A stretch of DNA of 64,000 bases from contig NIVC01000814.1 of the NCBI GenBank assembly GCA_002269645.1, forward strand, positions 372,001-436,000, read 5' to 3'. The stretch is from Macrostomum lignano (lineage: Eukaryota). The stretch's first letter is position 1; each line of letters opens with the position of its first letter. Below the pieces are notes generated by a model, which saw nothing but the letters and a program-made list of their open reading frames with translations, was not told the DNA's origin and made no database searches. The position numbers and the translations under genes were made by a program. Shown here piece by piece: positions 1-64,000 of this stretch.

Positions 1-172
1 TCAGTGTGTTAGCAGCGGCCCATTGACTGTAGGACCCAACTGCTGTCAGTGTGTTAGCAGCGGCCCGTTGACTGTAGGACCCAACTGCTGTCAGTGTGTT
101 AGCAGCGGCCCGTTGACTGTAGGACCCAACTGCTATCAGTGTGTTAGCAGCGGCCCGTTGACTGTAGGACCC
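1..172. repeat. 45-bp minisatellite (FEM1B intron)
   Basis: Unit TCAGTGTGTTAGCAGCGGCCCGTTGACTGTAGGACCCAACTGCTG, ~4 copies, cut by the window edge. Confidence 0.95.
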
Positions 173-227
173 ACTACTATAACTGTCTTAGCATTTATTA
201 ATTGACTGTCAATTTCATAAATCACAG

Positions 228-3200
228 AATGCGCAAAGAATGCGAAACTCTGGCCGAACTAGAAGAGATTCAATACGACTTCGAACTACTGGAATTAGAA
301 GGCCTAATGATACGCGAACGAGTGCTAGGTCCGCAGTATTGCGACCTCACCGGACCAATCGTGTATCGCGGAGCCGTGTGCGCCGATCTCATGCAGTTCG
401 ATCGTTGTCTGGAGCTCTGGCTGCACGCCCTCCGATTGCGTCACGGTCAAAATCAGGCTGGCGGTAAAGACCTGCTTAGACTGTCTCAAGTGCTCTCGCA
501 GATGGTGTCGCTGCGAGCTGAAGTGCCATTTCGCATTGTCTACGAAGTTTTGACTATCAGCTGCGAAGAGTTGCATCGCTGCCGGCTGAGGTGTAAAAAT
601 CAACGAGAAGAATTGGATGCGTTCAGTCAGGATGTACACACGGTGTTCTACCTGCTGGCTCTGCTGTCTAAGGTGAGACTCACTGAGGGGCTGATTCACT
701 GAAAGATTATGTTATGACCAAAAACATAAACTGGTACATGTAGCTTTGATCTACTTATCAACATGAGTAGCTGCTGTAGCTATGACCCACTTGGATGGTC
801 ATCAATATGAGTAGATGCTGTAGCTATGACCCACTTGGATGGTCATCAACATGAGTAGATGCTGTAGCCATGACCCACTGGAATAGTCATCAACATGAGT
901 AGATGCTGTAGCTATGACCCACTTGGATGGTCATCAACATGAGTACATGCTGTAGCTATGACCCACTTGGATGGTCATCAACATGAGTAGATGCTGTAGC
1001 CATGACCCACTATAATGGTCATCAAGATAGGTAGCTTTGACCTTGACCCACTATAATGGTCATCAAGATAGGTAGCTATGACCCACTTTAATGGTCATCA
1101 AGATAGGTAGCTATGACCCACTATAATGGTCATCAAGATAGGTAGCTATGACCCACTATAATGGTCATCAAGATAAGTAGCTATGACCCACTATAATGGT
1201 CATCAAGATAGGTAGCCATGACCCACTATAATGGTCATCAAAGATAGGTAGCCATGACCCACTATAATGGTAATCTAAGATAGGTAGCCATGACCCACTA
1301 TAATGGTCATCAAGATAGGTAGCTATGACCCACTATAATGGTCATCAAGATAGGTAGCCATGACCCACTATAATGGTCATCAAGATAGGTAGCCATGACC
1401 CAATATAATGGTCATCAAGATAGGTAGCTATGACCCACTATAATGTTCATCGGTCATCAAGATAGGTAGCCATGACCCACTATAATGGTCATCTAAGATA
1501 AGTAGCTATGACCCACTATAATGGTCATCAAGATAGGTAGCCATGACCCACTATAATGGTCATCAAGATAAGTAGCTATGACCCACTATAATGGTCATCA
1601 AGAGAAGTAGCTATGACCCACTATAATGGTCATCAAGATAGGTAGCCATGACCCAATATAATGGTCATTAAGATAGGTAGCTATGACCCACTATAATGGT
1701 CATCAAGATAGGTAGCCATGACCCAATATAATGGTCATCAAGATAGGTAGCCATGACCCAATATAATGGTCATCAAGATAGGTAGCTATGACCCACTATA
1801 ATGGTCATCAAGATAGGTAGCCATGACCCACTATAATGGTCATCAAGATAGGTAGCCATGACCCACTATAATGGTCATCAAGATAGGTAGCTATGACCCA
1901 CTATAATGGTCATCAAGATAGGTAGCCATGACCCAATATAATGGTCATCAAGATAGGTAGCCATGACCCAATATAATGGTCATCAAGATAGGTAGCTATG
2001 ACCCACTATAATGGTCATCAAGATAGGTAGCCATGACCCACTATAATGGTCATCAAGATAGGTAGCCATGACCCAATATAATGGTCATCAAGATAGGTAG
2101 CTATGACCCACTATAATGGTCATCAAGATAGGTAGCTATGACCCACTATAATGGTCATCGGTCATCAAGATAGGTAGCCATGACCCACTATAATGGTCAT
2201 CTAAGATAAGTAGCTATGACCCACTATAATGGTCATCAAGATAGGTAGCCATGACACACTATAATGGTCATCAAGATAGGTAGCCATGACCCAATATAAT
2301 GGTCATCAAGATAGGTAGCCATGACCCAATATAATGGTCATTAAGATAGGTAGCCATGACCCACTATAATGGTCATCAAGATAGGTAGCTATGACCCACT
2401 ATAATGGTCATCAAGATAGGGAGCCATGACCCAATATAATGGTCATCAAGATAGGTAGCTATGACCCACTAGAATGGTCATCAAGATAAGTAGCTATGAC
2501 CCACTATAATGGTCATCAAGATAGGTAGCTATGACACACTATAATGGTCATCAAGATAGGTAGCCATGACCCAATATAATGGTCATCAAGATAGGTAGCT
2601 ATGACCCACTATAATGGTCATCAAGATAAGTAGCTATGACCCACTATAATGGTCATCAAGATAGGTAGCTATGACCCAATATAATGGTCATCAAGATAGG
2701 TAGCCATGACCCAATATAATGGTCATCAAGATAGGTAGCCATGACCCAATATAATGGTCATCAAGATAGGTAGCTATGACCCACTATAATGGTCATCAAG
2801 ATAGGTAGCTATGACCCACTATAATGGTCATCAAGATAGGTAGCCATGACCCACTATAATGGTCATCAAGATAGGTAGCTATGACCCACTATAATGGTCA
2901 TCAAGATAAGTAGCCATGACCCAATATAATGGTCATCAAGATAGGTAGCTATGACCCACTATAATGGTCATCAAGATAAGTAGCTATGACCCACTATAAT
3001 GGTCATCAAGATAGGTAGCTATGACCCACTATAATGGTCATCAAGATAAGTAGCTATGACCCACTATAATGGTCATCAAGATAGGTAGCTATGACCCACT
3101 ATAATGGTCATCAAGATAGGTAGCCATGACCCAATATAATGGTCATCAAGATAGGTAGCTTTGACCTTGACCCACTATAATGGTCATCAAGATAGGTAGC

Positions 3201-6200
3201 CATGACCCACTATAATGGTCATCAAGATAGGTAGCTATGACCCACTATAATGGTCATCAAGATAAGTAGCCATGACCCAATATAATGGTCATCAAGATAG
3301 GTAGCTATGACCCACTATAATGGTCATCAAGATAAGTAGCTATGACCCACTATAATGGTCATCAAGATAGGTAGCTATGACCCACTTTAATGGTCATCAA
3401 GATAGGTAGCCATGACCCATTATAATGGTCATCAAGATAGATAGCCATGACCCACTATAATGGTCATCAAGATAAGTAGCTATGACCCACTATAATGGTC
3501 ATCAAGATAGGTAGCTATGACCCACTATAATGATCATCAAGATAAGTAGCTATGACCCACTATAATGGTCATCAAGATAAGTAGCTATGACCCACTATAA
3601 TGGTCATCAATGATAGGTAGCCATGACCCACTATAATGGTCATCAAGATAGGTAGCTATGACCCACTATAATGGTCATCTAAGATAAGTAGCTATGACCC
3701 ACTATAATGGTCATCAAGATAGGTAGCTATGACCCACTATAATGGTCATCAAGATAGGTAGCCATGACCCACTATAATGGTCATCAAGATAGATAGCCAT
3801 GACCCACTATAATGGTCATCAAGATAAGTAGCTATGACCCACTATAATGGTCATCAAGATAGGTAGCTATGACCCACTATAATGGTCATCAAGATAAGTT
3901 GCTATGACTCACTATAATGGTCATCAATGATAGGTAGCCATGACCCACTATAATGGTCATCAAGATAGGTAGCCATGACCCACTATAATGGTCATCAAAG
4001 ATAGGTAGCCATGACCCACTATAATGGTCATCAAGATAAGTAGCTATGACCCACTATAATGGTCATCAAGATAGGTAGCCATGACCCACTATAATGGTCA
4101 TCAAGATAGGTAGCTATGACCCACTATAATGGTCATCAAAGATAGGTAGCCATGACCCACTATAATGGTCATCTAAGATAGGTAGCCATGACCCACTATA
4201 ATGGTCATCAAGATAGGTAGCTATGACCCACTATAATGGTCATCAAGATAGGTAGCCATGACCCACTATAATGGTCATCAAGATAGGTAGCCATGACCCA
4301 ATATAATGGTCATCAAGATAGGTAGCCATGACCCACTATAATGGTCATCGGTCATCAAGATAGGTAGCCATGACCCACTATAATGGTCATCTAAGATAAG
4401 TAGCTATGACCCACTATAATGGTCATCAAGATAGGTAGCCATGACCCACTATAATGGTCATCAAGATAAGTAGCTATGACCCACTATAATGGTCATCAAG
4501 ATAGGTAGCCATGACCCACTATAATGGTCATCAAGATAAGTAGCTATGACCCACTATAATGGTCATCAAGATAAGTAGCTATGACCCACTATAATGGTCA
4601 TCAAGATAGGTAGCCATGACCCACTATAATGGTCATTAAGATAGGTAGCTATGACCCACTATAATGGTCATCAAGATAGGTAGCCATGACCCAATATAAA
4701 GGTCATCAAGATAGGTAGCCATGACCCAATATAATGGTCATCAAGATAGGTAGCTATGACCCACTATAATGGTCATCAAGATAGGTAGCCATGACCCACT
4801 ATAATGGTCATCAAGATAGGTAGCTATGACCCACTATAATGGTCATCAAGATAGGTAGCTATGACCCACTATTGAGTTAGAATACGGTAGATAAAAATTC
4901 TAACAAGCATTAATTGAATTGCTTTAAATGTTTTAATTTTTGTTCTGCTTAAGTTAAAAAGGTATGGCATGATTTTAATGCAGATATTTTTAGCTTATTT
5001 AACTACTTATGTCGCCTATTTTTGCTCATATCTTGCGTACTTATCACCAGGTGAAAATGACAATTTACGAAGAGCAGCTCAGTTTCCGTCTGGTGCACAG
5101 CCTAGTTAAAGCGGACTTCCGCTTGCCAAACGGACACAGCCTGTTGCACATGTCCTGCGATCCGGCCACCGAGATTGACAGCTTTCATGTTAGCAGCGCT
5201 GTCAGCGTGCCAAATTGCACCGTGGCTAAACTGCTGCTGCACTGCGGCGCAGATCCAAATTCTATGTCGGATGCTGGGGACACGCCGTTGCATCTTATTG
5301 TCAGGTAATTTTTGCTGCAGTTGTTGTAGTAGACTGTATGCTGCAGTAGGCTTCTATTTTGTAGCAGATCCTGTAGTAGACTTCCATCTGGTAGCAGATC
5401 CTGCAGACATCCTCTAGTAGGCTTTGATATGGTAGCAGAGGCTTTAGTAGACTTTTATGTGGTAGTAGAGGCTGTAGTAGACTTCTATATGGTAAGCTGA
5501 GGCTGTAGTAAACTTCTATATGGTAAGCTGAGGCTGTAGTAGACTTCTATATGGTAAGCTGAGGCTGTAGTAGACTTATATATCGCAGCAGAGGCTGTAG
5601 TAGCTTTAATATCGTAGCTGAGGCTGTAGTAGACTTAAATATCGCAGCAGAGGCTGTAGTAGACTTTAATATCGTAGCTGAGGCTGTAGTAGACTTTAAT
5701 ATCGTAGCTGAGGCTGTAGTAGACTTTAATATCGTAGCTGAGGCTGTAGTAGACTTGAATATCGTAGCTGAGGCTGTAGTAGACTTGAATATCGTAGCTG
5801 AGGCTGTAGTAGACTTTAATATCGTAGCTGAGGCTGTAGTAGACTTTAATATCGTAGCTGAGGCTGTAGTAGACTTGAATATCGTAGCTGAGGCTGTAGT
5901 AGACTTGAATATCGTAGCTGAGGCTGTAGTAGACTTGAATATCGTAGCTGAGGCTGTAGTAGACTTGAATATCGTAGCTGAGGCTGTAGTAGACTTGAAT
6001 AGCGTAGCAGAGGCTGTGGTTATATTTTTATTTATATTACTTGTAGTAGAAGGCTTAGCTAACTATGGCTGCTGCAGAACTAAGCGATGATAATTAACAG
6101 TACTTTTTTATCTATAATTTCAGATACGACCGCGCACTGCCGGATTTCCTCACCCTGGAGAGTACAATCACGTGCTTAGTAACGCACGGCGCTCACACGG

Positions 6201-7893
6201 ATGTGCGCAATTGTCACGGTCAGCGTCCGCAGGATGTGGCACCGCCAGCACAGTCTGGCGAACAGTCAGTTGGCGAAGGCGGAGGCGGCCTGGCTGCTTT
6301 GGTACTGTCTGGCTGTGGTCAGCAACGGTTAATGTGTCTGGCTGCCGAGGCTGTTGCTAAGTGAGTTGGTTTTACCAATCTACCTGTAATTTATCAACAT
6401 TAGAATTCTGTGAGTGCGTGCTAAAATATCAAATATAAGATAAAGATACACAAATTATCTCTCTCCAGAATCGGGGTTGCTAAGAAACCAACCGCTTCAC
6501 AGATTACACAGAATCAACCCGAAGGAGGGTTAAAATGCTAGTCTGTATACTAAAATAAAAGGTACCCAGTGGTCCAGCGCGGCGCTATCATATGCCAGCA
6601 GCCCAGGCTCGATTCCAATTGCAGTCGCATTGATTTGGTGGCTAAATTGGAATCTCGGCTTGGCTCTGTTCGTGCAATTAACGCCCAGCTTGAGGGCCAA
6701 CCCCCAAAGGCACAGTGAAGTGTACATGCCTAACGATAAATAGAGTTAGGGCCGCTGTACACTCCTGTGTGAGTGTGTGCCTGCGCGTGTATCTGCCAAT
6801 TACGACTCAAGTAGGACGGGAAACCTCGTTTCTTACAAAATTTTAGAAGGCGGGCTTTCCCGAAAAAATACACTACGGAGATAGGAAGTTTTCAGCACAA
6901 AAATTGCTATTGCTTTTGATAGGAGGCAGATCCAGCGTTCACCTTTTGATATGCTGTGCTATATATGTGCTATATATGTATGTTAATTTTTTATTCTACC
7001 TACATTTCCTGTACCTAAAATTCGTTAAAATGCATGACACAGCTCGAATATTTGGTTTTATGAATCTATTTTATCATCTCTGCTACAAGTATTTGTTACA
7101 CAGTCAGCTAAGAGTGATAAAATAGACTCATAAAACCAAAGAGCCGAGCTGTGCCATTTCAATGGTTTTTAGGCACAAGACACGTGCAAATGTAAGAAGA
7201 ATAAAAAATTAACATCGAATCCTAATTTTCTGAACGAAAAGCTTCATGAATATCGATAGAGCAATAAGAAAGGCACACCATATCAAAAGATGAACACTGG
7301 GTCTGCCTCCTATTAAAAGCAATAGCAATTTTTGTGCTGAAAGAATGAAAACTTCCTATCTCCGTAGTGTATTTTTTCGGGAAAGCCGGCCTTCTAAATT
7401 TTTCTAAGAAACGAGGCTTCCCGTCCTTTTACTTGAGTCGTCCTTGCTGTCTGCTCAGGGGAGTCGGCGGAATGGGCAGTGAAAATAGAACTGTAGTAGC
7501 CTTCAATTCCTATTTTGAACCAACCTGCGCAGGCACTGGCTGCCAATAATCTGCGCCAGAAGTCACAAACCGGAGACAGACTGCTGCCAAGCAGCCAATA
7601 CAGCTGGCGATTTGGCAGAAGCAGCCGCCGCAACTGTTGCTACGGGGTTTCATCTGCCGCCCGGCCTGTTGCAGTTTGTCGGACTGCACAGCCAGCATCG
7701 GCAGGCCTGCCGGCGCTGCCGACCAGCCGCTGTCGGCATCGGGCCAGGCCAGCCCAATCGCTGCCTGCGCTCCCTCACTCTGGCCGCCGCTTCGGTTGCT
7801 AAGGGCGACTCGTTGTCTTCCTCTAAGTCTTTGTCTGCTCAGTCTATCAGACTAGCCGACGTTGACATGCGATCGGATGGTCGGTTGCAATGA
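228..7893 (+). CDS. FEM1B: FEM1B-like ankyrin/TPR CRL2 E3 substrate receptor, 3' part (5' exons lie outside the window). Exons 228-672, 5051-5304, 6124-6360, 7533-7893
   Basis: Peptides EGLMIRERVLG, PIVYRGAVCAD, LWLHAL, KDLLRLSQVLSQM, LLHMSCD, KLLLHCGAD, GDTPLHLIV, DFLTL, GAHTD, LMCLAAEAV and LPPGLLQFVGLH follow FEM1B in order. GT/AG junction phases are consistent (0, 2, 2). Confidence 0.9.
757..4872. repeat. 35-bp minisatellite, ~110 copies, with longer variant units at the 5' end; fills a FEM1B intron
   Basis: Unit ATGACCCACTATAATGGTCATCAAGATAGGTAGCT. Confidence 0.97.
5325..6020. repeat. 30-bp minisatellite (FEM1B intron)
   Basis: Unit AATATCGTAGCTGAGGCTGTAGTAGACTTT. Confidence 0.95.
6561..6770 (+). 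mobile_element. Possible degenerate tRNA-derived SINE in FEM1B intron 3
   Basis: CCCAGTGGTCCAGCGC (A-box-like) and GGCTCGATTCC (B-box-like) occur at tRNA-like spacing. The 3' boundary is uncertain. Confidence 0.35.
6802..7441. repeat. ~640-bp imperfect fold-back palindrome (arms ~6802-7080 and ~7110-7441)
   Basis: ACGACTCAAGTAGGACGGG... pairs with ...CCCGTCCTTTTACTTGAGTCGT. Complementarity continues inward to ATTTTATCATCTCT / AGAGTGATAAAAT around a ~30-nt loop. Confidence 0.85.
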
Positions 7894-8074
7894 TTTATTG
7901 ACTTATTGATTAATGTTATAGAATAATAATATTGTACATAGTTACTCGGCTATCCACATGCGTCTATAAGTTGAATGATCAAGGTTTTGGTTATAGAGTT
8001 TTATCGTCTGTGGTATGCAGCCGATACCTTTTAAGCTTGTTTATATTACAAAAGATCATTAGATTTATACGATC

Positions 8075-8920
8075 ATCTGTAGGATCATTGAAAGATTGCT
8101 ATGACCCACTGTAGGATCATTGAAAGATTGCTATGACCCACTGTAGGATCATTGAAAGATTGCTATGACCCACTGTAGGATCATTGAAAGATTGCTATGA
8201 CCCACTGTAGGATCATTGAAAGATTGCTATGACCCACTGTAGGATCATTGAAAGATTGCTATGACCCACTGTAGGATCATTGAAAGATTGCTATGACCCA
8301 CTGTAGGGTTACTAAAAGATTGCTATGACCCACTGTAGGGTCATTGAAAGATTGCTATGACCCACTGTAGGGTTACTAAAAGATTGCTATGACCCACTGT
8401 AGGGTTACTAAAAGATTGCTATGACCCACTGTAGGGTCATTGAAAGATTGCTATGACCCACTGTAGGATCATTGAAAGATTGCTATGACCCACTGTAGGG
8501 TCATTGAAAGATTGCTATGACCCACTGTAGGATCATTGAAAGATTGCTATGACCCACTGTAGGGTTATTAATAGATCGCTGTGACCCACTGTAGGATCAT
8601 TGAAAGATTGCTGTGACCCACTGTAGGGTTATTAATAGATCGCTGTGACCCACTGTAGGATCATTAAAAGATTGCTATGACCCACTGTAGGGTCATTGAA
8701 AGATTGCTATGACCCACTGTAGGGTTACTAATAGATCGCTGTGACCCACTTATCACTGAAGTCCAGTAATTCAGGGCCACGAGGATCTGGAAGATTGCTA
8801 TGACCCACTGTAGGGTCATTGAAAGATTGCTATGACCCACTGTAGGGTTACTAATAGATCGCTGTGACCCACTTATCACTGAAGTCCAGTAATTCAGGGC
8901 CACGAGGATCTGGAAGATCG
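8075..8920. repeat. 32-bp minisatellite related to the 35-bp family
   Basis: Unit ATGACCCACTGTAGGATCATTGAAAGATTGCT. Confidence 0.95.
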
Positions 8921-9716
8921 CAAATTCTGTTTATAGCCTGTTAAAAGCTTTTCATATATTACTCACTTGAATTCACTTTTTAAGTCTGTAATTCTTTATT
9001 TTAAAATCGTATCCTGTCCGCTCAGTTTTCACTTACGCCTTGGATATTCATGTTTATCCTAGATAGAAGCTGCTTTATCTGATGTAAAACTAACAGAAAG
9101 ACACCTGATTTTGTAAATTTATAACGTTACTTACAGTAGTCTTTCTTATTCAACTTTGTGTCTTGTTTTGTAATTTTTCTGTCTTAATTTCATTAAAAAA
9201 CTTGTGATTGTTGATTTGTATATTTTTGTGTTAATTTCTCTGTTTAATTCATTTAGTGCTACTGAGTTGCATTGTAGACACAAGTAGTATATAAAATTGG
9301 CTGACATTAAGAAAAAGCAAAAACTACAGACTTATTATCCATTAATTAAGAAATAGGTATACTACTTCTAGTAGATTCAATAGCTTAAGCAGTTTTAATT
9401 TTTTTCTATAGTAATTATTACCAATCTGCTGATATCGTGTTTATATTCAGCCAAATATAATATCTTTGTTCAATTGTAAAACTCCTATAATAAATAAACA
9501 AAATTAATTATTATTTTAAATGCAAATTCAGTTTATTTGGTTTCTTTGAGACGGGTGCACAGGAAAAAGTTATACTCACGTATTAGACTACAAATTGTTT
9601 GTTATAAACTCAAACCCGTTGATTCTTAAAAATAATAATTCAAGCAACAGATGACCCAACGAGTCGGAGTATAGGCATGAGAAAAATTAATTTTAAACAA
9701 TGCTGTTGCTACGCTG

Positions 9717-12057
9717 TCAGTCGGTCGAGTCCACCTCTCGTCTTCGGCGTCTTGTCAGGCCCATCAGCTTGAATAGGTGGCTTCTCTGGCGCCGGTGACC
9801 CTGCTGCTGTTTTTGTTGCTGCTGCTGCTGCTGCCGCTTTCTGCTTGTGGCGGCGCTCAAATTGTCGGCTGCCGCCAGATCGACGCAAGTCAGAGTGGCC
9901 ATAGACGGATTTGAAGTGTCACAATCGGCCTCGCTTATATCCGTCAGGCTCTGTCGCAGGCTGGAGTCAATTTGGCCTAGCAGTTGGTCGCAAGTTCGAA
10001 TCCTATTAACAGTCAGGTTGGCCAGCTCCGAGGTTGTTAGAATCGATCGAATCCGATCGAGTTGAGTCAGGCAGCTCTGTTGGATTTGTCGAATTTCAAT
10101 CAAATCGTTACCTGGCTGATCCTCAAGTGTCAAAGGAGACAGCGGGGCAACTCCGCTGCAGGTGAAAAATGCCGAGTCCATTGAGGCTGCCGTGTCCTTG
10201 CAGTTGGATTGAGTTTCCACTGTGCTATTGGAGAGATCCGGAGACTGATCAATGATTGCTGCTTGCTGGTTCGAGTTCGCCTGTTGGTCAAGCAGCAACT
10301 GCCAGGCTAGGGAGGCGTCTGTTGATGAGGCTGCTTAGGGATGGGGCGGATATGGGAGTAATGAGTTACCAACGATAGAACCAAGTTGTCCTTTAGGGGC
10401 GTAGCCATAAGGAGCGGAGCAAGTGATGGTGCACCTTAAAATTAAAAACCCTATGGCTTGGGCAGGCATAAACGACAATTGCCATGCGCTTGATCCCCCG
10501 CCCCACCTTGAGGCCTGTTATGGAAATCAATAATTTTGCTTCCGCGGGCGCCAAAACGATCCAGTGCCGGCGGCGTTAAAATCGAGTGTCTGTGGCGCCA
10601 AAATGATCGAGTGCCAGTGGCGCCAAAACGATCCAGTGCCTGTGGCGCCAAACTGATCGAGTGCCTGCGGCGTTGAAATACATGTAAGTGCCAGTGGCGC
10701 CAAAATGATCCAGTACCTGCGGCGCTAAAATGATCGAGTGCCTGCGGCGTTAAAATGATCGAGTGCCTGCGGCGCCAAAACGATCGAGTGCCTGTGGCGC
10801 CAAACTGATCCAGTGCCTGTGACGCCAAAACGATCGAGTGCCTGCGGTGCCAAAACGATCGAGTGCCTGCGGTGCCAAAACGATCGAGTGCCTGTGACGC
10901 CAAAACGATCGAGTGCCTGTGACGCCAAAACGATCGAGTGCCTGTGGCGCCAAAACGATCGAGTGCCTGCGGCGTTGAAAAAAGTGCCAGTGGCGCCAAA
11001 ATGATCCAGTGCCTGCGGCGCTAAAATGATCGAGTGCCAGTGGCGCCAAAACGAGTGCCTGCGGTGCCAAAATGAGGGCAAACACCACCGATTCCCAAAA
11101 ATAATATGTAGAAATTTAGTCGTGTAATGCGCTCGTAAAATTCTCGGCTTCGTCCCGCACCATAAAATCGATTGCGACATCCTTGGACATGTATGTCATG
11201 TACCGATCCTTACTGCAGAAGCTTTGGCACCCCTAAGTGCTTGCCATGCAGTTTCCATTGTACATATCATAGCCCATTCAAATGAAGGGTCTTCCCCCAG
11301 CTGACTCACGCAAATCCCAAGTCTCAGTAGCTGTTGTCTCCTCCAGCTGCTGCTGTTGCACCGACTGATTCAACCGACGCCGATGCAGTGGTCGCTGCTG
11401 CTGAAGTCGGGCCGGTTTCCTACTGCTGGCCTTGCCACAGGCGCGCTTTTGAGCTTGATGATGCAGCAACAGTTGAGGCCTTCGACTGGGCGAATCCAGG
11501 TCAGTCTTGGCCGCGCTCTTCGTCGACAGAACCATCGGCACCGCCCGCTTAGCAGCCAGGATTGTCGCTTCTGCTCTACAGTAGCAACAGACGCTGTAGC
11601 TTATCGCGGACACAATGTCCTTTTCCGTTAGCTCATCCGATGATGTAGCCAACTCTGCTAGATTGTCATCCACAAACACTCGCTGAGTTGAGTAGCTCAA
11701 CATCCGACTCTCCTGATTGGCCAGATCCACTCGGCAGGCAGCAACGGGAAAGCCGAAATGCCTGACTGGCGACAGAGGTGCTCGCTCGTCCCAGCTGCTG
11801 GTGAACTCCTGCAAACTGTGGTAGGTCAGCTGACTCGACAGCGACTGACCTGCCGTCGTTGATGCCACCATAGCAGCATTGACGACATGTCCTGAGCACA
11901 GCTGCTGCGCCACAGAGTCGCACAGATGAGGCAATAGCTGACGCCGATTCAGCGTTAACTGATGGCGTCTTTTCGACCTGATGAATCCGAAACGGCGCTT
12001 CCCCGTGTTGCCGCGTACATGATGAAGCAGACAAGCGGAACCAACGATGCTTTTCAT
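9717..12057 (-). CDS. Uncharacterised protein, two exons (12057-11310, 10330-9717), S/Q-rich with a basic C-terminus
   Basis: Two long ORFs join in frame through a GTGAGT donor (11309) and a CAG acceptor (10331), both phase 1. ATG at 12057. No family recognised. Confidence 0.65.
10545..11072. repeat. ~25-bp minisatellite (intron of the unknown gene)
   Basis: Unit CCTGYGGYGCCAAAACGATCGAGTG. Confidence 0.9.
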
Positions 12058-12484
12058 TGTATTGAGGCGCGGTTGAAAAACTATGATTTGTTTATCAGCA
12101 TATTCAACACCAATTAAATTTGTAAAGTGGAAGCTGATAGGTGCAAACCATATGTTTTCATATACACGTAATATAAAAAAGAATGTTAAATTTCCATGAG
12201 CTCTGTATCTAATTCTAGTTTTATCTTATTTAATCATCAATACACAGCTTCTGAGCACAATTCTAACGAAAGTGTACCATAGACATGGAAGTTCTGCATC
12301 ATTAACGTACTAAAGTCTTTTTATGATCTGTTAGGCCATAAAGTCAATATTTGATTTCGCACACAGCCACAATTCACTCAGTGCAACAGAGAATATTCAG
12401 CTTGTCTCCTTGCTTCCCAAGCAGTACCTAAGTACATGTAGCATCATCGCCATCAATTATGAAATAAAATCATCCGACTACTCT

Positions 12485-12837
12485 AGACCGCTCTCCTAAC
12501 TGCTCTCTCATTGGCTGAGCTAGATTGGGCCTGCCCCTCTGGACTGAGTTTCGTCCTTCTAACTTTGACCTCTCTCCTAACTGCTCTCTCATTGGCTGAG
12601 CTAGATTGGGCCTGCCCCTCTGGACTGAGTTTCGTCCTTCTAACTTTGACCTCTCTCCTAACTGCTCTCTCATTGGCTGAGCTAGATTGGGCCTGCCCCT
12701 CTGGACTGAGTTTCGTCCTTCTAACTTTGACCTCTCTCCTAACTGCTCTCTCATTGGCTGAGCTAGATTGGGCCTGCCTGAGTTTCGTCCGTGTAACATC
12801 GACCTGTCTCTTTACTGCTCTCTTATTGGCTGAGCTC
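12485..12837. repeat. 81-bp tandem repeat with CCAAT-box core
   Basis: ATTGGCTGAG occurs at ~12510, 12591, 12672, 12753 and 12825. Confidence 0.93.
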
Positions 12838-13279
12838 AAACCGGCAAAATTTAAAACAGTAAAATCAAAACAGGTTTCTTTATTAATTCCAGTTGGAAGT
12901 AAAATTCAAACCGCGAGCAATTATTACGGATGTAAATTTGTTTATTTAAATGCGCAATCGTATATAAGATTCAAAAACATTCAGTAGACTACCGAGGAAT
13001 AACCAAGAATCGCTAAAGTTACTATTTAATCAGAATCAGAGATACTAAAATAATTACTAGTTATTTTACTATCCGTGGTGTGCACAGACGTTTCTTTCGT
13101 AGCAACTTTTTCAGGGCTACGTGAGGGATTTTACGATTCAAATCTTTATTCGTCTACTTTTCTCAGTAGTCTAAATTGAATCTCCCACAGTGAGCTAAGA
13201 TACATTCTTTATCTGAGCGTTCAAATAAATCCTGATAAAACAGTAACTTCCAGTAGTCCTTCGTGCTAACATTGAATAG

Positions 13280-14092
13280 TCATCTGAGGAAGGCAACCTC
13301 CAAGATGCTGACCTCAATATCTTTGGACTCCTTAAGATGATGGTTGTACGATCTGTTCAGATTGTATCGCAGATTAGCAACCTGACTGACGCTATAGTCG
13401 CGACCTTCCACCATAGCGCTAGCAACGTCATCGTTGCTCATCAGCTTCCGAGCGCAGGCCTGCCTCGCGCGATGCATCACAAATGGCATTGTGGTAGTTT
13501 TGTGCAACGAGAACACTAACCCACAAGAAGCGGCAATACCGGCTTCTAAAAAAGCAATATCGATTCCTTTCGATGATGTTGACTGTCCTGCTTTCTTGTT
13601 CCTCCTATTACTATTGCTTTTGTGACTGAGTTTCGCGTCGCTGTAAGTGCCAAACGGTGGATTGGTCACAACCACATCGAACTGTCTTTGATGAACTAGT
13701 CCAGCCGACAGGCGAGTCACATCCGCCTGCAGCAGATCCCAGTTCGCTGATACGTCATTATCATCATCATCGTTGCCAGGTGAAAACAGCTCCATCAAGT
13801 TGGAGCGGCAGAGGTCAAGCGAGTCGCTGTCAATATCGACTCCGCACACGTAACCGGAGCCCAAAGCCAGACAGCCGGTCATGAGGGCGCCGGGACCGCA
13901 GCCCAGATCCAATACGGACTGCTCGGCAGTGAAGCAATTCCAGCGCATCTTGGCATCGTACAGCCAGCTGGCAGCCACCTCGCCAGGCGTGGCGTATTGC
14001 TCCCAACGCGATTGAGGATTAGCAAATGTTGGCACCTGTTGCAGCAGCGATTCTAACTGTTTCCGATTGCGAACCAGAGGCTGTACAGGGGC
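13280..14092 (-). CDS. METTL5: METTL5, 18S rRNA N6-adenosine methyltransferase. One coding exon starting at a splice acceptor, no in-frame genomic ATG at the N-terminus
   Basis: LESLLQQV..EQYATP, VLDLGCGPG (SAM motif I), VVTNPPFGT (NPPF motif), GIDIAFL and FSLHKTTT are the METTL5 signatures. Confidence 0.92.
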   Translation of the reverse strand, partial: APVQPLVRNRKQLESLLQQVPTFANPQSRWEQYATPGEVAASWLYDAKMRWNCFTAEQSVLDLGCGPGALMTGCLALGSGYVCGVDIDSDSLDLCRSNLMELFSPGNDDDDNDVSANWDLLQADVTRLSAGLVHQRQFDVVVTNPPFGTYSDAKLSHKSNSNRRNKKAGQSTSSKGIDIAFLEAGIAASCGLVFSLHKTTTMPFVMHRARQACARKLMSNDDVASAMVEGRDYSVSQVANLRYNLNRSYNHHLKESKDIEVSILEVAFLR

Positions 14093-14149
14093 CTGGAAGC
14101 GAGCCGACAAGTTTTAAGATAATCTAGGTTAATTAGAAACATTATTGCT

Positions 14150-14800
14150 GAGACGAGATGCGAGACTGGGGAGTGATTTAGTGAGAGGAGACCTGAGGCT
14201 GAGACTGATATGAGAGACTTGGCGAGAAGAGATCTGAAACTGAGATGAGAGATTTAGTGAGAGAACATCTGAAACTCAAATGTGAGATTTGGTGAGAAGA
14301 GATTTGAGAATGAGATGTGAGACTTGGCGAGAAGAGATCTGAAACTGAGACGAGAGATTTGGTGAGAGGAGATCTGAGATTTAGATGAGAGGAGATGTGA
14401 GAATTGGTGAGAAGAGATCTGAAACTGACATGAGAGACCTGGCGAGAAGAGATCTGAGATTGAGATGAGAGATTTAGTGAGATGAGATCTGAGACGTGAG
14501 ACTTGGCGAGAAGAGATCTGAAACTCAGATGACAGATTTGATGAGAAGAGATCTGAAACTAAGATAAGAGATTTGGTGAGAATAGATAAGAGACTGAGAT
14601 GAGAGATTTGGTGAGAAGAGATCTGAAACTGAGATGTGAGAATTGGTGAGAAGAGATCTGAAACTGAGATGAGAGACTTGGCGAGAAGAGATCTGAGATT
14701 GAGATGAGATCTGAGACGTGAGACTTGGCGAGAAGAGATCTGAAACTGAGATAAGAGATTTGGTGAGAAGAGATCTGAAAGTGAGAAGATATCTGGCAAG
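14150..14800. repeat. Degenerate GA-rich minisatellite upstream of METTL5
   Basis: Recurring GGTGAGAAGAGATCTGAAACTGAGAT. Confidence 0.85.
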
Positions 14801-15389
14801 ACGAGTTTTGATTTTCATAGAAATCAAGCTAGTTCTGTTGATTGTTAATTAAAAAATCAAAAAAGACAGTTGATTCTCTTTCGAAATTTTTGTTAAATTG
14901 ATTTCAAACAAACATTTCAATAATACAGTAATTAAGTAGTATATTTAGAACATCATACTCGAACACAAGTTTTAGCAGCCACTATTAATAAGAATTTAAT
15001 TTATTAATGTACTTTTTATGCGATTTTTCAAGTTAGCAATTTTTCATAAGCAAATCATTATCCTCAAGTAAAGTACAGGAAATGCATTTGCGAAGCACGA
15101 TTCATATGGACAGGCAAATACGATGTTTAAATACAATAATGATTGCATGTAGAAAATTTACATACTCTTAATCATAGGAGCTTCGCAGATTGTTGAGAGT
15201 TCTAGGAGTTCGTAGAGAGCCACATTTATGGAAGATGACACAGGCACATTTAAGGAAGAAGTAGCTTTTAGATCGTAAGGAGCTACATCTGTAAAATAGA
15301 ATATGTGCTGAAAAAATCGTATATCCTTATAAGGGAGTCAAATTTGTGGAAGAGAGTACATTTAAGAGACTGTAGAGAGCCAAATTTTC

Positions 15390-16208
15390 GGAAGATGACA
15401 TGTTTCAAGAAATTGTAGGGAGCCACATCTGTAAAAGATTATTTGTGCTAAAAATCGAAGAAAAGCACATCTGTGGAAGAGAATATATTCTAAGAGAGAG
15501 CGTACAAAGCCACATTTTCGGAAAGAGGACATGTTCTAAGAAATCGTAGGGAGCCACATCTTTAAGACGACACGCGCTAAAAATCGTAGGGAGCCACATC
15601 TGTAAGAGGACACGCGCTAAAAATCGTAGGGAGCCACATCTGTAAGAGGACACGCGCTAAGAAATCGTAGGGAGCCACATCTGTAAGAGGACACGCGCTA
15701 AAAATCGTAGGGAGCCACATCTGTAAGAGGACACGCGCTAAAAATCGTAGGGAGCCACATCTTTAAGAGGACACGCGCTAAGAAATCGTAGGGAGCCACA
15801 TCTGTAAGAGGACACGCGCTAAAAATCGTAGGGAGCCACATCTGTAAGAGGACACGCGCTAAGAAATCGTAGGGAGCCACATCTGTAAGAGGACACGCGC
15901 TAAGAAATCGTAGGGAGCCACATCTGTAAGAGGACACGCGCTAAGAAATCGTAGGGAGCCACATCTGTAAGAGGACACGCGCTAAAAATCGTAGGGAGTC
16001 ACATCTGTAAGAGGACACGCGCTAAGAAATCGTAGGGAGCCACATCTGTAAGAGGACACGCGCTAAAAATCGTAGGGAGCCACATCTGTAAGAGGACACG
16101 CGCTAAGAAATCGTAGGGAGCCACATCTGTAAGAGGACACGCGCTAAAAATCGTAGGGAGCCACATCTGTAAGAGGACACGCGCTAAGAAATCGTAGGGA
16201 GCCACATT
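15390..16208. repeat. 40/41-bp minisatellite
   Basis: Unit AAATCGTAGGGAGCCACATCTGTAAGAGGACACGCGCTAA(G). Confidence 0.95.
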
Positions 16209-16348
16209 TTGTGAAGAGAGTATGAGTATATTTCTATATGAGTATATAAATATTTAACGCAGAGCAAATAGGGCTTTCAAAGTTTCGAATGCGTGATAAA
16301 TTCTCCTTAGATATATTAAATTACAAAGATTAATCCACATTATTACTA

Positions 16349-16822
16349 TTAGTAGCGTCGATAGGACTTGCTAGCGGATCCACTGGAATTGTCTCCGTTA
16401 TTCCTATCGAAATGACGACTGTCTCGTTTAACACCGGCGGCAATATTTCTCGACGGTTCGTTGCGTTGATAATAATCGCCGTCTCGACTGTCGCCTCTGT
16501 GGTTGCCATGGTAACGCTGGCGCTGCTGATGCCGCCGACCCTCGCTAGTCCAGTCGTACTGCCGCCGGGGATTCCGGTACCAGCGGGTCACCACGGGGGG
16601 TGTTGGCGATTTCTCGCGATTCCAACAGGCCTGAAAGTCCGGATCCTGCTCGGTGAACCGGTGCTGGAATTTCATCTCTAATTGGAGGACGCTGAGACCG
16701 CCGGATGGCGGAGCTGCGGCTGCTGCGGTTGACTGCTCAACAGCTGTCTTAGAAGACTCTGCTGCCTCTGCTGTTGCCTGAGTGGAACTTTTCTCAGCTG
16801 CAGCTTCTTCTGGCATTTTCAT
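16349..16822 (-). CDS. RAMAC: RNMT-activating mini protein (RAM/FAM103A1)-like, single exon
   Basis: LEMKFQHRFTEQDPDFQ...SPTPPVVTRW resembles the RAM core FEEMFASRFTENDKEYQ...ESPPIVEEW. It is followed by an R/N/G/D-rich low-complexity tail as in RAM. Confidence 0.75.
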   Translation of the reverse strand: MKMPEEAAAEKSSTQATAEAAESSKTAVEQSTAAAAAPPSGGLSVLQLEMKFQHRFTEQDPDFQACWNREKSPTPPVVTRWYRNPRRQYDWTSEGRRHQQRQRYHGNHRGDSRDGDYYQRNEPSRNIAAGVKRDSRHFDRNNGDNSSGSASKSYRRY

Positions 16823-17244
16823 CAATAAATGAGTTGATTGCTTTATTAGGCCAGCCAAGTTGGTCTAGCGCTTCAAGTTAAGCAGAGCTGGCCGCGGTTA
16901 GTGCGCAGCTTAACTATCGAAAATTTGACTGCCTAAACTAACGCTTAACCTAAACTCTTATTAAATAAAACAAAACCTATCCTGTATCTAAACTATATCA
17001 TAAAACTAAACTAAACCGAATCTTAAACCCTAATCTAAACCTTTAATCTGGGGGTCGGCCAATTTCGGCCCACGAAGCCTCTCTATCCCGCCCTCGGGTC
17101 CTTTGAAACTTCACAATAGCAATCCGACCCGCTCAAGGTTTGTGTCTCTTCTCAGCTCTCTTCTCTCGTCTCTTTTTTCTTTTCTCCGTTCTCTTCTCCC
17201 TGCACAGCCTGTGATAGCATGTCAGCGGAATGGGCCACCAATAG

Positions 17245-18375
17245 ACAAGGGCGCCCACCTACGAGACAGGGGCACCCACCTAGGAGACAGGGGCGCCCAC
17301 CTAGGAGACAGGGGCACCCACCTAGGAGACAGGGGCGCCCACCTAGGAGACAGGGGCGCCCACCTAGGAGACAGGGGCGCCCACTAAGAGACAGGGGCAA
17401 CCACCAAAGAAGACAGGGGCGCCCACCTAGGAGACAGGGGCGCCCACCTAGGAGACAGGGGCGCCCACCTAGGAGACAGGGGCGCCCACCTAGGAGACAG
17501 GGGCGCCCACCTAGGAGACAGGGGCACCCACTTAGGAGACAGGGGCGCCCACTAAGAGACAGGGGCAACCACCAAAGAAGACAGGGGCGCCCACCTAGGA
17601 GACAGGGGCACCCACCTAGGACAGGGGCACCCACTTAGGAGACAGGGGCGCCCACTAAGAGACAGGGGCACCCACCCAGGAGACAGGGGCGCCCACCTAG
17701 GAGACAGGGGCGCCCACCTAGGAGACAGGGGCACCCACCCAGGAGACAGGAGCGCCCACCCAGGAGACAGGAGCGCCCACCCAGGAGACAGGAGCGCCCA
17801 CCAAGGAGACAGGGGCGCCCACTAAGAGACAGGGGCACCCACCAAAGAGACAGGGGCAACCACCAAAGAAGACAGGGGCGCCCACCTAGGAGACAGGGGC
17901 ACCCACCTAGGAGACAGGGGCGCCCACCTATAGGAGACTGGGGCGCCCACCTAGGAGACAGGGGTACCCACCTAGGAGACAGGGGCGCCCACCTATAGGA
18001 GACAGGGGCGCCCACCTAGGAGACAGGGGCACCCACCAAGGAGACAGGGGCACCCACCAAGGAGACAGGGGCGCCCACTAAGAGACAGGGGCACCCACCA
18101 AAGAGACAGGGGCACCCACCAAGGAGACAGGGGCGCCCACTAAGAGACAGGGGCACCCACCAAGGAGACAGGGGCGCCCACTAAGAGACAGGGGCACCCA
18201 CCAAAGAGACAGGGGCGCCCACTAAGAGACAGGGGCACCCACCAAAGAGACAGGGGCGCCCACTAAGAGACAGGGGCGCCCACCAAGAAACAGAGAAGAA
18301 ACAGAGGCACCCACCAAAAGATAGGGGCGTCCATTTAAAAGACATGGGCGCCCACCTAGGAGACAGGGGCACCCA
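17245..18375. repeat. 21-bp GC-rich minisatellite
   Basis: Unit GAGACAGGGGCGCCCACCTAG. Confidence 0.95.
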
Positions 18376-19064
18376 CAATGACTTTCCCACTCTCGTCAGA
18401 CCGTATACAGCACATTCTCATTATGTTTCGGCAATGAAAGCGTAAAGACAGTTAGTTTATAAAATAAAATTATGTTCAACTCTGTTGAAAAATTATTTAC
18501 GCACGTAGCTATACTTTCAGTTTTTGCAGCGCGCAGGTAGCCAAAAACTGATTGAAATATATAGGGGAGTTGCCTGTGTAGATGATGCACACACACAACT
18601 AGATGGCAGTAATAATAATATTAATAATAATAATAAAAATTATACAGAAATTCAATTTATCCAACGGCACAGGAACACCTACAAGAAAAGCACATGTCAA
18701 TACCAATAAGAGAAAATTACTGGATAGATGAAAAAATCACAAAACTGTAGTAGTAAGTTAGGCATATAAATAGCAAAATACAGAGATAAATATTATAGCA
18801 TCTACTTAGAATTTCTGCATGCACTTATTAATTTAAGAATCGAAATGAAGTGTGTGCATTTAAACACATTGAAAGCAGTTTAAGTTGAAAAAAAGCATTA
18901 TATTTTTCTCAAAATTTATAAAAAATTATAAGCAGACTGTTTTCTGCTATTTGGAAACATAAAAAGTCACAACCAAAAATTATTTTTGTCTAGTTTTTGA
19001 TGTTTTGTATATTAAAACAGAAGTTGATGTACTATTAAATTACTTTATTTAAGGACTCGGATAG

Positions 19065-19074
19065 TCTGTCTTTG

Positions 19075-19131
<57 letters not shown>

Positions 19132-19158
19132 TTCTGTCTGTCTGTCTGTCTGTCTACC

Positions 19159-19224
<66 letters not shown>

Positions 19225-19226
19225 CC

Positions 19227-19259
<33 letters not shown>

Positions 19260-19262
19260 TAA

Positions 19263-19316
<54 letters not shown>

Positions 19317-19378
19317 CCTGTCTGTCTGTCTGTCTGTCTGTCTGTCTGCCTGTCTGTCTGTCTGTCTGTCTGTCTACC

Positions 19379-19420
<42 letters not shown>

Positions 19421-19422
19421 CC

Positions 19423-19468
<46 letters not shown>

Positions 19469-19500
19469 CCTGTCTGTCTGTCTGTCTGTCTGTCTGTCTC
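19065..19500. repeat. (TGTC)n microsatellite
   Basis: Near-pure tetranucleotide run with occasional TACC interruptions. Confidence 0.97.
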
Positions 19501-19709
19501 CCCATCACAGCTGCAGCTCCCAAATTTACAAAAAACTGAATAACAAGAAAATAATGATACATCAGTTTAATATTGTTCCATGTAGATATTACATATAAGC
19601 AGATACACTTATAGTCAATATGTATAGAAGCAGAAATCTCTTATTCACAAGCGTGACTGAGGCCAGATTAGAGAACAATGGCACATCACAGATCGCCGCG
19701 AAGGCCTCC

Positions 19710-20963
19710 TCACTGGCGCAACTGAGCCAGTCGCTTGTTGAGCGCGTCCTCGCGCTTCCGCTCCTCGGACTGGGCTGACGCGGCCCCCGGGGTGGCTCCG
19801 GCGGCCGGTTCGAGCCCGGCCAATTGGTCGGCCACCTCCAGCCCGTTCTCGTCGGCCACCTGTTGAATCAGGGAGCTCACCTGATCCTCCGGGGCGCTTA
19901 GCGTCATCGCATTGCCCATAGACGATTCTACAGTCTGCGTGCGAACGTCTAAATCTTCGAATGTTTTCTCGAATTTGCCCATCACCTTTTCGACCTCCTC
20001 CAGGTTCATGCTGGACATGGCTCGCTCTAGGTCTTTGGTTACCTAGATTAAAGGAACAGCAACGGTTGCTATGGTCTTAAATTATGCTACATACTGGTAA
20101 TCAAAATACTAATTTGATATAAAATTCGCTTACTTAAGTTATTTACCCTACATATCGGCCATCTTACGTGGCAACTTAAAACACTAACTAAGTGTAGAAG
20201 ATGGAATAGAAGCTACAGTAAGATTATATAATTGTTCCCTACAAAATAATTTACGCTACATTTCGGGCACAGATACAGATAAACTACTGTTAGATCAAAC
20301 ATAAGTTATATAATATAATTTCAATTAAAAATTGCCCTACAAAGCATTTTTCGATACATATCGGCTTTTTTAACAGTATAATTAACTGTTAAATACTGTT
20401 AAATACATTTAACAGTATTCTGTTAAAATAAGGATAAATTTGTTTGTTTTCCTTTACTCTTATTAAGATAGAAATGTATAAACATCAATCGTACCTGTCC
20501 AATATTTTTAGTAACGCCCTTCATAGTTTGGGCAGTTTGCACTCTAGCAGCTACAGCGTCAATGCGGGCAGCAAACCGGAGATAATTAAGCGATTCGTTC
20601 TTCTTTCTGATGGCATTCTCGGCATAGATTCGAGCGCCTTCGACGTTGCGCTGCTGTAACGCTTTCTTAACTTTGGCCTGTTTAAAATAGGGAATTATTT
20701 CACAATTTTTGGTTAATAGCATATACTACTGTCAATATTTGCACCGCAAGTAAGTACGATAATTAGCGTTTAATGGTATCCTTCGTTAATAGCGGCAAAA
20801 ATGAAAAAATATATGCTGGTCTAGTGAAGAAAATAAAAATCCTCACCTGTTCTTTAGCCTGCTCCTTCTCAGCTTTGGCAGCGAGTCGAGACAACTGTTT
20901 ATTAGTCATGCGAAGATTAAACAATGTTTCTGTTAGATCGGGTTCCTTTCCAAACAGAGGCAT
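19710..20963 (-). CDS. CHMP1A: CHMP1 (ESCRT-III, CHMP1A-like). Exons 20963-20847, 20677-20495, 20042-19710
   Basis: [39 protein letters not shown]|[15 protein letters not shown] and C-terminal [13 protein letters not shown]. Both introns are phase 0 with GT/AG ends. Confidence 0.92.
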
Positions 20964-21699
20964 GATTGCGTGTCCGATAGAGTTTGCACTGAGCATGAAT
21001 AAAATAAAGAAATTGTTTTTATCGATACTACTTACTATGATCGCTTAAGTCAGTAGTATAAAACTAACTGAAAAAGAAAGAAATTTAGAAAAAAATACAA
21101 AAAAACAAGAAGCTACGGGTTAATTCTATTCTGTTGAAACTGAACTTTTAATTTTAAACTTGTTTTATATAAAAATAGCAGCATGGTGATTTTTGATAAA
21201 ATGTTTACAGGGTGATCTTTTCAGTTTTAGCAGGACAAAAATAGACTGAAAATACGAGTGTACATACACTGACACGATCTATCAGATTATTATATCAAAT
21301 TAGGCAAATCTGCAAATAAAATGTTTATAGAGAAAAAAATATTCTTTTTAAAATGTGCTTATTAAAGACAGTGTTCAACTTTGAGTAGGCGATAAAGAAA
21401 ATGCATAATAAAATTGTTTATCCAGACCGTATCATACTGGGCACAATAGGAATTTTGGCAATGCTTCTTACCGCTTATTGGTTGCAAACTATGATCGAAT
21501 TATAAAATCAAGTTATGCAGACGAATAACAGGACTGCTGGGATGACTGAACAGAAAATACAAACTAAAAGATAACTTTAATTAGATCAAACAGACCTAAA
21601 TACTAGGATTTATTGTAAGAGAAATTTGCAAATCGAAAAAATAAACAGATAAAATTATTAGATTTACAGATTTTGACTTTCAGGGTGACAAAGACTACA

Positions 21700-22100
21700 G
21701 AGATTAAGAGGCCAGTTATTGTCAGGGTGGAAAAGAGTACAGAGATTGAGACGCCGGTTATTGTCAGGGTGACAAAAACTACAGAGACTGAGAGGCCCGT
21801 TATTGTTAGTGTGACAAAGACTACAGAGAGAGGCCGGTTATTGTCAGGGTGACAAAGACTACACAGATTGAGAGGCCGGTTATTGTCAGGGTGACAAAGA
21901 CTACAGAGAGAGGCCGGTTATTGTCAGGGTGACAAAGACTACAGAGAGAGGCCGGTTATTGTCAGGGTGATAAAGACTACACAGATTGAGAGGCCGGTTA
22001 TTGTCAGGGTGACAAAGACTACAGAGAGAGACCGGTTATTGTCGGGGTGACAAAGACTACAGAGATTGAGAGACCAGTTATTGTCAGTGACAAAGACCAC
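21700..22100. repeat. 38-42-bp minisatellite
   Basis: Unit GTTATTGTCAGGGTGACAAAGACTACAGAG(ATTG)AGAGGCCG. Confidence 0.92.
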
Positions 22101-22179
22101 ACAGGCCAATTTTACATTAGGTAGTCATTTCAAAACAATTTTTACAATATTGAAGTAACACTGAAAAAAGTTAAGCATC

Positions 22180-22719
22180 CTATTTTCTAGACGAAGCAAC
22201 CCGATCCAAAAAGGCGGCATTTGCCTGGCGCATTTGATCACGCCGTTGTTCAGTCGATAATTGCTGCTTTGGCGGCTCCTTTGATGTCTTATCAGCTTCG
22301 CCAGACAGTGGTTTACCGCCGGACATAGATTTAATATTTTTCGTTGCTCTCTCGTATTTAGCCAGCTTCCTACGCTTCATCTCGGCCTCTTGCTGCTCAA
22401 TAAAAGACCGACGAAGACTGCCGTTTGATGTTTCACCGCCGCCGCCGCCTAATTGTTGAGTGAAAGGCGCCGGTCTATTAGCTTCTACATAGGCGGCTAA
22501 TTGTTGGCTCTCCCGTTCAGCTATTTGTTGATTTAATTGTCGCCGCTCACTATTGGCTGGCAGTACGCTGTAGCTGCCCCGATATTCTAACTGCCTGCCC
22601 CCTGCCTGGCGCTGATTGGCTAATTGATCTGATTGGCTGCCGTCAGGATTGGCTGGGTTAACACCGCTGCTACGATTATTGTAAATGCCTGTTGGCTGAG
22701 CGTTGGAATCGCTGTACAT
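22180..22719 (-). CDS. EPSTI1-like coiled-coil protein (179 aa), single exon
   Basis: GSYSVLPANSERRQLNQQIAERE...NRP...LGGG and RRDQMRQANAAFLDRV resemble the two conserved EPSTI1 blocks. An acceptor (tgtacacag) lies 2 nt before the ATG. Confidence 0.65.
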   Translation of the reverse strand: MYSDSNAQPTGIYNNRSSGVNPANPDGSQSDQLANQRQAGGRQLEYRGSYSVLPANSERRQLNQQIAERESQQLAAYVEANRPAPFTQQLGGGGGETSNGSLRRSFIEQQEAEMKRRKLAKYERATKNIKSMSGGKPLSGEADKTSKEPPKQQLSTEQRRDQMRQANAAFLDRVASSRK

Positions 22720-23431
22720 TGCTGTGTACACAGAAATATGTGTAAATAAATTTAAATTTAAATAAGCAAGATTAAACAAGGAGAAAAAAAACAAGGTTTA
22801 GTGCTATGATCTTTTTTATTGATTTATCTATCTATTTGTCTAACTACGTATCTATCTCTATCTATCTATCTATCTATCTATCTATTTATCCAACTATATA
22901 TCCACCCATCTTTATTCCTCTTTATCTCCATAATATACTACATGTAGCACTCTCCGGAATTCCGACAGACTAAAAAGCCAAAAAAGCATCAAGGTAAACA
23001 ACAAAGCATCAAACTGCTTGTCTTCCGAACAAAAAACTCAGATGGACAATATTGTCTGGCTGTTTATTTGTTTTATTATCGCGGTTCCCTTTTCGAGTTT
23101 TTTTTTAAGTTGCAGACTTATTAATTGATTTTAATTACTATATAGTTACTTGTACGCAAACACTGCGGCTACACAGCGGGGGTTTCTGAAATCAGAGTCA
23201 TTAATAGAGATATATTGTTTTCTCTAAAAGCTAAAGGAGTCAGTTATACTTAAGATAGACAGACAGAAGAGACAGGGTAGAATTGTGAGAATTAACTAAA
23301 GCATTTATCAAATGGCGACTTTTATTAAGTATTTGATGATAAATTATATGGCTATTATCTAGCGTATAGTTTTTATTAGAAACAGTATAGTTTTCAGTCA
23401 GTTCGAATAGACGAGGGCGACTCTCGCCAAC

Positions 23432-23782
23432 TCAATGGTAGCCTTCGTGCGGATAATCCAAAAATTTCAAACCCTCCTCCGTGTTCTTCATCGGCTTATG
23501 CGTCGGCACCCTAAAATAGCCGCTACCAAGCATTATAATCACGGTTGTAGCCGCCACAATTAAACCGGCGCCAAATACTTTGTTATACTTGGCGTTGAAA
23601 TGAGCGTAGCCTTCGCTATATTTCATAGTGGGTTGGATAATCTCATTCATAGAGATTGACCGGGCGGCCTCGGTGTAAGAATGATAAATGCCGACGTGCT
23701 TCTCGTGATGGCCGTGATGACACAGAGCCCGACGGCTCTGCCTGGTGGCTACAAGGCTGGCCAGCTTAAGGATTCGATTCAT
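23432..23782 (-). CDS. Small mitochondrial-type membrane protein, Deltameth_res/prag01-like (116 aa)
   Basis: Arg-rich, acid-free N-terminus resembling a presequence. SMNEIIQP..YSEGYAHFNAKYNKVFGAG followed by one TM helix matches the prag01 pattern (MDDLPVP..W...YN...G + TM). Confidence 0.55.
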   Translation of the reverse strand: MNRILKLASLVATRQSRRALCHHGHHEKHVGIYHSYTEAARSISMNEIIQPTMKYSEGYAHFNAKYNKVFGAGLIVAATTVIIMLGSGYFRVPTHKPMKNTEEGLKFLDYPHEGYH

Positions 23783-23929
23783 ATTTGCTTTTTAAAGAGT
23801 TTTGGTTGACATGCATTGGTCGGGTGGCGATGGTTTTTAATAATCACTGAATTTAATGTACAGATTTAATTTAGACCAGTTTTATAAAACTTTACAAGCT
23901 TGATTTTGACTATAGATTACCGCTAGATT

Positions 23930-24705
23930 AGACTAGACCATAGACTATAGTGTCGCTAATATACCATAGACTAAGTGCGCCACTATACCGTAAACTATAG
24001 TGCTGCTAGACCATAGACAGTAGGGTGCCACTAGACCATAGACTCTAGTGTGCCGCTAATACCATAGACTCTAGTGTGTCGCTAATACCATAGACGCTAG
24101 TGTGCCGCTAATAACATAGACGCTAGTGTGCGGCTAATAACTTACTCTAGTGTGCCGCTAATACCATAGACTCTAGTGGGCCGCTAGACCATAGACGCTA
24201 GTGTGCCGCTAATAACATAGACTCTAGTGTGCCGCTAATAACATAGACTCTAGTGTGCCGCTAATACCATAGACGCTAGTGTGCCGCTAATACCATAGAC
24301 GCTAGTGTGCCGCTAATAACATAGACTCTAGTGTGCCGCTAATACCATAGACGCTAGTGTGCCGCTAATACCATAGACGCTAGTGTGCCGCTAATAACAT
24401 AGACGCTAGTGTGCCGCTAATAACATAGACTCTAGTGTGCCGCTAATACCATAGACGCTAGTGTGCCGCTAATACCATAGACGCTAGTGTGCCGCTAATA
24501 ACATAGACTCTAGTGTGCCGCTAATACCATAGACGCTAGTGTGCCGCTAATACCATAGACGCTAGTGTGCCGCTAATACCATAGACTCTAGTGGGCCGCT
24601 AGACCATAGACTCTAGTGTGCCGCTAGACCATAGACTCTAGTGTGCCGCTAGACCATAGATTATAGAGTGCCGCTAGACCATGGACTTACAGAATGCCGC
24701 TAGAC
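23930..24705. repeat. 26-bp minisatellite
   Basis: Unit CCATAGACKCTAGTGTGCCGCTAATA. Confidence 0.95.
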
Positions 24706-25679
24706 TAACCTTAGTGTCTACGGGCTTTAATATAGCTGTGTCTTGAGGTACATCTGTGTATAGATGAAAAAATAAAAAAAGTAAAAATCGGAAAAGCCAT
24801 ATATTAACTATTAGAACTCAAAATGAACAATATTAACAATGTATTTCTGACTTTAGGTTTAGCATATATGATATAAAAAATTAAAACAGAAGAGTAAATT
24901 TCGTACTACACATACTACGCATACTAAACTGGCCAATTTTTGTATTATTTAAAGCAAATTGAACATAAAAAACAGCACAGTATCTGCGGATATCAACTTC
25001 ATACACATCAACACTTTTGCAAGAAATCTAAGCTTTGATGAACAACAATTGCATGAACTATTATCGTGGGGCAACTGAAGGTTTAGCCATTGAAAAAACA
25101 CTTGCACAAAAAGGCACAATGACCTACAATGGAACTATAATAGTATTTGTGTGCGTTTGACTGAGAGGTATGTTAAAAATTAATTCCTAGCGCATGAGTG
25201 ATATATAAAATGAGTAAATATCATCAGAGTGTTATTATACTCGTATCAAAACAATCAATGAATTAAATGTCTTCACTTGGAGTATTGTATTTCTGTGCAA
25301 CACAGAGAAGGCAAAAACAATAGCGCTAAAAATGACAGAAAAAGGATATATTATTATTTATTGTTAGGAACAGCTTACAAAACAATCGCAGAGCGTACTC
25401 ACTACTGGAAGCAATGTATGAGTATATATATATTAAACAAAGATTCAAATTAAATATGCTGAGCATAGGTCACAGATACCGGAATAACAAGATACGTCAC
25501 CCGCAAAATATGCGTTCATTTCGTTTTTTTCTGTAGCAAAATTGGCTGTTTTCGGTTTTATAATTTTATAATAAAAAATTCTTAGATTTTGCAAGATCGA
25601 AAATTTTACGACCAAGCAAGAGAGACAAGGGATACCAGACCGATAAACAGTTTGGCTTTCCTCTTGCCCAATGGTGTCT

Positions 25680-25995
25680 AACTTTGACCTCTCTCCTTAC
25701 TGCTCTCTCATTGGCTGAGCTAAATTGGGCCTGCCCTCTAGCCAGACTGTGCTTTGTCCGTCTGATTTTGACCTCTCTCCTCACTGCTCTCTCATTGGCT
25801 GAGCTAAATTGGGCCTGCCCTCTAGCCAGACTGTGCTTTGTCCGTCTGATTTTGACCTCTCTCCTCACTGCTCTCTCATTGGCTGAGCTAAATTGGTCCC
25901 CTAGGCTGGGTTTCGTCCGTCCAACTTTGACTTCTCTCCTTACTGCCCTCTCACTGGCTGAGCTAGATTGGGCCTGCCCCTAGACTGAGTTTCGT
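25680..25995. repeat. 84-bp tandem repeat, same family as 12485-12837
   Basis: Shares TTTGACCTCTCTCC..ACTGCTCTCTCATTGGCTGAGCTA.ATTGGGCCTGCCC. Confidence 0.92.
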
Positions 25996-26849
25996 CTATA
26001 CTGCGTTCACTTGTGTACATCGAGTTAAATCAAATCCTTATTGTTCATTCTGAACTTATATGACCCTAAGGCCGCAAACCCAGAGCAAGGAAAGGAAATT
26101 TTAGCTTCCACTTTAACTTTAAGCGACACTGCGCAGACAAACTACTGAATAATGAGTAAATGTACTCTTTTTTCACAACAATAACTGCGAGTGAGATATT
26201 TCGTTAGTCTAGTTATATCCTGTGGCATAGATGCACAGAGTACAAAATAAACATGTATGAATACATATCATAAGCATTTACACGCAAAATATAGAGAACT
26301 AAATTCAATATGTCAACAGTTTGTATTAATTGAACAAGCCCTATTTTATATTTCGTTAGGGCCACGACTATTTGCCTGTCCGTAGTGAGTAACTTCAAAA
26401 TTTGCCACGTTTTGTCCATTAATTACCCCATGTAAGCATTTCATCACGTGACTGTTTTATAGTCTACTTATTACTTATCTTTGCACTAGCGAGAAATAAG
26501 TGTGAAATGTTTAATGACCCGCGCGATCGTAATTGGCTATTATTCAACTTAAGTATTCACATACTAAATAATCTAGCATAAAGGGGTAGATAGATAATAA
26601 AGGGGTAGATAGACAATAAACGATGGAAAGCAGTCACGTGATGAAGTTTGTATATGGATTAAGTGTACATTGGGGAGGAAATAAAGAATAATGGCTAAAA
26701 CTAATTGCCATTTGTGCCTGAGTGAATACTTTTATTATCAACCAGGATAAGAAAGAGCTATCAAAACGATTAGGCCATTAAAGTACGTAGTCATTACGAA
26801 TTCAATTTTTAATTCAATTATATTGATAACCCAATATACAGCCAAAAAC

Positions 26850-29021
26850 TTATTGAACTTTCTTATCCTTAACAAGGCCATTTCCGCCGTTATCGCCAGC
26901 GGTTGCTGCGGCCGAGTCTATCCAATGCTCCATGGCGCATTTCTTTGGAAACCAGCCCCTAGAAGCGGAAGCGTCTCTCGCAGACTGAGACTGCTCATCA
27001 GCTAGTAATAGCTGACCGTAGAGCCATTCGCCGTGAGCTCGAGTTACAATCAGTCGCTGACCAGGCGACAATGACAATCGTTTCTCTTCGATCCAGATTG
27101 AGCACGGCTGGCAACAGGCGGTTCTCAAGCCGAAGCTAATAGGAAATCTGGTACCAGTGTAAGCTCGAATAACGCTCGCTAATACAGCCGTACTGGCTTT
27201 ATGCGCCTTTTGCAGCACCTGCTCCTTTGTTAAATCGTATTTGCCGCAATCGGGTGCCAACGGCCAATCGTCCAGGCCGTTGCCAACTGGTCGGCCGGAC
27301 CAGTTTATCACCTGCCGGGTAGGAGGGAGATGGCATCTATTCTCATAGGCGATTGTGCCTAACAGGTACATTTACATATAACTGGGGTCTAACAGGGTAA
27401 CAGGTGTCTAACAGATACATTGGTATCTAACACGTGTCTAACAGATACATTGGTATCTAACAGGTGTCTAACAGGTACATTGGTATCTAACAGGTGTCTA
27501 ACAGGTACATTGGTATCTGACAGGTGTCTAATAGATACATTGGTATCTGACAGGTGTCTAACAGATACATTGGTATCTGACAGGTGTCTAACAGATACAT
27601 TGGTATCTAAAAGGTGTCTAACAGATACATTGGTATCCAACAGGTGTCTAGCAACTAACACACTTTGAGCATAACACGCGTCTGGTTTGTGTGTGTGTGT
27701 GTTATTTTGCGTGTTAACGTTAACAATCCAGAAAAGTCCAACATGCAACTTAATTACCTGCTTAAAGTTTCTCATCCTACCCAAATCGTAGGGATATTGA
27801 AACTTCGGCGGCTGTCCAGCCTCATCAATGGACAAGTGAGCAGTCATGGAGTCGTGCCGGCATTCTAATCGATAATCGGCTTTATCGCAGATCCAAAACT
27901 CGATACCAGTTCGATTGCGTAATATCGATTTTAGCTGAACAAAGAACAGAGCGCCAACTGCTATGGTGGTGCCTAAAGCGAGGCCCAGACAGAAGAATGC
28001 TAACAATACCTCCCACAGGTTCATCATAGCGTAGTCCTCGGTCGGGAACTCAGAGTCCTGATGATAGAACGGATAGAACAGAGTATAATAGACGCAGTAG
28101 GACACAATGACAGCCGAGTGCAGGCAGCCTAACGGGGCGAACAATAGAAAATAGGTGAACTGAGCGTGATTCCGGTGACCGACGCAGGCGTTGATCCATG
28201 GACAGTGATGATCCATCTTGGTGACGCAGCGGCCGCACCTGCTGCAGTGATGCGATCTGCAAATTTTATAATTACAGGTATTTTAGTGTCGCTTTTTTAT
28301 CAGCATAGGTTGCAATTGTTATTATTTTATATATTCTCTCGAGATGAATTATATTGCAATAATCTCGTACATTATATTTTAATCCTGATCATTTCGATCA
28401 TTTATAATTATTATCGTCTGGCTGGTCCCATATACTCGACTCTTACACCATTGATCATCAACATTATCATTGGCAACACCATCACTATCACTGTCATTAC
28501 CAGTATCATCATCATCGAAATCATCATTATCATCACACTTATCATCATTAAAATCATCACCCCACCATCTTCATCATCATCACCACCACCATCATCACAA
28601 TCATAGTATTAATAATAATTTTCATAACTATAATACTCATGCCTTAAAATAATTTCAAAAGAAAAGTACTCAGCTTGTAAGTTAGTCAATAAACCAACGA
28701 AGGCCACTCACCTAGGAGCTTTGTATCCCTTACAGATAGAGCACCATTGCAACAAAGATTTCAGTTGTTGATCGTCTGTCAAATCGATCGGTCTCCAGCC
28801 AATAGGCACAAAACCGGGACCCCAGAACATGGCCTTCAAATAGGTGGACATCACCAGGTAGTATTCAAGCGCGTATACGGCTACGTGCAGCAAATTGCTG
28901 TGCGATTTCAATGGCGGCCACCATATTAGCAGCAGTCGACTAGTATAGATAGCTATATAGAATATGATAAATAGGGCGATTAAGGGGCCCCAGTGCAGGA
29001 CCCGGCGAAGTCTCTGCTTAG
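26850..29021 (-). CDS. ZDHHC6: ZDHHC6 palmitoyltransferase with C-terminal SH3-like domain. Exons ~29021/29013-28712, 28256-27758, 27311-26850; start codon not found
   Basis: LHWGPLIAL, AMFWGPGFVPIGWRP, CKGYKAPR|SHHC..C..CVTKMDHHCPW, FLLFAPLGCLH, YPYDLG, WLYG...RGWFPKKC. Junction phases 2 and 0 are consistent. Confidence 0.92.
27385..27655. repeat. 30-bp minisatellite (ZDHHC6 intron)
   Basis: Unit CTAACAGATACATTGGTATCTRACAGGTGT. Confidence 0.93.
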
Positions 29022-29054
29022 CTGTGCGACAGGAAGAGTCCAGAAAAAGAGTTA

Positions 29055-29478
29055 TGCGTGTGGAGTAGTGGCTAGTCTTTGTTGACTGTAGCTGCGTGTG
29101 GAGTAGTGGCTAGTCTTTGTTGACTGTAGCTGCGTGTGGAGTAGTGGCTAGTCTTTGTTGACTGTAGCTGTGTGTTGGGTGGTGGCCAGTCTTTGTTGAC
29201 TGTAGCTGTGTGTTGGGTGGTGGCTAGTCTTTGTTGACTGTAGCTGTGTGTTGGGTGGTGGCCAGTCTTTGTTGACTGTAGCTGTGTGTTGGGTGGTGGC
29301 CAGTCTTTGTTGACTGTAGCTGTGTGTTGGGTGGTGGCTAGTCTTTGTTGACTGTAGCTGTGTGTTGGGTGGTGGCTAGTCTTTGTTGACTGTAGCTGTG
29401 TGTTGGGTGGTGGCCAGTCTTTGTTGACTGTAGCTGTGTGTTGGGTGGTGGCCAGTCTTTGTTGACTGTAGCTGTGTA
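29055..29478. repeat. 38-bp minisatellite directly upstream of the first visible ZDHHC6 exon
   Basis: Unit GTGTGTTGGGTGGTGGCCAGTCTTTGTTGACTGTAGCT. Confidence 0.95.
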
Positions 29479-30464
29479 TGGGGCGGCTATTCTCGATTTT
29501 ATGTTTAAATCAGTCGATTGAAAATAAATATGCATCAAAGACGAGGTATAATACGTATAACGAAGTAGTGTTATGATATATTTCTAGTTAGTCAACGAAA
29601 TTGACATTGATTATAATTTAGTTGCAAATAGGACACAAAAAATCACAAGACAGGAGTGAACTATCAACCCAACATATCAATATATTTAAAGCTCCAGAAC
29701 CAAATATAAAAACAGAATCGTTTTAGCAATTTTATAATATAGTAGAGATCTAAATTTAATACCGCATACGAGATGAGGATAAATCAGCGCAATAAAACAA
29801 CTGGGAAGTTACCCTAATAACATGGAATAAAAATTAATTTAATAAAAAAGTTATTATAAGTGAAAATTTCATAAATTACTTTTATAAAAAATTGTGCAAG
29901 ATATTTACATCAGATTGGACATGAAGTCCAGATGTGTAATCTTCAAAAGTATTGATAAAGGAAGCCTGAATGTCTCAATTAATGAATTCAAATTATATCT
30001 GAGATATCAGGTAAATTACCAATGTTACGAACTGTTTAGTGTCCTATTCAATTGAGACATTTTTGCATACTTTCTATACTTTTAAGTGAGGTTATTAATT
30101 TAATGTCATTCTAGCATAAAAATCTGATATACCTTAATGCACGAGTATAACAAACAAGAGGTACTTGTAAATGAGCTATATATATAGTATCTGAATATTC
30201 ATAAATAGTCATGCACCTTTTTTAATACAGGATAATAAACAATTAATAAAAAAGAAAAAATGACAATAACAATTGGACGCAAAAAAAAACTTTTTCAACT
30301 CAATTCAACGTAGCCTTAAAAAGGTATAATATAACCATCTAACTATCTAGTCAGAGGAACAGCTCCCAAAAAATGTAAACTATTGAATTATGGATATTTA
30401 ATGAGTTTAGCTCGTATAATCGTTATTCTTTTACCTAGATAAGAAGCTTAGGTTTACAGAAGCT

Positions 30465-30572
30465 TACAATTTACAGAAGCTTACAGTTTATATAAGCTTA
30501 CAGTTCACAGAAGCTCACAGTTTACAGAAGCTTACAGTTTACAGAAGCTTACAGTTTACAGAAGCTTACAGA
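30465..30572. repeat. 17-bp minisatellite downstream of SPPL2
   Basis: Unit TTACAGTTTACAGAAGC. Confidence 0.85.
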
Positions 30573-30706
30573 ATCAGTGCAGTAGCTTGTAAAGGAACAA
30601 TACATCTAAGATTTTGCTTTTAAAGCAGAATTTGTGACCACAGTAACGAAAACAGACGGTCAACCTTTCTTGGAAATATCTTTCAGTTCTTCAGTTGGAA
30701 TTTCAA

Positions 30707-32572
30707 TCACAGAGCACTAGCACTATTAGAAGCCGATGGCGTCTTGGCACTGCTCGGATCATTCTGATTGGCTGAAGAATCCACAACTGCCGCCTCATTC
30801 TGCTGATCACTTAAGACAGCCTGTTGATCTGATGACTCAACATCGAAACGATTGTTCTCGCGATAATCATCCGGAAGCGATGTATGAAAGTATAATTTTA
30901 ATTCTCTTTTAATAGCCGCGCAAAGGTAAGATGTTAGTAGGATTAGAGGAACAATGTAAAGCAAAGCTGGTTGGCCGCTGCCTGTAGCAAAGAGAACGCC
31001 GGCACAGGCGCCAAGTCCAAGCAGGTAGCCAATCATTGACGAGACAAAATAAGGATAGAAACGATTTTTCCAAGCCAAATCGAAGAACAAATTCAGACTG
31101 ATTAGGATAGCCGGCATTATGACATCGCCGAGACCGAGAATTGAGTAGGGCAGCAGGCAGGTGGATACAGACTCAGCCGGAGGATAGGGCATGACCTTAA
31201 ACACAATGGGAATAATCTCCCCGGATAAACCGGCTGTTCCCAAGGCTACGCGTTCCATAAAAGAGCCGCCACGTTCGACGTAATAATCCATAACGGTGTC
31301 ACGCCTAACTCTATTCAAGGTTGAAGCCTCCGTTGACGGCGGGTTCGTTGGACTCGGGCCGCTGCCGCTGCCGCCGCCGCCGCCAGAGAATAGCGGCGTA
31401 ATAAAGACAAAGAAAACGTCGTACACTAGGAAGCATATCAGGATAATTGTAGCAATCTTGATGCGCAGAGCCATAGCCAAGGATTCAATGACGCGCAACA
31501 CGAGTACAACGTTAAGAATATTAGTCAAGATGAAGGCCCAATGAGCATTGCGGAATACAAACCAGATTACGGCAACTGCCAGACAAAATGGATAAACGAT
31601 AAACTCTAAATAAGTGTAAGATATTTTTCCGCAACATTTGCCAAGATCGAATTCTACAGTAGTTGCTAGCCAAGGCCTTGGACCAGTCTCTAGTTTGGCT
31701 TTCACGCAGGCCAGATAGATTCTATTGATATAATAGACGAGACTGCTAGACACGGAATAGCCGTAGAGCACTAGCATTAACCAAACGAAATAGTCGTAAG
31801 CAAAGTTCAATAGCAACAGTATAGTGATTGGAATGGCAAGCAGAATAATAGTGAATATCGCTGTGTGCCACCAAGGCGCGCTAGCATTTACGTCTGGCTC
31901 ATGTTCGGAGTTCGTATTCACATTAGAGGCCAACCTTGAGCGTGTTAACAAGTATTCTTTCAATGCTGTAGCGGCTGTAATGCAAGACAGCACCATAGTG
32001 ACCAATGCGATAGCATACAAAATGAGAAACATGTACTGCTTAGAACCGGAATTGTCGTCGTCTGGCCTATAGAGAGTCGCTTTGACATTCGAATCCGACA
32101 TGAACTGCGACTTAAAGGATTGGTAAGCTACCTTCGATATAACGACAGTTTGAAAGCTCTTAGGTAGAAGGTGCGACTCGGCCGTTAAATAAGTCGGATA
32201 CCTTTCTGACGATACCACAATAAGACCAATGGCACCTTGAGCGAATGCGTTAACAGCCTTATCTGTATAGGTGCAACCACCCAAAGCCAGTATGACAATG
32301 CGATTAGCATAACTGGCATTGTTTCTATTGCATCCGTTGTTTGGATAAGCATCGATAATTGGCTTGCTATCCGACGAGTGGAAAGTGTTGCTCAGATTAA
32401 AGGTTAACGATGGATCGCCGTAGGCGCAATAGTTCTCATAATGAGAATCCGTGGTGCCAACGCGAAGATAAGCAATACCATTGATATTTAAATTCAAGGC
32501 TCTCGCTGTTCCGACTTCGAGTAGGAGAACCAGCAGAACTACCAGCGACAACCAACTTGCTCGTTGGTTCAT
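30707..32572 (-). CDS. SPPL2: Signal peptide peptidase-like 2 (SPPL2A/B-type) GxGD intramembrane aspartyl protease, intronless, 621 aa
   Basis: Signal peptide, PA domain (GGCTYTDKA..A...GA.GLIV), multiple TM helices, YD motif (LVYDVFFVFITP), LGLGD and QPALLYIVP. Confidence 0.9.
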   Translation of the reverse strand: MNQRASWLSLVVLLVLLLEVGTARALNLNINGIAYLRVGTTDSHYENYCAYGDPSLTFNLSNTFHSSDSKPIIDAYPNNGCNRNNASYANRIVILALGGCTYTDKAVNAFAQGAIGLIVVSSERYPTYLTAESHLLPKSFQTVVISKVAYQSFKSQFMSDSNVKATLYRPDDDNSGSKQYMFLILYAIALVTMVLSCITAATALKEYLLTRSRLASNVNTNSEHEPDVNASAPWWHTAIFTIILLAIPITILLLLNFAYDYFVWLMLVLYGYSVSSSLVYYINRIYLACVKAKLETGPRPWLATTVEFDLGKCCGKISYTYLEFIVYPFCLAVAVIWFVFRNAHWAFILTNILNVVLVLRVIESLAMALRIKIATIILICFLVYDVFFVFITPLFSGGGGGSGSGPSPTNPPSTEASTLNRVRRDTVMDYYVERGGSFMERVALGTAGLSGEIIPIVFKVMPYPPAESVSTCLLPYSILGLGDVIMPAILISLNLFFDLAWKNRFYPYFVSSMIGYLLGLGACAGVLFATGSGQPALLYIVPLILLTSYLCAAIKRELKLYFHTSLPDDYRENNRFDVESSDQQAVLSDQQNEAAVVDSSANQNDPSSAKTPSASNSASAL

Positions 32573-33374
32573 TGCTTTCTCTTTGAAGAAAATTGATCGT
32601 TCAAACAAATATTTATATAACTGCTGATCAACTCGTGAAAAATGGTATCATGAAACATTCAAAATATTGTGTCAGTCAGAGTTTACGATTTTAAATTTGG
32701 ATACAAAGCTAGCTAAACAATAACAATTTTAAAAAAACACGAAGACATAAGGCGTACTTTAACTCATAAATTCGCTTCAAATTTAATTTATTAACTAAAC
32801 AAATACAATGCCAGCGAAAAAACAAACAAATATTTACAATTTGTAACAATTAAAAAATCAATCTAATAATTATAACTATTATTACCAAATATATAGAGAC
32901 ACCATAGAAAATTTGCACAACATTCAATAAGTAAGAAGATACAATGAGAGTAACTATTAAACAGACTGATTGATATCTTACAGTGATTTTTTTAATCCAG
33001 TAGTAATAGGACAATATAAAGTATTGTACAATAATAACTAGTGTGTATAGTAGGGTAAAATATGTGGACAATCTGATTGAAAAATCGAAGGAATTTAGTC
33101 GATCATATAACACGATGAACAAGTATTACTGTGTAATTATGCATCTGGGTTGCATATGCATCATTATAATGAGTACAAAAACCAGTAAATTACCAAGCAA
33201 AACCAAGGATTACTAGAATTAGTATAAATGTAGCAACAAAATTGATCGATAGCAACGTATAATTTTTGTTACTAACACAACACCGATTCGTTAAGTTGAA
33301 TGCTACCCGTTTTCGTGCTTGTAAGAATTCTTCAGAATGTACTATAAAGCGATGTTATGAGCGATTCTGTGCTG

Positions 33375-33692
33375 AATTGATTAATTAATTGAATACACCT
33401 GTTCTGATGCGCAGATGTGCAACCGACAGCTCAGCCTCAGCTATTGCGCAGCGCATCTGAAGGCTGCGTACGGCTATTCAGTCTAAGAACTTCAGCTACA
33501 AAGGTTCGCCACATAGCCTCAAATACCCCAGCCAATGCAGGCACCCATTTTACAGCTGGGTGAACTGAAGCAATGCAGAGTCAATTGGCTTGCTCAAGGA
33601 CAAAAATAAAGTTCCGAATGGGTCGAGAATCGAACCCCTGACTTTTCAGTTGTGAGTTAGAGTTAGACGTCTAACCACTAGGCTACAACCCC
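33375..33692 (-). mobile_element. tRNA-derived CORE-SINE
   Basis: Minus strand carries an A box (TAGCCTAGTGG), a B box (GGTTCGATTC), then GTCCTTGAGCAAG...TCAGTTCACCCAGCTGTAAAATGGG (33545-33603) resembling the MIR/CORE domain, and an AT-rich simple tail. Confidence 0.72.
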
Positions 33693-34244
33693 TAGATTTC
33701 AACCTTTTGGATCGAACAGGTACTCAGTGCAAGTGGTCTTCTGTAAGTTTTTTGGAGTAATTTAACATTGAACAGATTTAAGGACGTCAAGCTAGGGGTC
33801 AAGGGACAACATCCATATGATTGTGTGTCTTCCTGAATTTAGACCCCGGATGCCGGAGTCTCAGTGGTTTAAAGTGTCCAAAGGTAGATATATAAGTATG
33901 TATCTGATTTAGACTGATTCCGGTTGGCGTCCTGGTTTTCGAATGCCAAATTATAATACGATTTTTCTCTGACGCATACTCATAAAACCGAGTTTGAAAG
34001 GCTCAATTTTCTTTGTCAGTTAATTAGTATCTTTACCCTATATCTGTATCATTTCTAATGTACTAAATCGAATAGATTTATTAACAATCGACCGGATAAT
34101 AAATGATGCCTGCAGCTCACATCAAGGAATTTTTCTGTTAAATAAGGTAACGTAGTTCTAGGCGTTATTAAGCAAGAAAGATAGGAACCCTCCAAGCAGG
34201 GTGTCTTGATGAAACTATTGACGAATGCCAGTTGCAACGCTGTG

Positions 34245-35363
<1,119 letters not shown>

Positions 35364-36107
35364 ACTAAATCACTCTTGTTTGAATAAAATCATGCAAATT
35401 ATCAATAAAAAAGTATAGATTCATAAAGCATAATTGTAACTACTTTATACTTGACCTATCTAAGTATGAAATTTGATTACATCAAAACTATTATTAAATT
35501 CTAACAGTAATAAAAGCAAAATAAATTGAAATCAAATAAGTTACACAATCAATCAGAACACAAATACTGGACACTGTCTTTATTTACTTAGCAGATTAAT
35601 AAGAAATCAATATTTTAAAACGAATTATAAAAAAATCTTATTTAACACGACAACTACATGTTGATATCACAAAATGGCACAAATGTCATTGTGCCTTACA
35701 GTAGTATAATTGGACATGTAAACGACACAACCAGGAAGAAGAGTAGTTAGCTAGTAGTATGAAGAGACATGAAATTCATATGTACATTGCAGTACATTAT
35801 GAATAAGAATTTAAGCAGATAATTTAACTAACAAAAACAATTATTCCAAGACTCGAAAATTAGTATAGGAAAGATTTTTAAGACATTCAGATTAAAATGT
35901 ACCAAAAACCCTACTATAACCAACAGCGATGACCAAAAGCGAAAAATAACAATGCAGCCTAAGCGTCGCAAATTAAAACTACTCCTATGATTTAAGGCGA
36001 AAATTTCTATTCTTACAGAATTTTGAACCAATTTACCATAAACTATGACCCAACAAGTATCATAGAAAACTTACTATGCCGTTGCTACGGCAATAAAACA
36101 ACAAAGC

Positions 36108-36802
36108 AACTGAAGCTGCGGTTGCTATGGAGATAATGGCAAATAACTGCATAGCAACTAAAGCTGCGGTTGCTATGATGATAATAACGCACAACTGCAT
36201 AGCAACTAAAGCTGCGGTTGCTATGGAGATAATAGCAAATAGCTGCATAGCAACTAAAGTTGCGGTTGCTATGGAGATAATAGCAAATAGCTGCATAGCA
36301 ACTAAAGCTGCGGTTGCTATGGAGATAATGGCAAATAACTGCACAGCAACTAAAGCTGCGGTTGCTATGATGATAATAACGCGTAACTGCATAGCAACTA
36401 AAGCTGTGGTTGCTATGATGATAATAACGCGTAACTGCATAGCAACTAAAGCTGTGGTTGCTATGATGATAATAACGCGTAACTGCATAGCAACTAAAGC
36501 TGTGGTTGCTATGATGATAATAACGCACAACTGCATAGCAACTAAAGCTGTGGTTGCTATGATGATAATAGCAAATAGCTGCATAGCAACTAAAGCTGCG
36601 GTTGCTATGGAGATAATAGCAAATAGCTGCATAGCAACTAAAGCTGCGGTTGCTATGGAGATAATGGCAAATAGCTGCATAGCAACTAAAGCTGCGGTTG
36701 CTATGGAGATAATAGCAAATAGCTGCATAGCAACTAAAGCTGCGGTTGCTATGGAGATAATAGCAAATAGCTGCATAGCAACCAAAGCTGCGGTTGCTAT
36801 GG
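36108..36802. repeat. 48-bp minisatellite with a 9-bp hairpin per unit, just downstream of the RAB3GAP1 stop
   Basis: Unit CATAGCAACTAAAGCTGCGGTTGCTATGGAGATAATAGCAAATAGCTG. Confidence 0.95.
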
Positions 36803-36899
36803 TTATAAATTAAATCGCGCATAAAGTCATAGACTGCAAAGCAACTAGTATTCAATTGAGGGCATAGTAACTAACGGTTGCTATGCAAACAGGCCGCAA

Positions 36900-39800
36900 C
36901 TACAAAAACGTTGTATCCTCAGTAAAAGCCCCAGCAAATCGATAGTCATCCCTGGCCAATACGCAGTACAATCGCTGAGGTGTCGGTCGCGAACCCGGCC
37001 CGGGTCGAGGCGCCACGCATCGTAGCAGCATCTCCTTGGCTGTGAATGGCGGGAATTTGCCTCCGCTATTAGTAGCAGAAGATGATTCCGGCAATGTTGC
37101 AGATGTTGCAGAATTGGCGGCAGCGGCGGCAGCAGCGACAGCGGCCGAGGCAGCGTGACTTTCAACAAACATTCGTTGCAAAGCGCTGCCAATAGGGCCT
37201 CGAGATGCGCCAACAACCGGCACCTCCGGTTGCCTGAGCAGATCTAGAAGGAATTGCCTAGTAACTGGGTCAGCCGAGTAAGAGGAGTCCTTGGCAACGC
37301 CGGTACAGCAGGAGTTGAACTTGAACAGTAGGGAGCGCAATCGAACCACCTGAAGCAGTATGAGGTGTCTAAATACACAGTGACAAAACGAAACGCAAGG
37401 AAACTTTCTATTTTGGCTGGCTGAGTCTCAAAAAATATAAATGCTATACAAAAGTGCAATGCCCACTTAGCGCTATTAATAGTTTTGAGAAATAGTTACC
37501 GTGTGCTATTTTTACACATTTCCTTACACTCGCCCTCTGGTTCGCTGTTATGATGGGGTGGAGCAGGGTAACTGACTAACTAACTGACTAACTGACTGAC
37601 TAACTGACTAACTAACTGACTAACTGACTAACTAACTAGCTAAACATCTAACTAAATAACTAACTGGTTAACTAACTCTGTGGTAAAGTACTAACTGACC
37701 GACTAACTGACTGACTGGCGTGACTGAATGAATAACAAACCAATTAAATTAGATGGCTACAACTTATCTCATACTCAGATCCACAATATCATAACAAATT
37801 ACCTGCAATTCCAGGTAAGCAATATCATTAACTAAGCTTTCGTATCGATCAGGATTAGCCGTCCGCTCTCTCGTAGCGTCGCAGGCTTTCTCGCAAGCGG
37901 CCTCCAGAGTGCGCAGAAACTTGGGCGCCGATTCCGACAGCATAGCTGCCTCTTCGGCTGGCAAATCCACTAAGCTAGCCAGACCGTCCAGCACAGCATT
38001 GGGTAGCAACAGCTTAGCAACCTCGGCCGGCGTTAAGCCGCTTAATTGTTGGAGTATCTTTTCTACTTCTTTAGTATCGTCAAACAGACGCCGTTGCAGT
38101 CTAGCCGGTATGGGCTTGGCAAGCTGCCAGGTTTCTAGCCAGATATTGCCCGGCAGTTGCATTCTTGCTGACAATTGGCCGTTGGAGAAATCTCGGGGCG
38201 AATGCCAGCGTACAAAGTCTTCCAGGCAGCAGCCCGGGTTCGCAGCCTGGGCGAGAGGACGGGTGGGAGATTATCGGGGGTTGATAGGGGAGATTATCGG
38301 GGGTTGATAGGGGAGATTATCGGGGGTTGATAGAGGAGATTATCGGGGGTTGATAGGGGAGATTATCGGGGGTTGATAGAGGAGATTATCGGGGGTTGAT
38401 AGGGGAGATTATCGGGGGTTGATAAGGGAGATTATCGGGGGTTGATATGGGGAGATTATCGGGGGTTGATATGGGGAGATTATCGGGGGTTGATAGGGGA
38501 GATTATCGGGGTTGATAGGGGAGATTATCGGGTTGATAGGGGAGATTATCGGGGGTTGATATGGGGAGATTATCGGGGGTTGATAAGGTAGATTATCGAA
38601 GTTTTGGCTAGAGAAGATCATCGGGGGTTGATAGCGATTTCCAATGGGGATCAAAAGCGATTTCCAATAAGGGATCAAACAGCGATTCCCAATGGGGATC
38701 AAACAGCGATTTCCAATGGGGATCAAAGGGCAATTTCAGTGTGGGGATCAAAAAGCGATTCCCAGCGTGGGATCGAACCCCAGACCAACCTTAAAGGCCT
38801 GCATATCGCTGAGCAGTGAGCTGCTCTGCATTCGAGCCCGCAGCGCGGCGGCCTGAGAATCGGTGCCCAATTTAGCCAGCAATTCGGTGTGCTCTTCCAG
38901 ACTGTCCTCGGTCATTGGCGGCGCCTGTTGCGTAGCCGGAACCCACAGCACTCTATCGGGCCGTTTCAACAGTCGAACGGGTTCAGCAGCCGAAGCCGAC
39001 GAAGATGTCGAGGCGACGACGAATTGTCGAAGCCGACCGTCTGGCTGATGATCGGGCTGCATCGGCTCCTCTTCGCATTCGAAGAATTCGTCCTCTCCAT
39101 CCTCTCCGTCAACGCTGACGTCACCTTCCATGTTGACGTCATTGTTGGATTGTTGTTCACTCGAAGCTGTGACGGACTCCGACTCTTCGCGTTGCTGTAC
39201 AGTTGCCATGGAGGAGGTTTTCTCCCTAGAAATACGCAGATCGACTCTTTTAGCGGTACCAAATAGGCATAGGCATGCCCTAGTGCATAGTTGAGTAGAT
39301 ACTCGAAGATGGCAGGAGTAGATACTCGAAGATGGCAGGAGTAGATACTCGCGCAAGAGTAGATACTCGAAGATGGCAAGAGTAGATACTCTAAGATGGC
39401 GAGAGTAGATACTCGAAGATGGCAAGAGTAGATACTCGAAGATGACAAGAGTAGATACTCGAAGATGACAAGAGTAGATACTCGAAGATGGCAAGAGTAG
39501 ATACTCTAAGATGGCGAGAGTAGATACTCGAAGATGGCAAGAGTGGATACTCGAAGATGGCAAGAGTAGATGCTCGAAGATGACAAGAGTAGATGCTCGA
39601 AGATGACAAGAGTAGATACTCGAAGATGGCAAGAGTAGATACTCGAAGATGACAAGAGTAGATACTCGAAGATGGCAAGAGTAGATACTCGAAGATGGCA
39701 AGAGTAGATACTCGAAGATGGCGCAAGAGTAGATAATCGAAGATAGCAAGAGTAGATGGCAAGAGTAGATACTCGAAGATGGCAAGAGTAGATACTCGAA

Positions 39801-42800
39801 GATGGCGCAAGAGTAGATACTCGAAGATGGCAAGAGTAGATACTCGAAGATGGCGAGAGTAGATACTCGAAGATGGCAGGAGTAGTTACTCGAAGATGGC
39901 AAGTAGATACTTAAACAATGGCACCCGAGCATGCTAAACATTAATGACAACTTTGAATGTACTTTTTTTACATTTTTAAAAAACCATTCAATGCCTACTA
40001 TAAGTAACAAACCTAGCCAGTTTTCGCCCGATACACAATTGCAACATCTGCAATTTCTGGTGCAACAGCGAGGTGCCCAAGTCTGGCGGCGTCTCAACAA
40101 TGTCCTCTTGACACTGGCTGTCTTCCGTCTCGGCAGAAGGCGACGCCGTGGCAGCCGCTGGCAACGGACAGGAGTTCTCCCAGCGATAGCGCAATTCCAG
40201 CACCACCTCTTGCCACAGGTGAGCAACAGCGTGAATACCGCTGGAGTGAGTGTGATTCAGTGTGGCCACGGCCAGGGTCAGACGGTGGGCAAGGGAGCCC
40301 AGTGGGGCGCATTTCAGATCGCGAGCCAACTTCTGAGCTCGCTCGGAGTACTGCTGAGGCTGCTGCTGAGTCGCATCTGAGGGGGGGGGGAAGCACGTTT
40401 CATAGTCTATCACATACCGGATGCTTTAGTGAACACTGGCTACCACATCCCGGATGCCTTAGTGGACATCGGCTACCACATCCCTGATGCTTTAGTGGTC
40501 ATTGGCTACCACATCCCTGATGCTTTAGTGGTCATTGGCTACCACATCCCTGATGCTTTAGTGAACACTGGTTACCACATCCCAGATGCCTTAGTGAAAA
40601 TCGGCTACCACATCCCAGATGCCTTGTGGTCATTGGCTACCACATCACGGATGCTTTAGTGGACATTGGCTACCACATCCCTGATGCTTTAGTAGTCATT
40701 GGCTACCACATCCCTGATGCTTTAGTAGTCATTGGCTACCACATCCCTGATGCTTTAGTGAACACTGGTTACCACATCCCAGATGCCTTAGTGAAAATCG
40801 GCTACCACATCCCAGATGCCTTGTGGTCATTGGCTACCACATCCCTGATGCTTTAGTGAACACTGGTTACCACATCCCAGATGCCTTAGTGAAAATCGGC
40901 TACCACATCCCGGATGCCTTGTGGTCATTGGCTACCACATCACGGATGCTTTAGTGGACATTGGCTACCACATCCCTGATGCTTTAGTAGTCATTGGCTA
41001 CCACATCCCTGATGCTTTAGTAGTCATTGGCTACCACATCCCTGATGCTTTAGTGGACACTGGCTACCACATCCCTGATGTTCTAGTTGACATTGGCTAC
41101 CAGCTTGAATGTTGCAAATCTCGCACATAACGTTCTCCATCATAAACTCCAAAACAAACCTACTCGACACTCCTGCCGCATCGGGGAACAAAAAGTGCAG
41201 CAAGCTGTTCAGCTGGGCTTCGCTCAACGGAGCCGATTGGTCGCTTCGGACAGACAGCTTGGAAGTGGCCCGGCGAACCACACCGGTGGCAGCGTCGGTC
41301 ATGCTGGGCACTCGGCTGCCAGTCAGACGGTCCAGAGCTCTGCAGAGTGGAAGTTTTGTATGGCAATTTTTAATGGTACATTTGTATCTTGTATACAGAG
41401 ATTTATAATATGGAAATAGGGTAGCAAGATGTGGTCAAGCAACTAGGGATAGAGCTGAGAGGCTGGCACAGCAACTGAGAACGGAAATAACAGGTTTGCC
41501 CAGCAAATGAGGATGGAGCTGAGAAACTGATCGAGCAACTGAGGGTGGATCTGAGAGGCTGGTTCAGCAAATGAGGATGGAGCTGACAGGCTGGTTTAGC
41601 AACTGAGAACGGAAATAACAGGTTTGCCCAGCAACTGAGGATGGAGCTGAGAAACTGATCGAGCAACTGAGGGTGGATCTGAGAGGCTGGTTCAGCAAAT
41701 GAGGATGGAGCTGACAGGCTGGTTCAGCAACTGAGAACGGAAATAACAGGTTTGCCCAGCAACTGAGGATGGAGCTGAGAAACTGATCGAGCAACTGAGG
41801 GTAGATCTGAGAGGCTGGTTCAGCAAATGAGGATGGAGCTGAGAGACTGATCGAGCAACTGAGGATGGAGCTGAGAGACTGATCGAGCAACTGAGGATGG
41901 AGCTGAGAGACTTATCGAGCAACTGAAGATGGAGCTGAGAGGCTGATCGATCAACTGAAGATGGAGCTGAGAGACTGATCGAGCAACTGAGGATGGAGCT
42001 GAGAGACTGATCGAGCAACTGAGGATGGAGCTGAGAGACTGATCGAGCAACTGAGGATGGAGCTGAGAGACTGATCGAGCAACTGAGGATGGAGCTGAGA
42101 GACTGATCGAGCAACTGAGGATGGAGCTGAGAGACTGATCGAGCAACTGAGGATGGAGCTGAGAGACTGATCGAGCAACTGAGGATGGAGCTGAGAGACT
42201 GATCGAGCAACTGAGGATAGAGCTGAGAGACTGATCGAGCAACTGAGGATGGAGCTGAGAGACTGATCGAGCAACTGAGGATGGAGCTGAGAGACTGATC
42301 GAGCAACTGAGAATGGAGCTGAGAGACTGATCGAGCAACTGAGCATGGAGCTGTGGAGGCTGGCCCAGCAACTGAGCATGGAGCTGTGGAGGCTGGCCCA
42401 GCAACTGAGCATGGAGCTGTGAAGGCTGGCCCAGCAACTGAGCATGGAGCTGTGGAGGCTGGCCCAGCAACTGAGCATGGAGTTGTGGAGGCTGGCCCAG
42501 CAACTGAGGATGGAGCTGGGAGGCTGGCCTAGTAACTGAGGATGTAGCAGGGAGACTGGTCCAGCAACTGAGGATCTGAAAGGATGATTGCCCATAATCC
42601 AAGACCATCGCGCAGAACTATCAAGACAACACAAACCATCGCGCAGAACTATCAAGACAACACAAACCATCGCGCAGAACTATCAAGACAACACAAACCA
42701 TCGCGCAGAACTATCAAGACAATCACAAACCTACCTAGAAGCAGTAGCCGACTCCAACGCGGCTCCATCGCTGCTTTTGCCGCCGCCGCCGCCGCCGTCG

Positions 42801-45800
42801 GCAGCGCCACCAGACCCGGTAGAGGTGCCGCCAACACCAGCGGCAGTCGGCGACGAAGTAAAGAGCGCAGCTAGCAGGTCGTGAACAGTCTCTCGTCGAG
42901 AGCACAGTCTCAGCAGGCGGCCTAAACAGTCGGTCAATCTGCACAGCGCGTCGTCAAGAAATCTCGCCCTCAAAGTCCAAACTGGCGCGTGCAACGGATC
43001 CAAATCAGTGTAGGACTCCGTATCCACTACCATCTCTTCGGCTAGGCGAGGCCAAACGGCGGCTAATTGCAATTCGCTGATTGGCTCCTCGCACGGACCA
43101 ATAGGAAGCCGAGCTGGCAGGTCCAATTCGCGTTGCTGCTGATTGCGCCGATGACGAAGCGTGTCGGGCAGGGGACTCAGACAGGCTAACAGGCGGTCGG
43201 AGAACTGGCTTAGGCTGTAGCTCAGTCGAATAGCTGCGCTAATTGATGGCCCGTTAGAGGACGAGAATTGGCTGCCGGACTGCACTGCGGGACAGGCCAT
43301 TCGCTGTCTAAACATATCGATAGCGCCTTGCAGGTGCCTGTAGTGCCTGGGGATTTTGCACAGCTGGGCTATTTCGAATCGGGTGCGGAGCCCGGAGCCG
43401 AGGGCCTGCGGCGAGGATTTCAAATTGGCTGGAGTAATTAGTTATGCTAATGCGCTATTGTGCAGATGCAGATAATGGATGCGCTTTCAGTATTAAGCAG
43501 TGTATGATCTGTAATAGAGTTGGAGGCTGAAAACCTGAGATCTAGCTAGCAACTGAGGATGAAGCTGGGAGGCTGGCCCAACTCGACACTTTATGAGGAT
43601 GGCCCAACAACTGACACTTTGCAAGGCTGGCCCAGCAACTGAGGATCTGGGAGGCTGGCCCAGCAACTGAGGATCTGGGAGGCTGGCCCAGCAACTGAGG
43701 ATCTGGGAGGCTGGCCCAGCAACTGAGGATCTGGGAGGTTGGCCCAGCAACTGAGGATCTAGAAGGCTGGCCTAGAAACTGACACTTTAAGAGGCTAGCC
43801 CAGCAACTGAGGATCTGGGAGGCTGGCCCAGAAACTGACACTTTAGGAGGCTGGCCCAGCAACTGAGGATCTGGAATGCTGGCCTAGAAACTGACACTTT
43901 AGGAGGCTGGCCCAGAAACTGACACTTTAGGAGGCTGGCCCAGCAACTGAGGATCTGGAATGCTGGCCTAGAAACTGACACTTTAGGAGGCTGGCCCAGA
44001 AACTGACACTTTAGGAGGCTGGCCCAGCAACTGAGGATCTAGAAGGCTGGCCTAGAAACTGACACTTTAAGAGGCTAGCCCAGCAACTGAGGATCTGGGA
44101 GGCTGGCCCAGAAACTGACACTTTAGGAGGCTGGCCCAGCAACTGAGGATCTGGGATGCTGGCCTAGAAACTGACACTTTAGGAGGCTGGCCCAGAAACT
44201 GACACTTTAGGAGGCTGGCCCAGCAACTGAGGATCTGGGATGCTGGCCTAGAAACTGACACTTTAGGAGGCTGGCCCAGAAACTGACACTTTAGGAGGCT
44301 GGCCCAGCAACTGAGGATCTGGGAGACTGGCCCAGAAACTGACACTTTAGGAGGCTGGCCCAGCAACTGAGGATCTGGAAGGGTTGCCCAGCAACTGAGG
44401 ATTTGGGAGGCTGGCCTAGAAACTGACACTTTAGGAGGCTGGCCCAGCAACTGAGGATCTAGAAGGCTGGCCCAGCTACTAAGGATCTGAGAGGGCTTCC
44501 TATTAACTGGAGGTCTGGAGGGCGGCCTAATAACTAAGGATCTAGGAAATCTCTATTGAATTTCAGATGATACAAATAGCAGTATGATTTAAATTTAAAT
44601 ATTTCTACTGAACACAGCATATAATAGAACGCAAGATTCGAGCCTAGGACCTACAAGTAAAAATGCTTACCTGGCCAAAGTACAGCCTCCGATCGGGCCG
44701 GCCAACCTGCAGAAAGATCGGCAGGTGGCAGCCGGAATTGTGCGCAGTGATACACAGGCTGCTTAGCAACAGTCGCAATCGACTCTCATTGCACACTGTC
44801 TGGTCTTGGCTCGGCTTCACTACAATCAGCTCGCGTAGGCCGAACCAGCGTGTTAAACAATGAGCAACGCTGGGGAAATCGTTATCGGATGAGGCAATCT
44901 GATGCAGCACTGGCGGCCAAAAGGTCTTGCTGTCGCTGGCCGGAGGCTGCTCAGCTGCTTTCCCAGCTTCATCTGTCCCAGCTAGATCGGGTTGATCTTC
45001 TTCGCTAGGCTTTGGAGGCTGAACCTGTTTAGTCGGGATTTCAAGTATAAGCTGTATTTGAATTGGAACATTTAAAATATTGACTCAACTGGATGGGATT
45101 TGAACTATACTGGATGGGATTTGAACTCAACTGGATGGGATTTGAACTATACTGGATGGGATTTGAACTATACTGGATGGGATTTTAATTTTTATGGACG
45201 GGATTTGAACTTTACTGGATGGGATTTGAACTCAAATAAATGGGAGTTGAACTCAACTGGATGGGATTTGAACTCAACTAAATGGGATTTGAACTTAACT
45301 GGACTGGATGGGATTTGAACTATACTGGGTGAGATTTGAACTATACTGGATGGATTTGAACTATACTGGATGGGATTTTAATTTTTATGGACGGGATTTG
45401 AACTTTACTGGATGGGATTTGAACTATACTGGATGGGATTTTAATTTTTATGGACGGGATTTGAACTTAACTAGATGGGATTTGAACTCAACTAAATGGG
45501 ATTTGAACTTAACTGGACTGGATGGGATTTGAACTTAATTGGATGGGATTTGAATTCAACTGGATGGGATTTAAACACAACTGGATGGGATTTGAACTCA
45601 ACTGGACGGGATTTGAACCTAACTGAATGGGATTTTAACAGAAGTGGGTGGAAGTTGAACACTTAATAGGATTTGAACTTAACTGCGTGTTTGAACTTTA
45701 CTGGATGGGATTTGAACTCAACTGAATGCGATTTAAACTTTACTGGATGGAATTGGAACTTAACTAAATCACCTACTTGACAATGATGCGTCAATCTAAA

Positions 45801-46157
45801 CTCGCAGTCCATGTACCGTACACTACAAGACTGATCTTTCCAAGTGTGCTGCTGCCGATCCAAGTGCCTATCGGTGCCGAATCGTCTAGTGGCGTTGCTG
45901 CCTGCGGCGGCCGTGGCGTGACGCGAGTCGGCCATTCTCTCAGCCTCAGGCACCGATTCTAAGCCCGTGCCACCGGACTTCACGGAGAACCGACCGCCGC
46001 CATCCACTTTCCATTCGTTGAATACCTCTTCTAACTCGGACATGAACTGCTCCCAGTCTGATGCGCTGGTGAAATCCGTGATTTCAAAAACGTCACCTTC
46101 TTCCTCTATAATGCTGGTCTCCGTTGTCAGAGGCGGAGACTGCGGAAATGTAGCCAT
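36900..46157 (-). CDS. RAB3GAP1: Rab3 GTPase-activating protein catalytic subunit, ~1100 aa. Exons 46157-45777, 45051-44671, 43405-42735, 41339-41164, 40376-40013, 39225-38790, 38246-37803, 37349-36900
   Basis: FEITDFTSASDWEQF, RWFGLRE, TDLDPLHAPVW, FLFPDA, LKCAPLGSL, LLHQKLQML, MQSSSLLSDMQAFK|AANPGCCLEDFVRWHSPRD, RRLFDDTKE, KEMLLRC..PRP...PQRLY. Phases 0,0,2,1,2,0,0 close to 3303 nt. Confidence 0.93.
38265..38760. repeat. Two adjacent ~23-bp minisatellites (RAB3GAP1 intron 6)
   Basis: TTGATAGGGGAGATTATCGGGGG, then GCGATTTCCAATGGGGATCAAA. Confidence 0.9.
39292..39905. repeat. 23-bp minisatellite (RAB3GAP1 intron 5)
   Basis: Unit ACTCGAAGATGGCAAGAGTAGAT. Confidence 0.95.
40410..41100. repeat. 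33-bp minisatellite (RAB3GAP1 intron 4)
   Basis: Unit TACCACATCCCTGATGCTTTAGTGGTCATTGGC. Confidence 0.95.
41430..42725. repeat. Compound array (RAB3GAP1 intron 3): 32-bp units, shorter variants and a 31-bp block
   Basis: GAGAGACTGATCGAGCAACTGAGGATGGAGCT; GGCTGGCCCAGCAACTGAGCATGGAGCTGT; ACCATCGCGCAGAACTATCAAGACAACACAA. Confidence 0.93.
43590..44500. repeat. 28-bp minisatellite with an 84-bp higher-order period (RAB3GAP1 intron 2)
   Basis: Units A (GGCTGGCCCAGCAACTGAGGATCTGGGA) and B (GGCTGGCCCAGAAACTGACACTTTAGGA), mostly in ABB order. Confidence 0.9.
45085..45765. repeat. 21-bp minisatellite (RAB3GAP1 intron 1)
   Basis: Unit ACTGGATGGGATTTGAACTAT/TCA. Confidence 0.93.
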
Positions 46158-47189
46158 TATTGCTGCTGACAGCCACGCTGATAGAGCTGAAGGCTCGCTT
46201 AATTTATTTCAGCTTTTATTACCAAAACAAGCAAAAAATGCCAACATGAAAGCAAAAAATATAAAGTTTATTGAATTGAATTGCAATGTCAGAAAACTAT
46301 AGGCAGTTTAAATAATTAATAGTCGAAATCAAAAATAAAAAATAATGAATGCAATGTAATAAGGCTCTTTTAAAGAATTATTGGCTAAGCATTGTTTTTG
46401 CCCTACTATTAGTAGCTTCAGCTTGGGAAAATGTTAGAGGTGGGTTGTATAGGTTTTTAAGATAGTATAAAATATTTATCAGCAATTCACATTACTAAAT
46501 ATATCAAGTATATTAGTAAAAAGCTAGTAAATTTGTAGTAGATAATCAATTAAATTGTTTCAAAGAGGCAGATCAAGTATTTTAAGTCTATGGCTACTTT
46601 GATTTTTTTACTTGTAATATCCCACTCAATATTCTGGTCATAGTTGATTTGTCTCCAATTTTTCAAAAATTGAAATTTAAAAATACAGTTCAATAGTTTT
46701 AGCTTTATCTTTAATGCATTCAATTCAATAGAAAAGATCTTTATTGTTTTTGTTTCAGGGCAAAGTCTAAGAGTAATGAATAGTAACAGTCAGTCAAAGT
46801 TATATAATATTTTTGTAAATTTTTGGCAGATAGCTATTAGTTCAACTTCAACTATAATCTAGAGATTTTCATTTCTTAAAGTGTTCATTTTTGTGGAATT
46901 AGCCTACTACATAAGTGTAATGATTATAAAGATAAATGCTACAAAAAGTCATATCTCTTATGATAGGATGAAAAGGATTTTAAGAACTAAGGCTAGAATA
47001 TAGTCTGTATAACATAAGATTTATGCCTATAATTAATTATTGTTTAAGCCCTACAAGTTTATTTTAACTTATAAAAATCAATTAATTTAACAGAACCAAG
47101 TATATTAATGTGGAAGCCTTTTTTACACAAAAATTTCCTATGAAATTTCAAATCTACACATTTCCAAGAAAAACATTTAGTTTTAACTA

Positions 47190-49790
47190 GCAATCTTCGC
47201 CCCCCGATGGGGGACATCTGGATAGAACTTCTGTTCTCTACAAGTAAAAAAAACCGCCAAATAGAGTCTTCACAAAGACAACAGAAAAACTGCTCAAATG
47301 AAGCGCAATGCAAAAAGAAAACATCCCAAGACAGCAAGCATCCCCCCGCACCCCCAGATAGCAAGCACCCCCAGATAGCAAGCACCCCCAGATAGCAAGC
47401 ACCCCCAGATAGCAAGCACCCCCAGGCAGATAGCAAGCACCCCCAGATAGCAAGCACCCCCAGATAGCAAGCATCCCTCAGATAGCAAGCACCCCAGATA
47501 GAAAGAACCCCCAGATAGCAAGCATCCAATTGATAGCAAGTATCTATCCTTAAATAGGAAGCATCCACCAGACAAAAAGTATATAGTGCAACATTTCCTT
47601 TTAGCTTTCTAGGGGCTCCTTTATAATTGGCATGACGCTTCTTATTACGTTTGAAAATGTCTCTCCTGTGTTTGAAATGGTGGCTATTTTATATTTGAAT
47701 TGGTGGCTCTTTAATGTTTGACATCGTGCTAGTTTTATGTTTGTCATGGTGGCTCCTTAATGTTAGAAACGGTGGCTCTTTAATGTTTGACATGGAGTCA
47801 CATATATGTTTCACATGGTGGCTCTTCTATGTCTAACTTGGTAGCTCTTTTATGTTTGACATCGTGGCTCGTTAATGTTCGACATGGTGGCTATTTACTG
47901 TTTGACATGGTGGCTTTTTAATGTTTGACATGGTGGCTCTTTAATGTTCAACATGGTGGCTCTTTATTGTTTGACATGGTGGCTTTTTAATGTTTGACAT
48001 GGTGTCTCTTAAATGCTCGACATTGTGGCTCTTTAATGTTCTACATTGTGGCTCTTTAATTTTCTACATTGTTGCTCTTTAATGTTTGACATGGTGGCTC
48101 TTTAATGTTTTACATGGTGGTTCTTTAATGTTCTACATTGTGGCTCTTTAATGTTGTACATTGTGCTCTTTAATATTTGACATTGTGGCTCTTTAATGTT
48201 CTACATGGTGGCTCTTTAGTGTTTGACATGGTGGCTCTTTAATGTTCAACATGGTGGCTCTTTATTGTTTGACATGATGGCTCTTTAATGTTCGACATGG
48301 TGGCTCTTTACTGTTAGATATGGTGGCTCTTTAATGTTTGACATGGTGGCTCTTTAATGTTTGACATGGTGGCTCTTTAATGTTCTACATGGTTGCTCTA
48401 TAATGCTCTATATTGTGGCTCTTTAATGCTCTACATGGTGGCTGTTCAATGTTCTACATATTGTGGCTCTTTAATCTTCGACATGGTGGCTCTTTAATGT
48501 TCGACATAGTGGCTCTTTATTGTTTGACATGATGGCTCTTTAATGTTTGACATGGTGGCTCTTTAATTTTCTACATGGTGGCTCTTTAATGTTCTACATA
48601 TTGTGGCTCTTTAATCTTCGACATGGTGGCTCTTTTAGTGTTCTACATTGTGGCTCTTTATTGTTTGACATGATGGCTTTTTAATGTTTGACATGGCTCT
48701 TTAATGTTCTACATTGTGGCTCTTTAATGTTCTACATTGTGGCTCTTTAAATGTTCTACATGGTGGCTCTTTATTGTTTGACATGGTGGCTCTTTAATGT
48801 TCTACATGGTGGCTCTTTAATGTTCTACATGGAGGCTCTTTAATGTTTGACATGGAGTCACGTATGTGTTAGACATGGAGTCACGTATATGCTTTACATG
48901 GTGGCTCTTTAATGTTTGACATGTTGGCTCTTTAATGTGTGACATGGTGGCTCTTTAATGTTTGACATGTTGGCTCTTTAATGTGTGACATGGTGGCTCT
49001 TTAATGTTTGACATGGAGTCATGTATGTGTTTGGCATGGAGTCACGTATATGCTTTACATGGTGACTCTTTAATGTTCGACATGGTGGCTCTTTAATGTT
49101 TGACATGGAGTCACGTATATGTTTGACATGTAGTCACGTATATGTTTGACATGGTGGCTCTTTAATGTTTGACATGGTGGCTCTTTTATGCTTGAAATGG
49201 TGGCTCTTTAATGTTCGACATGGTGGCTCTTTTATGTTTAACATGGAGTCACGTATGTGTTTGACATGGAGTCACGTATATATTTGGCATGGAGTCACGT
49301 ATATGCTTTACATGGTGGCTCTTTAATGTTCGACATGGTGGCTCTTTATTGTTCGAAATTGTGGCTCTTTAATGTTCGACATGGTGGCTCTTTAATGTTC
49401 GACATGGTGGCTCTTTAATGTTCTACATGGTGGCTCTTTAATGCTCTATATTGTGGCTCTTTAATGCTCTACATGGTGGCTCTTTAATGTTCTACATATT
49501 GTGGCTCTTTAATCTTCGACATGGTGGCTCTTTCATGTTCGACATGGTTGCTCTTTATTGTTTGACATGATGGCTCTTTAATGTTTGACATGGTGGCTCT
49601 TTAGTGTTTGACATGGCGGCTCTTTAATTTTTGACATGGTGGCTCTTTAATTTTTGACATGGTGGCTCTTTAATGTTAGACATGGAGTCACGTATATGCT
49701 TTACATGGTGGCTCTTTTATTTTTTGACATGGTGGCTCTTTAATGTTCGACAGTGTGGCTCTTCTATGTTTGACATTGTGCTTTTTTTAT
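47190..49790. repeat. Composite repeat, copy 1: unique head, 17-bp array and ~2-kb 23-bp array
   Basis: GGGGACATCTGGATAGAA head; (CACCCCCAGATAGCAAG)n at 47325-47545; (ATGTTTGACATGGTGGCTCTTTA)n at 47690-49790. Confidence 0.9.
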
Positions 49791-49837
49791 GTTTAGCAGT
49801 TTTGTGTTTTTAAGGTGTTTTAATAAAAAAATCTTTT

Positions 49838-49907
49838 TGCACTACTGAGATTCGAACTCAGGTCGCTACATTAGCAGTCCAGTCTGTTCGCATCTAGGCT
49901 ATCTCTT
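49838..49907 (-). pseudogene. tRNA-like sequence (GCT anticodon-like), probably a SINE head or tRNA pseudogene
   Basis: Perfect T-arm CTGAG-TTCGAAT-CTCAG, A-box-like TAGCCTAG and loop CTGCTAA. There is no acceptor stem and no Ser-type variable arm. Confidence 0.55.
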
Positions 49908-50169
49908 TTCAATTGGAGAACATGAATTGTGGCCCTTATAATTAAATTCTTACAGCAAGTCAATTGGAGTAGAAAGTTATGACATAATCAACTTCTCAGT
50001 CAGCCAGTATCAGTTTCAATTTAAGTTAGCAATATGGTTACGCAATTTTAACCAAGTCTTGTGTGCATTTCTTGGGCACTGTTTTCAACTTGTTGTGATG
50101 CAATCTTTATTACAATCAGAATTCAGCTAGTCAGTTTTTTCTCTAGCATTCTTACAATGCATTTCAGGT

Positions 50170-50373
50170 CAAAAGAGCTGCTTGACCTTTGCAAAAAAGC
50201 ATGTTTTTCGAATATTTAATCCCTTTAATATTGAGCAATTTCTTAGCCAAGATGCATGTACCATCCCAGGAAAATTTCTGATCGAATGGTGCAAGTTTGA
50301 AGAAAATCGGTTGAGCCATTTTTTCTGAAATCTATCGCATACCCATATACAGACATTTCATTTTTAGTATATA
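50170..50373 (+). mobile_element. Possible Helitron/Lep1-like non-autonomous element 3' end
   Basis: AAGTTTGAAGAAAATCGGTTGAGCCATT...ACAGACATTTCATTTTTAGTATATAG resembles the 3' terminus of invertebrate rolling-circle MITEs (recognised from memory only). Confidence 0.3.
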
Positions 50374-51284
50374 GGATAGACATTTGCTAAAATAGTTTTA
50401 TTACTTTTTGCTTAAAATGATCCTAAAAAATAGTATAAATAAGATAGGTTAGAGTTGTTTTTTTCAATTTGCCTTTAAACTTTACAAGCTAATTGAAAAA
50501 AATCTATTCAGTGAGTTCTGAATAAATAAGAGTGTATAGAGAAGTGATTCAAACTTTGTTAATTTTTTTAAGTGAAGCAGAAATATATACCATATATACT
50601 ACTGATAAATAGAATACCAAGACAAGAAAGGAGACAAAGTATTGATAGATCTCAAAGCATACTTATAGAATAGTAACAAAGGCCATGACTTTTTAATCTT
50701 GGAAATGTCTTTGCTTAGCCATAGTTTGGAACACTATATATATCCTAGGAAAATTACCAAATTTTTTGGTGTATACCTGTGTATGCCAAATACATTACCT
50801 TATGCAAAGCTTCATATTAAAAAATTTAAAACATAACTAGACTAGTGATTTTTATATTCAATTTCAATTAGATTAGATGAGAATGAGAAAGAGAAAAAAT
50901 AACTATATTTATATATTCTTTTTTCTATCTATAAATAACAAAAATAAAGTTTGTGCATTTTTGTTACAACTTCCAATTGTCACCTTGTAGAAAAACCCAG
51001 AAAGCAGTTTTGCATTAAATAGTTATCAAATTTTACAATTAAAATGCATGGACAACTATTGTGACTGTGATTTTTATAACAACTTTTTAAATTTTCAATG
51101 CATTATCACATATCAAAAAATTAAAAGTGTGCACCAAAAGCCCAAAATCACTTTTTTACACTAACATATACACCAAATTTCTTGAGCCAACCCCAGAAAT
51201 TTCTAGCATATATGCTTTCTCCTTGACTATGGATGACTAGAAGAGATATGCATGCAATACATATATAATTAATAGTAATATACT

Positions 51285-52115
51285 AGCAATCTTCATCTCC
51301 CAATAGGGGACATCTGGATAGAATCCTTGTTCTTTACAAATAACAAATAGACAACAAAATAAAGCTTTCATAAGAAAACAACAGACATTCCCTCTAAAAA
51401 CAAAATATCCCAAGACAGCAAGCATTCAAGTATCAATCTTCAAATAGCAAGCATCCCCAAGACTGCAAGAATTCCCCAGATAGCAAGCAACCCCAGATAG
51501 CAAGCATCCCCCAAATAGCAAGCATCCCCTAGACCCTAGATAGCAAGCATCCCCCAGATAGCAAGCATCTCCCAGACTGCAAGCAATTCTAGATAGCAAG
51601 CATAACCTGGATACAAAGAGACCTTATAGATATCTAGCAACCCCCTCTCATATAGCAAGTACCTTCCACCCCCCCCCCAAGAGCAAGCATCTCCCAATAG
51701 CAAGTTACTCCAGTAGCAAGCATCCTTCTGATAGCAAGCATCCCCTCAATAGCAAGCATTCTTTTAATAGCAAGCATCCCTTAGATAGCAAGCATACCCC
51801 TGATAGCAAGTATCTATCCTTAAATAGCAAGCATCTACCAGAGAACAAGAAGCTAGTGCAACAATTTCTTTAGCTTTATAGTGGCTCTATTTTGTTTGGC
51901 ATGACACTTCTTTTTATGTGTGTATTGTGGAATGGTGTCTCTGTTATGTTGAATTGGTGGCTCTTTAATATTTGACATGGTGTCTTTTCTATGTTGGACA
52001 TGATGGCTCTTTTGTGTTTGACATGATAGCTCTTTAATGTTTGACATGGTGGCTCTTCTATGTTTGACATAGAGTCGCATATATGTTTGACATGGTGGCT
52101 CTTTAATGTTCAACA
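51285..52115. repeat. Composite repeat, copy 2 (shorter, more diverged)
   Basis: Same head, the 17-bp array, spacer GCAAGTATCTATCCTTAAATAG and a short 23-bp array. Confidence 0.85.
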
Positions 52116-52834
52116 TTTACAATGATATGGTGGAAAGATTCTTTCATTTTACAATCTCTTTATAGTATGGACAACAATATTTCACACTGTTGGGGATTGT
52201 ATAATGAAAGTGAGGGGGCTTTAAAAAAAGAGAAAGGAGGGATGCCAAAAAATCACGACTTACTTTTGTGGAATCTCTATTAGGTAGCCTAGACAAGGGG
52301 TTAAACAAGGTATACGATCCTCCCATCCCCTGTAAACAAATTTTCAACTTGGCAGTAGAGGTCGGATGAGATCCCGATCCCGAAATCTCGGGATCCCAAG
52401 GAAAATTGAATTCCCGCGGGACCAGAATCCTGACCCTAAAAAACTCGAGATTCGGGAACAGGTCTTTTGATTAATAATTTATAGAACTAGTGATTACTTG
52501 AAGGTACGAGGGGCGTCCGGAAAGTAGTGTTACTTTTGCTTGGTGTGGACATATGGACAGTCACACTTGCATGTGCTTAGTGTCATTTGAAAGCGGCAAG
52601 TCTCTTCTTTAAAATGACACCAATTGCAAGAGATTTGGATCTGTGCTTCAAGAGATATGTACGATTAAGTAGAGAAAGGTCAGTCATAGACTTACAGAAC
52701 CTCAAAAATGTCAACAGAAAACTTTTATCACGAGCGTAATTACTCCAGAAAAAAACAAAAAACACAACAGTACAGTACAGAAGCAGGTGAAACAGATAAC
52801 AAGCAAATTATCACACAAGCGAACAACATTAAAA

Positions 52835-54223
52835 TCATTCATCGGTTGGTAGACTTGTCTTCTCAACGTAGTCACCATGAGACATGATGCACTTCTCCCA
52901 TCGGTCTCGCATCTTGTCGATGGCGTTTGCATACACATTTCTTGGGATCTGGTACAGCAAGATCCTCCTGACCTCACTCTCCAAGTGATCACAACTGTTG
53001 TGAACTCGCCCTTGAAGCTGTCGCTTTAACTCAGGAAACAAGGCGAAGTCCGCAGGTGCCAGGTCAGGAGAATATGGAGGGTGAGGAAGCAACTCAAAGT
53101 TCAGTTGGTCAATTGCTTGCATGGTCTTTGCAGCAGTATGCGGCCTCGCATTGTCGTGGTGGAGGATATGGGGTCTTTCTTTCCCCCATCTTTTGTTGCA
53201 GATGCATACATGCGCAACAGTCGGCCGAGTCGGCCGATCCGGCCGACCGATTTGGCGGCCAATCAAGGAAGTCGCAAAAATGCCCACCCAAAAAATAACC
53301 TGAAGAGTAGTACTAAGTAGCTGATGAGGCATTTTAGCTTAATAAAACAGTCATAGTTACTCCTGCCGTTTACCCAAAGTTGCGTTAATTTTGCTTTCGG
53401 GTTTTTTTATATGTAAGTCGCATTTTTGGCCAAAAACTACGTCGCATTTTTGTTAAAACTAAGTCGCACGGCTGACCGAATTTTGGAGGTTGCACATGTA
53501 TGTGCAGATGTCTGACTTCAGTTTTGTCAGGGAGGTCACATACCAATCAGCATTGATGGTCGAGTTTGGCTCCAGGAACTCGATGGTCAGTGGGCCATTG
53601 CAATCAAAAAAGAGAGTCAGCATGACTTTGTTGCTGTGCCGGTCTCGGCGAGCTTTTGTTGGTGGATCAGATCCCCTGACGGTCCAAACCATTGACTCCT
53701 GCTTTGTTGGAGGGTCGAAGTATGGCACCCATGTCTCGTCGCCAGTTACGATCAGCTCTCGAAAGGCTTCCCATCCTCCATGTTGATTGACCAGCTCCAG
53801 GTTGTTCACACATTTCTGCTGGCGATCCAGCTTCATGACCTCAGTGAGCAATCGTGGTACCCAACGGGCACTCAGCTTGACGTGATTCATCTTCTGCAGG
53901 CACTCGTGAACTGTGGACTTCGGGCAATCCAATCGATCGGCCATTTCGCGAATGCTCTGGCGGCAGTCTTCATCAATCAAGTCGAGAATGCGATCCGTCA
54001 GGCTGCTGCTGTCGCGAATTGCAGGGCATCCGGACCTTGGCATGTTGCTCACGTCAGTTCTTCTAGCCTGAAACTCGCCCACCCACCTGCTTACTGTCAT
54101 CTTGCTGACAGCATGGTCACCATGAGCTATGCAAAGTTGCCTGTGGATGTCAGCCGATTTGGTTCCGGAGCTCCAAAGTGTAAAGATGGCATGTCGCTGC
54201 CCAGTCTTTGAATGCACATCCAT
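52835..54223 (-). pseudogene. Mariner transposase (360 aa if restored) interrupted by a 298-bp insertion
   Basis: HTH, WVPRLL, IVTGDETW, ILHHDNARPH and PHPPYSPDLAPADF, with 34 residues between D2 and D3. Segments 54223-53503 and 53196-52835 total 1083 nt in frame. Confidence 0.92.
53205..53502. mobile_element. Non-autonomous hAT-like MITE inside the mariner transposase
   Basis: 14-bp TIRs CATACATGCGCAAC / GTTGCACATGTATG (1 mismatch). Perfect 8-bp TSD TGCAGATG at 53197-53204 and 53503-53510. Confidence 0.88.
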
Positions 54224-55981
54224 TTGCAGTTCACAATTGAAAATTGAATGTCAATAAACTTTGCAGGTGCAGCAGAAGCAGTTTTACAAGTCCCGTAGTT
54301 TTATGAGACAGCCCTTCTTGTTCACTGCATCACATTTGGCCATAGACAGCCCATGATTACGAAAAAGTCGATAAACTCGTAAAAGTTTTCTATTGACATT
54401 TTTGAGGTTCTGTAAGTCTATGACTGACCTTTCTCTACTTAATCGTCCATATCTCTTGAAACACAGATTCAAATCTCTTGCAATTGGTGTCATTTTAAAG
54501 AAGAGACTTGCCGCTTTCAAATGACACCAAGCACATACAAGTGTGACTGTCTATACGTCCACACCAAGCAAAAGTAACACTACTTTCTGGACGCCCCTCG
54601 TATTTTGCTTTAACTTATACTCGTTACATTATTTACTTTGTTGGTTACAAAACTTCATATCAATTTTGTTGTGTTTTACTTCTTGATCTTGACAATCTTT
54701 TCTCAATTTTGTTTAACTTTACATGGACAATACACTAAAAGACCTGATCCCAATTCCCAAATCCCGATCCCAATCCCGAGAAAAAAATTATTCCCAATCC
54801 CGATCTCGCCCGAAGATTTCAATCCCATCCGACCTCTAGTTGCCAGATCATATTATAAAATTGATGAAAAGCTCAAGTTTTGTTATTCAATCCCTTTCTA
54901 TACATTTCATCATTTCCTCCATTTGAATAATTGTATAGGGCCTAACGCTAACAAAAGTGAATATAGATACATCCCTACTCTTGCTAAGAATTGTGGCTTA
55001 CAATTAATTAGGGTAATTGCGCTTCAAAAATGCTTTCACACTGATATGCAAACAAGACTCCTATCTTTTACATAGGAGATTGTATAATGTAAGGGGATCA
55101 TAAAACAAAAGAATGCCAAATTTTTATTGCAGTCTTTCTATCTCCTATTTTTTGCTATGAATTTTTATTTGACCCATATTTTCTAGTGCCTCTTAAAACT
55201 ATATGAACTTCAAACTTTGTATGAAATTTTTACCAAACATATATTCAAATATATTCAAAACTTCTAACTGTTGACTGTCCATATTTATTTTAACAAACAA
55301 AAGTAGCACTAAGTCTAAATGGTTAAAATAGATGCCTATTTTTTAGCAGCAAATACTGTTCTTTACCCCAATACGGCAATACATGCTTCATTGCTAAGTA
55401 TTGTCTTCATAGGATGCAGCAGACAAACTGTCTACCCTAGGCCACAAGGTCTTTATTTAAAATTAGGCCTAGCCTAAGCCTATTGGCTATTTTATTAGGC
55501 CCCTATAATAAATAAAATGAGCCTATGACTAGCCATACACAGCACGCAGGCTTATATTGTATTGGCCCCTACTGGTAGTGCTACTATAATAAAAAGTAGG
55601 CCTACTAAACTGCATACGGTACACAGTATCAATGATTGACCTGATCTGACTAACATATATCTGTCAGCACTCAAAAAGAAAAAAATACGTAATACTGTCA
55701 AAAACATTAAGAAAGCCAGGGTTCAAAACGCTGTTCTTAAAGACGTTTTTACAATTTCGTATGGTTGGATTTTAAATCTTATCTCGCCGATTTATTAAAA
55801 ATCTACTTTCCTTTGTTTAAATTGTAAACAATAAAATTTAAAAAAACTTGTAACAAAAAGTATTTTGACAAGCAAGTACACAAGATAGGATATGCTACAA
55901 ATGAAAAAAGAGTCAGAAAAGAGCTCACTGGTGTAGCTAAAATATATGAAGTCATGAATAGCTAAAACAGTTATGCAAACT

Positions 55982-56088
55982 GAAACAGATATATCAGCAG
56001 TGTAATAAATCCGCTTTTCAGTTGTTTATTCATTGAAACAGATATATCAGCAGTGTAATAAATCCGCTTTTCAGTTGTTTATTCATTT
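55982..56088. repeat. ~54-bp direct duplication
   Basis: GAAACAGATATATCAGCAGTGTAATAAATCCGCTTTTCAGTTGTTTATTCATT occurs twice. Confidence 0.9.
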
Positions 56089-56305
56089 ACTGTCTTTTTA
56101 ATTTCCTATTTAATTCGTCGTTAATCGCTAGACGTTAAGTTCGTTCGAAGTGTGTTAATGCTTGTTTTTCACGCTTTAAAATATCACGCGCTTTCAAAAA
56201 TACTATATCTTTTTACAAAAATCGCCTATTATGGAGAACAATCCTCAATTATACTAGATATTTGTTACATTGACAAAATAATATTTAACTACCTTTTCTG
56301 AATAA

Positions 56306-57361
56306 AGCCATGGATTGCTCGTCTGCATTAAATTCAAAGTTTGCAATTTTGCCCCGCGAGGCCCCCGTTCGCATCGATTGGCTACTGAAGATTCCTTAAT
56401 TAGTTGTCTATATGGTTATAAAAAAAGTTGTGTGTAATTGCTGCAATGGGTTGTTTCATACATAGTAAACCCTTCCCTGAGAGCTGTCAAATTGAGTCCG
56501 CATTTCGTCGGTCATGCAGTGTCCTGCAGATGGCTACAATGATTTAAAAAAAGCTGTAAGTACATGTACGTTGGGGCATGCAGGCCAAAATCGTGCACAT
56601 CAAATTTGTAATATGTAAACAACTGCGATGGCTTGTCTTTATTTGCTTATCCTGTCAAAGATGCACAAGGGCTGGCTATTTGGCTCGACAACGTTGAAAT
56701 TATTATAAAACAGATCGAGAATTCGCACCGACATATCAAAAAAGGTACACCTGTGTGAGCTAGCTCCATTCAAGAACGAAAATTTTCTTACTTTGGCACA
56801 GGGTAGCCAAGCTCAGCTGGTACATGAATGTACAGTAAGAGTAGAAAAATATTGAGACCGGGAGCGGTTCAGAAGTACGAAATGGCCCGATTCTCCACTA
56901 GTCCTGCAGCGCTTTGATGCTGAAGACTCATGCAGTTGGACAATAACACCGCGGAGATTTGCATCCATTTGCCAAACGAAGCTTAAAGCAGCTGATTCAA
57001 ACAAAAGATCGAAGCCTTATTCTATCTAGAAAGCGACGCCATCGGGTCGAAAGATTTCTAAAGGCCAAGTGTAAAAGGCATTTGCCTCTGGAGTAGTAAT
57101 TCAGACAACTGAGGAGAAGTGCATGTGCGTGGAAAACTGAATGCGAAAGTTTCAAAGAAAATCTATTTAGTTAATCAGCTAGCTATAAAATTGTTACATG
57201 TATTCATATTTAGGAGACTTCCGTACATAAGAACTGTATCTTACAGTACGTTTTTGCCATAGACAACTAAGGAATCTTCAGTAGCCAATCGGTGCGAACG
57301 CGGGGGCTTCGCGGGGCAAAATTGCACCCCCAAATTTAAAGCAGAGGAGCAATCCATGGTT
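56306..57361. mobile_element. PIF/Harbinger-like (Tourist-type) non-autonomous element
   Basis: ~110-bp imperfect TIRs (AGCCATGGATTGCTC... / ...GAGCAATCCATGGTT) with TAA on both sides (56303-56305, 57362-57364). No ORF inside. Confidence 0.6.
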
Positions 57362-58226
57362 TAATCATCCCAGCCTGGTTGAGCTCACGATTCTTTCACT
57401 GTCCACACGTACCAAGCTGATTTTGGAACAATAAGGGCCTCTATATGTGCCATGTACGAGCTATTCTTGCCAGACCAATTAATTGAACGCAGCTAGGAGC
57501 CATAAAAGTCAAAGCGGTATAGCGAAAAAGCTGGCTATAGCGGCCGAGAAAGCGGATCCCAACGGACCGGCTTTGACATCATGCAAAACTGCACATGCTA
57601 TTCATGGAATAATACAGGTTCTTATAATACATCAATGCATGACTTTCTATTCTTTGCTGACATTCATTATTAATTGTCGCGGAGTCAAGAAACTAAACAA
57701 CATATACTTTTGCTGCATTTTAGTAAGTTTTCTTAGTATAGTAATTAAATTTTACCTTTATTACATAGCTACTAGTATATTTAAAATAAAAGTCTTTTAC
57801 ATCAAAATCTTCTGGAAGCCTATATTTACATGTACTATACTAAAAAATTTCAGAAAAGCCTGTGAAATAAAACTTTACGGCTCTATCTGTGAATCGAAAT
57901 GACCAAGTTAATTGGTAGTGTTGATGTGGTTTCTAATATAGAAAATTTTGCAAAAAACTACACAGCTATCACAGAAAATAACAATCGAAACTGCAGCTGC
58001 ACCCTGCTGATCAGTGCTGATATGTGCGAGACGGATACCTTCTATATATATTTATTCTATCCAGAATACATGTACATGTATATTACGATACTAACTATAA
58101 GCTGGAAAGCAGCTTGACACATTCTCAAAGGTATCAAGGCTATAGCTAATCATTACTTTTTAGACAGAAAGTATCTCTTGCAGACAGTTTGTTTAAACCA
58201 TTTGGAAACAAAAAAATCTATAAAGT

Positions 58227-60284
58227 TCATCCAAACCTAAGCTGTTTCGCCTGCAAGTCAGTTCGCTCTCGCCATTCCCGGAACCGAGCTCTAGCGCCCA
58301 TGCTAGGAAAGTGCAAGTCTAGAAGTTGAGCGCACTTCTCCAATGCCGACATGTTTGGCGCCTGGACTCGGATGACGCGCCTCTCCTCGCCATTCGGACG
58401 GCGCCTGATGCGGTCGGTTATCTCTATGCTACAGCCGCTGCGGGCGGAAACTACCGCACCGCGGCGATCGCAGCTGCCAGGAAAAAATGGCAGCAAGCCC
58501 GACGAGCTGTTCTCTACGTCAACCTCCAGTGTCAGGGGTCGAGCTTCGTTTAATTGCCGACGACTCATAGCGCTGCCGCCAAAGCTGTCAGTGGCATAGG
58601 GCTGCTCAGCGGCTGCGGGAGAGCGGGTAATTGCTATCAGTTGCATTCGATTGTCCTGCAACACAAGCCTATGAGAACTCTTGTTAGAAACGGCCCGTTG
58701 TGTCCACACTGAATTAGACGAAAGCATCCACAAAAAGTTTTGAAATAGTTTGAGAGACTCGTCAAAGAATTCTTACTCATTGACTCGGCAGAGTTTCCCA
58801 CGGCGCCATCAATACCACAGAAGTCACCGCTAGCAGCAGACGCTTCAGGCCCGACATTTTGGGACGACATCAATGGCTGGGTTGGCTGCGGATTAGACGG
58901 CTCTTGATCCCGGTCGGACGTTGTGTCTGGAGCAGCACTACTCAGCCAAGATCGCTCAGGCAAGTCGGGCTGACTCATCAGCACAGGCATAGACACCATG
59001 AGCTCGTTAATCGCTGCTGTAATGTCTTTACTCCGCTTGGCGCAAATATGAACAGCCCGTTTGCGCGCGGTGCCCAGCGTATCCTTTTCCCGTTTGCTGC
59101 ATTCCACCGAGCAGCAGGATACGGTTATGTCCACTTGGCACTGCCGCATGACGGCCTCCATGTCATTTCCGTGCACGAAGCTGATGACGCTCGTCCAGTT
59201 TTGGGGAACGTAAACTGTACGACGAACCGTAGTTTCTGGCTGTGAGGAGTTGAAAAGCTCGAAAATAATGCAAATTATTTTCTTGGAAAGTAGGTGACTT
59301 TGTCTATATAGCGGCTGTTCAATTAATAGCTAGCTAGCTTCGATTAATTTTAAAGCTTGTCTAGAATTTCGATGCCTTGATCTGCCTTGATCTGATCTGA
59401 CTGCTTAAGAAACTGTTTTCAATTTAAATAAAAAGCTGCTTCATAGAATATAATCAAACCTCAACAGCGGGCTGCTTTTCACCAAAAGCAGAACCAGTGG
59501 ATGCATTGGCAGTAGTCTCTTTAATAGGCATGGCGTTTGCTACAATAGGGCCAACGACTACTGGTGCTGCAGTAATTGCCGAGGTGAGACACGAAGAATC
59601 CGGTACATTGTAAATCTGTTGAGAATGTGGCTGCTGCTGCTGCTGCTGCTGCTGCTGATACTGCATGCTGCTATTGCATGCATTGGAGGCTGGTACAGCA
59701 AAATTGTAGCTTTGCTGCATCTGATGCTGACAACTAAACTGTTGCTGAAGATTGTCAAACAAGTTTTCTGTTGGATCAGGAATCTTCTTTTGACTAAAGC
59801 AGCTTTGACTTTGTTGCTTGGAATGTTCAAGTTGATTGATGCTACTTTGCTGCATCAGTTGCTGCTTCAGCGTCTGATCATTTCTAGCAAGAGGCTCGTG
59901 ACACTGATCCAGTTTAGATGTAGGAATCTGCAGGTTGAACGGTGTCATGAATTTCCATGGTTTGTTATATGAAGTTTAAGAAATTTATTCTACACACGGA
60001 TGCTATATGCTCGTACTAAAAAGGTGACAGTCTAACCGCAGATGGTGAGAATGAATCGTCAGGTAGAGACGTACAGACATACTCTGACAGATATACTTCA
60101 GGCCACTGGGAATTATGAGCAGTATACGAGCGTCTGTAGAAGAGAACAGAAAGAGAGAAGAGAAGAGAAGTCAAAAGAGAAAGCTACGGTCGAACTCACG
60201 GCGGTATTGCTAGTAAGCCAGCATTCGTCATTGTCGTCGATCTCTGCATCGTTGCCACAAAAGAGTGCACCTTGTTGACCAGGC

Positions 60285-60342
<58 letters not shown>

Positions 60343-60691
60343 GCTGTTGCTGCTCACGTGCTTCAAGCTCAGCTGTAGCAGTCAACGAGCTCTCGGTCTC
60401 AGTGAAGCAGCAATCGTTTGGCTGTGATGAATCTTCGCTGCAAAGTGCATCGCCGCCGCTGCTGCTGCTGCTGCTGCCAGAGTAGGCTTTGTCAAACTCT
60501 TCGCAAGCGCACCGGACAGTCTGGCTTTGCCTCCGGCCATCTTTCGGCCGCTGAGTTTGTTGTCGCTGCTGCTTGAGCTTGTTTGACTTGCTTCGACGAA
60601 CGCTTTGCACTTGAGAGTTGAGGTTAAAAGACGCTCTGGTGGACTTTTTATCTTTGTTTGTACGCGACGGTGAAGAGAAGCCGTTGCCCAT
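58227..60691 (-). CDS. Uncharacterised ~634-aa Q/S-rich protein with a possible N-myristoylation site and two degenerate KH-like domains. Exons 60691-60200, 59927-59460, 59239-58777, 58708-58227
   Basis: Four ORFs join through GT/AG sites in phases 0,0,1. Start MGNGFS fits MGxxxS. The ~23-Q tract is mostly CAA. TVYVPQNW..I...DMEAVMRQCQVDI and SARSGCSIEI...RVIRVQAPNMSALEKCAQLL have KH-type topology without GxxG. Confidence 0.7.
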
Positions 60692-60856
60692 TTGCGACTT
60701 GTAGCTATTCAATTCGTCTAACACCTTTGTTTGTTAAGGCACTGAGCTACGTAGGATTTACTTTAAAACTTGCTTTTACAAGTACGGGCTCCAAAAGTGT
60801 TTCAATAAAGTCTGGAAATATCTTTGTCCATAGACATCTTTGTCATATAGCGCTTA

Positions 60857-61636
60857 TATCGCTTTTGACGCTCTAGATAAGACTTAAGACATTCAAAATA
60901 AGACTGCATAGGATCGCAAGCAAGGCCAGGCTAGCCACGGCCAGAGCAAGCCCAGTCTTGGCTGCAGGGATGGCTTGGCCATAGACTAAAAAATTGAATA
61001 TCAAAATGAGAATAAGACGCTCAATATGAGACCGGGAGTGAACGTAATTTATTTGCTTTTTGGCAGTCACCATACAAACAGCTAAGGAGAAATTAGGCAA
61101 TAAACAAGAAGCAGAATAGCATATCGAAATGTTTAGTCCATCACTGAAGTCAGCCTGGCGGACTGCGTTAGAAGGCCATTCGATTTAAGCACCTGCCAAA
61201 GTGCCTCTGACAGCGGAGTTCCCATCTGGCCGCCTTCTCAGCTGTGATGACGAGGCCGACTGCCTCCCGTGCAATCCGCTCCAGCAGCATGAAGGTTGAT
61301 CCATTGTTTACTGCGTCGATCAGATGCTGACGGTCTGCTGCAGGAATCGATGGTGCCATCACAGTGAAATCCAAGGGGTCAGATGCAACCCAAGGGGTGA
61401 AGAAGGAGAGCTGGCTGAGGGTCAGAGGGTTAGAGCGATATCTGAAGGCTTTCACACTCAGTCTCATATTGAGCGTCTTATTCTCATTTTGATATTCCAT
61501 TTTTTAGTCTATGGCCAAGCCATTCCTGCAGCCAAGACTGGGCATGCTCTGGCCGTGGCTAGCCTGGCCTTGCTTGCGATCCTATGCAGTCTTATTTTGA
61601 ATGTCTAAAGTCTTATCTAGAGCGTCAAAAGCGATA
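60857..61636. repeat. ~180-bp inverted repeats (60857-~61040, ~61450-61636) enclosing a GC-rich exon-like segment
   Basis: TATCGCTTTTGACGCTCTAGATAAG...CAATATGAGAC versus GTCTCATATTG...CTTATCTAGAGCGTCAAAAGCGATA. No TSD seen. Confidence 0.85.
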
Positions 61637-63569
61637 CTACTGCTGCAGGATTTGCTTTGGCTAGTGAAATATTTTGTTTTGGAATTTTGTTTTCCGGTAA
61701 CAAGGTTAACTCAAACGTACAATGCTCAACGTACATCTTTAAACAAAAAGCGATATCTTCGCTCAATTCCGATCAATGGCTACTTTCCGCTACGGAAGCG
61801 ATTCTCTGCTTTATCAAGTACTTGTTTTTGCTGTTTAGACCTCATCAAAACTGCACTGCTAATAAAAACTATACTTTATCCGCAGTTTCAACCAGTAGTA
61901 TACGTTTTTTTGACACAAAGCCGATTTCCTTATGGCGAAATACATAGTAAGTACAGGCCCAAAAAATGGCAGAGTCCGAAATTTCATGTGCACGCAGTCT
62001 GAAATTCCATGTGCACGCAGTCTGAAATTCCAAGTGCACGCTAAATATCTTTTACGCAACGTGATTATTCAGACGAATTGCATATCCACCTGTCCAAAAT
62101 ACAAGTAACCGATTCTAGCAATGGTGACACAAACACACTTCAAAGGATTCCATTCAAGACAAATTTACTCCAAAGCTATTCACACATTTCAAGTGTTATT
62201 GAAATATTGAAAACTTGTGAATATTATCACCCTTTTGAAGAAAGATAGTAAATGATCTATTCTTGAGTGCCTATAGAATTTTTGCACCAACTTGAGCAGA
62301 TGGTTTACAGATACTATGTCAACAACTGCGTCAACATGCTTCTTCTTTATACTATATATATATACGAACACACTGACACAGAAAATATTAAATAACTTAA
62401 ACCAAGTTTACATTATACTACTTGTTCAACTATACTTACATCTTAAGTGAAATGAAGCGATCACGTCAGCAGGAATTGGCCGAGCGCTATGTTAAACAAG
62501 GTAAGATAATCACCTACTCTAGTTCAGTTTTCTTTTTTAGATTGACTGTTCGCTATAGTTTAGTTTCTAGATTGATTGTTAGTTCGGTTTCTGTTTAGAC
62601 CGATCCTCTGTTTGTTCAGTCTCTAGATTGATTGTCTGCTAGTTCGGTTTCTGTTTAGACTAATACTCTGCTAGTTCAGAATTTCTAGATTGATTGTCTG
62701 CTAGTTCGGTTTCTGTTTAGACTGATTCTCTGCTAGTTCAGTTTCTATATACATTGTATACATGCACCTATACCAAATTTCCCTCATCTTATCCATTATT
62801 ATAGCATTCAAGAATGGTTTCTTCACGCGGCCACCTCCAGATCAGTGCAAACGCATTTGCCACGACACCACCACATCCAATTCTGCTGCAAGAGCATCAT
62901 ATTCTACATCTCTCGCCAGAGTAACCTCGATTCATGTCGAGAGACAGACAACTGAGCTAGATCGCATTTACACAAGAACTGATGTTATTCAGTCAATTAG
63001 GCAGCAATCGAACCCACGACCAACTGACCAACTGCAGTATGCACCACCACCACCATCACCAACCAGCTACAATGACCCACCCAACAAAGCAAACTTGCAG
63101 TAAGCCTACAAGTACCAAACCAACGACAGCAACTGAAACACCATCATCATCAATTGCCATTTCTACCCAAGTTCAACCGCTGCTAAACTCGCCAATTATT
63201 GTACAGAAGGACATCAAGTCTGTAAAAGTCTCTCAAATGAGCACAGGCTTCTACCAAGTAGAATTAGCAAAGACCTGTAATACAACTCAAGTATTTGAAT
63301 ATTGGGACCTATCTTAAAAAGACATTTTTCTAACTCTTCATAAAATTTTGCCAGCAATGTGTCCAAGTAATTGCTCTTTTAGTATATATCAAACAAGTCT
63401 GTAATCAATAATATAATCTCTATAAATTCATTATTCTAAAAAATTCTTTCAATTTTATTCACATTCATTGAAATTATTTAATTCAATAAAAAGTCAATAT
63501 CTTGTACAGTCATCATTAAACAAAAATTATTAATCCATGCAAATAATTTTTTTTTCATACGTTTCTTTA

Positions 63570-63970
63570 GCCATGGTCTGGCTTTTGCCTCAACAGTATG
63601 ATTTAGCTGTGGTCCAGCTTTTGCCTCAACAGTATGATTTAGCTGTGGTCCAGCTTTTGCCTCAACAGTATGATTTAGCTGTGGTCCAGCTTTTGCCTCA
63701 ACAGTATGATTTAGCTGTGGTCCAGCTTTTGCCTCAACAGTATGATTTAGCTGTGGTCCAGCTTTTGCCTCAACAGTATGATTTAGCTGTGGTCCAGCTT
63801 TTGCCTCAACAGTATGATTTAGCTGTGGTCCAGCTTTTGCCTCAACAGTATGATTTAGCTGTGGTCCAGCTTTTGCCCCAACAGTTTTTAGCCGTGGTCC
63901 GGCTTTTTTGCCTCAGCAGTATGATTTAGCTGTGGTCTAGCTTAAAACTGCATCAACAGTGATTTAGCTA
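63570..63970. repeat. 36-bp minisatellite
   Basis: Unit CTTTTGCCTCAACAGTATGATTTAGCTGTGGTCCAG. Confidence 0.95.
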
Positions 63971-64000
63971 TAGTCCAGGCTTAACTACCTCAACGATGAT

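Follow-up and report, generated by a model that had tools for sequence, protein, structure and literature searches.

The window analysed here is a stretch of 64,000 nucleotides from scaffold NIVC01000814.1 of the Macrostomum lignano assembly GCA_002269645.1 (Mlig_3_7). Its reverse strand carries a METTL5 gene whose coding body (13283-14092, 270 codons) is a single exon that opens with the codon GCC, has no initiator codon and is followed by a stop codon at 13282-13280. Upstream on the same strand lies an intact RAM/RAMAC-like ORF of 155 aa (16349-16816; Pfam RAM score 39.3 bits, cut-off 25), which is absent from the called genes of the window copy. RAM/RAMAC is a family of cap-methyltransferase activators. 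Further upstream are a CHMP1/Snf7 gene and an EPSTI1-like gene, both discussed below. Other features of the window include a DHHC palmitoyltransferase exon that runs into a repeat (27389-28216, reverse strand; Pfam), a signal-peptide-peptidase-like gene with a PA domain (30707-32608, reverse strand; Pfam) and a fragment of a Mos1/mariner-type transposase with HTH_48 and a partial DDE domain (53459-54223, reverse strand; Pfam). For the signal-peptide-peptidase-like ORF (30710-32572), no database record was found under one guessed start.

Translation from GCC 14092 opens APVQPLVRNRKQLESLLQQV..., and the 270-aa product shares 99-100% identity with three GenBank M. lignano proteins and is identical to the 5'-partial protein P0034. 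Judged from its sequence, it is a member of the METTL5 family and a predicted 18S rRNA m6A methyltransferase. Pfam returned generic class-I methyltransferase matches only, and the best solved-structure matches are both human METTL5 (6H2U, E=1.4e-26; 9OHL, E=1.7e-26), aligning in three collinear segments. Among named homologues, insect METTL5 proteins come closest: 94% of the query aligns with Anopheles METTL5 at 36% identity. The SAM-binding DLGCGPG and catalytic NPPFG motifs are present, and D62-G66 and N144-G148 (NPPFGT) are invariant in an 11-sequence alignment, as are nine N-terminal positions: L13, L17, F23, P26, E31, Q32, Y33, T35 and A40. Human METTL5 is the 18S rRNA m6A1832 methyltransferase and works with TRMT112. 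The flatworm protein shares with it (6H2U, 9OHL) the Rossmann methyltransferase core, DLGCGxG, NPPFG and an N-terminal LxxLExxLQxV...EQYxT. Unlike the human protein, it has two low-complexity insertions (NDDDDND and approximately 22 residues following NPPFGT) and 7 extra residues at its N-terminus, and its gene lacks an initiator codon.

Read in the direction of transcription, the METTL5 frame is TAA (14116-14114) AAC TTG TCG GCT CGC TTC CAG / GCC (14092) CCT GTA CAG / CCT (14080) CTG GTT CGC AAT CGG AAA CAG TTA GAA. The in-frame TAA (14114-14116, reverse strand) is 8 codons 5' of GCC and closes the frame within the presumptive outron. The first in-frame ATG is codon 49 (13946-13948, reverse strand), 3' of the EQY motif. 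All nine of the invariant N-terminal residues precede it, so an internal start at Met49 would remove them and delete conserved structure. The nearest upstream ATG (14140-14142, reverse strand) is out of frame, and the ORF that it opens overlaps the METTL5 start and stops after 31 codons. A first-pass annotation of this DNA had noticed a TAA just upstream of the conserved N-terminus, a first in-frame ATG about 50 codons in and past EQY, and an out-of-frame ATG at 14142, and these observations all hold. It had also stated that a small intron could not rescue ATG 14142, and inspection agrees: the sole GT (AT/GT at 14140) joins neither of the two acceptors described below in frame. Inspection likewise found no AG/G acceptor at third codon position for a small intron from this ATG. 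The METTL5 of the window has no genomic in-frame AUG able to give the full-length conserved protein.

Comparison with homologues indicates how much protein could be missing. Nine of the ten homologues start with M-K two residues ahead of the conserved K-x-L-E (M-K-L-K-x-L-E), and the tenth (Anopheles funestus) carries three further N-terminal residues. The flatworm frame already runs 7 residues beyond the homologues' Met, so METTL5 here does not lack a long N-terminal exon.

M. lignano has a single 35-nt spliced leader (SL), CGGTCTCTTACTGCGAAGACTCAATTTATTGCATG, whose 3' end is ATG; approximately 30% of its genes are trans-spliced and approximately 15% are in operons (PMC8629364). This published sequence bears out, for M. 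lignano, the earlier statement that platyhelminth SLs end in AUG. No SL RNA gene was found in the 64-kb window at up to 3 mismatches. The motif enriched at M. lignano trans-splice acceptors is [T/C]TNCAG (PMC8629364). Two AG-ending hexamers flank the start of the METTL5 coding body, both on codon boundaries and therefore in phase 0, as first reported: TTCCAG (14093-14098, reverse strand) directly 5' of GCC 14092, and GTACAG (14081-14086, reverse strand) before CCT 14080. TTCCAG matches the enriched motif exactly, whereas GTACAG is a poor fit and does not match it. Since [T/C]TNCAG has a frequency of approximately 1/512 and there are approximately 17 codon boundaries between TAA and the conserved K, a chance occurrence at any such boundary is expected approximately 3% of the time. 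Neither an annotated CDS start nor an SL-tail footprint (see below) falls at GTACAG/CCT 14080, and this site is probably an unused or minor acceptor.

The existing annotation places the METTL5 start at the same position. Gene models for Mlig_3_7 were made by cutting transcripts at peaks of SL-trimmed reads, followed by ORF calling with TransDecoder (PMC5730564), and the GenBank CDSs of all three METTL5 copies are 5'-partial and begin at the same GCC. An annotated 5' end is weak evidence for a trans-splice site when taken alone, and we do not rely on it alone because CHMP1 is also annotated as 'partial' right after an ATG that is probably real.

METTL5 is also the second gene of its annotated unit. 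The named copies are Mlig015112g2 and Mlig024045g2, and g1 of each unit is the upstream RAM-like gene (Mlig015112g1, Mlig024045g1). The RAM-METTL5 spacer is 2,256 nt on the same strand, of which 1,282 nt are tandem repeats, leaving approximately 974 nt. The repeats are an outron array at 14199-14795 (reverse strand; approximately 35-nt period, approximately 16 copies, TC-rich on the gene strand) and a second array at 15523-16207 (reverse strand; 40/81-nt period). Ustyantsev & Berezikov 2021 (PMC8629364) define operons by a same-strand neighbour, a trans-spliced downstream gene and a repeat-adjusted spacer of <1 kb. By these criteria the RAM-METTL5 pair would qualify as an operon, with an adjusted spacer of approximately 974 nt that is borderline, i.e., just under 1 kb.

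Several further observations concern this gene cluster. RAM and METTL5, both RNA-methylation factors, are in one transcription unit. In copy L004, the RAM-like ORF (7276-7503) has lost 1 nt from a C-run, and its annotated product has 75 aa only. Every spacer of the cluster contains a tandem array (12486-12778, 14199-14795, 15523-16207, 17243-18284 and 19064-19499), with periods of 81, approximately 35, 40/81, 21 and 4 (GTCT) nt, respectively. The 35-nt array 5' of METTL5 is rich in TCTCAG/TTTCAG strings that resemble trans-splice acceptors.

The two other METTL5 copies in the assembly differ from the window at exactly this junction. In a three-way alignment, the window reads GCT-TTCCAG/GCC and both other copies read GCT-TGCATG/GCC, their ATG-bearing string being GCTCGCTGCATGGCCCC; elsewhere, the three hardly differ over 300 nt of outron and the first 150 nt of CDS. 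The three clustered substitutions (T>G, C>A and A>T) spell the SL's last six bases; with them the AG is lost and the genome gains an in-frame ATG. Across a 5.3-kb three-way alignment with 74 substitution columns, there are only 2 clusters with at least 3 substitutions in 6 columns, and one of them sits at -5..-2 of the METTL5 junction. Of the three, the two other copies are closest to one another, at 98.9% identity. Differences between the copies affect 7 codons synonymously and 3 non-synonymously, which indicates that METTL5 is under constraint, and the CDS is invariant over its first 278 nt.

In our view, the TGCATG of the two other copies very likely arose in assembly, as SL bases that were written in by RNA-seq polishing. 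Mlig_3_7 was polished with RNA-seq reads, and STAR was run end-to-end in the transcriptome step (PMC5730564). Reads overhanging the junction by a few SL bases would be forced onto the outron and could out-vote the DNA reads. If TGCATG is such an artefact, then all METTL5 copies are without a genomic ATG. The artefact would also be indirect evidence for SL joining, as it suggests that the RNA-seq reads abounded in ...GCATG immediately before GCCCCTG. A spliceosomal acceptor requires AG, so a site marked by SL-derived bases must truly read ...AG. Nothing in the sequence explains why polishing would have spared the window copy.

SL-like tails are not a general property of the window: TTGCATG occurs 10 times (16.4 expected), and fuzzy 11-14-nt SL tails are not enriched across it. 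The footprint signal thus belongs to gene starts and is not a global statistic. At the RAM-like gene (16820-16834, reverse strand; 5259-5273 of L003), the 15 nt before AAAATGCC are ACTCATTTATTGATG in two copies, and the third copy reads ...TTATTCATG (...TTCATG) before the ORF. These tails are the SL's last 17 nt with a differing 1-nt deletion each, and shuffling gives an expectation of 0.03 per window. Here too the SL AUG would be in frame with the ORF (M-K-M-P-E-E). Apart from the tails described here, no SL tail of at least 6 nt in the window precedes an ORF of >87 codons. At 53110-53123 (forward strand), CAATTGCTTGCATG agrees with the SL's last 14 nt at 12 positions and is followed by a 60-codon ORF (MVFAAVCGLALSWW...) adjoining a mariner-like element; the match may mark a further gene start with an SL footprint, or be due to chance. 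At the EPSTI1-like gene, the bases ahead of the annotated start (22728) are CTGTG, neither AG nor an SL tail, and this case is uninformative.

The CHMP1/Snf7 gene offers a parallel to METTL5. Just 5' of CTCAGTGC (20994-21004, reverse strand; 1089-1099 of L003), the three copies read TTTTATTCATG, TTTTTTGCATG and TTTTTTTCATG, so that the hexamers before it in Mlig_3_7 are TTCATG, TGCATG and TTCATG. UniRef A0A1I8JDK6, an apparently independent M. lignano model, encodes ILFQ/LSANS across this site, i.e., TTYCA[A/G]. Its accession style suggests that it comes from the earlier ML2 assembly (Wasik et al. 2015). Read as CAG, its Q codon would make the site a TTYCAG acceptor and would imply two of the changes seen at METTL5 (C>A and A>T); read as CAA, an equally valid Q codon, it would leave no acceptor there. 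The CHMP1 tail looks like SL bases polished into the reference. Trans-splicing at this site would set the SL AUG in frame, 11 codons ahead of the genomic Met.

The CHMP1 annotation also illustrates why boundaries need care. The GenBank CHMP1 CDS (PAA76552.1 / PAA65824.1; 209 aa, rebuilt protein confirmed by exact look-up) is labelled 'partial' and starts at PLFGK, directly after an ATG (20960-20963, reverse strand; 1130-1133 of L003). A0A1I8JDK6 also encodes this Met, so the ATG is probably real. The gene is then probably not truly partial and its 5' boundary has been mis-set, perhaps by a false SL call beside CATG. Some annotated 'trans-splice' boundaries in Mlig_3_7 may likewise be false calls beside CATG.

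Taking these lines of evidence together, the start codon of METTL5 is likely to be supplied by the SL AUG through trans-splicing at 14092, with METTL5 as gene 2 of a RAM-like/METTL5 unit. The pre-mRNA of the two genes would be resolved by SL trans-splicing at TTCCAG/GCC (14093-14098 / 14092), which would discard the repeat-rich outron and, with it, the in-frame TAA and the out-of-frame ATG. With AUG at the 3' end of the 35-nt SL and a phase-0 acceptor, the mature mRNA would read ...UUAUUGC-AUG-GCC-CCU..., with the SL AUG as initiator. An AUG joined at 14092 is in frame (AUG/GCC CCT...) and meets no stop across 270 codons. At the junction, ...TTATTGCATG would be joined to GCCCCTGTACAG, giving the string TTATTGCATGGCCCCTGTACAG in RNA, whereas genomic DNA would read GCTCGCTTCCAGGCCCC, and the product would be M-APVQPLVRNRKQLESLLQQV..., a full-length METTL5.

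The first-pass annotation had gone further, proposing that SL trans-splicing yields this Met-initiated protein and that production of the enzyme strictly depends on it. The first part is supported by the motif at 14092, the 5'-partial CDSs at GCC, the g2 position and the SL tail in two paralogues, from which we infer that the SL is joined at 14092 in vivo and that its AUG is the codon used by ribosomes. The second part goes beyond this evidence: strict dependence is a reasonable reading for the window copy, and it would apply organism-wide only if the ATG of the other copies is an artefact. A 90% protein cluster holds the three GenBank proteins only, with no Logan or transcriptome-derived member and no SL-joined transcript, and the exact 271-aa M-APVQ... 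product of one paralogous copy was not found in the protein collection. In the literature we found no paper tying METTL5 to trans-splicing, and neither the literature nor supplementary tables gave a trans-splice status for Mlig015112, Mlig024045 or METTL5.

How far METTL5 depends on the SL turns on whether TGCATG in the other copies is real DNA. If it is, its ATG could simply be the normal start, METTL5 would be independent of trans-splicing, and the window copy would have lost its start by clustered mutation, leaving it start-less and weakly expressed or non-functional. Two of the three assembly copies do carry ATG GCC CCT in frame, a single event suffices since these two are mutually closest, and CHMP1 shows that annotation boundaries beside CATG can be false. 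However, this would require three changes that together replaced a start codon with a perfect [T/C]TNCAG acceptor, in the same place and in phase 0; read in reverse, these changes spell the SL's last bases exactly. The same CAG-vs-ATG discrepancy recurs at CHMP1 between Mlig_3_7 and A0A1I8JDK6 (with Q read as CAG), and RNA-seq polishing of Mlig_3_7 is documented. The window copy, with its intact frame and its 7 synonymous versus 3 non-synonymous differences, does not look like a decaying gene. An upstream-started transcript would, moreover, carry the out-of-frame ATG 14142, whose ORF overlaps the start. We therefore regard a normal genomic start as improbable. Slightly less probable still is that TGCATG is real because a reverse-transcribed, trans-spliced METTL5 mRNA converted the gene's 5' edge and so planted the SL's last bases, AUG included, in the genome. 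Such a conversion would have freed those copies from dependence on trans-splicing, and the three copies would form a before-and-after series of an SL start codon turning genomic.

Two further explanations accept that the window lacks a genomic ATG at GCC and find the start elsewhere, and we give each of them very little weight. Acceptor 14092 might be used in cis, with an unannotated upstream exon providing a phase-0 ATG. Cis- and trans-splicing share many acceptors in parasitic flatworms (PMC12582326), and the spacer contains 41 ATGs. We searched the whole 2,256-nt spacer for a phase-0 mini-exon with the species' donor consensus, GT[A/G]AG, and found none: 0 of 27 combinations of ATG, open frame and codon-boundary GT have such a donor, and most lie inside tandem repeats. 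Nor does the genome-guided annotation show an exon of this kind in any copy, so the case that had been named as a refutation of SL-supplied initiation, a cis-spliced phase-0 ATG exon, appears in neither the sequence nor the annotation. A frame already 7 residues past the homologues' Met and the SL-tail footprint at the 14092 junction also argue against it. The other explanation places the start inside the exon without the SL AUG, either at a near-cognate codon (TTG 14110 or CTG 14077) or at Met49, which would give a truncated protein. Near-cognate initiation is known in eukaryotes and on SL-bearing mRNAs (PMC9851317), and the frame is open from TTG 14110. TTG 14110 is in the outron, however, and would be removed by trans-splicing, after which a scanning ribosome would meet the in-frame SL AUG first; Met49 would cost the nine invariant N-terminal positions.

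With the SL AUG as its start, METTL5 is a conserved housekeeping enzyme (18S rRNA m6A writer) with a frame that would be completed only by the SL, making it a clean but ordinary example. It leaves the view of trans-splicing unchanged and could serve as a convenient reporter in a transgenic-capable flatworm. The reference artefact may matter more than the METTL5 mechanism itself. Mlig_3_7 seems to carry SL-derived ...CATG in place of ...CAG at trans-splice sites through RNA-seq polishing. Such bases hide acceptors and create false genomic start codons, so they can mislead both gene models and SL-AUG surveys in M. lignano. The SL-AUG mechanism is known (Cheng et al. 2006); what is new is the presence of the SL's last six bases at the METTL5 junction in the two other copies.

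METTL5 is probably a new case of an already documented flatworm mechanism, the SL-supplied AUG. As cited in later papers (PMC9851317, PMC12582326, PMC5832876), Cheng et al. 2006 (J Biol Chem 281:733) reported that the terminal AUG of flatworm SLs serves as an initiator; according to PMC9851317, 28% of trans-spliced S. mansoni mRNAs had this AUG in frame, and >40 cDNAs needed it. The Macrostomum cliftonense/hystrix genome paper also names the SL's final ATG a translation start codon (PMC10468722). METTL5 resembles the mRNAs of Cheng et al. 2006 in having an SL that ends in AUG, a phase-matched acceptor and a conserved ORF without its own AUG, for which the SL would supply the Met. It differs in that its host is a free-living macrostomid, not a parasite, and in the gene concerned; SL-AUG translation was demonstrated experimentally by Cheng et al. 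2006, whereas for M. lignano METTL5 we infer it.

Judged from gene order and spacing, METTL5 also resembles SL-resolved operon genes (e.g., those of M. lignano, PMC8629364, and SL2 genes of C. elegans): it is gene 2, it follows a repeat-inflated spacer after gene 1 and it would be processed by SL addition. Unlike C. elegans, M. lignano has a single SL and thus no SL1/SL2 specialisation, and operon membership normally carries no implication that the SL supplies a start codon. As would hold for METTL5, the start codon of slORFs (nematodes, trypanosomes and Oikopleura; slORFfinder, PMC9851317) comes from the trans-spliced leader. slORFs, however, mostly use a near-cognate NUG inside the SL and often make new or alternative ORFs, whereas in METTL5 a canonical AUG would complete an ancient conserved ORF.
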